The notes beneath the pieces were generated by a model. It saw nothing but the letters and a program-made list of their open reading frames with translations. It made no database searches and was not told where the DNA came from. Below, in pieces: positions 1 to 64,000 of a stretch of 64,000 bases of DNA; positions within the stretch are counted from its first letter, which is position 1; every line of letters starts with the position of its first letter. Position numbers and translations under genes: made by a program. The stretch comes from Vicugna vicugna (taxonomy: Eukaryota), in assembly GCA_013265495.1 (NCBI GenBank), contig MU057786.1, positions 62,001 through 126,000 on the forward strand. Direction: 5' to 3'.

Positions 1-211
1 TCTTTTGAGGGACCTTGTAAGGAGGGTACTGGAGGATAAAAATACCTGAACCTAACTCTGCTCCCTCCTTCCTTTGTCCTGGTGCTCCTCATAGTTGGAA
101 CCCAGTGGAAGCCTGAGGGTAAGGAAACTGACACAACACAGGTCAGCCTCCTGGAGCTGAGATCTGGGTGGAGAGTGGATCTGGAAGGGCAAGTAGAAGA
201 TAACTGGTACA
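1..211 (-). mobile_element. ERVL-class LTR fragment (LTR33-like)
   Basis: Reverse complement begins TGTACCAGTTATCTTCTACTTGCCCTTCCAGATCCACTCTCCACCC, resembling the LTR33 5' end as recalled. Confidence 0.6.
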
Positions 212-239
212 ATATCTTAAAAAAAACTATGAAGGTTTA

Positions 240-700
240 TGGAAATGTACACAATTATATAATCATTATTCAGATAGAGAATATTTCCTTCATGTCAAAA
301 GTTCCTTCATGCTTCTTTGTGGTCAGCCCCTCCTCCCACTTACAAGCCTGACATCCACTGATCTGTTTTCTGTCCCTGTAACTTTGTTTTTTTCCAAAAT
401 GTCATATACATGAGATCATACAATACGTAGCAATTTCAGCCTGGCTTTTTTCATTTAGCAAAATACTTTTAAAGCATATTCCATATTGTTGCATGTATGA
501 GTATGTTTATTGTTGAGTAGTATTCCATTGTATATATGTACCACAGTCCATTCACTAGTTGAAGGACATTTGGGTTTTCAGTTTTTGGTGGTAATGAATG
601 AAGCTGCTTACATTTGCATTTAGGTTTTTGTGTAGCTGTATGTCCACATTCCTCTTGGGGCCAGTACCTAGGTGTGGATTGCTACAAGTCTTAAAAGTAT
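240..700 (-). mobile_element. Old L1 3'-end fragment
   Basis: Typical antisense L1M text (gagtagtattccattgtatatatgtaccacag...ggacatttgggtt). Confidence 0.7.
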
Positions 701-2936
701 GGATCCTAAATTTAAATGTTTGCAAGGAATATAATTTCCTGCAAAGTAATTTATGTAATTTGCTATAAATATTGGTGTTTTGAATTGAAACTGGCATGCA
801 ATTTAGGTATCAGTGATTTCTTTAAACCTTTTTATTGCAAAATAAAACACAGATATAAAAAATCACAATATAACATATAGGAATATCTGTTTTGCTTAAT
901 GAATTATAGGGCAACAAACACTGTTATAACCACCACCCACATCAAGAAGGAAAATAGTGCCAGCTACTCCAGAAGCTCTTCCTTGTGTCGTCTCCTTCAC
1001 CCTCAAAGTAATTGCTATCCTGTGCTTTATCATAATCATCTGCTTGCTTACAAATACCGTAATTATTTGCTGTTCACTTTCACACGTTAAAAAAAAATAA
1101 AAACAGGTTTTTTCTTCAACAGCCAGATTTACAGCCCCCTCTTTGCCTTTTTGTAATTGTATTTCTGTCCCACTTCCCCTTTAGGATTTTATCCTAATGT
1201 TTAAAATGACTAGTATGTTTAGTGTTTTAATGGTCATCTTTGTCTTAATTCTTTGTACAAAAATATGTATATAAATTTAAACGTAAACTTTTAAGAATTT
1301 TCTGTGACTCTAATGCTTATTTAAAAATTCTTCTAGACTAAATTCTGATTGTAATTATTAGTGCATAATAGATCCAGTGTGAATGCTGTACATTTTAAAG
1401 GCAAAATTTATTGAAAATGACACGTGTGGAGCCTTTTTCAATTAGTTTGAGTATATGTGGATGAATATTATTGCTAGAATTAAGAAAAAGCTCTGGCATC
1501 AATCTCTTCTTATTTCTTAATACATCTAAATATTGAGATACCCTATTGACAAAAATGAGAATGGAAAGAGTTTTGTTATGGCAGGTTTTATTTGTTAAAG
1601 CAATAATCGGAACCACCTGACATGCAGAGGATTTGTTACCGAGACATTAGACGTAGTTATTAAGCCCAGAAGAAAATAATATGTCACATTATTTATTTTT
1701 AGGCCATGCCAGAGTAGGAGCGGTATACCATAGTAGGTTTAGAGATAGGTGAGTGATAGATACGCCATTATTTGTAATGTGGGAGAGGAATGATTAATCC
1801 CGGGTGTGTTGGTAGATGTGTTTTGGACCAGAGTACATGAAGTTGAGGATTTAGAAATGAATGTCCCTAAAACTTAATTGTGCTATATATGTTTTGAAAG
1901 GTCTTTGTTTAACTCCAGGCGTCTGTGTATTTAGTTTGAAAACTTAATTGTCAGGGTGGCCTACTAGTTGAAAAGTGGCTGGTATGTGGATGTGTTTCCT
2001 AATCTACTGCAAGGGTGGGCAGAGATGGGCAGTTTGAGCAGGAGACCCCAGGAGCAAACAGGCTCTTTGATATGTGGCTGGGACAGTAAGGCCCTTTTTG
2101 GGCTATTGATGGGGGGGGGGAGTAAGGGAAGTTGAGTTGTCTTGGACTGCTTTGTGTAGTGGGCCCAGTTGAATAGTTCTTTTGAAGTTTTTTTCTGTTC
2201 ACTCTTCTTCCTTTAAACTTACATGTAAATTTTGTGTTTGATAGCTATGCTTTATAAAATACAAAAATGTTTTAAATTACCAGTTGAAATGCTGTGGTTT
2301 TTGTTTTTTTTTTTTAAGTACTTTCTACCTTCCAAATATTTGAGTAAAATTGATTCACTGAGGAAGATGTGCCATGTTTTTCCTCTGGCTTTCTAGGTGC
2401 GTCTGATAAATAGCCACATACCCTTGTTGACAGTGAAAAATGAGTTCCCTTCCACAGAAGCAAATGCTGTTAACAATTTTTTATATATCTTTCATAATCT
2501 TTAATATACACAGCATGCAAATCTATGTATCCTTAAAAACAAACATATAAGTGGGAGCATGATATATATATGTGTGTACTGTGTGCATATTGTATAGTGT
2601 GTACACTAGTGTATTGTGCCTTAAAAAACACTTAAAGAAACCTCTTTAAGATGTACACTTACCAGTATTTATAAATCTACCTTGTTCTTTGTTAGCAGCT
2701 TCGTGGTTTCCCATTGTATGGATATTCCATACTTCAAAGTAGTGTCTTTGGGATAATTTGGCTGTTTCTAGTCATTTGCTGTTACAAATAAATGCTGCAT
2801 TGAACATTTTTCTACTTAAGTTTTTGAGCATAATATACATCAGTATAGTGTGGTAGATGTTTGTAAAAATGGAATTGAAAGATCATACACATTTAAATAT
2901 TTAATTGATATTCCAACTTTCCCACTAACAGTGTGG

Positions 2937-2961
2937 TTTTTTTTTTTTTTTTTTTTTTTTT
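2937..2961. repeat. poly(T)25 run
   Basis: Directly visible. Confidence 0.9.
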
Positions 2962-3509
2962 GCTTGCATCCTGTCAAACTTTGGACTTTGCCTAGCTGAA
3001 ATGTAGAAACAAATGTCTTGTTTATTGTTAGGGTTTAATTTTTTCCACTTTAGAATATGCACATCTTTATTTTTAAAATTTTAAATTAAAAATTTCTACT
3101 TGCACATGGTACAAAATGATAGTTGGCTAAAAGCTTCCCAGCCTTTTTTCCCAGTCACCTTAGTTCTTGGAGTGATTGACCAAAGTTATTTGTGTTAGTC
3201 TTTCTTACATACGCCTTGTACGTACGTACAAGCAATATAAGCAGTTACACGTGTGTGTGTATTTAAATCTACAAAATGATAGCCTTCTGTTTTATACCTT
3301 GCTCTTTCATTTAATATATTTTGGGAATAATTCTGTGTCAGTATATTAAAAGTTTTCTTTCTGGCCTCTCTTTTATTTGAAAATACTGCTGCATGGTGTG
3401 TCAGTTTCTGTGTGTTGTGATTTCTTAACCAGTTCCATGTTGATGTGACTTTAGGGTTGCTTCCAGTGTTTTTGTTTTCTTTTTAAGTTGCTTTATTTTT
3501 CAGACAATA

Positions 3510-3980
3510 AATACCACTTAATAACTGTGTGGCTGTCAACTATCTACTAACCAAAATCAACTGTCCCTCATCTGCAGAATGGGTTACAGTTTCACATTTC
3601 CATATCTGAAAACTTTGGGGCCAGATTTCTCTTGGAATTGGGATTATTTTGGAATTTAGAAAGTATATATATTTTACATTAACACCCATCAGGGTCTGAG
3701 GCAGCACTCTAATTGAAGACAAGTGTGTTTTCAGAAAAAGGAAATAGTATAAATAGCCTCACTTAGGTGAGGTCAAGTTTTGCTTCAAGATGTGTTATGA
3801 GAAAATTTTGTTTTCAGAGCTTTCTGGATTTTGGAATTGTGAATAAAGGCTTGTGAACTTGTAATAGTTACTACCTCAGATAGTTGCTATGAGATCAAAT
3901 GATCAAATGAATTAATGGATGGAAAATATTTAGAATAGTGTGAGGCACATACTGAGGGCTTAGTAAGTATAAATATAGTT
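3510..3980 (+). mobile_element. MIR SINE split by a DNA transposon
   Basis: MIR core cctcatctgcagaatggg ends at 3586 and resumes at 3862 with atagttactacctcag...ttagaatagtgtgaggcacata. Confidence 0.7.
3587..3861 (+). mobile_element. TcMar-Tigger non-autonomous element (MER46C-like)
   Basis: TA on both flanks, degenerate terminal inverted repeats, internal ttggggccagat...ggggtctgaggcagcac-like and ttttcagagctttctggattttggaattg motifs. Confidence 0.7.
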
Positions 3981-5186
3981 CACCTTTATTTTACTTTGAT
4001 TTTTTTCCAGCTTTATTGAGATATAATTAACATATAACATTGTGTAGTCTGATTTTTAATTGTAAATGAAAATTGAGTGTCTTTTCATAAGTTATTAATT
4101 CATTCTGTTTCTTTTTCCATTAGTTGCCTCTTTGTGTCCCTAGCTGCTTTTTCTGCTGAAACGTTGATTGGATTTGTTGATGTGTAAGAATCCTTAATAT
4201 ATTAAGGAAATCAACCTTTTGCTTTTCCCTGATGACTAATGATGAGCATTTTTCACATGTTTATTTGATATCAATATAGTTTCTTTGGTGATGTCTGCTC
4301 AGATTTTTTTTGCTTATTTTTAATTGGGTTAATTTTCTCATCAAACTTTCAGAGTTCTTTATTCTGGGTGCAAGTATTTTATCAGACATTTATTGCAGAC
4401 ATTTTCTCTGAGTCTCTGGCTTGTCTTTGCATTCTCTTAACAGTGTCATTGCAGAGTAGAAGTTACGGGTTTTGATCAGGTCCCATTTTATCATGTTTCT
4501 CTTATGACAAGGGAGTACACTTTCCCTGGGCATCACCTTGGTTGGACAGCTGTAATTGATCTTTAAAGCTCTTGGATCATCAGTCCTTATTATTTCCGTG
4601 AATTGAGTGATTTATACACGTTGGAACTTATTCCCTCTTTGTGTGATAGCCACGCAGATATTTAGAGGTGGCATGCTATGTAATAGTGGCACCCCATTTG
4701 CCCCCCAAGTTAAACTTTTTTAGATACCTCAACCGTATTTTGTAAGTCATGGTCTCCAAAGCCACTTCTGTATCAACTGTACAGTCCCCTGAGTCAGAAG
4801 TCAAAGGTTTATTTAAATTCAGGTCTTCAGCACATCATGTGGTACTCATTTGCAATTTGCCCCCCACATTAGATTTTTAACCTCTTCATCTGGACCTCTC
4901 CTATTAATGTGGGTTAAGGTGGTTTATCTGCTTTAGTATTTCAGTTTTCAGCAGCCAACCACTAGAGGTAGTGGAACATAGTAGAACTTGGTATGGTTCT
5001 TTTTATGAAGTCTCTTGGTCATTGTTTTAATTGGCAACCTTTGTCGTCATTGGCCTCTCTGGGCCGCTTTTTCCTCATCTATATAATGATAAAAAGTGAA
5101 CGGGTATATCTTCACTGTCTTAGAAGAAGAGTGAAGGAAGTATATATGCTGTTTGTATATACAGACCAGCATACAGTTAAACGGGG

Positions 5187-5214
5187 GTGTGTGTGTGTGT
5201 GTGTGTGTGTGTGT
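5187..5214. repeat. (GT)14 microsatellite
   Basis: Directly visible. Confidence 0.95.
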
Positions 5215-6029
5215 CCAGCTTCAGTAAATGTCAATTAATGGCCAGTTTATCATTACTTACTCTTTCAACAGTGGATTATTTTGAAGCAAATTCCAGGCAT
5301 TGTATTTCATACATAAATATAATTCTTTAACAGCTAAGGACTCCAAAAAAGATAACTGCAATATCATGGTTACAGTTTAAGTTACTTAATACGTACTTAG
5401 TATGTACCTTTGTCAGTTTTTACTTTTTAAGCTTTTGAATAGACAATAGACAGTATAAAATTCAAGAGATACCAAAGACTTTTCCCTCATCCTTCAGACA
5501 TCCTTTTCCCTAGTGGCATAACATAATGTAGACCTACCTTACACTTTTTAACAGCTACATGGTATTCAGATATGTGGTTGTACGTTAATTTAATTAGTTC
5601 TTTACTGATAGGTGTTTGTATTGTTCATGAAAGCAAAAATCAGGAAACAATGTTGTAGTGAATTTCCTTGTTCTTTACGTTATTCATAGTTATGGGAAGT
5701 TATTTGTAGAGTGAATAAAACTGCTTGCTTCAGGGTAAGTCTATTTCTTTGACATGTAATTTTTAATTTTTAAAGATAATTACTAAATTGCTCTCTATAG
5801 TGATTGTACTGAAATATGCCCCTACAGAAATGTAGTTTATTTTTATTGCTCTGAAGTATTTCTTTATATGAACAGACCACTTGATTGTACTGTTAATGAA
5901 TATTTATATTTCATTGTTTTGGAATGATGTGAGCATACTTAAATTGAACCATGTGGAATTGCTAACACTTGATTATTTTAAAAGTGGAAGTTTCATAAGG
6001 TTCACATTGATAACTCTTTTAGTGCATAT

Positions 6030-6400
6030 GTGCATACATTTCTGTTAGGTAAGTACTTCCAAGTAGAATTCCTGGGTCTTAGGATAACTGTTACATTTAG
6101 CTTTTGTAGGTATCCCAGAGTGATTGTTCCCACTTCCGCTCTGACAAACTGAAGTTGCTTGCCTTCTCCACAATACTTGGCATTGTGAATTTGAGCTCTT
6201 GGCAGTTGTGTAGTGGCATCTCATTATGTTTTTAATTTGCATCTTCCTAATAAGTAGTGCATGTAAATGCCTTTTAATGTATTTACGTTTTATATATTTA
6301 TTTAATGTCCTTTTTTTAATCAAGTCTCTTGATCATGTTTCTATTTTTTATTTCCGTTGGATATCTTATTAAGTTGTAGGCATTCTTTTTTGTGTGACAT
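6030..6400 (-). mobile_element. Old L1 ORF2/3' fragment
   Basis: gtgtagtggcatctcattatgtttttaatttgcatc; the minus-strand ORF 6045-6323 has L1-like LLIRKMQIK...MRCHYT. Confidence 0.7.
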
Positions 6401-7029
6401 TACTTGATAGATTGATGGATGGATGGAAGTATAGTTTTTTGTAGGCATTCTTAACATGGTAGTAGTATCTCCCACCCCATTCTGGTCTGGTAGTTCTCTT
6501 CAGGATTGTTTTTTTTTTAATGGACATTTGATTTTGATGAAATTTCTTTTGTTTTATGGTTAAAGATAAAAGATGTTCCGGTACTCATTATTGAATAATC
6601 CTTGTTACAGAGATTTGAAATTCTACAATCAACATATACTGATTTTCCACAGATATTTTGCTCCTTCTCTTGCCCTTTCCCAATTATAAAATATATTTTG
6701 GAGTATTTGAAAACTTAGTAAAATTATAGATACTCTCCTTGAAAAATATGTGCACATTTTTTTCATGCAGTTTCACAAGATTTGCAGAGCTCATGAAACC
6801 CATTCATAGATCTCTGATTAAATCTTCCTTCCCACTTTTTAAATAGTTCAGAGTTCACTCGTAAAAGCCTTAAATCATCCCACCTGTTTATTTTCTTTAT
6901 ACTCACATGTGTGTACATACTGACAAGTATAATGTATACTGAGGTATATATACTCACATTATTTTGAGTACTGATGTGTGTTTTTTTTTTTTAAGGAATC
7001 ATCTATTTCCTTTCAAAATTAAGATTCTT

Positions 7030-7102
7030 GGCTCAGTAGTGTAGCACATGCTTAGCATGCACGAGATCTTGGGTTCTGTCCCCATTACTTCTATTAAAAA
7101 AA
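7030..7102 (+). mobile_element. tRNA-Ala-derived SINE (Vic-1-like), 5'-truncated
   Basis: gctcagtagtgtagcacatgcttagcatgcacgagatcttgggttc plus A tail; 17-bp TSD tcaaaattaaga(t/a)tctt at 7013-7029 and 7103-7119. Confidence 0.85.
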
Positions 7103-7634
7103 TCAAAATTAAGAATCTTAAGGGAATAATGGGCATTTAATTAATCTTTTGTCAGGTTGTTAACTGCTTTTCAGATAAGCAGAATGAGAAAAAATATGAC
7201 TTGCCAAATTTTTGCACATCTAGTTATTGTCTTAGCCATGTGGTTCAACAACGTGGTCCTCAAGTTCCAAATTCCTTGTCGTTTTCATTATGCTAAATTT
7301 CCTCCCTTATATGTTACCTGATGTACAAAAGATTGAGTACCTACCTAGTGATGCTAAAATCCAGTGATGTTAAAAGGCATTTATTAAGTACCTGTTTGCA
7401 GATGGTACTGGGATAAGTCTTCTACTGAAAACTTTCTACATATCCAGTCTGCCTTCTAGCTTGAGGAAGAACAGTAGGCCTTAGAATGTAGTTTTGAAAT
7501 CCTTGCATGAAGCCGAAAGACACAGGTCCTAAGGGAATACTGATGAATATACAGGTTAGATTCCACTAAGAAATGTCTCACTAAAAGATTATTAAAAATG
7601 TACCCTGTATCGTGGCTGAGTTGTAAAAGCTATG

Positions 7635-7845
7635 ATAATTTGCATTTGTGTGATGCTCTATAACCTGCAAAACATCCTTAGGTATATTATCTTCTTTTAT
7701 CTGTTCAACCAGCCCTTGAGACAGATTTTATTAGCTCATTTTTTTCAGATGAAGAAACTCCCAGCTCCTTAAGGTGACTTGCCCAAGGTCATTTTAGCTA
7801 GTGAGTGACAGAGCTGGTACTCATCCATTTAACTCCTAAACTGTA
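7635..7845 (-). mobile_element. MIR SINE
   Basis: catttttttcagatgaagaaact...gtgacttgcccaaggtca...gctagtgagtgacagagctgg. Confidence 0.75.
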
Positions 7846-10109
7846 TTTTGCTAGAAGTACAGTTTTGTTTCTTTAGCCGGTTTGGACTAAAACAGAATAA
7901 ATGCTTATCTTCTCTGTAAAAAGAGAACTTTTTCCTTTTTTCCCCCCTTGATATTTTGAGATGTAAAGTCAGTTTATCTGATAGGGAACTGGGATGTTTG
8001 AGGAAGGAGGGCAGTTGAAAGTAATTGCTGTTGTGCATTTTAGGACAAGATAGCCTTGCTCTCTCTTCTGAAGGTATAGTTAAGAATATGTGTTGGAGAG
8101 CTAAATGAGTAAGAACCATAGAAAGCATTTATTTTATACTTTAGAATACTTTTATGGAGAACTTGGATAGCTTTTCTTTTGCAGAACTCTTGATTAGATT
8201 AAATTTTATCTATGCAATGTGTTTCAGAAGTTTAAAAATATGTACTTTAATAATTCATCTGTAGGATTGTTTATGCTATATAATTGAATACATGAATAAA
8301 TTATATGTGCCAATGACATAATTTTTAGTGAGAATACTTCTTTCTATAGGGCCCTTTATTACTCTTGGCACTTAAAACAAAATTTATAAGATGTGCTCAC
8401 AATACAGTTAGACTTATATGAAAGGCAGCCCATGAGAATAGTAACTGTTAAAACATTCTCTCTGACTTAGGGGAAGTGGGAGTAGTAAGTAAAACTTGCA
8501 GTAGTAATTTTTAAAAACATGAGTAATAAAGTTTATTGTTAATAAGCTTTTTTTAAGTCAGAAAGTTATTACATAAAATAATAAGAAACAGCCTGAATAA
8601 ATTTTAATGACATTAAGATAGTAGAATGCTATACAGTTGTAAGTGGTGTGATATAACATTAATGACATCTCATGGACTTTTGTGTAGCTAAGCATACAAA
8701 GCATTCCCCTAGGCATTTATTAGGAAATAATTCCTTCAACAATGCTGTAAAGTAGTCTGGGTCAGTGGCTTCCCTTTTGAAGGGAAGAAATTGAAGCCCT
8801 CAGGAAAACTCCCAAAGTTAGGGGTCTTGCCTGAGCTCTACTGGGCTAGTTTGACCAGGGCAGCAGAAGTCTCCAGATTCAGGTACTAGTGCTGTTTCCA
8901 CATGTTATAAAAGTAGTGGTATAATTTCCCCAGGTTTAGTTTTAGACTTGGCTTTTCTTCTGTTCCTTTTAAGATAGTATCAGATGTCAGCTTTTAATTC
9001 TTAGCTTTTCAGTATCTTACGCTTAGTGATGGGTACTTATGAGATTATAAAAACTTAATTCTTTGCCTTCGGCTGGGAAATATCTAAGAATACAATATAT
9101 ATCTTTATGAATTAGATGCCTTCTAAAGGTAAGTAAGTATAGGTTGTATTTTTTTATACCCATTGGGTAGCATTAAAATTGTACAGGAATTTCATGTAAA
9201 GCATCCTTTTGCTTGTATGTGATGGCTTGTTAATTGGAATTTGTAAATGGTTTTTCTTAAATGTAGGTGCTTTTTTGGGTAATTTTATTATTAGGCATAA
9301 ACATTTTGCCTGGGCTTTTCTACTTAAAAGTGCTTAGAGAATTCACTGTAGTTCCAGTTTGAATCACATTTTCATCTCTTATTTAGAAAGATTTTTTAAA
9401 AATGTTTCTGATGATAAAAATTAAAGACAACAAAAATGAATTCCCCAGGTACAAAATTAATATGCAATTTAAGACTTACTACTGGCTGATATGGATAAGT
9501 AGTCACTGTAACCATGTAATTTAGGCATCAGAGCCACTGTTAAAAAAAAAATTCTTAAACTTATATGGCTTTTAGGATTAGGAGAAAGAATAGAAAACAA
9601 ATAGCTAAAGAAACCTGACCCCAGAACAGGTTTCTAGACAGAACTGGCATGCCATATGGGCAGCCCGACCCCAGAGAAACATAAACACTGCCAGAATGTT
9701 TTCATTTATTGTGTTACATCGTTTAGGTTCTACTGAATAACTTATTATAGAAGTATTCTTGAAGTATTTTGAACAATCCATAATACCTCTAGAAGATTTG
9801 GCTGAGTTATTTGTATGTCATTCTCCTGTTGCTTAACCCTGCTGAAATCTCTTGAGTTTAGGGTAGCAATTTTAAGAGACTTGAATGTCTAGGGAGAAAT
9901 CACTGGAAGATATGAGAGCTGTGTACTGAAAAGGTAGAAGAGGAAATGTCAGTTATGTAAACATTTATTTCTTCACAATTTAAAATTATTGCAGTTGTTT
10001 TAAGATTAGTTGACTGTACTCTTGTTAATTGACCAAATGTCCCTTTTGTTAACTTTTACAGTGATGTCACTCATGTTTTTATCCTTTGACCTATTTTTCA
10101 TTTTTGTAG

Positions 10110-11153
10110 ATAAAGTGGAGAACTTTAGTGAAGAACATGATAAGAATAGTCTCCATATTTATAAAAATGCTGAAGACAGTGCTAAGAAATCCAATGTAGA
10201 AACCACAGCGGCTTCTGGACACAAAGCTGATGAAATCAAGGAAACAAATGATACTTGGAACTCCCAGCTTGGAAAAAGGTCAGAATCTCCATCAGAAACA
10301 TCTCCAATTAAGGGATCTGTAAGAACTGGTTTGTATGAATGGGATAATGATTTTGAAGATATCAGATCAGAAGATTGCATTTTAAGTTTGAATAGTGATC
10401 CTCTTTTGGAGATGAAGGATGAGGATTTAAAAAATCGGTTGGAAAATCTAAATGAAGCCATTGAGGAAGACGTCATGCAAAGTGTTCTTAGGCCAAGCAA
10501 CTGCAGGACGTACTGTAGGGCCAATAAAGCAAAATCCTCACAAGGAGCATCAAATTTTGATAAGCTAATGGACGGCACCAGTCAGGCCTTAGCCAAAGCA
10601 AACAGTGAGTCGAGTAAAGATGGCCTGAATCAGGTGAAGAAAGGCAGTGTGAGTTGTGGGACCAGCTTTAGAGGGACGGTTGGACGGACTAGAGATTATA
10701 CTGTTTTGCATCCATCTTGCTTGTCAGTTTGTAATGTGACCATACAGGATACTATGGAACGCAGCATGGATGAGTTCACTGCTTCGACTCCTGCAGATCT
10801 GGGAGAAGCTGGCAGGCTAAGAAAAAAGGCAGATATTGCAACTTCTAAGACCACTACTAGATTTCGACCTAGTAATACTAAATCTAAAAAGGATGTTAAA
10901 CTTGAATTTTTTGGTTTTGAAGATCACGATGAGACAGGAGGTGATGAAGGAGGTTCTGGGAGTTCTAATTACAAAATTAAGTACTTTGGCTTTGATGATC
11001 TTAGTGAAAGTGAAGATGATGAAGATGATGACTGTCAAGTGGAAAGAAAGACAAGCAAAAAAAGAACTAAAACAGCTCCATCACCCTCCTTGCAGCCTCC
11101 TCCAGAAAGCAATGATAATTCCCAGGACAGTCAGTCTAGTACTAATAATGCAG
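10110..11153 (+). CDS. WAPL: WAPL exon 3 (1044 nt), disordered N-terminal region with FGF motifs at 10910-10918 and 10985-10993
   Basis: tttttgtag|ATAAAGTG ... AATGCAG|gtaaga; encodes DKVENF...KLEFFGFED...KYFGFDD...STNNA; lies within the 384-aa ORF. Confidence 0.97.
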
Positions 11154-13243
11154 GTAAGATTTAAAAAATAAAAAATTATTCCTAGTAAATGTGTTTTTCA
11201 GACTTAAATAACGGCTCCTTAATATCCTTCTAGATAATCAATTTTAGCTTATTAGGTTTAATTTTAAAAGTAGTGCCTATTTAGAGCCAATGTTACTGTA
11301 TCTAAAGATACAGCATTTTAAATGTTAATAAAGTCCCACATTGTAAGGCACCAACCAATTTGTAAATTGAGGAGTCTTTTCATATTTGTATTTTACTTCT
11401 ACCATTAGCACTTGAGAATTTTTAAGTGTGTATGTGTACAGGGATACTAAACATCTTGATGTTTCAGATTTGAAAAACCAAATGCAATGGAAACATGAGG
11501 ATAGATTTTGGACATTTAGAACTATATTGATATTAGATGGTTGTAATGAGGATAATGTTAGAAAAGTAAAATAAGAAAGCTTTTGTAGTCTCAAAACTAA
11601 TCAACTAATAAATGTTAAAAAATATTTTTAAGAAATCTTAACTTTATAAAGTTAAGATTAAATCTTAATCTTAAGAATCATCCTCGTTGACTTAATAAAT
11701 TTGAAAAGTGCCAGTTAAGTATTTATATACTCTGAACAGTGAAAAATTAACTTGTCCTTTAAGATAGTAGGACCAGTAATGACTTAGGTCCTTGAGGAGT
11801 CGATAGTCTCCACTGTGAGAGACAAACAAAAGAAATAGGTTAGCTTTGCTATAAATAAGTCACTTTGACAAGGGCTTTGTGAAATGAATTGGCTGTTGAG
11901 TGAGGAAGAGGATGCGAAAGCCTCTGGGGCTGTACTTATTTATATTTAACAAATACAGTTTTCCTATATTGGTTTACTTGTTAAATAAAGTTTTTGTCCT
12001 GTTAGGGTCAACGATCAAGAGTTATGGTGAATTAGAATTACCACAATATTCTTACATATTGATTCTCTTGTAGAGTATGTCATTCTTGAGACTACCTATC
12101 ATTTTGCTTTATTTGGCCTAAAATAGTTTTGCTAGATTAGAATCACTCTTATCTTCAAAACTAGAATTATACAGAAATAGCCCTTAGGAGCCCCCCTCCT
12201 CTTACTCACCACTGCAAAAAAATAATAAAGAAGAGTATTTTTAGAATTCATCCAATGTTGTCCTGAGTCCCTTCTGGAGAACCGAAATTGCTACAGCCTT
12301 GCTAGTCAGTTGAGATCTAACTGGGCAGACAGCTTTACAGTTGCTTTCTCAGGAGGATGAAAAGTAACTTAAGTACTATGAAACCTGAGCTCTTGTCCTG
12401 CTATAGCCTATTTAGCTCTTATGCTAACCTTGATAGCAAGCTATCCTGATCTGCAGTGGAAAATGCGTGTCTGAAATGTACATGTAAGGTAATTAACCCT
12501 TTGAGCTTTAAAATGTGCAGTCATTAGAGTCCCTTTCAAAAATGTCAAATTGATACATCAAATAACATTTAAAAATTAGAGACCATTTGATTGATATATA
12601 TCCGAAGTTGCAATCTTGTGTCTTCATACAATGTATGAAACAGCAAGCATTTTTAAGAGTTATGATAAAGTCCTATTTTTCTTTTGTTTGTTTATTTCTT
12701 TTTTAAAATTAATCTAATTCTTTTGTTAGTTTTGTGGGAATATCCACAAACCATTGAACTGCATTGTATTAGGTCATTCCATGTCTTTTTCCAAGGATAG
12801 CTATCCTCTTTTTGGTTTTGTAAAATGTGGCCTTTGTAGACGTAAGCAGGTATTCTTTGAAGGCCAGCGTGATTCAGTGTACTTAAATTCTACAAAAGTG
12901 TTATGGGTAGATACCACCTGATGTGTATGTGTGTTTTAAATTAGGCCATGCCGGTATCAGTGTCCAAACATATTCTGGAAAATATCTTATTTTGCCGATG
13001 AAAGTGGAGCACATACATAGCAACTCGATTTCTGGTTTTCTTTTTAGAGCAGGAGACAAGCGGGTTGAGCATGGGAGGATGAGACTTACTATCATTGGGA
13101 ATATTTTGTCAACTATGTGGCGCTTCTATTCCTTTATTCTTTTCTCCCCATCATATGCCTCTTTCCTCCCCAAATATTCATAGATTGTCTGGTAGATAAT
13201 TTGAAATTAATAGACAGCTAGCTAGTTTTGGTTACCATTTCAG

Positions 13244-13362
13244 AAAACTTGGATTTTACAGAGGACTTGCCTGGTGTGCCTGAAAGTGTGAAGAAGCCCC
13301 CAAATAAACAAGGAGATAAATCGAAGGAAAATACCAGAAAGATTTTTAGTGGCCCCAAACGG
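13244..13362 (+). CDS. WAPL: WAPL exon 4 (119 nt)
   Basis: tttcag|AAAACTTG ... AAACGG|gtaagt; [18 protein letters not shown]...FSGPKR. Confidence 0.96.
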
Positions 13363-13499
13363 GTAAGTAAAGCACTATCATTGATTTGTATTATTTATCA
13401 TTGGAGGGCTCAACTCTTAATTTTTTAATTTAAAAATTACTAACAAACATGGTAATTAATTTTTGTCTTTCAAAATATATTATGTAAGTCATTTTTTAA

Positions 13500-14660
13500 A
13501 ACATTGTAACCATATTTTGAAGTGTGGTAAAGTGTACATAACATAGTATTTATTATACGCATGTATACAATTCAGTGACATGAAGTATATTCAGTGTTGT
13601 GTAACCATCGCCATTATCTACACCCCAGACTTTTTCATTGTCTCTAACAAAAACACTGTACCCATTAAACAATAACTTAACCTTTGACCTGCCCAGCCCC
13701 TAGTAAACACTGTTTTACTATCTGTCGCTATAAAATTCTTTTCTAGATACCTCATATAAGTGGTATCACTTAATATTTGTCTCTGTCTTATTTCACTAAG
13801 CATTGTGTTGTCAAGATCCATTCCTGTTGTAATGTGTCAAAATGGCATGCCTTTTTTATGCCTAAATAATATTCCAGTGTTTGTATATACCACCTTTTGT
13901 TTATCTATTCATCTGTAAATGGACACTTTGTGGGAGAAATGGGTTGTTTTCACCTTTTGGCTATTTGAGTTCCTGCTTTCAATTGTTTTGGATACCTAGG
14001 AGTTGAATTTTTGGGACGCATGGTAGGTCTATGTTTTAACAGCCAAACTGTTTTCCCCTTTGCACCATTTTTACATTCCTATCAGCAGTGGACAAGGGTT
14101 CTAATTTTTCCACATCCTCAACAACACTTGTTACTTTCTGAGGGTTTTGTTTTTTGGTAGTAGCTATCCTAATGGGTGTGGAATGGTATCTTGTTGTAGT
14201 TTGATTTGCATTTCCCTAACTAGTGATGTTGAGGATCTTTTCATGTACTGGGCATTTGAATATCTTTTTTGAAGAAATGTCTATTCAATACCCACTTATG
14301 AGTCGAGTTGTTTGGTTTCTGTATTGTTGAGTTATAGGAGTTGTTTATATATTCTAGATATTAATGCCTTAGTAGGTATGTAATTTGCACATAGATTCCC
14401 CTATTCTGTGGATTGTCTCTTTACTTTCTTCATAGTGTGCTTTAATTTCAGTGGAGTCCAATTTATCTATTTTTTCTCTTGTTACCTTGTGCTTTTGGCA
14501 TCATATCCAATAAATCATTGTCAAATCGGATTTCATGGAGCTTCCCCTTATGTTTTCTTCTAAGTTTTATAGTTTTAAGTTTTACTTTTAGGTCATTGAT
14601 CTATTTTGAGTTAATTTTTGTATATAGTGTAAGTTAAGGTCCCAATCATTCTTATGCATT
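13500..14660 (-). mobile_element. L1 (L1MB-like) 3' portion
   Basis: Continuous antisense L1 3'UTR and ORF2-end sequence; ORF 13618-13821 MDLDNTMLSEI... is L1-like. Confidence 0.85.
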
Positions 14661-15097
14661 ATATAAGTCATTTTAATATAGTCCAGCATAAGTATTGAGA
14701 ATAATATGCTTGATTTTTACCTTTTTATTAAAAAGTTACTTAAATAGCTTGTTACAGTGTTAAAAAGTTTGGTTATTGAAAATTGCTGTTGAAAGTTATT
14801 GACATTTTTTGTAGATTGAACTGCTTTTAAGCAGTTAAAGAAAGTGTGTCTTTTTTATGATCCAGCTTTATTACCTCTGTAAAGAGCCAGTTGGGAATAT
14901 TTTCAAAGTAATTGTGTTATACTTTTGTACTCCCAGGTGCCCACCCATGCCCCCCCGCTCCCACCCCCAATGGAAAAAAATGCTTAATGCTAATTTCAGC
15001 TGAACTTGCTCTGGAGACAGGGGCTAGGGTATTGTGATATAATGATTATATAATGTCACCTTAATGCTTTGATGGGGCTTAGATACTTATTAATAAT

Positions 15098-15710
15098 TCA
15101 CTTAAAAAACAATAACCTATTACATGTTAATGTAACATTTTAATGGGAATTACTTTCTCTAAAATAGTACGAAGAGTAGCATTGTTTTAAATCTTTTGCA
15201 AATCTTTATAGAGTTTGGCTTAATAAAGACAATTTGTTATATCCTCTACATTCAGTGTATTTCATTATGTTGTTTTTAGTTGAAATATATGAAGAAAATT
15301 CAGCCTCACATATTAGTTGTATTTTAAATAGTCTTTTCAAGTAATCGTGGACATTCTTCTTTGATACTATCAAAACTCAACAAATGAGAGTTTCTTAAAG
15401 GTGGGTTGTAACTTGGATCTAAAACCATGCCAATGTACCTTTTGTAATTTATTGATCTGTCTTGCACTTTGAAATACGTGCATGCTTTGTAATAACATAC
15501 ATTGGTCACTTGGAAAAAGTTATATTGGTTTATGCAGATTTTTCAAATGGTGACACATTTCATTATACAGTATCAAAAAATCACGTTAATACCACTGCCA
15601 GACTCCTCAGATGAGTCACTAAGTATTGGGACGCTATCTAAAGTTAACAGTAATAGGTAAAAGTTCTTCAAAATTTTAGTTTTTGCTTCTAAGTTCCACA
15701 TTTAATAACT
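15098..15710. mobile_element. hAT-Charlie (Charlie1-like) internal fragment
   Basis: Recalled Charlie1 motifs: gcattgtttta..ttttgcaaatc, gaagaaaattcagcctcaca, gacacatttcattatacagtatcaaaaaatcac. Confidence 0.65.
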
Positions 15711-17021
15711 AGAATTTTGTAAAGAGGAGTTTTCTTTTTTCCCCACCCACTCCCCTGTCACTATAGACTCAGTAATTTTTACTTACAATGGATTTGGCCA
15801 GAGTGAACCATCTTAAGCTGTTTCTTGAGTCCTTTTCATATAACCCCATTATCTTTGACCATTCTTTTGCTTTTAATAAACTGAGTTCATATTGATAGTT
15901 TAATTTCAAATTTAACTTTTCAGAATTTTGTATTTAGCTTACTTGCTTTATTCTCCTTTTTAAATTGTAATACCAGTATTATTATGGACAGTAAATACAC
16001 TTTTAAGTTATAATACCAGTAGTATTATGGACAAAATACACTGAGTGAAGTTTCAGATTTCTTTGCAGTTCTTTTTGTCTTGAGATTATTTTACTAAAAT
16101 GAAGCCATAGTGATGTGTTCAAAAGTTTTGAAATAATTTTTATCTTGTGAATGTTAATTCAGTATTCATTTGAATTCATTTGTACTTACTTGTGCTTTTT
16201 TTTTTTTTAACTTAGTTTTAAACTTAATATTACAGTCATTTCTTTGCTACTGACATGGCTTAGAAGACAGCAGTGTGCATGTACTTGACCCGATTATAAA
16301 AGAATCTCTCTAGCTAAAGTAAATCAGGTCATGCAACCAAGTAGGCAGAAGACCTATTTACTGTTAATGGGTAGTTGTCAGAGGAAAATTATTATTTGAA
16401 ACCAAAAGAGCTGTGAGATTGAACTCATTTGAAAGATGTAATGTGAGTAAAGTCCTGCCTTAAGACAACAGTCCTGATTGAATCCCTGATGAGGCTTCAG
16501 TAAATGTTTTAATTTCCTTTTTAACCTCGTATTGAAATGTTTGCCAAAACCCTTTTTATTTTAAGTGGAATTATGTCAGAATTTTTTCCAGTTAGATATT
16601 ACTGCTACTTAGGTGGATCAGAAAGCTTCAAAAATAAGACTGAATCCTGAGTGTTTTAGTACTTTAATAAAAAGTGACAAAAAATGCTTTAAACCCCATG
16701 AAGTTAATGTATCCTTATGACGATATCTAGGTAAAGAATTTAGAAGCCTGCTTCAGGAAGAGAGCAACAGGAAATCAAGCACTATAAAATCCCTAGCTCT
16801 TTTAAGAACTAGGTCATCCATTTGTCTTCAAGACAACTAAAAGGCTACTTAAGAGTTGTTAAAAAGGAGAGAGCTATTGAGAAACAGAAATAGGAGAAAT
16901 TTTACATACTGAGTTTTGGCGAGTATAAAGAAATAGGAGAAATACATAAATAGGATCAAAGTTTTAAGTATTTCTAAAGTAAGAGTGGAATAAATAGATT
17001 TCTTTTATATATAAGAAATCC

Positions 17022-17155
17022 GGGGGGTGGTATTGCTCAGTGGTAGAGTGCCTACTTAGCATGCACAGGGTCCTGGGTTCAATCCCAGCACCTCCATTAA
17101 GAAATAAATAAACCTAATCCCCCCACAATTTAAGAAAATTAAAAAAACAAACAAA
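17022..17155 (+). mobile_element. tRNA-Ala-derived SINE (Vic-1-like)
   Basis: G-rich head, A box gctcagtggtagag, B box gggttcaatccc, then taaacctaat and an A-rich tail. Confidence 0.88.
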
Positions 17156-17464
17156 CCAGGATTCACGTTTTCCAAGCAAAAATAAGACAAGCTCAGTTCT
17201 CCAAGGAGTTTTTATGTAGGTTATCCTACATATCCCAGATCTCCAGAGAAAAAGGAAAGGGAGAGTTGCTGGGTAGGTGGGTGTAGGACATGTTTTCAGC
17301 AGTTGTTCCATTTCTCCATTTTAATAGAAATATCCTCCTGTAGCTGATAGGTTAGTGGGAATATCTGGGTCTTCTCTAATCTGATTAAAGACACTAATGA
17401 CCTCATTTCAGAGTGGTGGAGAAGTGGTTTACGTCTTGTATGATAAGTATTCCTCCTTACCTAC

Positions 17465-17680
17465 CAGGCTTTCTTAGCCTCAACACCGATGTTTGGGTTG
17501 AATGAGTCTTTGCTGTGGAAGGTGACCCTGTATATGGAGGATATATAGCAGCATCCCTGGCCTCTATCCGCCAAATGCTAGTACCACCCCCTGACCCCCA
17601 TTTCAACCAGGAATGTCTCAGACATAGCTACGTGTCCCGTGGGTGGTCAGGATGGGCCCCCTTCTCATTGGGGGTACTAT
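17465..17680. mobile_element. MER20 (hAT-Charlie) element
   Basis: tagcagcatccctggcctcta...aatgtctcagacat matches the MER20 core as recalled. Confidence 0.75.
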
Positions 17681-17689
17681 GTGTGTATG

Positions 17690-19030
17690 TATGACCTGAG
17701 AGTGGGTTGCAGACTTCACACGGATTAATCCTGGATACCGTAGTTTGTACTTTCTAGAAACAAGAGTGCTCTCCTGCATAGCAGCAGTCTGCACATCAAC
17801 CCCAGGAAGCCAGTGACATTAAACACAATAATTCAGTCTAATCCACAGATCCCATTCAGTTTTACCGATTGTGTCACCATCTTCCAAACAAAGAGCCCAT
17901 GAATCCAGAATCACATGTTGTATTTAGTTGTCACAAATCTCCACTTCCTTTAGTCTGGAACGTCTGTTTCTTTCCATGGCTTTGGAAAGAGTTAAGATTG
18001 GTTATTGGTTGAATGGCTCTCCATTTGTGCTTGTCTCATGTTTCCTCACGATTGGATTTAGGTTATGTGTATTTAGTGGAAATACCAGGAGAGATGCTGT
18101 GTTCTCATAGTATTATCAGGTGGCATACAGTGGCAGTCTGTACCATTACTGTTGATGTTAACTGATGTTGACTGTCTTTTGCGGTCTGTCCAGTTCCTAA
18201 GCTTTCTGCATCAGACTTTTACCCACTAGTTTTAGCATTTTTGCCTGAATCCATCTTTACTGTGATAGTTGTTGAGTAATTTTTCCTAATTACATCATTC
18301 CTTCTATAGTTAGTAGTAGTTGGCCTTCTAACATAAGATAGATCTTTTCCTACACTTCATTTATATAAGAATGTATGTTTATACATTACATTATATATTC
18401 ATTATTATATACCCATTTATATACTTATATATTCATTTCTTTATGTCAATATGAACTTGTTTTATTCAGTTGCTACTGTTACTTATTTAAATGATAGTAC
18501 TATCATTATTTTGATACTCAGATTTTCTTAGATTTGGCCTGTGGATGTTTTTTCAAACTGACTTTTAAGGTGGCCGACCATTTTGCATTTCCTTAGTAAA
18601 TGACACACTAAAGATGTTCAAAGCTCATCATATACATTCCCAGACCTGAAATCAGCCATTTCTCCAAGGACTCCTGTTTTGTTTTAGTGGAGTATGATCT
18701 TTAGAAATACCTGATTACTAAGTATGGCCATTTCTTCTTGGAGTAAACAGTATGGAAACGTGAATATGAGTCTGTCTCTGTCCCCCCCACCAAAGGACAC
18801 ACCCAGGCATATACTTATTTCATATCTGCATATTTTTACCTCTGTATATTTAGAACCATGAGTTCATACTGATAATCTCCAATTCCAGTTAAACACCACA
18901 TATTTTATTCTAGCCCTCCTGCTTTTCACATTTTACTTCTTTTTGCCAACAGCGAGGACTCTGGTTTCCATTATCCTCAATATATTTACTTATTTGTTCA
19001 GTCTTCTTGTATATAGCCAAATTCCTGGCC
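17690..19030 (-). mobile_element. Ancient L1 (L1MC-like) 3' region
   Basis: cagacctgaaatcagccatttctccaaggactcctg...ttttagtggag; ccatgagttcatactgata. Confidence 0.6.
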
Positions 19031-22000
19031 ACACAGGCCATCTCCTTAGTTTTAGTGTCACTCGCCAAGAGGTCCCTCTTCCCTTTTTTAACCTTCCCAT
19101 GTTAGAAAACATTAACTTTTTAAGTTTGCTGGCAGTGAGAATTTCCCCCAACACCTCACCAGGGGTATAGACAAGGGTTGTTCATAATAGGGCTGAAGGC
19201 TTGCTGGGTGAACACATGTGGCAGGAAGAAGATGAGGAGGGTAAAGAAAACTTCTAGTAAGGACATGTTTGACATGATTATGCAGAAAAGGTTCGCTTGC
19301 AAGGGAGAAAAGTAAAGAGGGTTTGTGGGATTAGGTTGAAACATACCTGCTTTTAAGTGCCTTTTGTTTCTACGTAGTTTTATTGATCATTTGGCAATTT
19401 TAATGCTTTTTTTTCCCAAGGCCATCCTTTTTCTGATCACTGGCTCCAGTTTCTCTGAATGCCATTATTTGTAGTTGTCAAATATGTGCTGATACTTAGG
19501 TCATTTCTTCTGCCTGCCCTACCTTTTGTTGGATTTCAGCTGCTGCCTGTTTGCTCTCTTTCTAAAGGATTATCCGTATAATCATCCTTACTAACCTTTA
19601 GTGCTTAGAGGGTTATAGTTTACCTTGGGCTTTGGCTGTTTTATTTTGCCAGTTAAGACTGTTGCTGGGTCATTGATGAAACTAACCATAATGTCAATCT
19701 CAGTTTCAATTCTCAAGTGTTTATACCTTCACTTGTATCATTTCCCAGTGGTTTAATGCTGGGCGCATCTGGAACTATCTTTTGTTTGACTCTCAAAGAA
19801 CATTCTGGCCTTTTTTTTTTTTTTCTTTTCCCTTCCCTTCTGTCATTCAATATGACACATAATAGTGGGCTTGGGCAACTGAATTAAAGTTTGGTTATCA
19901 GTATAAATCATGGTTGTATATTTAGCTGTATTAGAAACTTAAAATTACATAAAGCTGTGGTTTTAAGTGTAGTTTATATAGTTTTAGAAATTTATTTTTT
20001 GTTTAATAAAATAAGCTTATATAGGTTGTCAACTTAAAAGCAGATCTTAAAAATTGAAGAGATTTTGGAGGACAAGTAGTTCTCCCTCTCACCAGTGTTC
20101 CTTCACAGCATCGTTATCTGGCAGTTGGAACTCACTCTGATGAAGCCGCTTATTTTTCTGTCAAATTGTTTTACATTTTGGCTTGGTTACCTTTGATCTG
20201 TGTCTGGGGATTCATTGACCATCCTGGGATCCAGTCATCAAGATAGCAGTATGAGAGTCACTATATTTTCATAGACTAAAACCTGAATGTGAAGCCTGAA
20301 AAAAAGGGAGACTCCAGTCACTGGTCTGCCGATGAGGGAAACTAGCCAAAGTGTAAAAGTAAAAAGCTACTGCTAGCCAGAGCTCCCAGGTTGGTGATCC
20401 AAAGAGTGGTTGAAGCTGAGCACGTTCTGGCTCAGCCTGGGTATGGAGAGGGTCAGTTTTAGCGGGCTTTTCTTTGTCATTGTTTTCATTCAACATATGC
20501 TACATGCGTTTCACTGTGCTAGGTGCTGGGTATACAAAAAGGAACATGTCTTCAAAAGTGTGTTATAGAATGTTCTTCCCCCATGAAAACTTGTGAGTAG
20601 TCTTAGTATTTCCTCAGTGTGTTAGTTCAGAAGCAGGAGTATCTGCTTTTTATGTATTTAACTTAAACATTAAACTTGATACTTGTCATTGATTTGTATT
20701 CTATAAAGACCTAGGAAAGTATAAGTTGTTTTCTCTGTGTGATCTAATTCTTGTGTTTTTTTTCCTATGATATATTTTTTTCTGGAAGAATTTTAATATG
20801 GAATAAAGGTACCATTAATCTTTTTATTTTCTTTAGTTCAAGATCTTTTAAAATTTGGAAGTTCAAAATATTGCACTATAACTTACTTCTCAGAAAATAA
20901 AGTTCAAAATGAGAAAATTTAGCTATGGTTTAATCAAGAAGAGCATGAGAACTTTGACACGTATTTGACACTGAGCCAAAGTGTCTGTGTGTGTATTAGG
21001 GTGTTTATAGTTTGGAATTTATTTTTCCAGTTTGTAATAACATTTTATTTAGAATTCATTGGGATTCTGACATCCAGAAAACTCTTTGCTGATATTGATA
21101 CTCTAATGTCTTCATGCTAATAATGCTAATAATGACCCCAATTTAACATCAGATGCATAATACCAGGAGTTTTTTGAGAATAGTGACCATATTTTTTTTT
21201 CACCTTTAAATTCTTAGTGCCCAAAGTACAGAAGGAGTTTATAAATGTATATTTCTGGGATTCTTGGAAGTATCTTTCAGCAAAGAATCTCATATAGTAC
21301 TAAATACTTGGCTTTTTTATATTTGAAAATTGGTAAACATCAAATTTGGGAAATTTTCAGCCAGTATTATTCAAATAATTTTGGGCTCTCTGTCCCCCTC
21401 TGGGGACTCTAATTACACCTGATTACATTTGTTTTACTTCAGTCAGCCTTAAATCAGCAGGTAAAACCTGTGGTCTGACAGAATCAAGCTTGTTGACTTA
21501 CTGCAATAAAGGATACTGCACACCAGAGGAACCACGGGGCATTTTACCAAAGAAAAGTTTTTATAGGATTTTGGAGGAACTGGAGAATTGAGGTGAAATT
21601 TAAATGAAACAGTGTTTGAGAGGCTCAGAGCAAAGCAGTGCTCTCTGTGAGGGAGGTCATCTTTACCTTCTCACACAGTTATTGAGCTAGGTGAGTTTGT
21701 CCCAGTGTGCGCTGACAATTTTTTCATCTTTAATTTTTTTCAGTCTTTTTTCTTTTTGTTTCATTTAATTAAATAGTTTAGTTTCTGTTGCCCATTTTCA
21801 AGTTATTCTACAGAGTCTAATCAGCTATTAATCCCAATCATTATAATTTTCATTTCTGAAAGTTTAGTTTGGGTCTATTTTATTTTTTTCTTGTCTACTT
21901 AGCATATTCATTGTTCCCCCTACCTTCTTACATACGTGGAGTGAGTAACAGTTATTTTCATGTCTTTGTCTTCTGATTCTGACATCTGTATTATTTCTGG

Positions 22001-23579
22001 GTATGTTTTTATAGATTGATTTTTCTCATTATGGGTTGTATTTTCCTGCTTCTTTGCATGGCTAATAACTTTAAATTGGATGCTAGTCACTTAGACTTTT
22101 ACCTTGCTGGGTGCTGGATATTTCTCTGTAAGTTTCAGCTTGCTCTGAGATGCATCAAAGTTATATTCGATCCTTATGTGTCTTTTAAATTTTAGGTGGG
22201 AGAGCAGCCTTTAGAGTTCACTTCCCTCTTCCACTCCCCATCCCCCCAAATATATCACCTGATTCCTCTGGATTACAAGGTTTTTCAGCCTTGGCTAGTG
22301 GGGACACAAACTTTTCCAGTTTGAGGAGAAGCAGTTTAGGAATTGTTTGCTCTTTTGAGGGAAGTACTTTTTCCTGCCTCACATTTGCTCGTCAGTACTC
22401 AGCCACATATTTGAGAGGGAGTCTCTGTAGATCTTTATTAAGTTCTTTGTGCAGCTCTTTCCTGTGATACTGTGCTCTGTGAACTTTCAGTCACCTTTAT
22501 CCCTGGACTCCTAGTTCCGTCTCCTCAACTAAGAGAGGCTGCTGCTGGCTGGGCTCTGAATTCTCCTTCCTTGTGCCATTGTCTGGAAACTTAGGCAATT
22601 GTAGGCCTTATCTCATTTCACCCCTGCTTAGGGATTATTGTGCTATGCTACCCAATGCCCAGTGACTGAAAATTATTTCATAGATTCTGTCCAGTTTGTT
22701 ATTTTCTAGTAGAAAGATAAATTTGGTCCCTGTTACTCCATCTTGTCCAGAAATGGACAGCCTAGATTTATATAATCGCTATATTCTATATCCTTATAGT
22801 CTAGAAAGTAAATCTTTTTTTTTTTTTTTGTAGAGGACCTAAGATGTAATGAATACCTTCAGAACTAATGATTCATTCTTGTTTCCTTCTCTTTTGGTTT
22901 GTTTTTTTTTCTCTTCTACCCATACTTTTGATTTGACTTGACATGGAATTCCATATTAAATTGAAATATAATTATATCTCTTTATGTTTAATTATGATTT
23001 ATATGATGTCCATATAAAAAACTTTTTAAAAAAATGTATAGAGATAAGGTTGGTAGAACCAGATTGAAAATAAAGGAGGAAATTGTGTGAAGAAAAAGTA
23101 ATGAATAGATGGAGTTGAAGCCAAAATTCAAGGGTTTTTGTCTTGATGGATTTCTTAAGGACCTACCACAAATATAATTTTGTGTTTCTTAGCAGCCAGG
23201 GCAGAGGAGGTTGTCAAGTGGCCCCTTTGCTTTTTACCATTAAAAAAGAACACTCTTACTATCTTGGGCCAAATGTGAGTTATGTTGTAATCTTTTTCCA
23301 TGCCTCAACTAAGGAAGTATTGCTGTTAAACTTTCGTTTGTTATTGATGGGCTATTTAATTAACAGTATTTGATTTAAGAACATAAATGAAAGATCTTTA
23401 TCCCTTCCCACTTGGTAGGATTGCCTGTGTTAAGGTTATATTAATCTTTTATTACTCTTTGATTTCTTACTTTCTTTTACTCTGGTCTGCATTTGATTTA
23501 GTTTCATGAAAATTAAAACATTAACTGATAGAATGATGATTTATACTTTTTCTATTTTACAGGTTTTCTGAGAGAATTT

Positions 23580-25400
23580 TAAAAGATTTTTAATATTTTT
23601 TACTTGGAAATAATTAAAAATAGTTTGTATTTGGAAATAATTTCAAAATTAATAGAAGAGTTGCAAAAATAAAATAGTACAAAGAACATTCCTTACCCTG
23701 ATTATCTTAATATTTGCCTTTTTCATTTGTTCTTTCTCTGTATTTGTGTGTGGTGTGTGTGTGTGTGTGTACACTCATACGTACACATTTTTTTCCTGAC
23801 TATTTAAGGGTAAGAGATATATGTATATTTTATATATACATATATATGTATTATATATGTGTGCATATTTTATATATATATATATCTAATTTCCTAGTCA
23901 GTTACATGTCCACATCACAGTAATCACCTTCAGTATAGATGACATTGTTCCAGTATTTTTATCTAATTTATTGTTGTGTCAGTTTTGTTAGTTGACACAG
24001 TAGTGTCCTCTGTAGTGTTTTCTCCTCTCTGGTACAGGATCCAGTCTAGGGTGAGGTATTTCGTTTAGCTATCATTCATTTAGTTGCTTAGCTGCCTCTT
24101 CAGTCTCCTTTTTTTGGGGGTGGAGGAAGGTTAGGTTTATTTAGTTCTTTATTTTAACGGAGGTACTAGGGATTGAACCCAGGACCTCATGACATGCTAA
24201 GCACACACTCTACCACTGAGCTCTCCACCTCTTTAGTCTCCTTTAAACAGGAACATTTCCATAGACTTTCTTTGTCTTTTATAACACTGACATCCTGTAT
24301 TTAAAAAAAAAGTTCCTCATTTTGGTTTAGTCTGATGTTTCCTCAGGATTGAATTCAGGTTATTCATTCTGGGCCAGGATACTGTGTTAAGTGATGATGA
24401 ATTCTTTTCAGTGTCACCTCTGGAGGATGCTAATTATGATCACCCAGTTAAAGGTTGTCCATTATTCCACTGTATACTATTTTTTTTCTCCCTTGCAACT
24501 GAAAAGCAGTCTTTGAAGAAACCATCCAAGTGCCCTTGTTCTTCACTAGGATATACTCTTAAATCTGCTGCCTGCAAAAAACCATTTTCCATCTCTCACA
24601 TCCCTTCACCTTCATCAGTCAGTCCTCACCGCCGTTATGAGCATCAGCCCATCCTCCTTCTCCCGTTTATTTATTCATTTGTTTATTTTATTTGGTTTTA
24701 TTTTTCTTTTATCAGTATGGACTTATGAATCCCTCCCCTCACTTTTAAAATGGTTTGAATTTGTCCTGACTTGGCTAATCTAGCTCTTCTTTCACTGTGA
24801 CATGCCCACATCATTTTATGAGCACTTTCTTACTTTCTGGCATAACAGTATTGCAGATTCATCTTGCACCTGGTGTGTTCCAGCCCTGGAATCAGGCCCA
24901 TTCTCTGAGGAGTCCCCATGCCCTGTAGTGGGGAATGGCACTAGAGACTAAGATCTGGGCAGTAGATGTAGTCAGCACTTCTTGGCCCCTTAGGTGGGAA
25001 ATATGCACGTACATGCATGTAGATTTTAGCATGTGCACATATCTGTTGTAGAAATCATGAGTTCACACTATGTTCAGTATTAGTCCATCCCTGCAGGGTT
25101 CTTTGCTTGCCTTCTGTTTTAACCCTGACTCGCAGCAGTATCAACACTTTTACTCAAACCTCTGATACATCTAAAATAGAATTGCTTTGTCTGTTCCACT
25201 GTAGTGAATAACTCTACTAATGTGCTTAGGATTTGCTTGTGATCCTGCACTTGCCCCAGGCTACACTGCCCATGACTCAGGGAGTAAAGTCAAATATTGT
25301 GTTATAAGTTATTTAGATTAGTTGTCTGCCTGTCTTTTGTTCGCTCTGTTTTCCTTTCAGTGTGTTTGCTGTTTGTTTGAGTTATAAGTAGGTTTATTTG
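23580..25400 (-). mobile_element. Ancient L1 (L1MC-like) 3' region with nested SINE
   Basis: ccagccctggaatcagg..cattctctgaggag; gaaatcatgagttcacact; same motif set as the 17.7-19 kb copy. Confidence 0.6.
24112..24228 (-). mobile_element. tRNA-Ala-derived SINE (Vic-1-like)
   Basis: ggaggtactagggattgaacccaggacctc...ctctaccactgagct; TSD ctctt(c/t)agtctccttt at 24096-24111 and 24229-24244. Confidence 0.88.
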
Positions 25401-26045
25401 TTCTGATTTGCTTTTATTTTAGGCTTTTTTCCCTTTTATTCTCATTTATTTAATTTTTTGATTGAATATGTATATTAACATGTTATGCATGCTTCCAAAA
25501 GTCAACACTATACAGAAAGGTAAGTTCAGTGAAGGGTCACTTCACTGGGAGATGTTGCAGCCCATCACCCACCTCTGGTAGGGAAGTGACTTAATTGTTC
25601 TCTCCTCTATCCTTTCTGTGTTTCTTTTTATAAAAAATAAGTACAAATTATCTTATTTTCCCTCCTTCTTATGTAAAAGGAAGTATCTATATGTGCACTT
25701 TTGCACTTTGCCTTTTTTTATTTAGTAATAACTCTTGGAAATCATAGTCTATAAGTTCATAGAGATCTTCCTTAGAGTATATGTATTTATAATTTTTTTA
25801 AGTTATATTTTTCCTTAGTGTTTTCCTTCCTCTATTCTCTTAAATGTTGTTTATATCCTTCAAAGTTACTTCTTTTTAAGGTTATATGTGTGTTGGTTAT
25901 GTATATACAAATCCAGTATTGGTAAAGTTTTGTATGTTCAGCACATCCCTATCATTATTTGGTCCTAATTTCAGTTGAAGATAATTCAGAGATTGTTGTC
26001 CTAGCATTTGGTTTAGCTACTGGAAAAGAAATCCTAGATTAGTTT

Positions 26046-26149
26046 TTATTTATTTATTATTTTAATGGAGGTACTGGGGATTGAGCCAGGACCTTGTGCA
26101 CGCTAGGCATACATTCTAAGACTGAGCTGTATCTCCCCCTGCCCCCCCC
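26046..26149 (-). mobile_element. tRNA-Ala-derived SINE (Vic-1-like)
   Basis: aatggaggtactggggattgagccaggacc...actgagct; flanking direct repeat attagttt. Confidence 0.85.
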
Positions 26150-26234
26150 ATTAGTTTGTAATACGTAGCTTATTTTTCTTTGGTTTAGCAGTCCTTGGCT
26201 GTTTGTCTCTGCACTATTTTCAAGTTGCTGTATT

Positions 26235-26460
26235 ACCAGGGACCCAGCTTTCTCTGTGGTGGTGTTCTGCCATTTCTATAGTATTGAAGAGTACAAATAG
26301 AAGGAATGGGAAGGAGAGGCACTGGACCATCCCTAGAAGGCCAGGACCCAGAAGATGTACTACACTTCCATTCGTACATCATTGACTAGAACTTGGTCAC
26401 ATGCCCACTTGAGCAGCAAGCGATGCTGGAAAATCAGAACAAGCACGTATCCAGCTAAAG
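26235..26460. mobile_element. MaLR LTR fragment (MLT1-like)
   Basis: cattgactagaacttggtcacatgccca...gcaag...gctggaaaat resembles MLT1J/K as recalled. Confidence 0.55.
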
Positions 26461-29073
26461 AGTTTATGCTCAGATTATACTATTTCAAGGTGATGTTCTG
26501 AGGTGGCAATGCCTGCTTTTGTAAAGTTTTATAAAATTGTCACTAATTATACTGTTGAAGTTATACTTAAAACAGCTGAGTAGTGGTATGCATTGTTTTT
26601 CATATGATAGGAATTGACAGTTTCTTCATAAAAATAGCAAATGTATCTTTAAAAGGTTTATCTGCTATCTCTTACCTGAGTCAGGCAGAAAAGATTTTCA
26701 TCTCTACTTCTCCTGTTACTTGTAGATTATATTCTCTGCATAGTTCTCTGTCTTTAACATACTCTAAATGTCTGGTTCTTAGCAGTACAGACATTCTTGG
26801 CTTTAGTATAGGGATAGCTGCAGTTTTCCCTCAAATAATCTAATACCCTGAATATTTAACAAATCATGAAAATTTAAGGATTTTTGTTTTATCATAGTTT
26901 AGAACACTTTGAGATTATATGATTCTGCTTAAAAGAAAGTTCTAAAGAGCTGAAACATATTCTCATCTTTGCAAAATTTTCTCCTTCCGATTTCCAATGC
27001 TTCTACCACCCATCTCAAAAAAAAATCCTTAGCAATTAAAAAAAAAGCCAAATTGAGATTAATTTTCCCCCTTTTGAGTTTCCGCTAAAGTACCACACAC
27101 GCACATACACAGTTGTGCATTGCAGTGCTTTGCTTTTTCAGAGCTCATGTAGTTTGTAGAGTGTGCTGATGGAATTATTGGTGAGTGCATGCTTCTGTTC
27201 TCATGCTATCCTGGTGTGGGTAAGGCTGGATGAATTCTAATCAGCTTACTGTATTTGTCCTCATTTAGTACATAGTGCTCTTTAAAACTGAGAAATAAGT
27301 TTGGTACTGCTGAAGAATTGATAAGACTTAAAAAAGAATTGATAAGGCTTAAAAACAGTTATTCCAATATTTTTCCTTTTTGAGAGCCAGCTCAATAAAG
27401 GATAGCATAATATTGTCATTTCTTTGTAGCTTTTAATGAGGGAACTCTTCTTACCTCTGCTTTATAATTGTGATTCATTGAGCCAATCTGTTAACTGCAG
27501 CCTTGGCGTTATAGTAGTAAAAACTAATTTTTACCCATTGCTTTTATAGAAACTGGATTATCTCTCATGGATAAATTTTATGCTCCATAGTTCTGCCACT
27601 GGCATATTTTTTCCTTAGCTGTAGTGGAGTGTTAACATTTGACGTCTCCTTATGTGTCCTGCCCCTGGAGAATTGAATAGAAATGAATAATATGTTTAAG
27701 ATTACTAGGACTGAAGTATGCTAAAATGATTCCAAATATTTAGAATATTAGAGTAGTCTTAAGAGCTTTCTGCTCATTTTGTTTTAAGTATTCTTCCCAT
27801 TAGATTGCAGAGCAAACAGAATCCACAAATACTATAACATGGAGAAAAGTTATGGTTAATATGATGCATCTGCTTTTTAAACCACAATAAAATTAACAAA
27901 ATTAAAGATAAACCTGGTGGTATAATCAGAATGACTCAGTTAAAACTTAGCTAAGTTACTCAATGGCAAGAGTGATTTTCATTTTCCATGAAAAGTTGAT
28001 TGCTGTCTGGTATTCCTGCACATACTGTACACACTCACTCACTGAGTAGTGACATTAGAATGTGACATAGTAGTGTTGTGTGGTTTCTTTCCATATACAG
28101 TTCACTTAGGTGCATGTGAAATTGTTACACCTTTTGGAATGATGTAAAGAGCTCAAGAGTCCCTGAGTGTTGTCGTATCCTCCCATCCCCCCAGCATGTG
28201 TGTGTGTATTAACCACTCTAGATGTTACCTTTTATTTTAATTTTTAGATAGTGGGATGTATCTTCATCTCCTCCACCTGCCTGTAATAAACCCTATATTA
28301 ATCTTGTAAAACTTTGAAATAATAGCCAAGGAACAATTTTCATTGGTTTACTTTCCTTTCAATTACTCATTAGCATTAAAGTGGCAAAACACCAGCAAAA
28401 ACCTTTAAGATAATAGTATTTACTAAGTTGTCTTGTTCATCAGAGTAAACAAAAATTTCATTGAATGTATTTTGACTGTAACTTACGCAGTTATGCTGAA
28501 TACGTTAGGCTTCAAAGGCTTTTCAAAAATTTTATTTATTGTAGCAAAAAACACAGCATGAGATCTACCCTCAGGAAATTTTAAAGTGTACCATATTGGT
28601 AACTACTATTAGCACAATATTGTCCCATGGATCTGTAGAATTTTTTCATCTTGCATGACAGAAACTACTCATTGAACAGCAGCTCCCCATTTTGCCCCCC
28701 TCCAGCCCCTGGTAACCACCATTTCTGTTTTTATGAGTATGACTAGATATCTCATAAGTCGAATTATGCAGTATTAACTCCTTCTGTGACTGGCTTATTT
28801 CACTTAGTATAGCAGCCTAAAGATTCTTTCATGTTGTAGCGTATGATAGGATTTCCTTCTATTTTATTGATGAATAATAGTTGCCTCTTTTCCCTACACT
28901 TGTTTTTTGCTCTTTTCATGGTGGCCATCCTGATGGGAACGAAGTGATACTTCATTGTGATTTTGATGTTGTATTCCTCTTAATGCTTAGTGATGTTGAG
29001 CATCTTTCATGTACTTCTTAGCCATTTGTATGTCTTCTTTGGAGAAATTTCTATTCAGATCTTTTGCTTCCTC

Positions 29074-29680
29074 TTTTTTTTTGCCCCCCCCCCCACTGTG
29101 AAAACAGCTCTTTAATAAAATGACTAATTTTGGCAACTGGCCCTGAGAGGAGATGGAAAACCTACTTAGTTTTACTGCCATGAGTGACACATACCTTAAA
29201 TCTGAGTTTCTTGCCAGAAGACTTTTAAAATTTTAATTGTAAATGCTGAGGACTTTTTTAAAAAACATCAACTAGCTGAAAATTCTGGGCATTGTTCATC
29301 ATCAGGCATATTATATTTTAAGGAAAGGAATTTTTAGCAAGTTTAGCACCCGAATTACATTAATAGATCCAGTCAAGTGTGGCTTTTAAAAGACATTGCT
29401 CTTGGTCTATTTTATAAGTGACCAAAACAAAGAGAGAAAGAATTTTTGTTTTTGTTATTTTCAGTTTTAATAGGATTGTTAGTTTGACTGCACATGTACA
29501 ATATATTGCATGTAAATACATATACATAATATACTGCACTTTTTTTTAGTTAACATATATGTACTGATTATTGTTTCTAAGAACAGTTTAGAGATTTAGC
29601 TTTTTAAAGTTACATAGTTGTCAAAGGAATAAAGCCAACCACAAAATAAGAATCAACGGAATGCTGTGATCCAGTCATCA
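29074..29680 (-). other. Non-L1 insert inside L1, probable retroposed mRNA 3' end or transduced sequence
   Basis: L1 text stops at 29073 and resumes at 29681; the minus strand has ATTAAA (29111-29116) then an A tail (29074-29082); degenerate flanking repeat. Confidence 0.6.
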
Positions 29681-30252
29681 TTTTGCCTGTCTTTCAATCA
29701 GGTGGTTATTATTGTCTGTTATTTTTCTATTGACTTATAGGAGTTCCTTGTGTATTTTGGATAGTAACTCCTTATCAGATACATGATTTGCAAATATTTC
29801 CTCCCATTCTGTAGGTCACCTTTTTACACTTAATTGTTCCCTTTGCTGTGCAGAAGCGTTTATGATGTAGTGCTACTTGTCTGTGCTCGCTTCTGTTGCT
29901 CATGCTTTTGTGCTTGTGCTTCTTGGCAAGAAGTCATTGCCAGGTCCAGTGTTACGTATCTTTTCTCCCATGTTTTCTTCTAGGAGTTTTAGTTCTAGGT
30001 CTTATGTTTAAGTCTTTAATACATTTTGAGGTGATTTTTGTGTATGATGTAAGATGAGGCTTCAGTTTCATTCTTTTGAATGTGGATATCCAGTTTGCCC
30101 AGCACCATTTGTTGTAGAGACACTGTCCCCGTTGTGTAGTCTTGGCATCCTTGGTGAAGATCATTTGACCATAGATATGTGGATTTATTCCCGGGCTCTC
30201 TATTCTGTACTGTAGGTCTATATGTTTATCTTTATGCCAGTAGCATACTGTT

Positions 30253-30363
30253 GTTTTTTGTTGTTGTTGTTGTTTTTAATGGAAGTACTGGGGATTGAAA
30301 CCAGGACCTCGCTCATGCTAAGCATGCACTGTACCACTGAGCTATATACCCATTTCCCTACCC
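30253..30363 (-). mobile_element. tRNA-Ala-derived SINE (Vic-1-like) nested in L1
   Basis: gtactggggattgaaaccaggacctc...gctaagcatgcact.taccactgagcta; flanking repeat tactgtt. Confidence 0.88.
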
Positions 30364-30951
30364 TACTGTTTTGATTACTTTAGCTTTGTAATACGTTTTG
30401 AAATCAGGAAATGTGGGGCCTCTGGGTTTTTTGTTCTTTCTCAAGATTATTTTGGCTATTCAGGGTCTTTTGGGGTTCTATATGAATTTTGGGTTTGTTT
30501 TATCTACTTCTGTAAAAAATACCACTGGAATTTTGACAGGAATTGGATTGAATCTGTAGATCGTTTTGGGTAATATGGTCATTTTAGCAATATTAAGTTA
30601 TCTAATCCATGAACACAAGATGTCATTCTATTTCTTTGTGTCTTTAATTTGTTTCAGTGATATTTTGTAGTTGTTGGGGTACAAATCTATTGTCTCCTTG
30701 GTTAAGTTTATTCCTAAGTTTATTCTTAAATATTTTATTATTTTTGATGTTACTGTGAATGGAATTTTCTTCATTTCCATTGGATTCTTCTTTGTTGGTG
30801 TATAGAAATGCAAATGATTTGTATATCATACAGCTTTATTGGTTACATTTATTTGTTCTAACAAAGTTTTTTTTTTTTTAATGTGTGTGTGTGTAATCTC
30901 TAGGGTTTACTTTATGTAAAATTGTCATCTGTGAATAGAGAAAATTTTCTC

Positions 30952-30986
30952 CCTTCCTTCCTTCCTTCCTTCCTTCCTTCCTTCCT
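30952..30986. repeat. (CCTT)n microsatellite
   Basis: Directly visible. Confidence 0.9.
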
Positions 30987-31659
30987 GATTTGGAGGCCTT
31001 TTATTATTTTTTTTTCTTTCCTAATTGCTTTTGCTGGTATGTTCAGTACTATCAGTGAGAATTAGTGTGAGTGGGCACTCTTGCCTTGTGCCTGATCTCA
31101 GAGAAAAAGTTTTCAGTTTTTCACTGTTGAGTATGATGTTAACTGTGGGCTTTGTATTTATGATCTCTATGTTGGGGTAATTTCCTTTTGTTCTTAGTAT
31201 GTTGAATGTTTTTTCATGAAAGGGTGTTGAATTTTGTTAAATGCTTTTTCTGCACCAATTGAGACAATCATGTGATTTTTGACCTTCATTCTGTTAATGT
31301 TGTATATATCACATTGGTTGATTTTCGTATGTTGAACCATCCTTGCATCCCAAGGATAAATCCTAAATGATCATGGTGTGTGATCCTTTTAATTTGCTGT
31401 TGAATTTAGTTTTCTAGTATTTCGTTGAAGATTTTTGCCTCTGTATTTATCTGGGATACTGTTGAATTACTTTTGATAAGAATTAAGACAGAATATCCAA
31501 GTCTGCTTTTTATAATGTTAGTATTTGTTATCAGAATGTGTTCATTCATGTCAGTTGTAGTCCCTCTGTTACTTGGCTACACCATATACTCCAATTCCCT
31601 TATGAAGATGCTGGTCTCAGACAGAACTGCACATCATCATATAATTATAACTGTTATTA

Positions 31660-31875
31660 TTAATAATATTTGTAAAGCACATATTGTTTCAGGCACTCCA
31701 GTATATGTTTTACACATATTCATTTAATCCTCACAATAACCTTTTGCAACAGGTACTGTTATTAACCCTATTTTACAGATGAGAAAAATTTTTAGTAACA
31801 AGCAATAGTAGAGTTTACTATTTATCTGGATTTTAATCCAGACCATCTGGTTCCTGAGTCCACTTTATAACTGTT
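31660..31875 (-). mobile_element. MIR SINE
   Basis: catttaatcctcacaataacc...ctattttacagatgagaaaa. Confidence 0.8.
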
Positions 31876-32805
31876 AGGTGTATTGCCACTCAGAATTAAC
31901 TAGAAGAGGGTCTATTTACTTTAGAATGTTGACCCACTCCACCATTTTGTTACCTGTGAAACCAGGTTACCTTTTTACTATCCAAAAGATTGTTAATAGG
32001 AGCTTTGAGGCACCTATTCTTTTCAAGTCTTGTTATCTTCCTAGGCTTATGACTGTGCTTTGGTATTAGTAGTTGCTTAAATGCAAGATCTGACGACTAG
32101 CAGGCATGTAGATGATGTAGATGTTTGAGAGAAAAACATTTAAGAGAGAGCTAGATTTTATAATTTATGTTGAGTCTGCTCTATGTGGTTGTGCCTCAAG
32201 GGGCCTGATCAAGTCATTGCATGAGTGCATAAATTGCTTTAGATTACTAATGCTGTGTCACTTTATGCTACCTGATATATAAAAATAATGCATTTGTATA
32301 CATAGTACAAATGAAACTTTCTGCTTTATGTAAGTTTCATAATAGATTTGTTTTAGCATTAAGGTTTTCTAACAAATATGTGAATCAGTTTAAACTTTAC
32401 TTTTAAAAAGCCAGTTCTTGGGACACTGTTGTCTTTGTCACAGCATGGTTACTTCGAAGATAGTATTTGTATAAAAAGATAACTTTATTGTATGATTCCA
32501 ATTATGTTACTTCACTGCAGCGAATAAGGGAAGATGGTTAATTTTTTGATACAGATTTTTGGCTAGTCTTGAAGTATGTTTCTCCTCTTTTTGTATGTAG
32601 TACTAGAAATCTGAAGATTATTAATTATTACCCTCTTACAAACAGAATCTCTAATAAGATCAAACCATTTATTTGAAGTTTAAAAGACATAATTTAACAT
32701 CATTTTTGTGATGGAGAAAATGTTGTCAGTCTGTTTAATCAGTCTTCTTTTGAAAGTGAGGATTTGTTCCTTTTATACCGGTTTAATCCTATGGATATGA
32801 TTATG

Positions 32806-33110
32806 CAGGCTTACGGTTATTTATTCTCAATTCTGAAGTTCAAAGTATTAAAACCGAAAGTTTTTTTCATTAAGTTTGTAGTATATTGATTTGGCAGCAA
32901 ACTAGCCTGAACTAGGGTGGGGCAATTTACATCTTTATCCCACCCAGTGTGAATATTTATAATTTTGCTGCAGAAATCATGTATCTTATTACATAGTACT
33001 GCTGTAGATTCCATTATGTAATTGTGTGGTATACATACCATATTTACCTTTATAACTTTTGAATAATGGCACTCGTCTGGTCCTACCAGGGTCACTTAAA
33101 TGAAAGAACC
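32806..33110 (-). mobile_element. Second MER46C-like Tigger element
   Basis: aaaaccgaaagttttt...atttggcagcaaa...ttatcccacccagtgtgaatatt...gctgcagaaat, antisense-similar to the 3587-3861 family. Confidence 0.55.
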
Positions 33111-33474
33111 ATTATCACTTGTCATAAGCTGCCTATTTCCATTGTTGGAAGAATGTGGGGCATGAATCAGTAGTATGAGGAATAAAGAACAGGTTGAATT
33201 AACTGTATTGATTAGTAAGTTAATATAAGCTTGGCAAGAGGTTTAATTTCTTTTCTTGGTTGAAAATAGTTCTAGAACACTGATTGTTGATTTTGTGGTG
33301 GAAAAACACAGTGACCCCCTGTCTGCTACAGGGCCGGATACTGTCTGTCCTCTGTCTAGGATCTGTGTTTCTGTATTTAAATTATTCTTTATGATTTTTA
33401 GTTTTTAAAATGAGGTAATTTTATAAGGATGCAGAGTAAGGTGGAAACAGTTGATCTTTTCCCACTTTCTCTAG

Positions 33475-33570
33475 TCTCCTACAAAAGCTGTATATAATGC
33501 CAGACATTGGAACCATCCAGACTCAGAAGAAATACCTGGGCCACCAGTAGGAAAACCTCAGAGTGTCACA
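33475..33570 (+). CDS. WAPL: WAPL exon 5 (96 nt), includes YNARHWN motif at 33493-33513
   Basis: ttctctag|TCTCCT ... GTCACA|gtaagt; [32 protein letters not shown]. Confidence 0.96.
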
Positions 33571-34650
33571 GTAAGTGAACTGTACTGTTTAATTTCATGT
33601 TTGTGTAATGAATGGTAAATTAATTAATCAGTTGCTATCTTCATTCATAATTTGAAAGTCTCTGGCTTTTCTTACAGTTTATTTTCAACTTCCTCACTAA
33701 AATTTAGTAGCTTCAGTTTAATTCATTGGAACAGTAAAGATTGTGGACAAGATAACAGAAATTCTGGTATTACTAGGTTATAAATGAAAGCCTTAAAAAA
33801 TATTAGACTACTTTATTTACTCCTGACCCATATTTTATGGAAATACAGTATTATGTATTTCATAGTTTGTAATAGTTTGTATTAACTATTAAGAGCTATA
33901 TTATAATTTGCATTGATCTTAAAGTGGCTTTGAGTGATTAATTTGCTTTTCAGAGCAGAACTTTTTCCTGCGTTCCAATAATACCTTTCAATTCAAAACA
34001 CATTTGCAAAAAGTTCTTATCAGATTATTTTCTTTAGAATAACTGATAGGGCCATACATTAATATTTCTGATTAATGGTGACACCTCAGCCATCTGGAGC
34101 TGTCAAAGAATGAGTACGTTATAACAACAAAAATAGGGATAGAAATCATTCTGAAATATACTGTACTGTTCCTTGTCTTCTTAAGTTGATATATTAAACT
34201 CCTTTTACTAGTATAGAACTATCACTGTGCATATTATGGCTGTTTTTTCCTACCCTAAACTATAGATGCTTCTACTTTAAAAATTCTTTTGTCTGTCTGT
34301 TATAGTTTTCTTGGCCATCCTGAGCTGCTTAAAAGTGCTATTTATGTATGTAATTGTGGTTCTTTATTTCTTCTAATGGTCCTGGAGACAAAACAAAATT
34401 TATGAAATGTAAGTTTAAAAAGACCAGAAGGAATTCCTGAGTGGTTCTTTTGTGGATAAAACGTACATGAGTCTTACCTTGTAGTGCATGGAATTTTTAA
34501 AGTATCCCTTATGACCTTTCAGAGGCTGCCTCCTACCTTCTGCAGGGGGAGAGGGGATTATTCTTCTTAAGCTAAATTTGCCAAGTAGATGAGATGTTAC
34601 TATTTTTATGTATTTATTTAGAACAACTAATTTAATACCTTTATTAATAG

Positions 34651-34803
34651 GTGAGGCTGTCTTCAAAGGAACTAAATCAAAAAGATGATGGAGTTTTTAA
34701 GGCTCCTGCACCACCACCCAAAGTGATAAAAACTGTGACAATACCTACTCAGCCCTACCAAGATATAGTTACTGCACTGAAATGCAGAAAAGAAGACAAA
34801 GAA
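34651..34803 (+). CDS. WAPL: WAPL exon 6 (153 nt)
   Basis: taatag|GTGAGG ... AAAGAA|gtaagc; VRLSSKE...[11 protein letters not shown]...EDKE. Confidence 0.96.
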
Positions 34804-35058
34804 GTAAGCAGCCATATACAGTTTTACTGCACGTGGATAGAGTTTTGTGTTATCTAGCCTTTTAATGTCTTGAACACATATTAGCACCCTGATACTCAAT
34901 TTTGAACCATGAACTTACCCTACTACTACCCATGTTTTTACTTATCTTTTGGTTGACATCTGATAAACTATCCATTTTAAGTAGAGCACAGCAAGCCCAT
35001 AGATTTAAATATGCTACTGCATAGTTAAAAAGGAAGTGGACTTATGTTTTCTTGGCAG

Positions 35059-35195
35059 TTATATACTGTTGTTCAGCATGTGAAGCACTTCAATGATGTG
35101 GTGGAATTTGGTGAAAATCAAGAGTTCACTGATGACATTGAGTACTTGTTAAGTGGCTTAAAGAGCACTCAGCCTCTAAACACACGTTGCCTTAG
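35059..35195 (+). CDS. WAPL: WAPL exon 7 (137 nt)
   Basis: ttggcag|TTATAT ... CTTAG|gtaaga; [45 protein letters not shown]. Confidence 0.96.
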
Positions 35196-35933
35196 GTAAG
35201 ACTTTTTTTATATATTTGGTAATTGTATGCATGCTCTTTCTCATTAAAAATTTCTAACTGCATAGAGCACAACATTTGTGATTTTGTTATTATAGGTGTA
35301 GGCTATAGCCAGTGATAAGTTAAAACGTGATTGATTTCTTTTAAGGGACTTGATTCTACATGGACGAAGTAAAGTTGGATGATACAGCCTTTTGAAAGTA
35401 TAGAATAGGATTCACTTCCGATGCTTAGAAGGAGTGTTATTCTAAAAAATCTTTTCAGTTCCTTCTTAGCCCCAAATTTTACACATGCAGATGATAAATT
35501 TGATTGACATATGTTTTGATTTGAATCATCTTTTACATACTGTAATGGATTGAATATCTTGATTTGACTGAATTATCCAGACATTTGGAATATGTCCAAT
35601 TAGATATTATTTATACTCTTTATGAATTAGAAGCATTATGAAAGGTAGCTGAGATTTTTTTGCTTTTAATTTAATGGTAGTGATAATGTAAGAAATACAC
35701 TGAAGATGATCCTGTGTCATATTTTTTAATATAGTGTGCATAATCACATACTATGCACCAGTAAGTTTTTTAATAATTTGGTTTGCCCATGTTTTTTATA
35801 TTGTCATCTGTATGGGCTTTGACCCCCCACCCCGACCTACCACGTGTCTTTTTGCTTGTTTTGGTACTGTGCAAACAGAAAATTAATGCACTAGGTATTT
35901 TCAGTTCCCCTAACCTAGTCTCTTTTCTTCTAG

Positions 35934-36045
35934 TGTTATTAGCTTGGCTACTAAATGTGCCATGCCCAGTTTTCGAATGCACCTGAGAGCACACGGAATG
36001 GTAGCAATGGTCTTTAAAACCTTGGATGATTCCCAGCATCATCAG
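35934..36045 (+). CDS. WAPL: WAPL exon 8 (112 nt)
   Basis: ttctag|TGTTATT ... CATCAG|gtattt; [38 protein letters not shown]. Confidence 0.96.
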
Positions 36046-37494
36046 GTATTTAAGTTTCTGGGATTGAGAAGCATTATTTTAAAATTCTAGTTTACTTAGC
36101 TATTGAAAAAATACCTTCATTGAATATTCATCTATAAATATTTCCTAATTATGAGTTAAGTTTTATTTGCTTAATGCCAGAAGTTTTTGCTTAATAAATC
36201 AAAGTTATTTGCTCATGACATTTTTCTCTTAACCTGTCAATTTATACTGTTAAAACATTAATTCAGTTATTATAGCTAGCATACTACTGGAGATTTAATT
36301 CTGTAAGCATTGATTTTCTCTAATCAAAATTACTGGAAAAAAATCTTTTATGGTTTTTGATATTAATAGCACAGAAAAAAGTTCTGATAAAAAATTTTTT
36401 TTAACATTTTATCTGGATGTTGACTATAGAACATAGCCCATTATGAAAAGGGATCAATTTCTCATTTTCATTATGACTTTGACACTTTCTCTTAAAAATA
36501 AAGCATATTTACATTAAAAAGTTGGGTTTAACATTTTTGAAATTAGAAAAAAAATCACTACTAATCATGATCAGTAGTGGTATTTTGAGGTGGCTTTATT
36601 AATTTTTGTTCAAGGAAATCTCCCAGGGCCTATGCCATTTTAATTTCCAAAACTACTTTGCTCTGTAAGCATTTAGGTAGAATTTTGAACCTAATCAGAA
36701 TTTGGGAGATTCAGAGCTTAAATCTTTAGATAGTTAATTGTGTTTCTGTGCATTGAAACAAGTGTTAAGTACAGAATATCCTAAATGTTGGAATATCCCA
36801 ACATAGACTTTTTTTGTTATATTAACGCTTACCTATAATATATCACCTTCAGTGTTTGTAGATTTTATTGTAAGCAGAGTGTACTACTTGATCTGAATGA
36901 TTTTGAGAGCACATTATATTAATGGTTTTCTAAAAATTACTTGCTTCACCCAGGCCTGATAGGTTTATTTTAAAGAAATGAGTCTAAATAATGCTTATTT
37001 GAGCATCCTAGCTTTATATATATTGACACAAACTCAGTTGTTTTCCTTTTACATAAAAAAAATAGCTGATTCTGATACAGATTTTACATTTATACTATTG
37101 CATTTAGTTACTGATTTTAAACTGAAATTCGACTTTATCTACTGTATCATAAAGAACAAAGAGTGAAGGTATTTTAAAATAGGATTATTTATAGCTGGAA
37201 AAGTATTTTGTAAACTCTTCATTTAGTACAGAATGGCCTCCAAAATATGTAATTCCACTTGAATGCCCTAAAGCTAGAAGCATTTAGGTAGGGAAATTCT
37301 GTAGAAAGGAAAATTTTAAGCAACGGTACTTTATGTATTTATCTAATTCATATTTCCGCAGCATATTTTAAGAGGGGAGTTTTCACTGAATAAAACATTT
37401 TTAAGGTTTCCAGAATATGAACAAACATCAAAATGATCTTATCTCCTGAAATTATCACTAATTGCTTACTTTTTTTTTTTTTTGTCTATTGAAG

Positions 37495-37722
37495 AATCTG
37501 TCCCTTTGTACAGCTGCCCTCATGTACATACTGAGTAGAGATCGTTTGAACATGGATCTTGATAGAGCTAGCCTAGATCTAATGATTCGACTTTTAGAAC
37601 TGGAACAAGATGCTTCGTCAGCTAAGCTGCTGAATGAAAAAGACATGAATAAAATTAAAGAAAAAATTCGAAGGCTCTGCGAAACTGTACACAATAAGCA
37701 CCTTGATCTAGAAAATATAACG
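37495..37722 (+). CDS. WAPL: WAPL exon 9 (228 nt)
   Basis: poly-T tract then ttgaag|AATCTG ... ATAACG|gtgggt; [16 protein letters not shown]...LDLENIT. Confidence 0.96.
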
Positions 37723-40061
37723 GTGGGTTCCTTCCTTCCATTATAAAATGAAAATTACTTTCAGAAAGTTTTTAGTCATAGTAGCTGTGTGACTTTGGAC
37801 AAATCATTTCACCTCTTGGTTTATAATTTGGCAAATTCTTCTGATGTTTTGCTCAGCATAATTCTGTTTCCTAAAATGGCCCATGGGTATTTAGATTTTT
37901 TTTTTCCTGGCAACTTTTTTTCATTGCAGTTTGCTTAATCCTTTTCCTTTTTGTTTGTTTGCTTGTTTTTAATATAACTACATTGAGGCTAGTAGGAATT
38001 TGAATTCTTACTCTTCGTAGATTCCAGTAGTAAAGACTCAAAAGATTTTCAAAAGCATTTTCAATGAGCATTTATTTATTTCAGAGTTATTGCATGATAT
38101 CTGATTAACTGCTGCAAGAGATCAAGACTCAGAAGGAAGATTCCTAGGCATCAGCCCTTTTCTGGAGTATTGTCTCTCATACTGGGGATCAGTCATGGCT
38201 GTGGCTACCGTTAGGCTCAGTGCAACTCCCCAAGTTCAAGATGATTGTGTTGCTTTCAGTTGATTTTAGTTCTACTTCCTTCTGGCTTTTTAAAAACTTG
38301 TCCTAAAGATTAGTAGGTCATTAAAAAAAATATATATATATATATAAATACCCAACTTTCAGATATTTCCAACATTTGAATTATGTAAGCATTGATTTCT
38401 TTTACTACCCACAAAACTGAAGACTGCAGCATTTGCCTCAAAAATTGCAGAATGCTTCATGTTAGCCACATATGACTTAGGGATATTGCTGTGTTTAGTT
38501 AAGATAGAGTAGGGAATAGATTCAGGTAGAGTGGTGTTTGAGAGGGAAAGTGAGTTACCATTAAAAGTCAGGATACAAATTACATGTACTCAGTACTTTA
38601 AATTACTAAAATTAGAAAAGAGATAAGATTGTAGATAAGCAATCCTTCTACCTCACCAAACTATCTGTATGCTATTTTAAAAACATATTTTACTTTTAAA
38701 AGTAAAAGTTATTTACTTTTAACATTTTTACATATACTAATTTTTAATGGTAAAAATTTGAGCCTATAATTTTTATTTGCTGCATGATTGAATAAACATA
38801 CCTTTAATACTATTTTGTCTCCCATATTGTTGTACATTTCAATTCTTTCCAGGCATTTTCTCTTAAATAACATGATGATAAACATACTCCTTGAATTTTC
38901 TCCATCATTTGTTGAATTTATTAGGATGGTAAATACCATTGTAACTTTCTTATATTGTGTTAAGGAGTTAACCACATGATTAAAACCAAACGCAGTTGCT
39001 AATATTAGGATGACTCTTTTTACATCCCTCTCCCCATTTCAACTGGTCTTGAATTTTGTGTGTGTTTTAAATCTTACAATAGACATTGCTTTATATAGTG
39101 ACTATCTCCTACACATAAGTTTGGTTTGTTTTATTAATTGTTCGACCTCTTCCTTGAAATATATTGCTACTCCTGATGTGCTGTGGAAAGATAATTCAAA
39201 ATATTAATATAATGTTAAAATAATAAGTATAATTCAAATAACTGAGAGCACACAATTGCTGGGTAGTAGTCTTAGTAATGATTGGGTTGTGCTTTAACTT
39301 TTCGAAGACTATTCCATTTTCAGATAAAATGTGAATTGTATGCTGCTTTTAAATACTAGCTTGTATAGTGTACTGAATATAGCAAGCAGTCCTTTTTATG
39401 CCTATAGAAACAAACAGTAAAGACCCCTTTTTTGCATAAAACCTTGTGAATCTTTGCTATGTTAACCCCAAATTACTATTACTCTCTTTTCTAAATGAAG
39501 AAAGCCTTATTAGTCTTCAGCTTTTCACTACTGTGACTCACGAGCTGACTTACCTGAACTGATCCCATTACATTACTCTTTCAGGGCCCTAGAATGAGAA
39601 CTGGGCAAAACTTAATCTGTTTTTGGAGTATTGAATTCTAGTTTTATATTTATCACCTTGGACATCAACCTTGCTTTTTTTTTATAAAGAATAAAACAAA
39701 GTCTTTAGATCTCTTCTAAATCTAGTAATACTAAGATTTTTGCTGATAAGATCTTTTTTTTTGCATTTCTAAATATCTAATGTATATTCAGTTTCAAATA
39801 GGTCAGGAAGACTTAATGTAAACTTGCATCTTTCAAAGGAAAGACGCTTTGGGAAGAAAATCAGGTGTTTTCAGCTTTGCTAATTAAAGCATTTCTTTTG
39901 TTAGACTGAAGTTTCTTTATTGCAGCAGGAACTAGGTTGCCCTTTATTCAGAGGATGGCTATGAGTTTTTTTTTTTTTTAAAGAAATACAAAAAAAGAAA
40001 AATTAAAGGAAAAGAAAAATAAAAAAACTGACTGGTTTATAAATACAGCTCTGACTGCTCT

Positions 40062-40080
40062 GTGCTCCCTCTAGTGGTGG
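40062..40080 (-). promoter_or_regulatory. Candidate CTCF motif
   Basis: Minus strand reads CCACCACTAGAGGGAGCAC, close to the CTCF core CCACYAGRKGGCRC; sequence match only. Confidence 0.4.
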
Positions 40081-40838
40081 TCCTAAATCATTATTTGTGT
40101 GTTAACACTGTCATGTTGGCCACATGATGTGTATCCAAGCTGCTAACGCTGCACTGTAAAGTGTAAAACGGGTGAATTTGAAACCCTAAATGTAACAAAG
40201 GACTTTTATTCAGAATAGGTAGGAAAATATATAGAACAATATGAAAAAGACAAGAAACTTTGCGGGAAAATAAGGAAAGAATATTTGACAGGGGACTCCC
40301 AGTGGAAGAAAGAGTTAACTGATAAATACATGAGGACAGGCTCATTTTCAAAATAGTTAGAAAAGTACAAAGCAAAGCAATAATATACGTTTTTTACCAT
40401 CAGGCAAAAGTTTAGACACACCCATACCCAGTTTGTGCAGTGTTACTTGTTACAACCTTTGTGGTAAATTAATTCAATACATTGATCTATAGTTGTAATA
40501 CATGTACCCTTTGGTTTAGTAGTCTCACCCCTGAGCCTCTATATGGTAGAAGTAACAATACTAGTGTATATTTTATTGAACTGGCGAATGATAGACTACT
40601 TTAAATAATGGATTTTCGCTGAAATAAGCAAATGGTAAAAAAAAATTTCTTCAGTTTAAGACATTTCTGATACCAATTCAAATTAGTTTAGCTTTACATG
40701 AAAAGGCAATTGTTCTAAAAATACTATGGGCTGGTAGCATGAAGTAAACTTTTTTTTTTTTAATAAAAGTCTCTAGAAGTTTTGCTTCAGAATTATTGTT
40801 GAGAGTCAGGATTCATTAACGGCGCTTCTGGTTTTCAG

Positions 40839-40950
40839 ACTGGACATTTAGCTATGGAGACATTACTGTCCCTTACTTCCAAACGAGCAGGAGACTGGTT
40901 TAAAGAAGAACTCCGGCTTTTGGGTGGTCTGGATCATATTGTAGATAAAG
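40839..40950 (+). CDS. WAPL: WAPL exon 10 (112 nt)
   Basis: ttttcag|ACTGGA ... GATAAAG|gtaatg; [37 protein letters not shown]. Confidence 0.96.
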
Positions 40951-41308
40951 GTAATGATATACATGCAATAAAACATTTTAATATATTATTTAAAGCCTGA
41001 AGAAAATTCACATACTTCAAAGAATAATTACATCAATTTGAAAAGATCTGTTTTTAGTAGCATCTTGAAAATCTTCTAAAAGGAAAGGCCATTAATGCTG
41101 ATATGGGGGAGTTGTGGAAATTTAAAAAACAATAAATTACAGTCTCATACATTTTCACGTCTCACAGAATAAAACTTAGAATAAACAGTATTCAGAGAAG
41201 CTCTAGCATATTCATAGCATGTGTACAGATGGCTTTTAAATATTAGTTAAGGGGAAAAGTATTGAAGTGATGAGACATGCTAATGTATATCCATTTCTTT
41301 CCTCCCAG

Positions 41309-41406
41309 TGAAAGAATGTGTGGATCATTTAAGTAGAGATGAAGATGAAGAAAAGCTAGTGGCCTCGTTATGGGGAGCAGAGAGATGTTTACGAGTTTTA
41401 GAAAGT
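41309..41406 (+). CDS. WAPL: WAPL exon 11 (98 nt)
   Basis: ctcccag|TGAAAG ... GAAAGT|gtaagt; [33 protein letters not shown]. Confidence 0.96.
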
Positions 41407-42426
41407 GTAAGTATGAACAAATACTTGGAGAAAGTATTTAATCTTAAACATGACTGTGTGTGAGACTGTCATAGTTTTATATTAAATATCCCTAGAGTTT
41501 TACTTTGGTGAATCCAAATTGAAATTGTAATGCGTTCTTTGAACACCAATGTTAAAGAACAAGTGAAGTGAGCAGTGTAAGTTTTTTGTTCATTGCTCCA
41601 TATGAAACCATGCACGTCAAGTTTGTTTCCATTGCCAGATGTTATTATTCTTTCCTTAATGTGGAATTCTTCTTAAACATATTGTTTGTGGAAAATAATA
41701 AATGCAATTATATTTTTTCTTTTATTTTTTAATTAATAAAATTTTTCTTGGTTTTTGCTATTGTTTGAGTCATGTTTATAATCACAGCTTATATTTGGCT
41801 CTGAAGAGTACTTCTGAACCATGTGCCATAAGTATATTTATTCTTTGACTTTTCTGAATGACAACCCAGTTCAGAGTAGATTAGAATTTATGCTGCCAGT
41901 GAATTTCAAGACGCATAGACTGTGTGTTGGCCAGATTGGATTAATGGGTACTACCTTTTGAAACATCTATGGGAAAATGATCTAGTGTGAATGAAAAGTT
42001 CCTGGCATAGATGAAATGGAAATTGTTCCTTGGCTCTTGTAGAGTGCTTCAGGTACATTTGATAAACAGACAATTTTTAAAAATTCTAGATGAATCTACT
42101 TTAAGACCTTTAAAACATTAGTTTATTTATTATATTAGTGATTTTTCTTTTCTGACCTTTAAAGTGCTTGGTAATTCATTACCATGAATGTATAGTACAG
42201 AATATATTAATTATGAACAAGCAGTTATAACAGTGATGTTTTAATTTTGTAGTAAAGCAATAGCTGTATTATTTTCAGTTTAGAACACGTGCATTGTTTT
42301 TCCCTTAGATGACAAGGGCTGATCATCCATCCTCATCTTTATGTCCTTTAGAGCACTGTGTGTTGTGTGTGAATGAATGAATGAATGTTATGGATTGCCA
42401 CAAAATTTCAAAATTTCTCCTTTTAG

Positions 42427-42503
42427 GTAACAGTGCATAATCCAGAGAATCAAAGCTACTTGATAGCATATAAAGATTCACAACTCATTGTTTCATCAGC
42501 TAA
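42427..42503 (+). CDS. WAPL: WAPL exon 12 (77 nt)
   Basis: ttttag|GTAACA ... GCTAA|gtaagt; VTVHNPENQSYLIAYKDSQLIVSSA. Confidence 0.96.
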
Positions 42504-42528
42504 GTAAGTTTTTCTGAAATGTCATACC

Positions 42529-42934
42529 TTTTTTTTCCTTTCAAATTGATGAGCGGTGTTGTGTTTTTAGTATACAGTGTTGTAGTTCAGTTATAGACAG
42601 ATTCTTTTTTATTATAGGTTATTACAAGCTATTGAATATAGTTCCCTGTGCTATATAATTGTGTATCGATTTTGTATATAGTAGTTTGTATCTGATAATC
42701 CCAAACTCCTAATTATGACTCCCACTTCCCCTTCCCCCTTTGGTAACCATAAGTTTGTTTTCTGTGTCTTTTAGTTTCTGTGAGTAACTTTTGTTTTGTA
42801 AATAAGTTAATGTCATCTTTTTAGATTCCACATACAAGTGTTATCATGGTATTCGTCTTTCTCTTTCTGGCTTACTTCACTTTACATGATAATCTCTAGG
42901 TCCATCCATGTTGCTGTGAATGGCATTATTTCAT
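42529..42934 (-). mobile_element. Cetartiodactyl-type L1 3' end, 5'-truncated
   Basis: tataggttattacaag..attgaatatagttccctgtgctata...ttagattccacata...ctctaggtccatccatgttgctg; antisense-similar to the 61.9-62.8 kb copy. Confidence 0.85.
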
Positions 42935-44414
42935 CCTCCTCAGAGCATGTAAAGTTGCCATGTATATCTCCAGCCCTGGTTCTAGCTCATTATAGCAGCT
43001 TCTTCCTAATATGTCTATCCCAGTTCTTGATATGGCTGCCCTGGTTCTCTGGTTTCTAATCAGTCCAGTATAATACCAGTACCACAGAGGGTTAACCTTC
43101 CACAGATGTCTGTTTGTAAAAATAATCCCAAACTCCAAATGTGTGTGATGCCTTGTTGTCTTTGGATGTACATCCAGCATTCTTAGTATAGTATCAAAGG
43201 CCCACTACAACCTGACTCAAGTTTAAAGAATTTCAGAGATAAAAGTAGACAGTAGCATCATAGCCCCTGTTGTACACCTCATTTAGCTTGAATAGTCAGC
43301 TGTCACGGCCAGTCCTGTTTCCATGTATTACCCTATCCATTCCCTTTTTCTATATTATTTTGAAGCAAATTATATATTTCAAATCATTTCATTCATAGAT
43401 ACCTGAGTATATAATCTCTAAAAGAGGACTCTTAAAAATATAACCATAGTACCATTTTCATACCTTATAAATTATTAATTGCTTAATACCGTCATAAGTC
43501 CAGTCAGTATTCCAATTTCCAATAGTTTCAAATTTCTAATAGTCTCTAGTTACTAATAGATTTGTTTTTAATCTGTAGGATTCCCTGTCATCTCTTTTGT
43601 CTTCTATTTGTAAATTTTGTATCATGGTTAGTACCTTTAAGGCATGTTCTGGTTGTTTTGTTACCATGTTTACCCTCCTTTACCAAAGAGTACTATTGCA
43701 AGTTAAAATATGTTTCTTATTTTGAAAATGTCTCTTGTTTATTTCATGACCCCTGACACATGACTTCTAAAAGGAGGCGGTTAGGAACCTTTGTGATTAG
43801 GAACTTTGCATCAGATGTCTTAGAAGTGGCAGTAGAGATCAGAATTGGCTGTTTGTGAAAGACCACTCATCTGGCTTTTTGAAATTTTCAGCAGAACCCT
43901 GATAAATGCAGGGATAGCATGTTGAACAGTTATATATACTCCTGCTGTTCCCAGCTTACCTCCCAGCAGATTTATTAGCTCAGTACTACTTCAGGCAGTT
44001 AACAGTAACAGCATGGTCATTCTGGTGAACATCCCCAGTCATCTAAAGAACAAATTATTTTATGTTAGACACAAGGAACCCCTTCCTAACCACAGAGTAT
44101 GTTTTAAGGAACAGCTGGACAGCGGTTTTCTTTAAGGGTTTTCTTTATAGGACAGTTTTCTAAAAGGGTTTTGTGTGGTATATGATACATGAAAACTCAG
44201 CCAACAGAGTTAGCTGACTTCATCTCTCACAGACTTTTTAAATTAATGGACTTGGCAATTTAAAGAGAGTCTTTAGAAATACTAGGCCCACTTAGAGATT
44301 ACATTTCCTTGTTATTTTGGGTAGCATCTTGAGAATCCTTGGATATAGTTGATACCCTTGTATGACTGCCTGGAGACATTTCAGTTAAATGACCTCATGT
44401 TGAAGAATATGATT

Positions 44415-44498
44415 GGGGGGGTTGTTTATAGCTCAATGTAGAGCACATGCTTAGCATGAACAAGGTCCTGGGTTCAATCCCAAGTACCTCCATTAAAA
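44415..44498 (+). mobile_element. tRNA-Ala-derived SINE (Vic-1-like)
   Basis: tatagctcaatgtagagcacatgcttagcatg..caaggtcctgggttcaatccc; TSD aatatgatt at 44406-44414 and 44499-44507. Confidence 0.88.
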
Positions 44499-45023
44499 AA
44501 TATGATTTGTTCTAAGGTTTATGAAGTATTTAATATTTATCTATACAAGGTTATTATGTAATATTGATATAAATAATATTCTCTACCTAAGCTAAGAGCT
44601 TACATTTGAAATGCAAAAAACATCTAAATGAAATTCGGAAGTGCCCAGTGTTAGCTTTCAAAGGTTTGACTTGTTTGGGGATGGGCTGTGGTAGGTTGTT
44701 ACGCTGGAGATTGGTAAAATGGGGCACAGCTGTGGGTAGTGTAGTTATAAACTTCTGCATTGAGTTTATAATTTTAACTTTGCTTAGAAAAATTTATATT
44801 ATCAAGTTTTCCCAAAATAAAGCAAAAACTTAGCACCTAGCATGATTATCAGACATGCTTGGTACATGATAGAATAGGTAATACGTTATAAGTTCAGAAA
44901 TGGAAGAAAATTAATTTGGTAGCATTTATGACAAAATTAAAACTGTCAGGTCCAGGTAAATAGACATTCTTAGTGTAACTATGTTTACTGAACATAATAG
45001 TCTATATTCTGTTTTCTCTTAAG

Positions 45024-45199
45024 AGCATTACAGCATTGTGAAGAATTAATTAAGCAGTATAACCGTGCTGAGAACAGTATATGCTTACCTGACAGTAAGC
45101 CTCTGCCTCACCAGAATATCACTAACCACGTGGGCAAAGCGGTGGAAGACTGCATGAGGGCCATCATTGGGGTGCTGCTCAATTTAACTAATGATAATG
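45024..45199 (+). CDS. WAPL: WAPL exon 13 (176 nt)
   Basis: cttaag|AGCATTA ... GATAATG|gtaagt; [17 protein letters not shown]...[19 protein letters not shown]. Confidence 0.96.
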
Positions 45200-45527
45200 G
45201 TAAGTCATATTTTCCACATATATTCTCACTGAAAGATTGTATTACATGTAAAAATAAGTTACTCCCCTTGTTTCTTCTTTTCTTAATGTAGTCATTTTTA
45301 AATTGCCATTGTGTCATTCACTTACTCATGTATAGATTTAACTGCTTTTAGGAGTAGATGTTTTTAGAACCAGCCTGGTAGCTTGGCTCAGAAACATTGT
45401 AGTCAGCAGTGTATCTGAATAAAGGAATAGCTATGCATTTTTAATTTCTAATATTAGTATTAATAAGTATTGTTAGTGTCATAAAAGATAATAGCAACCT
45501 TTATCCTCTTCCCATTCCCTGTTTCAG

Positions 45528-45643
45528 AATGGGGCAGCACCAAAACAGGAGAGCAGGATGGCTTGATTGGCACAGCGATGAACTGTGTGCTTCAGGTTCC
45601 AAAGTACCTACCTCAGGAGCAGAGATTTGATATTCGAGTGCTG
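45528..45643 (+). CDS. WAPL: WAPL exon 14 (116 nt)
   Basis: tttcag|AATGGGG ... GTGCTG|gtgagt; [39 protein letters not shown]. Confidence 0.96.
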
Positions 45644-46029
45644 GTGAGTCACAATGACTATTTCAGAAATGAATGCTTGATCTATTAAGATGACAAAAAC
45701 TTCATGTTAGTTTTGGATTTAAGAACCAGTTGTTCAATAATATTGTGGGTTTCAGTTGATTACCTATGAACATACCTCTTATAGTACAGAAGGGAGCCAT
45801 GAAGGGCCAAGTGTAAAAATAAGGAGTATAAGGACTAAAAGTGGTGATTTTTAGAAGTGGTGAAATCATTCTTTGGGAAGAGCATTACTTACAATTTTAT
45901 ATTGGTTTTTAACCATTTTGTAGATGATAGAACACTGATTAGTTTTCTAGCTGTCAATAAAAGTTGTATATTGTGTTCATTTGCTTTTAATTCTCACCTG
46001 TGATAACATGCATATTTTACCTTTTGTAG

Positions 46030-46194
46030 GGTTTAGGTCTACTGATAAATCTAGTCGAGTACAGTGCTCGGAATCGGCACTGTCTTGTCAACATGGAAAC
46101 ATCGTGTTCTTTTGATTCTTCCTTCTGTAGTGGAGAGGGAGATGACAGTTTAAGGATGGCTGGACAAGTCCATGCAGTTCAGGCTTTAGTGCAG
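46030..46194 (+). CDS. WAPL: WAPL exon 15 (165 nt)
   Basis: ttgtag|GGTTTA ... GTGCAG|gtaagc; [23 protein letters not shown]...HAVQALVQ. Confidence 0.96.
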
Positions 46195-47002
46195 GTAAGC
46201 AGCAACTTAAAAACACACTGACACCTTCAGTTTTTACATCTGTCCAATTCCTTTATCAGGTGTTACCTTCTCTCCCTCCTACCTTCCCTCCCCTCCTTTT
46301 CCTCTTCCTCTGACTCTCTCACTGGGTCATGAGAGGTACACTGGGTTAGAATGTGTACCATTACTTACTCTGCTGACTGTTTTCAACCACGGTAATCACT
46401 CCTTAGGCATTGTTAGCGAAAAGCAGAAATAAGGCATATTTGTTTATGAATCAAAAGTAGATTATTAACAAATTAGGAATCAAGTTTTAGCTTTATCGCA
46501 TCTGATTCAAGTCCTCCAGCATTACTTACTGGTCTGATCTGTACCCAGGACTGTGTGCACCTAAATATTGGGGCATACTTTGCAAAGTGCATATGTCTTT
46601 GGAGTAATTTCCGGGCCGAGGAATTGTCAGAGTATGTATGTTTAAAGTTGATGTCCCCGGCTTGCCCCACCCCAATCACATACTCCCTTTCCCATCGATT
46701 TATACTCCCCTCTGAAACTGTATGTGGGTTTTTGTTTCTTGACTGTTGTTACTTTTTCCAGTATCATACTTTCTGCCAGTTCCTAGCTACCTTTGTTATT
46801 TCCTTAAGTGACAGTTTGTACATGTTCAGAAGTGATGATGAACCTTTTCTTTTCTCTTTTCTTTTCTTTTCATTTTTTTCCAAAGCCTTTGCTAACCTGT
46901 TAATTCTTTTGGCCTTTTTGAAACTAGAAATGCTTGAACTCTGTCTTCAGGAAGTGATCTGCAACAACTTGATCTTTTCTTGAGTCATAACTAGGAGCCT
47001 AT

Positions 47003-47380
47003 CATTCTCTTTTCAAACATTTGGATCTCAGGACTTTTTTATTCTATATACTTTATACCTTGTATAAAGTACATATACTTTATAATAATTACTGGGGATA
47101 CCAAATAACTTTTGTTTAGGTGTGCTTTATCTATTGATAAATTAGAAATCAAAACTGGGAAAATTGTAAAATTCAGGCACTCATTCTATTAGCCATTGGA
47201 GCAGAAACATAATCACATAGCATGTAGATTCTGGAAAACTCCACCATACAGTTGTGAGAGAATGAAAGAAGTCAGTTGACCTTTTAGTATTCTTATGAAT
47301 GCAGTTTTGGGCTCACAGACTCCCTGAAAGGATTTGGGGGGACCCCTAGGGAACCTGGAACCAATTTTAAGAAATACTGC
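47003..47380. mobile_element. Non-autonomous hAT-Charlie element
   Basis: Ends resemble the Charlie1 family (caaacatttggatctcaggac ... ccctgaaagg.tttggggggacccctagg...ttaagaaatactg). Confidence 0.6.
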
Positions 47381-48150
47381 TTCATATAAAGCTTAAGTTT
47401 TATTTTCTTAAGGGTATTAAAGTTTGTATACCACTCTTGTATATATCTGAGATCTTCTTGTCATGTGATTTTCAGGTAGTTGCTATTAGTAACTGGGTCT
47501 TCCCCAGGTGCATCAGTGAGTACATGAAATGCTTTCTGTTCATTCAGCACTGCACCAGCACAGGGAACTAGAGTGAGTGAAGGCAGGAGGTTTAGTGGGT
47601 TCCCTTTTTGGTGTGTACTTCCATTATTAGTTATTCTAGTTGAGATTCATTTCTGGGTCTTTCTCTGAGAACTAGCTTTTTACTTTTACTAGTTCTTGTC
47701 TATCTCTTTACATTCCTTTTAAAGAAGCCATGTTGCTTTCTCCCCATATTATGTAGTTTTTTATTCGGTGTCCTTTCTTCCTTCCAGTTAATTTATCCAG
47801 GCTGCTTGGTTTAAATTTTTTTTAACTCTTTTAACTTTTAATTTGTAGTTTTTGCTTGAATTTTCCATCAGTATTACCCAAATTAAGAGAAGCGTTGCGA
47901 TTTTTCAGTCTTACAATCAGAATGCCTGCATCATTAGTAGATACACTTTATTTACTTGATTGAATCCCAACAGCATTGATACTTTTGGTTTGGCCTTCAG
48001 TTGGATGAAGAGCGAGGGCTTTTATTGATACTCACTTTTTACCAGACAACATGTTTCTTAGCGTTAGTGATATTTAAAAGCAAATTGAGCCTTAAATTTG
48101 TTGCTGGTTGGTGATCTCTCTTAATGATCTTCAAAAATAATCTTTATCAG

Positions 48151-48358
48151 CTATTCCTTGAGCGAGAGAGAGCAGCCCAGTTGGCAGAAAGTAAAACAGA
48201 TGAGTTGATCAAAGATGCTCCCACCACTCAGCATGATAAGAGTGGAGAGTGGCAAGAAACAAGTGGAGAAATACAGTGGGTGTCAACTGAGAAGACGGAT
48301 GGTACAGAAGAGAAACAGAAGAAGGAGGAAGACGATGAAGAACTTGACCTCAATAAAG
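48151..48358 (+). CDS. WAPL: WAPL exon 16 (208 nt)
   Basis: ttatcag|CTATTC ... AATAAAG|gtatgt; [15 protein letters not shown]...EELDLNK. Confidence 0.96.
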
Positions 48359-48724
48359 GTATGTTTATTTTGATGTATTCAAACTAAATACGTGTTCTTT
48401 TTCCTCCAAAACATTTTTTAATTCATATATTGTTAAATCTTGCTATGTTTATGGCCTCTCTAGTCCAGTGCGGACAAGCTTTGTTATTTCAGTGCTTGTA
48501 GGAGTTCTTCACAGGCTTCCTAGCAGGGAGGAAGGTATGTGTCCAGTGCAGGCACAGTCTGCTTTGCTTTCCTGGTTCTTTCTTTACTTATCTGTAAAGC
48601 GAAGCAGCTGAATAATATGACCTCTAAAGGCTTTTATACTTCTGAAATTTTGGGATTCTTTTATTAGCCTCACTTTGTAAACTGAGAGCTATTGTCATAA
48701 ATTACAGTAATAGTTCTCCAAATC

Positions 48725-49100
48725 TTTTCCCCATATTTTTAATTGGGTTGTCTCTTTTTGGTTGAGTTGTAAGAATTCTGTATATTCTAGAGACTTGACT
48801 CTTATTGAATACCTGATTTGCAGATAAATTCTGTGAGTTACCCTCACTTTTTTGATGGTGTCTTTTGAAACACAAAAGCTTTAAGTTTGATGAAGTCCAA
48901 CTTACCTGTTTTTTATTTTGTCATTTGCAGTTTTGGTGTCATGTCTAAGAAACCATTTCCTAACCCAACATCACAAAAATTTGGTCCTGTGTTTTCTTCT
49001 AAGGGTTTTATGGTTTGGGCTCTTATATTAGGTCCCTCTTCCATTTGTGTCATTTTTGTTGACTTGTGTGGATATCCCATTTTCCTAGCACCGTTTATTG
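48725..49100 (-). mobile_element. L1 ORF2 fragment
   Basis: ttgagttgtaagaattct...ttttggtgtcatgtctaagaaaccattt...gttttcttctaag. Confidence 0.8.
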
Positions 49101-49217
49101 ATGTTTAGCAGTTTTGAAGGAAAGGTGACTGACAGAGATGTTGGTTTCTTGGATGCTTTTCTGTATGTGTGTGTGTTTTTAATGTACTGTTACAGTTTTT
49201 GGTTTAAATATTTTCAG

Positions 49218-49306
49218 CTCTTCAGCATGCTGGCAAACACATGGAGGATTGCATCGTGGCCTCATATACAGCGCTACTTCTTGGGTGTCTCTGCCAAGAG
49301 AGTCCA
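49218..49306 (+). CDS. WAPL: WAPL exon 17 (89 nt)
   Basis: ttttcag|CTCTTC ... AGTCCA|gtaagt; [30 protein letters not shown]. Confidence 0.96.
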
Positions 49307-52300
49307 GTAAGTAATAGTTCAGAGCTGTTTATGTGTCTTAAAAGGATTCCATTGTGACCGCTTCATATCAGTACCTAACTAACTTAGGACTTTTTTTTAC
49401 CCCCTCATATTTGGTGAACTTTAGAAGGTACATTTCAAAATAAGAATAAATTGGGTTTAATGAGAAAACTCCCAGGTTAATGGAGGAATGGATTCACTGT
49501 GCCTTTGGTTGAAGTCAGAGAGCATCGTCTAAAACCTGTGCTCAACTGGCTTGAGGTGGAAAAGTCCAGCCTCAGTGAGAGCATCAAAGACTCAGAATTT
49601 CTGTCTTTAAACTCTGCTGTCCTCTGCATGTCGTCTTTTTGCCAGCTCTCTTCATGGCCCTGTGCTGACTCTAGCTACATGTCTTGTCTACTTAACTAAT
49701 GTCCAGTGGAAGAAGGTTGCCTCTTCCCGTTTGTTTATTTGTAACAGCAGTGGTTTCTTATCCCTGGGACCCCTGCACACGCACTGCAAAAAGTAGCCCT
49801 CCCCTCACCTTGGCCAACATCGGCTCACTTGCTTTTGTTTGATCTACCCACTGGCCAGGAAAATGGGATTACTACGTGAGATGTAGATCATCGTGATTTA
49901 ACTATGAGAAGCATGTGAGTGTCTAGACATTTGGGCCGACTCAGCACAGAAGGGGACAGGTTCTGGCTATTGGAATGGTCTCTGTTAAAAGGGGGAACAT
50001 ACAGATATTGTTTAACAGAAAGGCCCAGTAGAAGAGCCAGATTTTAAAATAAAAGGGAGGGGTTTTCCCTCTTAGGAGCCAGGGGCATTCAGGATGCAAG
50101 AAAGAGTGGAGGGAGGTCTATGGTATAGTAGGATGGTTAGTTTTTCTTCTCTGAGGCTGGAGGATTAGAAGTAAAGACCATAATCTGAAGGCCTTCTCTC
50201 AGTCCACTCACATTTCTTCATTTCTGTCATTGACTTTTCTGCATTGCTTTGTTTTCTGCTGTATCCATTTGTCTTAAGTCCTGTGTATTTTTCTGATGGA
50301 CAAGAGTCCATCTCTTCCATATTTATATTGTAGTTAAGCTCTGATCTAAATGCACACTTGCCCACTTGGTTGTGGCCCTTGTTGGCACCAGCGCTTTCAG
50401 GATCAAGACCAGAGTTCTTATCATGGCTTTGGAGGCCCTGCAAGATCTTTATTCCCCTTCCTGTATGTAATCTCTTCAGCTCAGCCCTTTTCCTTATTTC
50501 CTTAAAGTCCAGAGATTTTAAGGGCAAATGAGAAACACATGCCAAGCAAAGGGAAGGTACAAGAGGCTCCTTCAGTAGCACCCCCCCCAAACCTGATGGG
50601 CATGCTATTTAAATTTAAAGATTTTGGGGTATTGCATTTTGCACACACCCTAATTTCAGTCAAGCTCTTTGTTAAATAATGGTTCTTGAAACTAACTTGG
50701 GTTATTAGCAGATGTGATTTATTTTGGGCCATCTTTCCTATGTTAATAAATTCCTATCCATCCATGTCTGTCTTGTCTGTAAAGAGATCATAAGGTCCTT
50801 AGGTTGTGGGAAGTGTTGTGAATTCATAGAACCTAAGATGTCTTTGTTGCCTAGGGAATTACTATGATTAACCCCAAAAAGCTAGCTGATACCACAAAAT
50901 GTAAAGGAAATTGGTTTGCCCAGTGCTTAAGTGGGAAAGAAACAGAGAAGCAGGTGGTTCTGTGCAGTAAGCGCTGCTCTGTGGTGAGGGCAGCCTGCCT
51001 GGGAGCCCGGGAGACTCTGCTGTCATGTCCTGTCACCCCCTGCACACCTGACGTCCTGCAGGGCTCAGTCTCTTCTGGTCTCCCTGTTCTTGCCGCTCTC
51101 GTGACTCCCCGTTCCTGAAGTCCTGCACGCCGCTGCCACGGCTGACTTCCTTAAGAGCACGTCTGATCCCATAGCTTCTCTCTCACCAGTCTTTCTTGAG
51201 TTAACATCATTTAGGGAATGATGACTTGTTTACTGCTGCAGGACCCCAAACTTAAAACTACGTCCTCCAAATTTTAAATCTGTCAGGCCCCTTGGGTACT
51301 TTTTAAATTTCCCAAATAGGCCGTGCCGTTTCCTACCTTTTCTTTTTTGTACCTGCTGCAGGCTGCTTAAAAATAAACGCTGTGACTCTCCCCCACGCCT
51401 CGGCCACTCACTGTGTTGTATCTGCGGTGTGGGGACAGAGGAGGATGGGCTTGCCTCTTTGAGAGGCTTTCCCTCAGAACCCCAGATCTGATCATTTATT
51501 CTGTGTGATGGGCGTGCGCTCCTCTGTTGAGATGTCTTCATAGACACCTCAGCCACCTCTCTTCCCACCACTGTGGTCTCAGGCCCCTTTCCTAGAAATT
51601 GGTTAAAGATGTTGTTAAATCCAGCTTTCCTTTCCCTCTGCAGTGACCGTAGCTATTGTTCTTAACAAAATATTCTCCACTTTCCAGTATGTTTTAGAAA
51701 TACAGAGAGTTAAAGATTGTAAAAATCTCTCAGTATTTTAGCTGCAAAACTTGTTAACTCAGTAGGAGTAAGCTTGTGCTCCGCCTCCCAGCCGGGGGCC
51801 TGTGGTGGCTTTTGGTAGGAAGGTTCACTTAGAATATGGGTGATTGCTACCGTGTACCTTAGCACATGGTTATGTTAGCAATGTTTTTATTAGATCTTTT
51901 CTGAAACTCTGTTCATACCATTATTTGCTTATTTATAATTTCAAAAGGACCTTGACAGAAATAAAAAAGAGGGAGAGAGGGGACTGGTGGCTTATTTCCC
52001 AAGAGGGGTGATATATACTCTTTCCTCTCCTGCCCCATCAACAAAAATCAAATCAGAAACTTCCCTGTTCCTCCTCCTCTTGTGACAGCTTATTATCTTT
52101 TGTGCTTTTTATTACAGGTGAGTCTCCTTAGAAGAGCTTTTCCTTGTATTCTTTATGAACCTTTAAATAATTTTTAAAATATGTTGAAATAGACCAGTCT
52201 TTTAGAGGCAGGCTGTGTATTTCCCTTGTAACAGAGAGGTTTATGTATAGTTTGGCTGCTTCTTGCTGTTAATGAAGGGAAACATCTGAATCTCATCTCC

Positions 52301-52827
52301 TGGCACTGCCTGCGTTCCCCTTCTCGTAGATGGTCCTAGGGTGTGTTTGGAAAGATGGAGTTAATTCCTAGCCTACATAGGAACCTGAAGAATCCTCTTT
52401 GATCTGTTTCTTTCTATTCCTGAGCAGCTCTTTGGGTGCATCTAAGTCAGCACTCCTCCCTCCTCCTTTCCCAGTACTTCCCGCCCCCCAGCCCACCCCT
52501 GCACACACATTCAACAGCGCATTTTGTTATTTCAGGCATTTTTCTGTGCATTTATGAAAGTGTATATGCACACAAGTGTTTCTTTGTAGGCTTTGCTGGC
52601 TTTATCTTTTTCCTTTCTTTCTAAAAATGGGATGGGGTAGGGAATGGACTGACACACGCGCTCACAGAGTTGAGGCCTGTGGAAAAGGAAACTGCATATT
52701 AACCAAGGAGTTCAAGGGCCTTGTAGAAGTTTGATACAGGATGTCTGCCAGAACTGACAACACAGTGCAAGGTTCAAGCTCATGTTTTCTGCCACCTGAC
52801 CTGTGTTTCTGTGATCTGTTTCCTCAG

Positions 52828-52923
52828 ATCAATGTGACCACTGTGCGGGAGTATCTTCCAGAAGGGGACTTTTCAATAATGACAGAGATGCTCAAAAAAT
52901 TCCTGAGCTTCATGAATCTTACC
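52828..52923 (+). CDS. WAPL: WAPL exon 18 (96 nt)
   Basis: cctcag|ATCAAT ... CTTACC|gtaagc; [32 protein letters not shown]. Confidence 0.96.
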
Positions 52924-53254
52924 GTAAGCAGCTTCTGTGGTTTTAAATATAAGCATGATACATTAATGACAGTAGAAATACAAGTACTAGGGCCATAGTG
53001 AGTAGAAGCAAAAAAGATTCCCTTTTAATAATTGTGTTCTGTTTCTTTAAGACAATTATGAATTATGGCCAAATATTCTGATAGTGTATTATCAGAGTCA
53101 CAGTTTAATCTCTGTGTTCTGATTCGTAGTGTTCAGTTTAGTAAAGCTAAAGAATTTAAGCTTTGGTTCAATACTTTTGAAAACTTGTTAAATATTAACT
53201 GTTACTTCCTCTCCGCCCCACTCCCACCCCCGTCTCTGACCCTCCCCGTTTCAG

Positions 53255-53320
53255 TGTGCTGTTGGAACCACAGGCCAGAAGTCTATCTCTAGAGTGATTG
53301 AATACTTGGAACATTGCTAG
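53255..53320 (+). CDS. WAPL: WAPL exon 19, coding part (66 nt including TAG)
   Basis: tttcag|TGTGCT ... CATTGCTAG; CAVGTTGQKSISRVIEYLEHC*. Confidence 0.96.
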   Translation, partial: CAVGTTGQKSISRVIEYLEHC

Positions 53321-53822
53321 CTGCTTTACCTTTGCTTCAGGTGCTCGGTAATGCTGGAGCTATTCTTAGACAAAGAAAAGTCACGAAAGAAGTCCTTGAA
53401 GATATATCAAGAACATTCATCAGTATCATTCATATTTGGATTTTTAAGGCCACCTGATTTCTTCGTCATGCATTCTGCATTTGCTAAATGGCAGTTACTA
53501 CATCAATCTGCAAGTATCAAAAATGAGGGAAAAGGTTCAGGCTGTTAACAATTCCATGCAGTATTTAAATACACTTACTTCGGCAGAATTTCTACTCTCC
53601 CCTTGTTCTCTTGCTTTGTTCCGGGCAAGTGTAAGGGGAACATTTGTGCTGCTGTTCGTGCAACTGCTGTGTATGCTGAGCCCCTGTTGTCATGCCAGCC
53701 AGGTGCCAAGGCAGCTTAGCTACTGAGGTGTTGAATGTTTTGAGGACATTCTAGACAACAGCTTAGTTCCTTTTTCAGGCTCATTTGCTTTTGCTTTTTT
53801 TTGTTGAATGATTCCAATCGTA

Positions 53823-53828
53823 AATAAA
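53823..53828 (+). terminator. Proximal polyadenylation signal AATAAA
   Basis: AATAAA followed about 20-35 nt later by U/GU-rich tttttttgttgttgtt. Confidence 0.6.
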
Positions 53829-55561
53829 GCTTTTAATAATTTTGTGAATTTTTTTGTTGTTGTTCCCTGAACTACTGTCTATATTTAAAATTAGATGGAA
53901 TCCAAAGACACAAGGGATTAATAGTATATTTTTTTATTCTTGATTTGGTTTGGGTTGTCGAACTGTTTTTCACCTTGGAGACCATGACCATGTTACCATA
54001 CCACGAAGAGTCGTAGCTGTAGATGCAAGAAAACAAGCAACACTCTGAGGGAACGTTGTGTAAGACGATGTGCCCTGTTAAAGGATGAAGCAAAACAGAG
54101 AGAGTGAGGGCAGGTGACCTGAATGCTAGGGGCGGCTCTTGAAACATGATGAAGTTCTAAGGGAGGACTCCCTAGCTATATTTTCTAATATTCAGTACAA
54201 TAAATATAAGGAAGCTAACACACCAATGTGGAATTCATGTTTCCAGATAACGTGTATATTCTTCTATAGAGTGACAGGATCAAATGCATATATGCAAAGC
54301 CTTAAATTGCTGGTTTAGAGAAGATCCTTTTTTTCTTAGTTCATAGAACAGTGTTTCGTTTGGAAAACAGTCATGGAACACAGAAAACACATTTTATATA
54401 TTTAATTTCACAACATGGCAAATTTTTCTTGTATTCTTGCTCAGACCACTGGTTATACATTTTTTTTTTAATTGATCGAGCCTGAATACGGGCATTTCAG
54501 ATATTTCACTTAATACTTTCAAATACCTTTCAGGTGGTTTTATCATGTTTCTTCATTGGATTTGTAAAACTTGAAGCCATAAAAATATTAGTTTGGTGTG
54601 TATTGGGGAAAATAGCTAAAAGTCTAATTTTTACCCATTTAGACTTTGTTATTTCCTTGTATAAAGTGACAAATCGGGGCTCTTGGATCAGTGCCAGCTG
54701 TAATGTTTTTAATGCAGTGGCTGCCTTCTATTGTCTTCCTATTTTTGATAATGCAGATTGTTGGGAAATCTATAAGGAAGTAACTGATTCCAGTCAAGTT
54801 GTTTTCTTCTTTCTCCTACCCACCCCAATCCCCAGCCATCACCTTTTAAGAGCATAGTATGCCAGTGTAACTTGGGAAAGACTGAGGTGGTATTTGCCCT
54901 GAGTATAAAACCTAGCTTAGACTACTTTAAAAGCATTTTGGTAAATGATATCCATGAAATTGAATTAGTTAAATTATTTTAAAAGATACTGATATTTATT
55001 AATCATTGGATTTAGGAAAAGGAAGAGATTTGGGGTAAAACTGACTTGTGGCAGATGGTAAAGGGATATTATAAAACATTTGGATGAGAACAATCAGGGC
55101 GAACTACATTTTTTCTGTTACACTGGTAATCATTTGAGAATTGATTTACCTCAGTGTTTAACAGTTTTTTGTTTTGTTTTTTAAATAATAACTAATTGTC
55201 AAGCACTGATAGAGATGCAGGCTTTGGTGGGGGGGGTGGGGGGGGAAGAAATCACCTCACCAACTGCAGTGCATTTGTGTGTTTTTAACCCTCAGAGAAC
55301 TCTGCATTTTAGGGTACTTGAGGCTGACTTGCAAATTAACTAAAGTTTTAAAGTAACCTTTTTTTCCATTGTAAATATTTCTGTAAATACTACCATTGGA
55401 AATTAGAAGGTAGAGTACTTTTCTGAATCCAATCCTATTTTTATTTTATACAGTATTTCTCAGCTGTGATCTTTGGAGCAAAAGCCAACGGCAGGAAAAA
55501 AAATAGTTTGTACCAGTTTCATGAAGTATGTCTTTGGGTTTTTGTAAATAATTTTAACTCA

Positions 55562-55567
55562 AATAAA
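55562..55567 (+). terminator. Distal polyadenylation signal AATAAA
   Basis: AATAAA with upstream TGTA elements, CA dinucleotides about 15-20 nt downstream, then gttgtcttt. Confidence 0.8.
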
Positions 55568-57288
55568 ATTGCTACTTTCAATACACACGTTGTCTTTAAC
55601 ATAAATCTATTGAACTGTTCTGGAGAAAGAAGTTTCATGAACTTGTTAAAGCTGATTAATGGGAAACCTGGTGTATCACTTAAGTGAATTTCACACTTTC
55701 AGTGCACACATAAAACTTTAACCAATTTTTGTTGGTTTTCTTCTTGTCAGCCTTTAAGTTGCCTGCATTTACTCAAGTGTCGTCCTCACCCTCTCCTCAG
55801 TGCTTTTAACTACAAACCTAGATTAAAAGACCCTGTCGAGAGAGTTCCCATCTACTTTCCCCTCTTACACACGTACGTATGTGTATTACCACGTTTAGGA
55901 GTGCAGGCTGCATCCATAGAAAGATCTTAAATCACATGCACAAATTTGGAATATTTGTTCAGATATGTTTGGTTTATTGACTTTGAGCAAATTCCTGAAC
56001 TTTTACTGAACCAGAAATAAATAGCGGATAGTACTTAACCTCAGGGTTGTGAAGGTGCAGGTAGGGCCCGTGAAGCATTAGCAGTGTTCCAAACTTAGGT
56101 CCTGGTAAATGGTAGCTTTTATCAAGCAGTTTTGTTTTCAGTCCATCAGGAAATTAAAATACAAAGAACAGAGTAGAATACTGTGACTTTTTAAACAAAC
56201 ACATGGGATACTACCTTTTAATATCACTGAGGACTTTGGGTTTGGGTTACTTCAACAGCAAATCTCTAGTTTCCAAAACTAGTATTGTTAATATCTTGGT
56301 AGTGACTAATAAAGCAGGGGAACGTGGGATACACTTAAGTGATCGTTAAAATGTTTCAAACAGGTGTTTTCCTTATATTAGAAGGAAGAACCAGAATAGG
56401 TTTGCACAATTCAGTCAGTTAATGATCTCCTGATACTGGATGCACAAATAATTTCATACAGAAAGTCTTTATAGAAAAAAATGAATAAATACTGTTGAGT
56501 GTTTTGGTCAAATCTCTTGTTTCCTTAGCTTCTGTGTTGGCAATCTGAATGCCCCGAAGGCCACGGACTGGCTTAAGGAGCAAGAATAGAAAGCTGTCTG
56601 TATACCACCTAGTTTAGAAGGACCTTCCTGCTTTACAGAGATGTGTAACAGAGGGGGTAGGTAAATAGAACTGTACTGTTGCAAGGTTCAGAAATCTTAA
56701 TATAAACTAGTGTAATACTTAGTAGATTGTAATCAGTTAAAGACGCAGGTTATAATGCCTAGAGCATCCAGTAAAAAATAATACAAAGAGATACAGCCCA
56801 AGCTGCTTACAGGAATCAAAACGGAATACTGAAAAATATTTGATTAACCAAAAGTAGGGAAAGAGTAGCAGTCACAGAAAGCTGATGAGAAAGAAAACAG
56901 ATGTGAGTAAAAAGCAAAAAATGCTTTCCTCCTAAGACAGGGAAAAGCCAAGTTTGTTCACTAAATCTAATGATACATACCAGTAAGTAAGCCAGACACT
57001 CCAATGAAAAGGCAGAGATGGTCGAACTGAAAAATGAAGAGACACAATAAATACAAATAATTTCAAAGAAAATGGATTGGAAAAGATGTTAAGAATCATA
57101 AGAAAATTAGAGTGATTAATATCAGATGAAGTAGACTTTTAAGACAAAAAGCACGTATCAGGTCTAAAAGAAGCATTTCATAATGATTAGAGGAAGGAGA
57201 AAGTCTTTATCCGTAAGAGAGAACAATTGCCTTTGCACTCAGCAGTAGAACCTTTCAAATACACAGCAAAAACTGAAATTAAAGGGAG

Positions 57289-57740
57289 TGTTTACTGAAG
57301 AAAAACACAACCTAAAAGGTGTGAGTTAAGTTTTATTTGGGGACCTTACTGAGGACTATATCCTGAGAGACAGCTTCTCATATAGCTCTGAGGAGCTCCT
57401 GCAAAGAAGTAAGAGAGGATCCAGAATAATACGTTTGTTGAAAATAAACATGTAGTCAAACATTGAAAGATTACCACTAATCACAGAAAACAACATTTCA
57501 AATTAATGATTTTATGCTTTTCTGTGTATGGAAAGATGCAAGGGTCTGTGCTCACTGAAATTAGTCCATAGGTAACGCATCTTAACTATCTAGGACCAGT
57601 ATCCAGAGCACAGAATGGTAACTTTTTATCCATCCTGGACTCCCCTTCCTAGTGTGTGCAGGGGAGTGCAGGGGCTGATGGCTTGATGGCGGGCAACATT
57701 TGTTGTTCACTGGAATGGCAGGCAACATTCATTTTCCACA
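57289..57740. mobile_element. Solo LTR, ERV1 class (452 bp), inserted in L1
   Basis: TG...CA termini with 4-bp flanks ggag/agag; removing it restores L1-like aaagggagaaatag. Confidence 0.75.
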
Positions 57741-58577
57741 AGAGAAATAGAGTTACAGTAATAGTTTAATATTTTAACACCTCTCGGGAATTGGTATGTT
57801 TTTCAAATCAGTAAGAAAATAATATCTGAATGACAATATTAACTACCTTGACCATCATTTATGACATACATTTATGGGCCACTACACTCAACAATTTTTC
57901 AATCGCACATGAAACTTTCACTGAGACAGACCACATGATGGGTCATAAAACAAGTCTGAGTGAATTTCATATGATTGAAGACCACAAGGAATTATATCAG
58001 AAAATAATATAGTAGAATATCTAGAAAACAATACTTAAAAATTAAGTAAACTTCTAAATAACACTATAAGGAAATTAGAAAAAATTTTTGAATTAAATGT
58101 CAATGAAAATACAAATAAAAATTTGAGAGATGCAGATAAAGCAGTGCTTAGAGGAAATTCAGCTTGAAATGTTTAGAAAGAAGGCTTAAAATTATCTTAA
58201 TTTCTACCTGAAGTAGCTAGAAAAAGATGAGCAATAAAACTTAAATAAGTTGTGGAAGGAGAGAAAATAAGAGCAGAAGTCAAAATAATTAAAAAGACAA
58301 GCAATCGAGGAATTTTACCAAAACCAAAATTTGGTTCTTTGGAAAGTTAAAAGAATTGATAAACATTTAGCAAGACTCATCAAGAAAAAAGTCACAAATT
58401 ACCAATGCCAGGAATGAAAGATAGAATATCACTAGAGATACCGCAGACCTTTAAAAGGATGATACAGACTATTACGAATAGCTTAAGCCAGTAAATTTTA
58501 CAACTTAAGTGAAATGAGCAAATTCCTTGAAAAACAAAACTTACCAAGACTGACTCAAGAAATGGGAAACGCAGGTT

Positions 58578-58686
58578 GGGGGTAGGGGAGGGTATAGCTC
58601 AGTGGTAGAAGTGGATGCCTAGCATGCACAAAGTCCTGGGTTCAACCCCCAGTAAACCTAATTACCTACCCTCCCCCCCCAAATAA
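58578..58686 (+). mobile_element. tRNA-Ala-derived SINE (Vic-1-like)
   Basis: ggggagggtatagctcagtggtaga...tcctgggttcaaccccc...taaacctaattacct. Confidence 0.88.
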
Positions 58687-58800
58687 GCGTTTGTAGGAAT
58701 ATTTTAAAATCTTCCTGCAGATAAAAGTCCCGTCCCAGAAGAACACTGATGCATCATAATATGTTTAAGGAAGAATATCAATCATCTTTTTCCCCCAACA

Positions 58801-58941
58801 TTTTATTTATTGTTTGTTTTTGTTTGGGGGAGGTAATTAGATTTATTTATTTACTCATTTATTATAATGGAGGTAGTGGGGATTGAACCTAGGACCCTGT
58901 GCGTGGTAAGCACATGCTCTACCACTGAGCTATACCCTCCC
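58801..58941 (-). mobile_element. tRNA-Ala-derived SINE (Vic-1-like)
   Basis: ggggattgaacctaggaccc...ctctaccactgagctataccctccc. Confidence 0.88.
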
Positions 58942-61215
58942 TGCCTTAAATAGACTTACTGAGAAAGCAGAGAAGGGAAATACTTCTCAAATCATTGTAT
59001 GAGGCTTACTCGTTAATCCCTAATACTAAAGACAGACAATCGAAAAAATAAACAGCAAAAAAACAACTACAGACCAAAATTATGAAGATGGATGCAAAAG
59101 CTTTAACAAAATATTAGAAAATAAAATCCATTATATATAAAAAGCATAGTACATCACAACCAAGTAGGGTTTATCAAAGGAGAACACATTTGGTTTAACA
59201 TTTGAAAATCAAGATAATACACCATGTTAACAAAACAAAGGCCTAAAATACTATGATCATCTATTTAGATACAGAGAAAGTATTTGACAAAATGCAACCC
59301 CGTTCGTGATTTAAAAGGCCCCCAGCTCTCAGCAAACTAGAAATAGATGGGAGCCACCTTAAAAAGATAAAGAGCATATATGACAAGTGCAATAATATAA
59401 TGTATGCTGCTTTACTCCCAATATCCGGAAAAAGGCAGAGATGCCCAATGTCAACACTTTTTTTTTTTAAAGTAGACTTGGCATACTGACCTCAAATTCA
59501 CACGGAAATGCAGAGGATGTAACGTAGTCAAAATAATCTTGAAGAATAACAAAGGTGGAGGATGTGCACTATCGAACTTCAAGTTTCACTGCAAAACTAC
59601 AGTCGTCCAAACCATGTGATATTAGCCTAAGAGCAAACAGATCAGTACAGCAAAGACAGAGCCCAGAAACAGATGTACACATATATCACCAACTGAATTT
59701 TGGAAGAGGCACCAAAACCATTTAATGTAGAAAGAAAGTATTTTAAACAAATAGTTCTGAAACTAGATGTCCATTTAAAAACAAACGACCTCATACCAAA
59801 CACAAAAATTAATTCTAGATGGACCATATCTAAGTGTAAAAGCTAAAACTATAAAGCTTTTAAAAGAAAGCATGAAAGAACATGCTTTGGGGACCGGCAA
59901 GAATTTTTTTTTGACAGGATACGAAATCAACAACCTTGAAAAATAGATTAGATTTTATCAAAATTAAAAATGTCTTCGTAAAGAGACACCATTAAGAAAA
60001 TGAAAATGCAAGCTTCTGATGGGGAGGAAATATTCACAAATCATATGCTTGACAAAAGACTTTGAATCCAGAATAAAGAACTACAACTCAGTAAAATGGC
60101 CCCATTTTTAAACGGGAAAAATCTTTACAAAAGATGATACACAAATAGGTAATAAACACATCTTAAAGGTGTTCAACATCATTAGTAGTCATGGAAATGC
60201 ACGTTTAAATTACGAGATACTACTACTGTCTCTTCAGCAGAACAGCCAAAATTTAACAGATGACAACACTAATGTTGGCACAAATGAGCAACTGGAACTT
60301 TGGTAATGTTGCTGGTGGGAATGTAAAATCAGCCCCACTTCAGAAAAGTTTTGGGAGTTGCTTGTAAAATTAAAGATAAACCTCCGTCACCCAGCATCTC
60401 CATTCCAGGAGAAATGAAAACATTCAACAGAAAAATCTGTGACAAAATGTTCATATCTATTTTATTAATAATAGTCTAACACTGGAAACAAGATAAATGT
60501 CCATCAAAAGGCAATGGGTAAACAAACTGCGATATATTTATGCAACAGAATACCACTTAGCAATAAAGAGGCAAGAACTGCTCTTTCAATCAACAATGTG
60601 GATAAAGTGCATGTTTACAATGCTTGGTGGAAGAAGCCAAATAAAACAACATACATATAACACGAATCAGTGGATACAAATTTGTAGAAAAGGCAAAACA
60701 AGTCTAAGGGGAAAATATTCAAAATTCATTTAGAAGCAAATAATGAAAAGTTAAGTTGTTTAGAAAATTTAAAACACATTTCTTGATAACTCATGGGTTA
60801 GAGAAATTGTGATGGAAATTTTTCAAAAGTTAGAACTAAATGATTACAAAAATAAAATATCCAAAGTCCTAAGATGTAGTGAAACAATACTAAGGATAAA
60901 TGTTTAACCTGAAGTGTTTATATATAAAAAAAAAAAAAAGAATGGCTGAAAATTCTAAAAGACAAACTCTCCATTTTTAAGATAGAACAAAAGCAATAGA
61001 ATAAACCTTTGATGAGTAGAAAGAATGTAAGAGGCAAAAAATTTTTTAATTGGTCAAAAATAGGTTCTTTGAAAAGAATAACCTAACTGGGGGCACAGAG
61101 ATTTAAAAGACATTAACTGAATACTTTGAATAAGTATGTGCCAATGAAAGTGATAACTTACATGAAGTTATCAAAATACTAGAAAAATTAAGTGAAACTG
61201 ACACAAAAAGAAATG

Positions 61216-61549
61216 GAATGAATATATGTGGAATCAAAAAAAAAGATACAAACTTCATTTACAAACAGAAATAGACTCATGGACGTAGAAAAAGAAAAAC
61301 TGGTTATGGGGGGGAGAAGAGGGGGAGGGATAGATTAGGAGTATGGGATTAGCAGACTCACATTACTGTATATAAAATAGATAAACAACAAGGACCTACT
61401 GTATAACACAAGGAACTTAATTCAGTTTCTTGTAATGAGCCATAATGGAAAAGGAACAAAAAAAATATGTATGTATATGTAAATGTATAACTAAATTGCT
61501 TTGCTATACACCTGAAATTAACATTGTAAATTGACTATACTTTAATAAA
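61216..61549 (+). mobile_element. Short L1 3' end
   Basis: L1 3'UTR ending attgtaaattgactatactttaataaaa; flanking repeat aaaaagaaatg. Confidence 0.8.
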
Positions 61550-61930
61550 AAAAAGAAATGTAAAACAGAAGAATTTTATAACTTCTAAAAAATCAAATCA
61601 ACATTAAGAAAAAAATTCCATAACATATAAAGTTTACGTTTTTGAAAGTTATTTCTACTCAGTTTTCAAGAAATAAACAATTCCAGTCTTACACAAATTC
61701 TTCTGGAGCTTTGAAAAAGAGGGAACTCCCTTAAATACTCGATGAAATCTATAGAACATTGATAACAAAATAGGAAAAGGAAAATTGGAGGTTATCCCAC
61801 TCATAACTACCAAATTCCTTTAAAACATATTAGCAAATTGTGTCCAGTAATATATAAAAAAAACAGAACATGTCCAATTTAGATTTATCACAGGAAAGCA
61901 ATGGTAAATTAACATTAGAAAAATCAATAT

Positions 61931-62907
61931 CTGATGAATGGCCAATAGGCACATGAAAAAATGCTCAGTATCGCTAACTATCACAGAAATGCAAATCAAA
62001 ACTACAGTGAGGTATCACCTCACACCAGTCAGAATGGCCATCGTTCAAAAGTCCACACACAATAAATATTGGAGAAGGTGTGGAGAAAAGGGAACCCTCT
62101 TACATTGCTGGTAGGAATGTAGTTTAGTATAGCCATTATGGAAAACAGTATGGAGATTCCTCAAAAAACTAAAAATCGACTTATCATATGATCCAGCAAT
62201 CTCACTCCTGGGCATATATCCAGAGGGAACTTTAATTCAAAAAGACAAATGCACCTCAGTGTTCATAGGAGCATTATTTATAAGAGCCAAGATATGGAAA
62301 CAACCTAAATGTCCACCAACAGATGACTGGATAAAGAAGGTGTGGTATATTTATACAATGGAATACTACTCAGCCATAAAAAATAACAAAATAATGACAT
62401 TTGCAGCAACATGGATGAAACTGGAGATTGTCATTCTAAGTGAAGTAAGCCAGAAAGAGAAAGAAAAATACCATATGCTATCACTCATATGTGGAATCTA
62501 AAAAAAAAAAAAGACAAACTTATTTACAAAAGAGAAACAGACTCACAGACATAGAAAACAAACTTATGTTTGCCATGGGGGAAAGGGGTAGGAAGGGATA
62601 AATTGGGAATTCAAGATTTGCAGATACTAACTTACACATATAAAATAGATAAACAACAAGTTTCTTCTGTATAGCACAGGGAACCATATTCAATATCTTG
62701 TACTAACCTATGGTGAAGAATATGAGAACGAATGTATGTAAGTTCCTATATGACTGAAGCATTGTGCTGTACACCAGAAATTGACACAACATTGTAAACT
62801 GACTATACTTTATCTATAAAAATATATTAAAGCAAAAAGAAAGAATGAAAGAAAGAAAGAAAACTGGAGGCTACACACACTGCTAAAACTCAATAAAAGA
62901 AAAGAAA
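61931..62907 (+). mobile_element. Relatively young 5'-truncated L1 (ORF2 C-terminus and 3'UTR)
   Basis: ORF 62259-62501 (MFIGALF...WKQPKCP..DDWIKKVWYIYTMEYYSAIK) is the L1 ORF2 C-terminus; 14-bp TSD agaaaaatca(a/g)tat at 61917-61930 and 62908-62921. Confidence 0.93.
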
Positions 62908-64000
62908 AGAAAAATCAGTATTGGTAACTTATCACATTAATAAAGAGGAAAAATGCATGGAATTTTCTCAGTGGATGCATAAAAAGAATTTAATTCAAAT
63001 AATATTCAAAGATAAATATTCAAAATAAATGGAAAGACTAGCTGAAAAGAAATGCCTTATTTGAAGATTCAATGTTAACAATTCAGAAATATTCAAAGAA
63101 AAAAGATCTTTTAAAAAAGTAGAAATAGAAGGGAACTTCCTTGAAACAATTATTGAAGGTATTTAGTAAAAACTTACAGAAATTTACCTTAACAGTAAAA
63201 TCCTAGAATTATTTTCTTGAAATTCAGCATCAAAATAAGAATTGCCAATGTCAGTATTTCTGTTTGATATTATTTAGAGGTCTCAGTGTGATAAGACAAA
63301 GAATGACAGACAAAAGTTTGAAAATTAAGCCTGAAACCACATGCAGATAAGACTGTCTAATACAAAATCCAAATAAATCCATAGAGAATTTGTTAGAAAC
63401 AAAAAGAAAATAGTTTAGCTATATAGTAGATAAAAAAAAACAAAAAAAAGCAAAAACCCAAACAGCCAACAGAAGAGTTCAAACTAACCATCTTGCTGAA
63501 AACAATTAAAATGCTGGCAGGAAAAAATTCTTTTTCTTAAACCTTTTAAGAAAGCATTGAAGAATTAACAGGCTAATGAAACATCACTTGACCTAATAGA
63601 GAGAGAAGATGGAAGAACAGAGCACTCACAATCACTTTTGCCCTCAAGGATTTGCTCATCCACAAGTAATAACAGTGAAATTAAGGCAAAAAGTATTATG
63701 CGTCATAAGCATTACATTTAGGGCAAATCTCTGAAATACCATACATCTGTGGAAAGAAAGAGATCATTCTTGTACTGACAAGATCTCAAAGTCATACTGT
63801 TTGGGGGAAATTCAAATTGCACAGTCATACATACAGTGCATCATAATCCATTAAAGTATACAGTCACATAATATCTGCATATGCTTCTGAGTGCACAGAC
63901 AGAACAATCCTGGAAGGCTATTTATCAAACTGATAAAGATGATTATTTCTGCAGGAAGATGAGATGAGGGGAAATGTGTTTTAACAGGTTTTGTTTAATT

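Follow-up and report, generated by a model that had tools for sequence, protein, structure and literature searches.

A 39-nt candidate exon in WAPL intron 4 of Vicugna vicugna and its possible readings

Pseudo-exons, poison exons, and shortened cohesin regulators

Pseudo-exons and cryptic exons are common in long mammalian introns. The poison exons of SR and hnRNP genes are highly conserved and sensitive to nonsense-mediated decay (NMD). In Drosophila, wapl reportedly exists in long and short forms, and a truncated dominant allele, waplAG, is said to alter cohesin binding. Minor transcript forms in general have been argued to be mostly errors (PMC13001929, in excerpt).

WAPL dose governs the residence of cohesin on DNA and the size of chromatin loops (PMC5422210, in excerpt). 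In the excerpted text of PMC11331136, the FGF and YNARHWN modules of WAPL occupy separate pockets of Scc1-SA2. Wapl 540-580 binds Scc1-SA2 directly, and 630-1190 alone does not pull down cohesin. Release is partly impaired when either module is lost and almost disappears when both are, the 3xEGE mutant showing partial impairment only. The same text has the N-terminus of Pds5B recruit Wapl via the YSR motif, which is required; PMC10656103 (in excerpt) points out that YSR is not known to be required for release. AlphaFold models in the latter source place a 20-residue stretch of WAPL along SA2 and a 10-residue WAPL peptide in the cleft for the Scc1 N-terminus.

An earlier note on the DNA studied here had proposed a hidden 39-nt exon in intron 4 of WAPL, serving either as a poison exon or as the start of a short in-frame isoform. 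We analyzed this candidate within a window of 64,000 nt, the whole stretch of DNA under study. With the pseudo-exons of long introns it shares consensus-like splice sites, a premature stop, and several equals in the same intron, and it differs from them in an acceptor that fits WAPL's own pattern unusually well and in one ATG with two donors in frame. The predicted short WAPL is N-terminally shortened like the Drosophila forms but does not start from a homologous exon. Poison cassettes of SR and hnRNP genes, such as that of SRSF6 (PMC9881134, in excerpt), also carry an in-frame stop far before the last junction, whereas the candidate has no branch motif in the usual zone. The short form would retain YNARHWN while missing both YSR and FGF, and in this it resembles engineered mutants and fragments of human WAPL (3xEGE, YSR-to-ASE, 500-630, and 630-1190; PMC11331136, in excerpt); these are constructs, whereas the short form is predicted only, and 550-1190 is not among the constructs in the excerpted text. 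N-terminally shortened Stag1 isoforms of mouse ES cells, which use alternative starts (PMC10679541, in excerpt), also concern a cohesin regulator with a disordered N-terminus. They belong to a different gene and come with transcript evidence, whereas the short WAPL is predicted from sequence.

In the open literature (subscription papers being outside the scope), we found no report of an exon in WAPL intron 4 or of a short mammalian isoform. The readable supplement files of splicing papers, several of them small, contained no WAPL splicing rows, which is a weak negative. The candidate exon may already be annotated in other resources.

The candidate exon within WAPL

Mapping of bat WAPL followed by manual refinement placed WAPL on the plus strand of the window from exon 3 to the stop codon, as 17 exons with AG/GT ends throughout. 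Exons are numbered as in the earlier note; the start codon belongs to an exon that the window does not include. The nearest named proteins for exon 3 are those of dog, seal, and horse (94-95%). In bat WAPL, the YSR motif is located at position 9, the FGF motifs at 73, 435, and 460, and YNARHWN at 562. Exon 3 of the window gene encodes the cleft-filling 10-residue peptide, and the junction of exons 4 and 5 (13362/33475) splits the SA2-lining stretch predicted in PMC10656103 (in excerpt). Since the junction lies inside this stretch, any intron 4 exon in use would alter the contact with SA2.

Table 1. Features of the WAPL region around the candidate exon (window coordinates).
Feature	Position	Strand	Remarks
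WAPL exon 4	13244..13362	+	119 nt; ends ...IFSGPKR; phase 0
WAPL intron 4	13363-33474	+	20.1 kb; 38% T
Nearest TNA branch-like motif	27083..27088	+	A at -54; three AGs intervene before the acceptor
CA-rich tract	27092..27113	+	sole intron 4 tract with at least 7 CA per 20 nt; fills the usual branch-point zone
Pyrimidine tract and CAG acceptor	27122..27141	+	pyrimidines 12/17
Candidate exon	27142..27180	+	39 nt; in the exon 4 frame SSCSL-stop-SVLMELL
Minimal uORF, ATG-TAG	27147..27152	+	weak context: C at -3, T at +4
In-frame TAG	27157..27159	+	could also act as a weak internal acceptor, leaving an in-frame insert of 21 nt
ATG GAA TTA TTG	27169..27180	+	exon 5 frame; C at -3, G at +4
Donor GTGAGT	27181..27186	+	one of 14 sense-strand GTRAGT in intron 4, including the true exon 4 donor
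Second donor GTAAGG	27220..27225	+	39 nt downstream, same frame; outscores the first in both matrices
AATAAA	27394..27399	+	downstream of the candidate; G/T-rich stretch follows
WAPL exon 5	33475..33570	+	96 nt

The letters and coordinates given earlier for the candidate agree with the window throughout, including the acceptor TTGCTTTTTCAG (27130-27141), the donor, and the minimal uORF, which is located 22 nt upstream of the ATG at 27169. Spliced as a cassette to the phase 0 end of exon 4, the candidate does bring its TAG into frame, after five codons, with 15 junctions further downstream and more than 50 nt before the last junction. From the ATG, the last 12 nt of the candidate and the 15 downstream exons translate into the 646 aa that had been predicted, with no internal stop, and from exon 5 on this frame is identical to bat WAPL in 628 of 642 columns. 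The motif map drawn for the short form is also correct: YSR and the three FGF motifs are gone and YNARHWN is retained, judging from the bat WAPL positions and PMC11331136 (in excerpt). Both donors share the frame of the ATG; with the second, the exon would end at 27219 and measure 78 nt, and the short protein of 659 aa would carry a leader of 17 residues. The earlier note mentions neither this second donor nor the missing branch motif described below. When spliced from exon 4, five of six tested acceptors lead to a stop or a frameshift.

The surroundings had been described as free of recognizable repeats. Self-BLAST shows a SINE of camelid appearance (26045-26143) and no further repeat as far as 28900; a 21-nt tandem duplication is located at 27313-27355. 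Its two copies are 95% alike and suggest a recent local duplication. A segment from about 26215 to 26465-26490 resembles an old MLT1-type LTR fragment. With a donor-like site at its end (26489, scoring 7.6), it could serve as a leader spliced to the acceptor at 27142 from upstream.

Splice signals and the pseudo-exon reading

All GT and AG in intron 4 were scored with two matrices, one holding textbook frequencies and the other trained on the 16 donors and 17 acceptors of WAPL itself. The candidate's own scores were used as thresholds, a choice favoring the candidate. Chance levels were taken from 200 Markov shuffles, and sites 20-250 nt apart were counted as pairs.

With the textbook matrix, the donor (7.9, a score as high in 9 of the 16 real donors) and the acceptor (7.9; 6 of the 17 real acceptors) lie inside the range of real sites. 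At this level or better, intron 4 contains 14 donors, 41 acceptors, and 6 pairs, and the shuffle means are 15.0, 34.9, and 5.4, respectively. The antisense strand has 9 such pairs and the other WAPL introns (19 kb) have 4, and the candidate pair is outside the top 12 of intron 4. Five of the 14 equally strong donors are preceded by an open in-frame ATG, four of those with G at +4; donors with an ATG and a G at +4 are somewhat commoner than in shuffles (4 vs 1.3 and 7 vs 2.4). The full feature set, namely a pair with an ATG inside and G at +4, occurs in 24% of shuffled introns.

With the gene-trained matrix, the full set occurs in 3% of shuffled introns. No other acceptor in intron 4 reaches the score of the candidate, and only 3 of the 17 real acceptors score higher; its level is also reached in 84% of shuffles, and the other introns contain two such sites. 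The candidate donor scores below all 16 real donors, whose scores are inflated by the training. The candidate pair ranks fourth in intron 4. Two pairs were observed vs 0.6 expected, a number reached in 14% of shuffles, and both are at the candidate locus. Since the features were chosen post hoc and 39 kb of intron had been open to the earlier note, chance can account for the splice pattern, which is mildly suggestive at best. Elsewhere in intron 4, a 159-nt acceptor-donor pair at 25361-25519, whose length preserves the frame, tops both matrices and is stronger than the candidate.

The region upstream of the acceptor departs from that of real WAPL exons. No TNA branch motif is present at -15 to -45 of the candidate acceptor, whereas each of the 17 real acceptors has at least one (strict yTNAy in 16 of the 17). 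Since just 10 of 139 decoy acceptors lack TNA, the candidate acceptor is poor even among decoys. Branch points without U at -2 exist, and the absent motif thus weakens exon use but does not exclude it. CA repeats bind hnRNP L, which is often a silencer of cryptic exons. The folding of RNA over the candidate is no better than that of shuffles (z -0.08), and a search of Rfam gave no match.

We lean slightly towards the reading of the candidate as a pseudo-exon whose use would not exceed noise. Chance would then have paired a convincing acceptor with a convincing donor in a 20-kb T-rich intron, and the spliceosome would normally skip 27142-27180, because the usual zone contains no branch motif and is occupied by the CA tract, and because a rival donor follows 39 nt on. 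The CA tract may serve as an hnRNP L silencer. Rare inclusion would place the stop five codons past exon 4 and lead to NMD, presumably with no regulatory role. The sequence features and their chance rates are observed, whereas skipping, silencing, and decay are inferred from them. Against the pseudo-exon stand the top rank of the acceptor under the gene-trained matrix and the full feature set in as few as 3% of shuffles. The CA tract, being unique in the intron, could also mark regulation. Moreover, the missing motif does not touch the reading as a short isoform, since branch sites are dispensable for first exons, and the protein search described below covered part of the WAPL clusters.

Possible alternative uses of the candidate and their predicted consequences

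The protein set comprised 297 sequences, gathered by protein searches and cluster look-ups, three of each. The main WAPL search gave the best 120 of 1058 matches; human, mouse, cattle, and full-length camelid WAPL, as well as the large mammalian cluster, are not among the matches listed, and protein clusters absorb shorter members. Among the matches listed, the start of exon 5 is found in 182 proteins (55 mammalian-type), of which 172 join it to exon 4, and the remaining 10 have intron read-through or unrelated leaders ahead of it. MELL precedes exon 5 in none of these 182, SSCSL follows the end of exon 4 in none of 179, and MELL, SVLMELL, or SSCS after exon 4 occurs in none of the 297 proteins among the matches listed. 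Short forms with the MELL N-terminus are absent both from the 48 matches of at most 656 aa (search over 30-656 aa, 82 candidates) and from the 19 matches of 238-760 aa (34 candidates). Since transcripts that are degraded leave no trace among proteins and only part of the matches is listed, this negative is weak.

Several deposited records bear on the exon 4/5 region in other ways. The rhinoceros record P0172 (655 aa) opens at exon 5 behind an unrelated leader and does not represent the candidate exon. Vicugna pacos P0124 (97 aa, 85% identical to the bat query) consists of WAPL exons 5-6 followed by intron-like sequence; it probably stems from an incomplete second copy at another site of the Vicugna pacos genome and could confuse the mapping of exon 5 reads. 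The marmoset records P0180 and P0183-P0185 stop or diverge just after exon 4; these are predicted intron 4 truncations, unrelated to the candidate by sequence. Five deposited models (birds, baboon) skip exon 5 or miss its start after exon 4 or 3.

A 48-aa antisense frame over the exon, compared by HMMER with 1.84 billion proteins, gave a single match to a tandem-repeat protein at 29% identity, which we attribute to chance, and an exact look-up of four window ORFs in the protein collection found none of them. In metagenome contigs, a transition-tolerant motif of the exon had 0 matches; since a control motif of exon 5 also had 0, this result says nothing about the exon. Of the words sampled from 26400-28200, a fraction of 0.23-0.42 is present in 14 sequencing runs (5 studies) that are, or may be, RNA; this fraction is no evidence on the use of the exon. 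The plateau near 0.4 also fits complete intronic coverage in a sister species diverged by about 3% (0.97^31 = 0.39).

A short WAPL starting at the candidate ranks next but is unlikely. A tissue-restricted promoter in intron 4, either CpG-poor or used with an upstream leader exon, would produce a transcript in which the exon with ATG 27169 is spliced to exon 5. The protein of 646 aa (659 aa with the second donor) would lack YSR, the three FGF motifs, and the 10-residue peptide and would keep YNARHWN and the helical domain. By analogy with the engineered variants, it would probably dock to SA-RAD21 by a single module, with a shortened contact to SA2, and act as a weak or competing release factor, with longer cohesin residence, and loss of the cleft plug could oppose the reduced release. 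The open 646-aa frame and the two donors in frame with the ATG favor such a start, and the missing branch motif fits an exon that uses its donor only. The direct binding of 540-580, the partial effect of 3xEGE, and the recruiting role of YSR (PMC11331136, in excerpt) point the same way. However, promoter marks are missing: CpG is not enriched at 26900-27300 (o/e 0.13-0.43; intron mean 0.16), and no CpG island, GC box, or TATA box is present within 600 nt upstream, the nearest TATA-like box being at 26530. A CpG-poor promoter may lie upstream of the candidate. The ATG has C at -3 and the ATG-TAG uORF ahead of it, and a good acceptor would be superfluous in a true first exon. The predicted N-terminus is also missing from the 48 and 19 short-form matches listed, and the exon junction cuts the SA2-lining stretch (PMC10656103, in excerpt).

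Quite unlikely, in our estimate, is the more specific proposal that a conserved tissue-restricted intronic promoter, active for example in germ cells or neurons, gives rise to a natural WAPL 550-1190 with a leader of 4 or 17 residues. Such a protein would retain one docking motif for SA-RAD21 but neither the anchor to PDS5, the FGF motifs, nor the cleft-filling peptide, and would thereby act as a built-in dial on cohesin residence and loop length.

A regulated poison cassette appears improbable as well. Its inclusion would add SSCSL and a stop, direct the mRNA to decay, and lower the WAPL dose, with the CA tract as a switch. Splice sites within the real range of the textbook matrix, the early stop with its 15 downstream junctions, and the stop or frameshift from five of six acceptors are in line with this role; however, almost any piece of intron would by default bring in a premature stop, which therefore has zero weight. 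Since a cassette needs its acceptor, the missing branch motif in the usual window hits the poison reading hardest. The recent-looking 21-nt duplication 130 nt downstream does not point to strongly conserved flanks, and in the open literature we found no paper joining WAPL and 'poison exon'.

Very improbable is an alternative last exon, in which exon 4 would be spliced to 27142, translation would stop at 27157, and cleavage at the AATAAA at 27394 would leave an N-terminal WAPL fragment that has YSR and FGF and lacks the release domain. The G/T-rich stretch behind this AATAAA agrees with such an end, but the hexamer occurs 18 times in intron 4 (0.9 per kb) and is therefore ordinary, the branch zone is weak, and SSCSL is found in 0 of 179 proteins among the matches listed. 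Two upstream donors should also suppress cleavage at 27394. An in-frame micro-exon, which would use TAG 27159 as the acceptor and lengthen the SA2-binding stretch of an otherwise complete WAPL by SVLMELL, is hardly credible: its 21 nt preserve the frame and are stop-free, but the acceptor scores are 0.8 and -1.6 in the two matrices and the insert is found in 0 of 297 proteins among the matches listed.

The indirect signs thus lean against both functions proposed in the earlier note, the short isoform and the poison exon. As it stands, the locus illustrates that in long introns chance brings together splice-site pairs with a stop and an in-frame ATG. If used, the candidate would be a poison or alternative first exon, notable for the gene that carries it, WAPL, and a natural short form, like a poison exon, would offer a novel means of setting cohesin residence and loop size. 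The short form, if true, would provide a natural test of the two-module docking model (PMC11331136, in excerpt).
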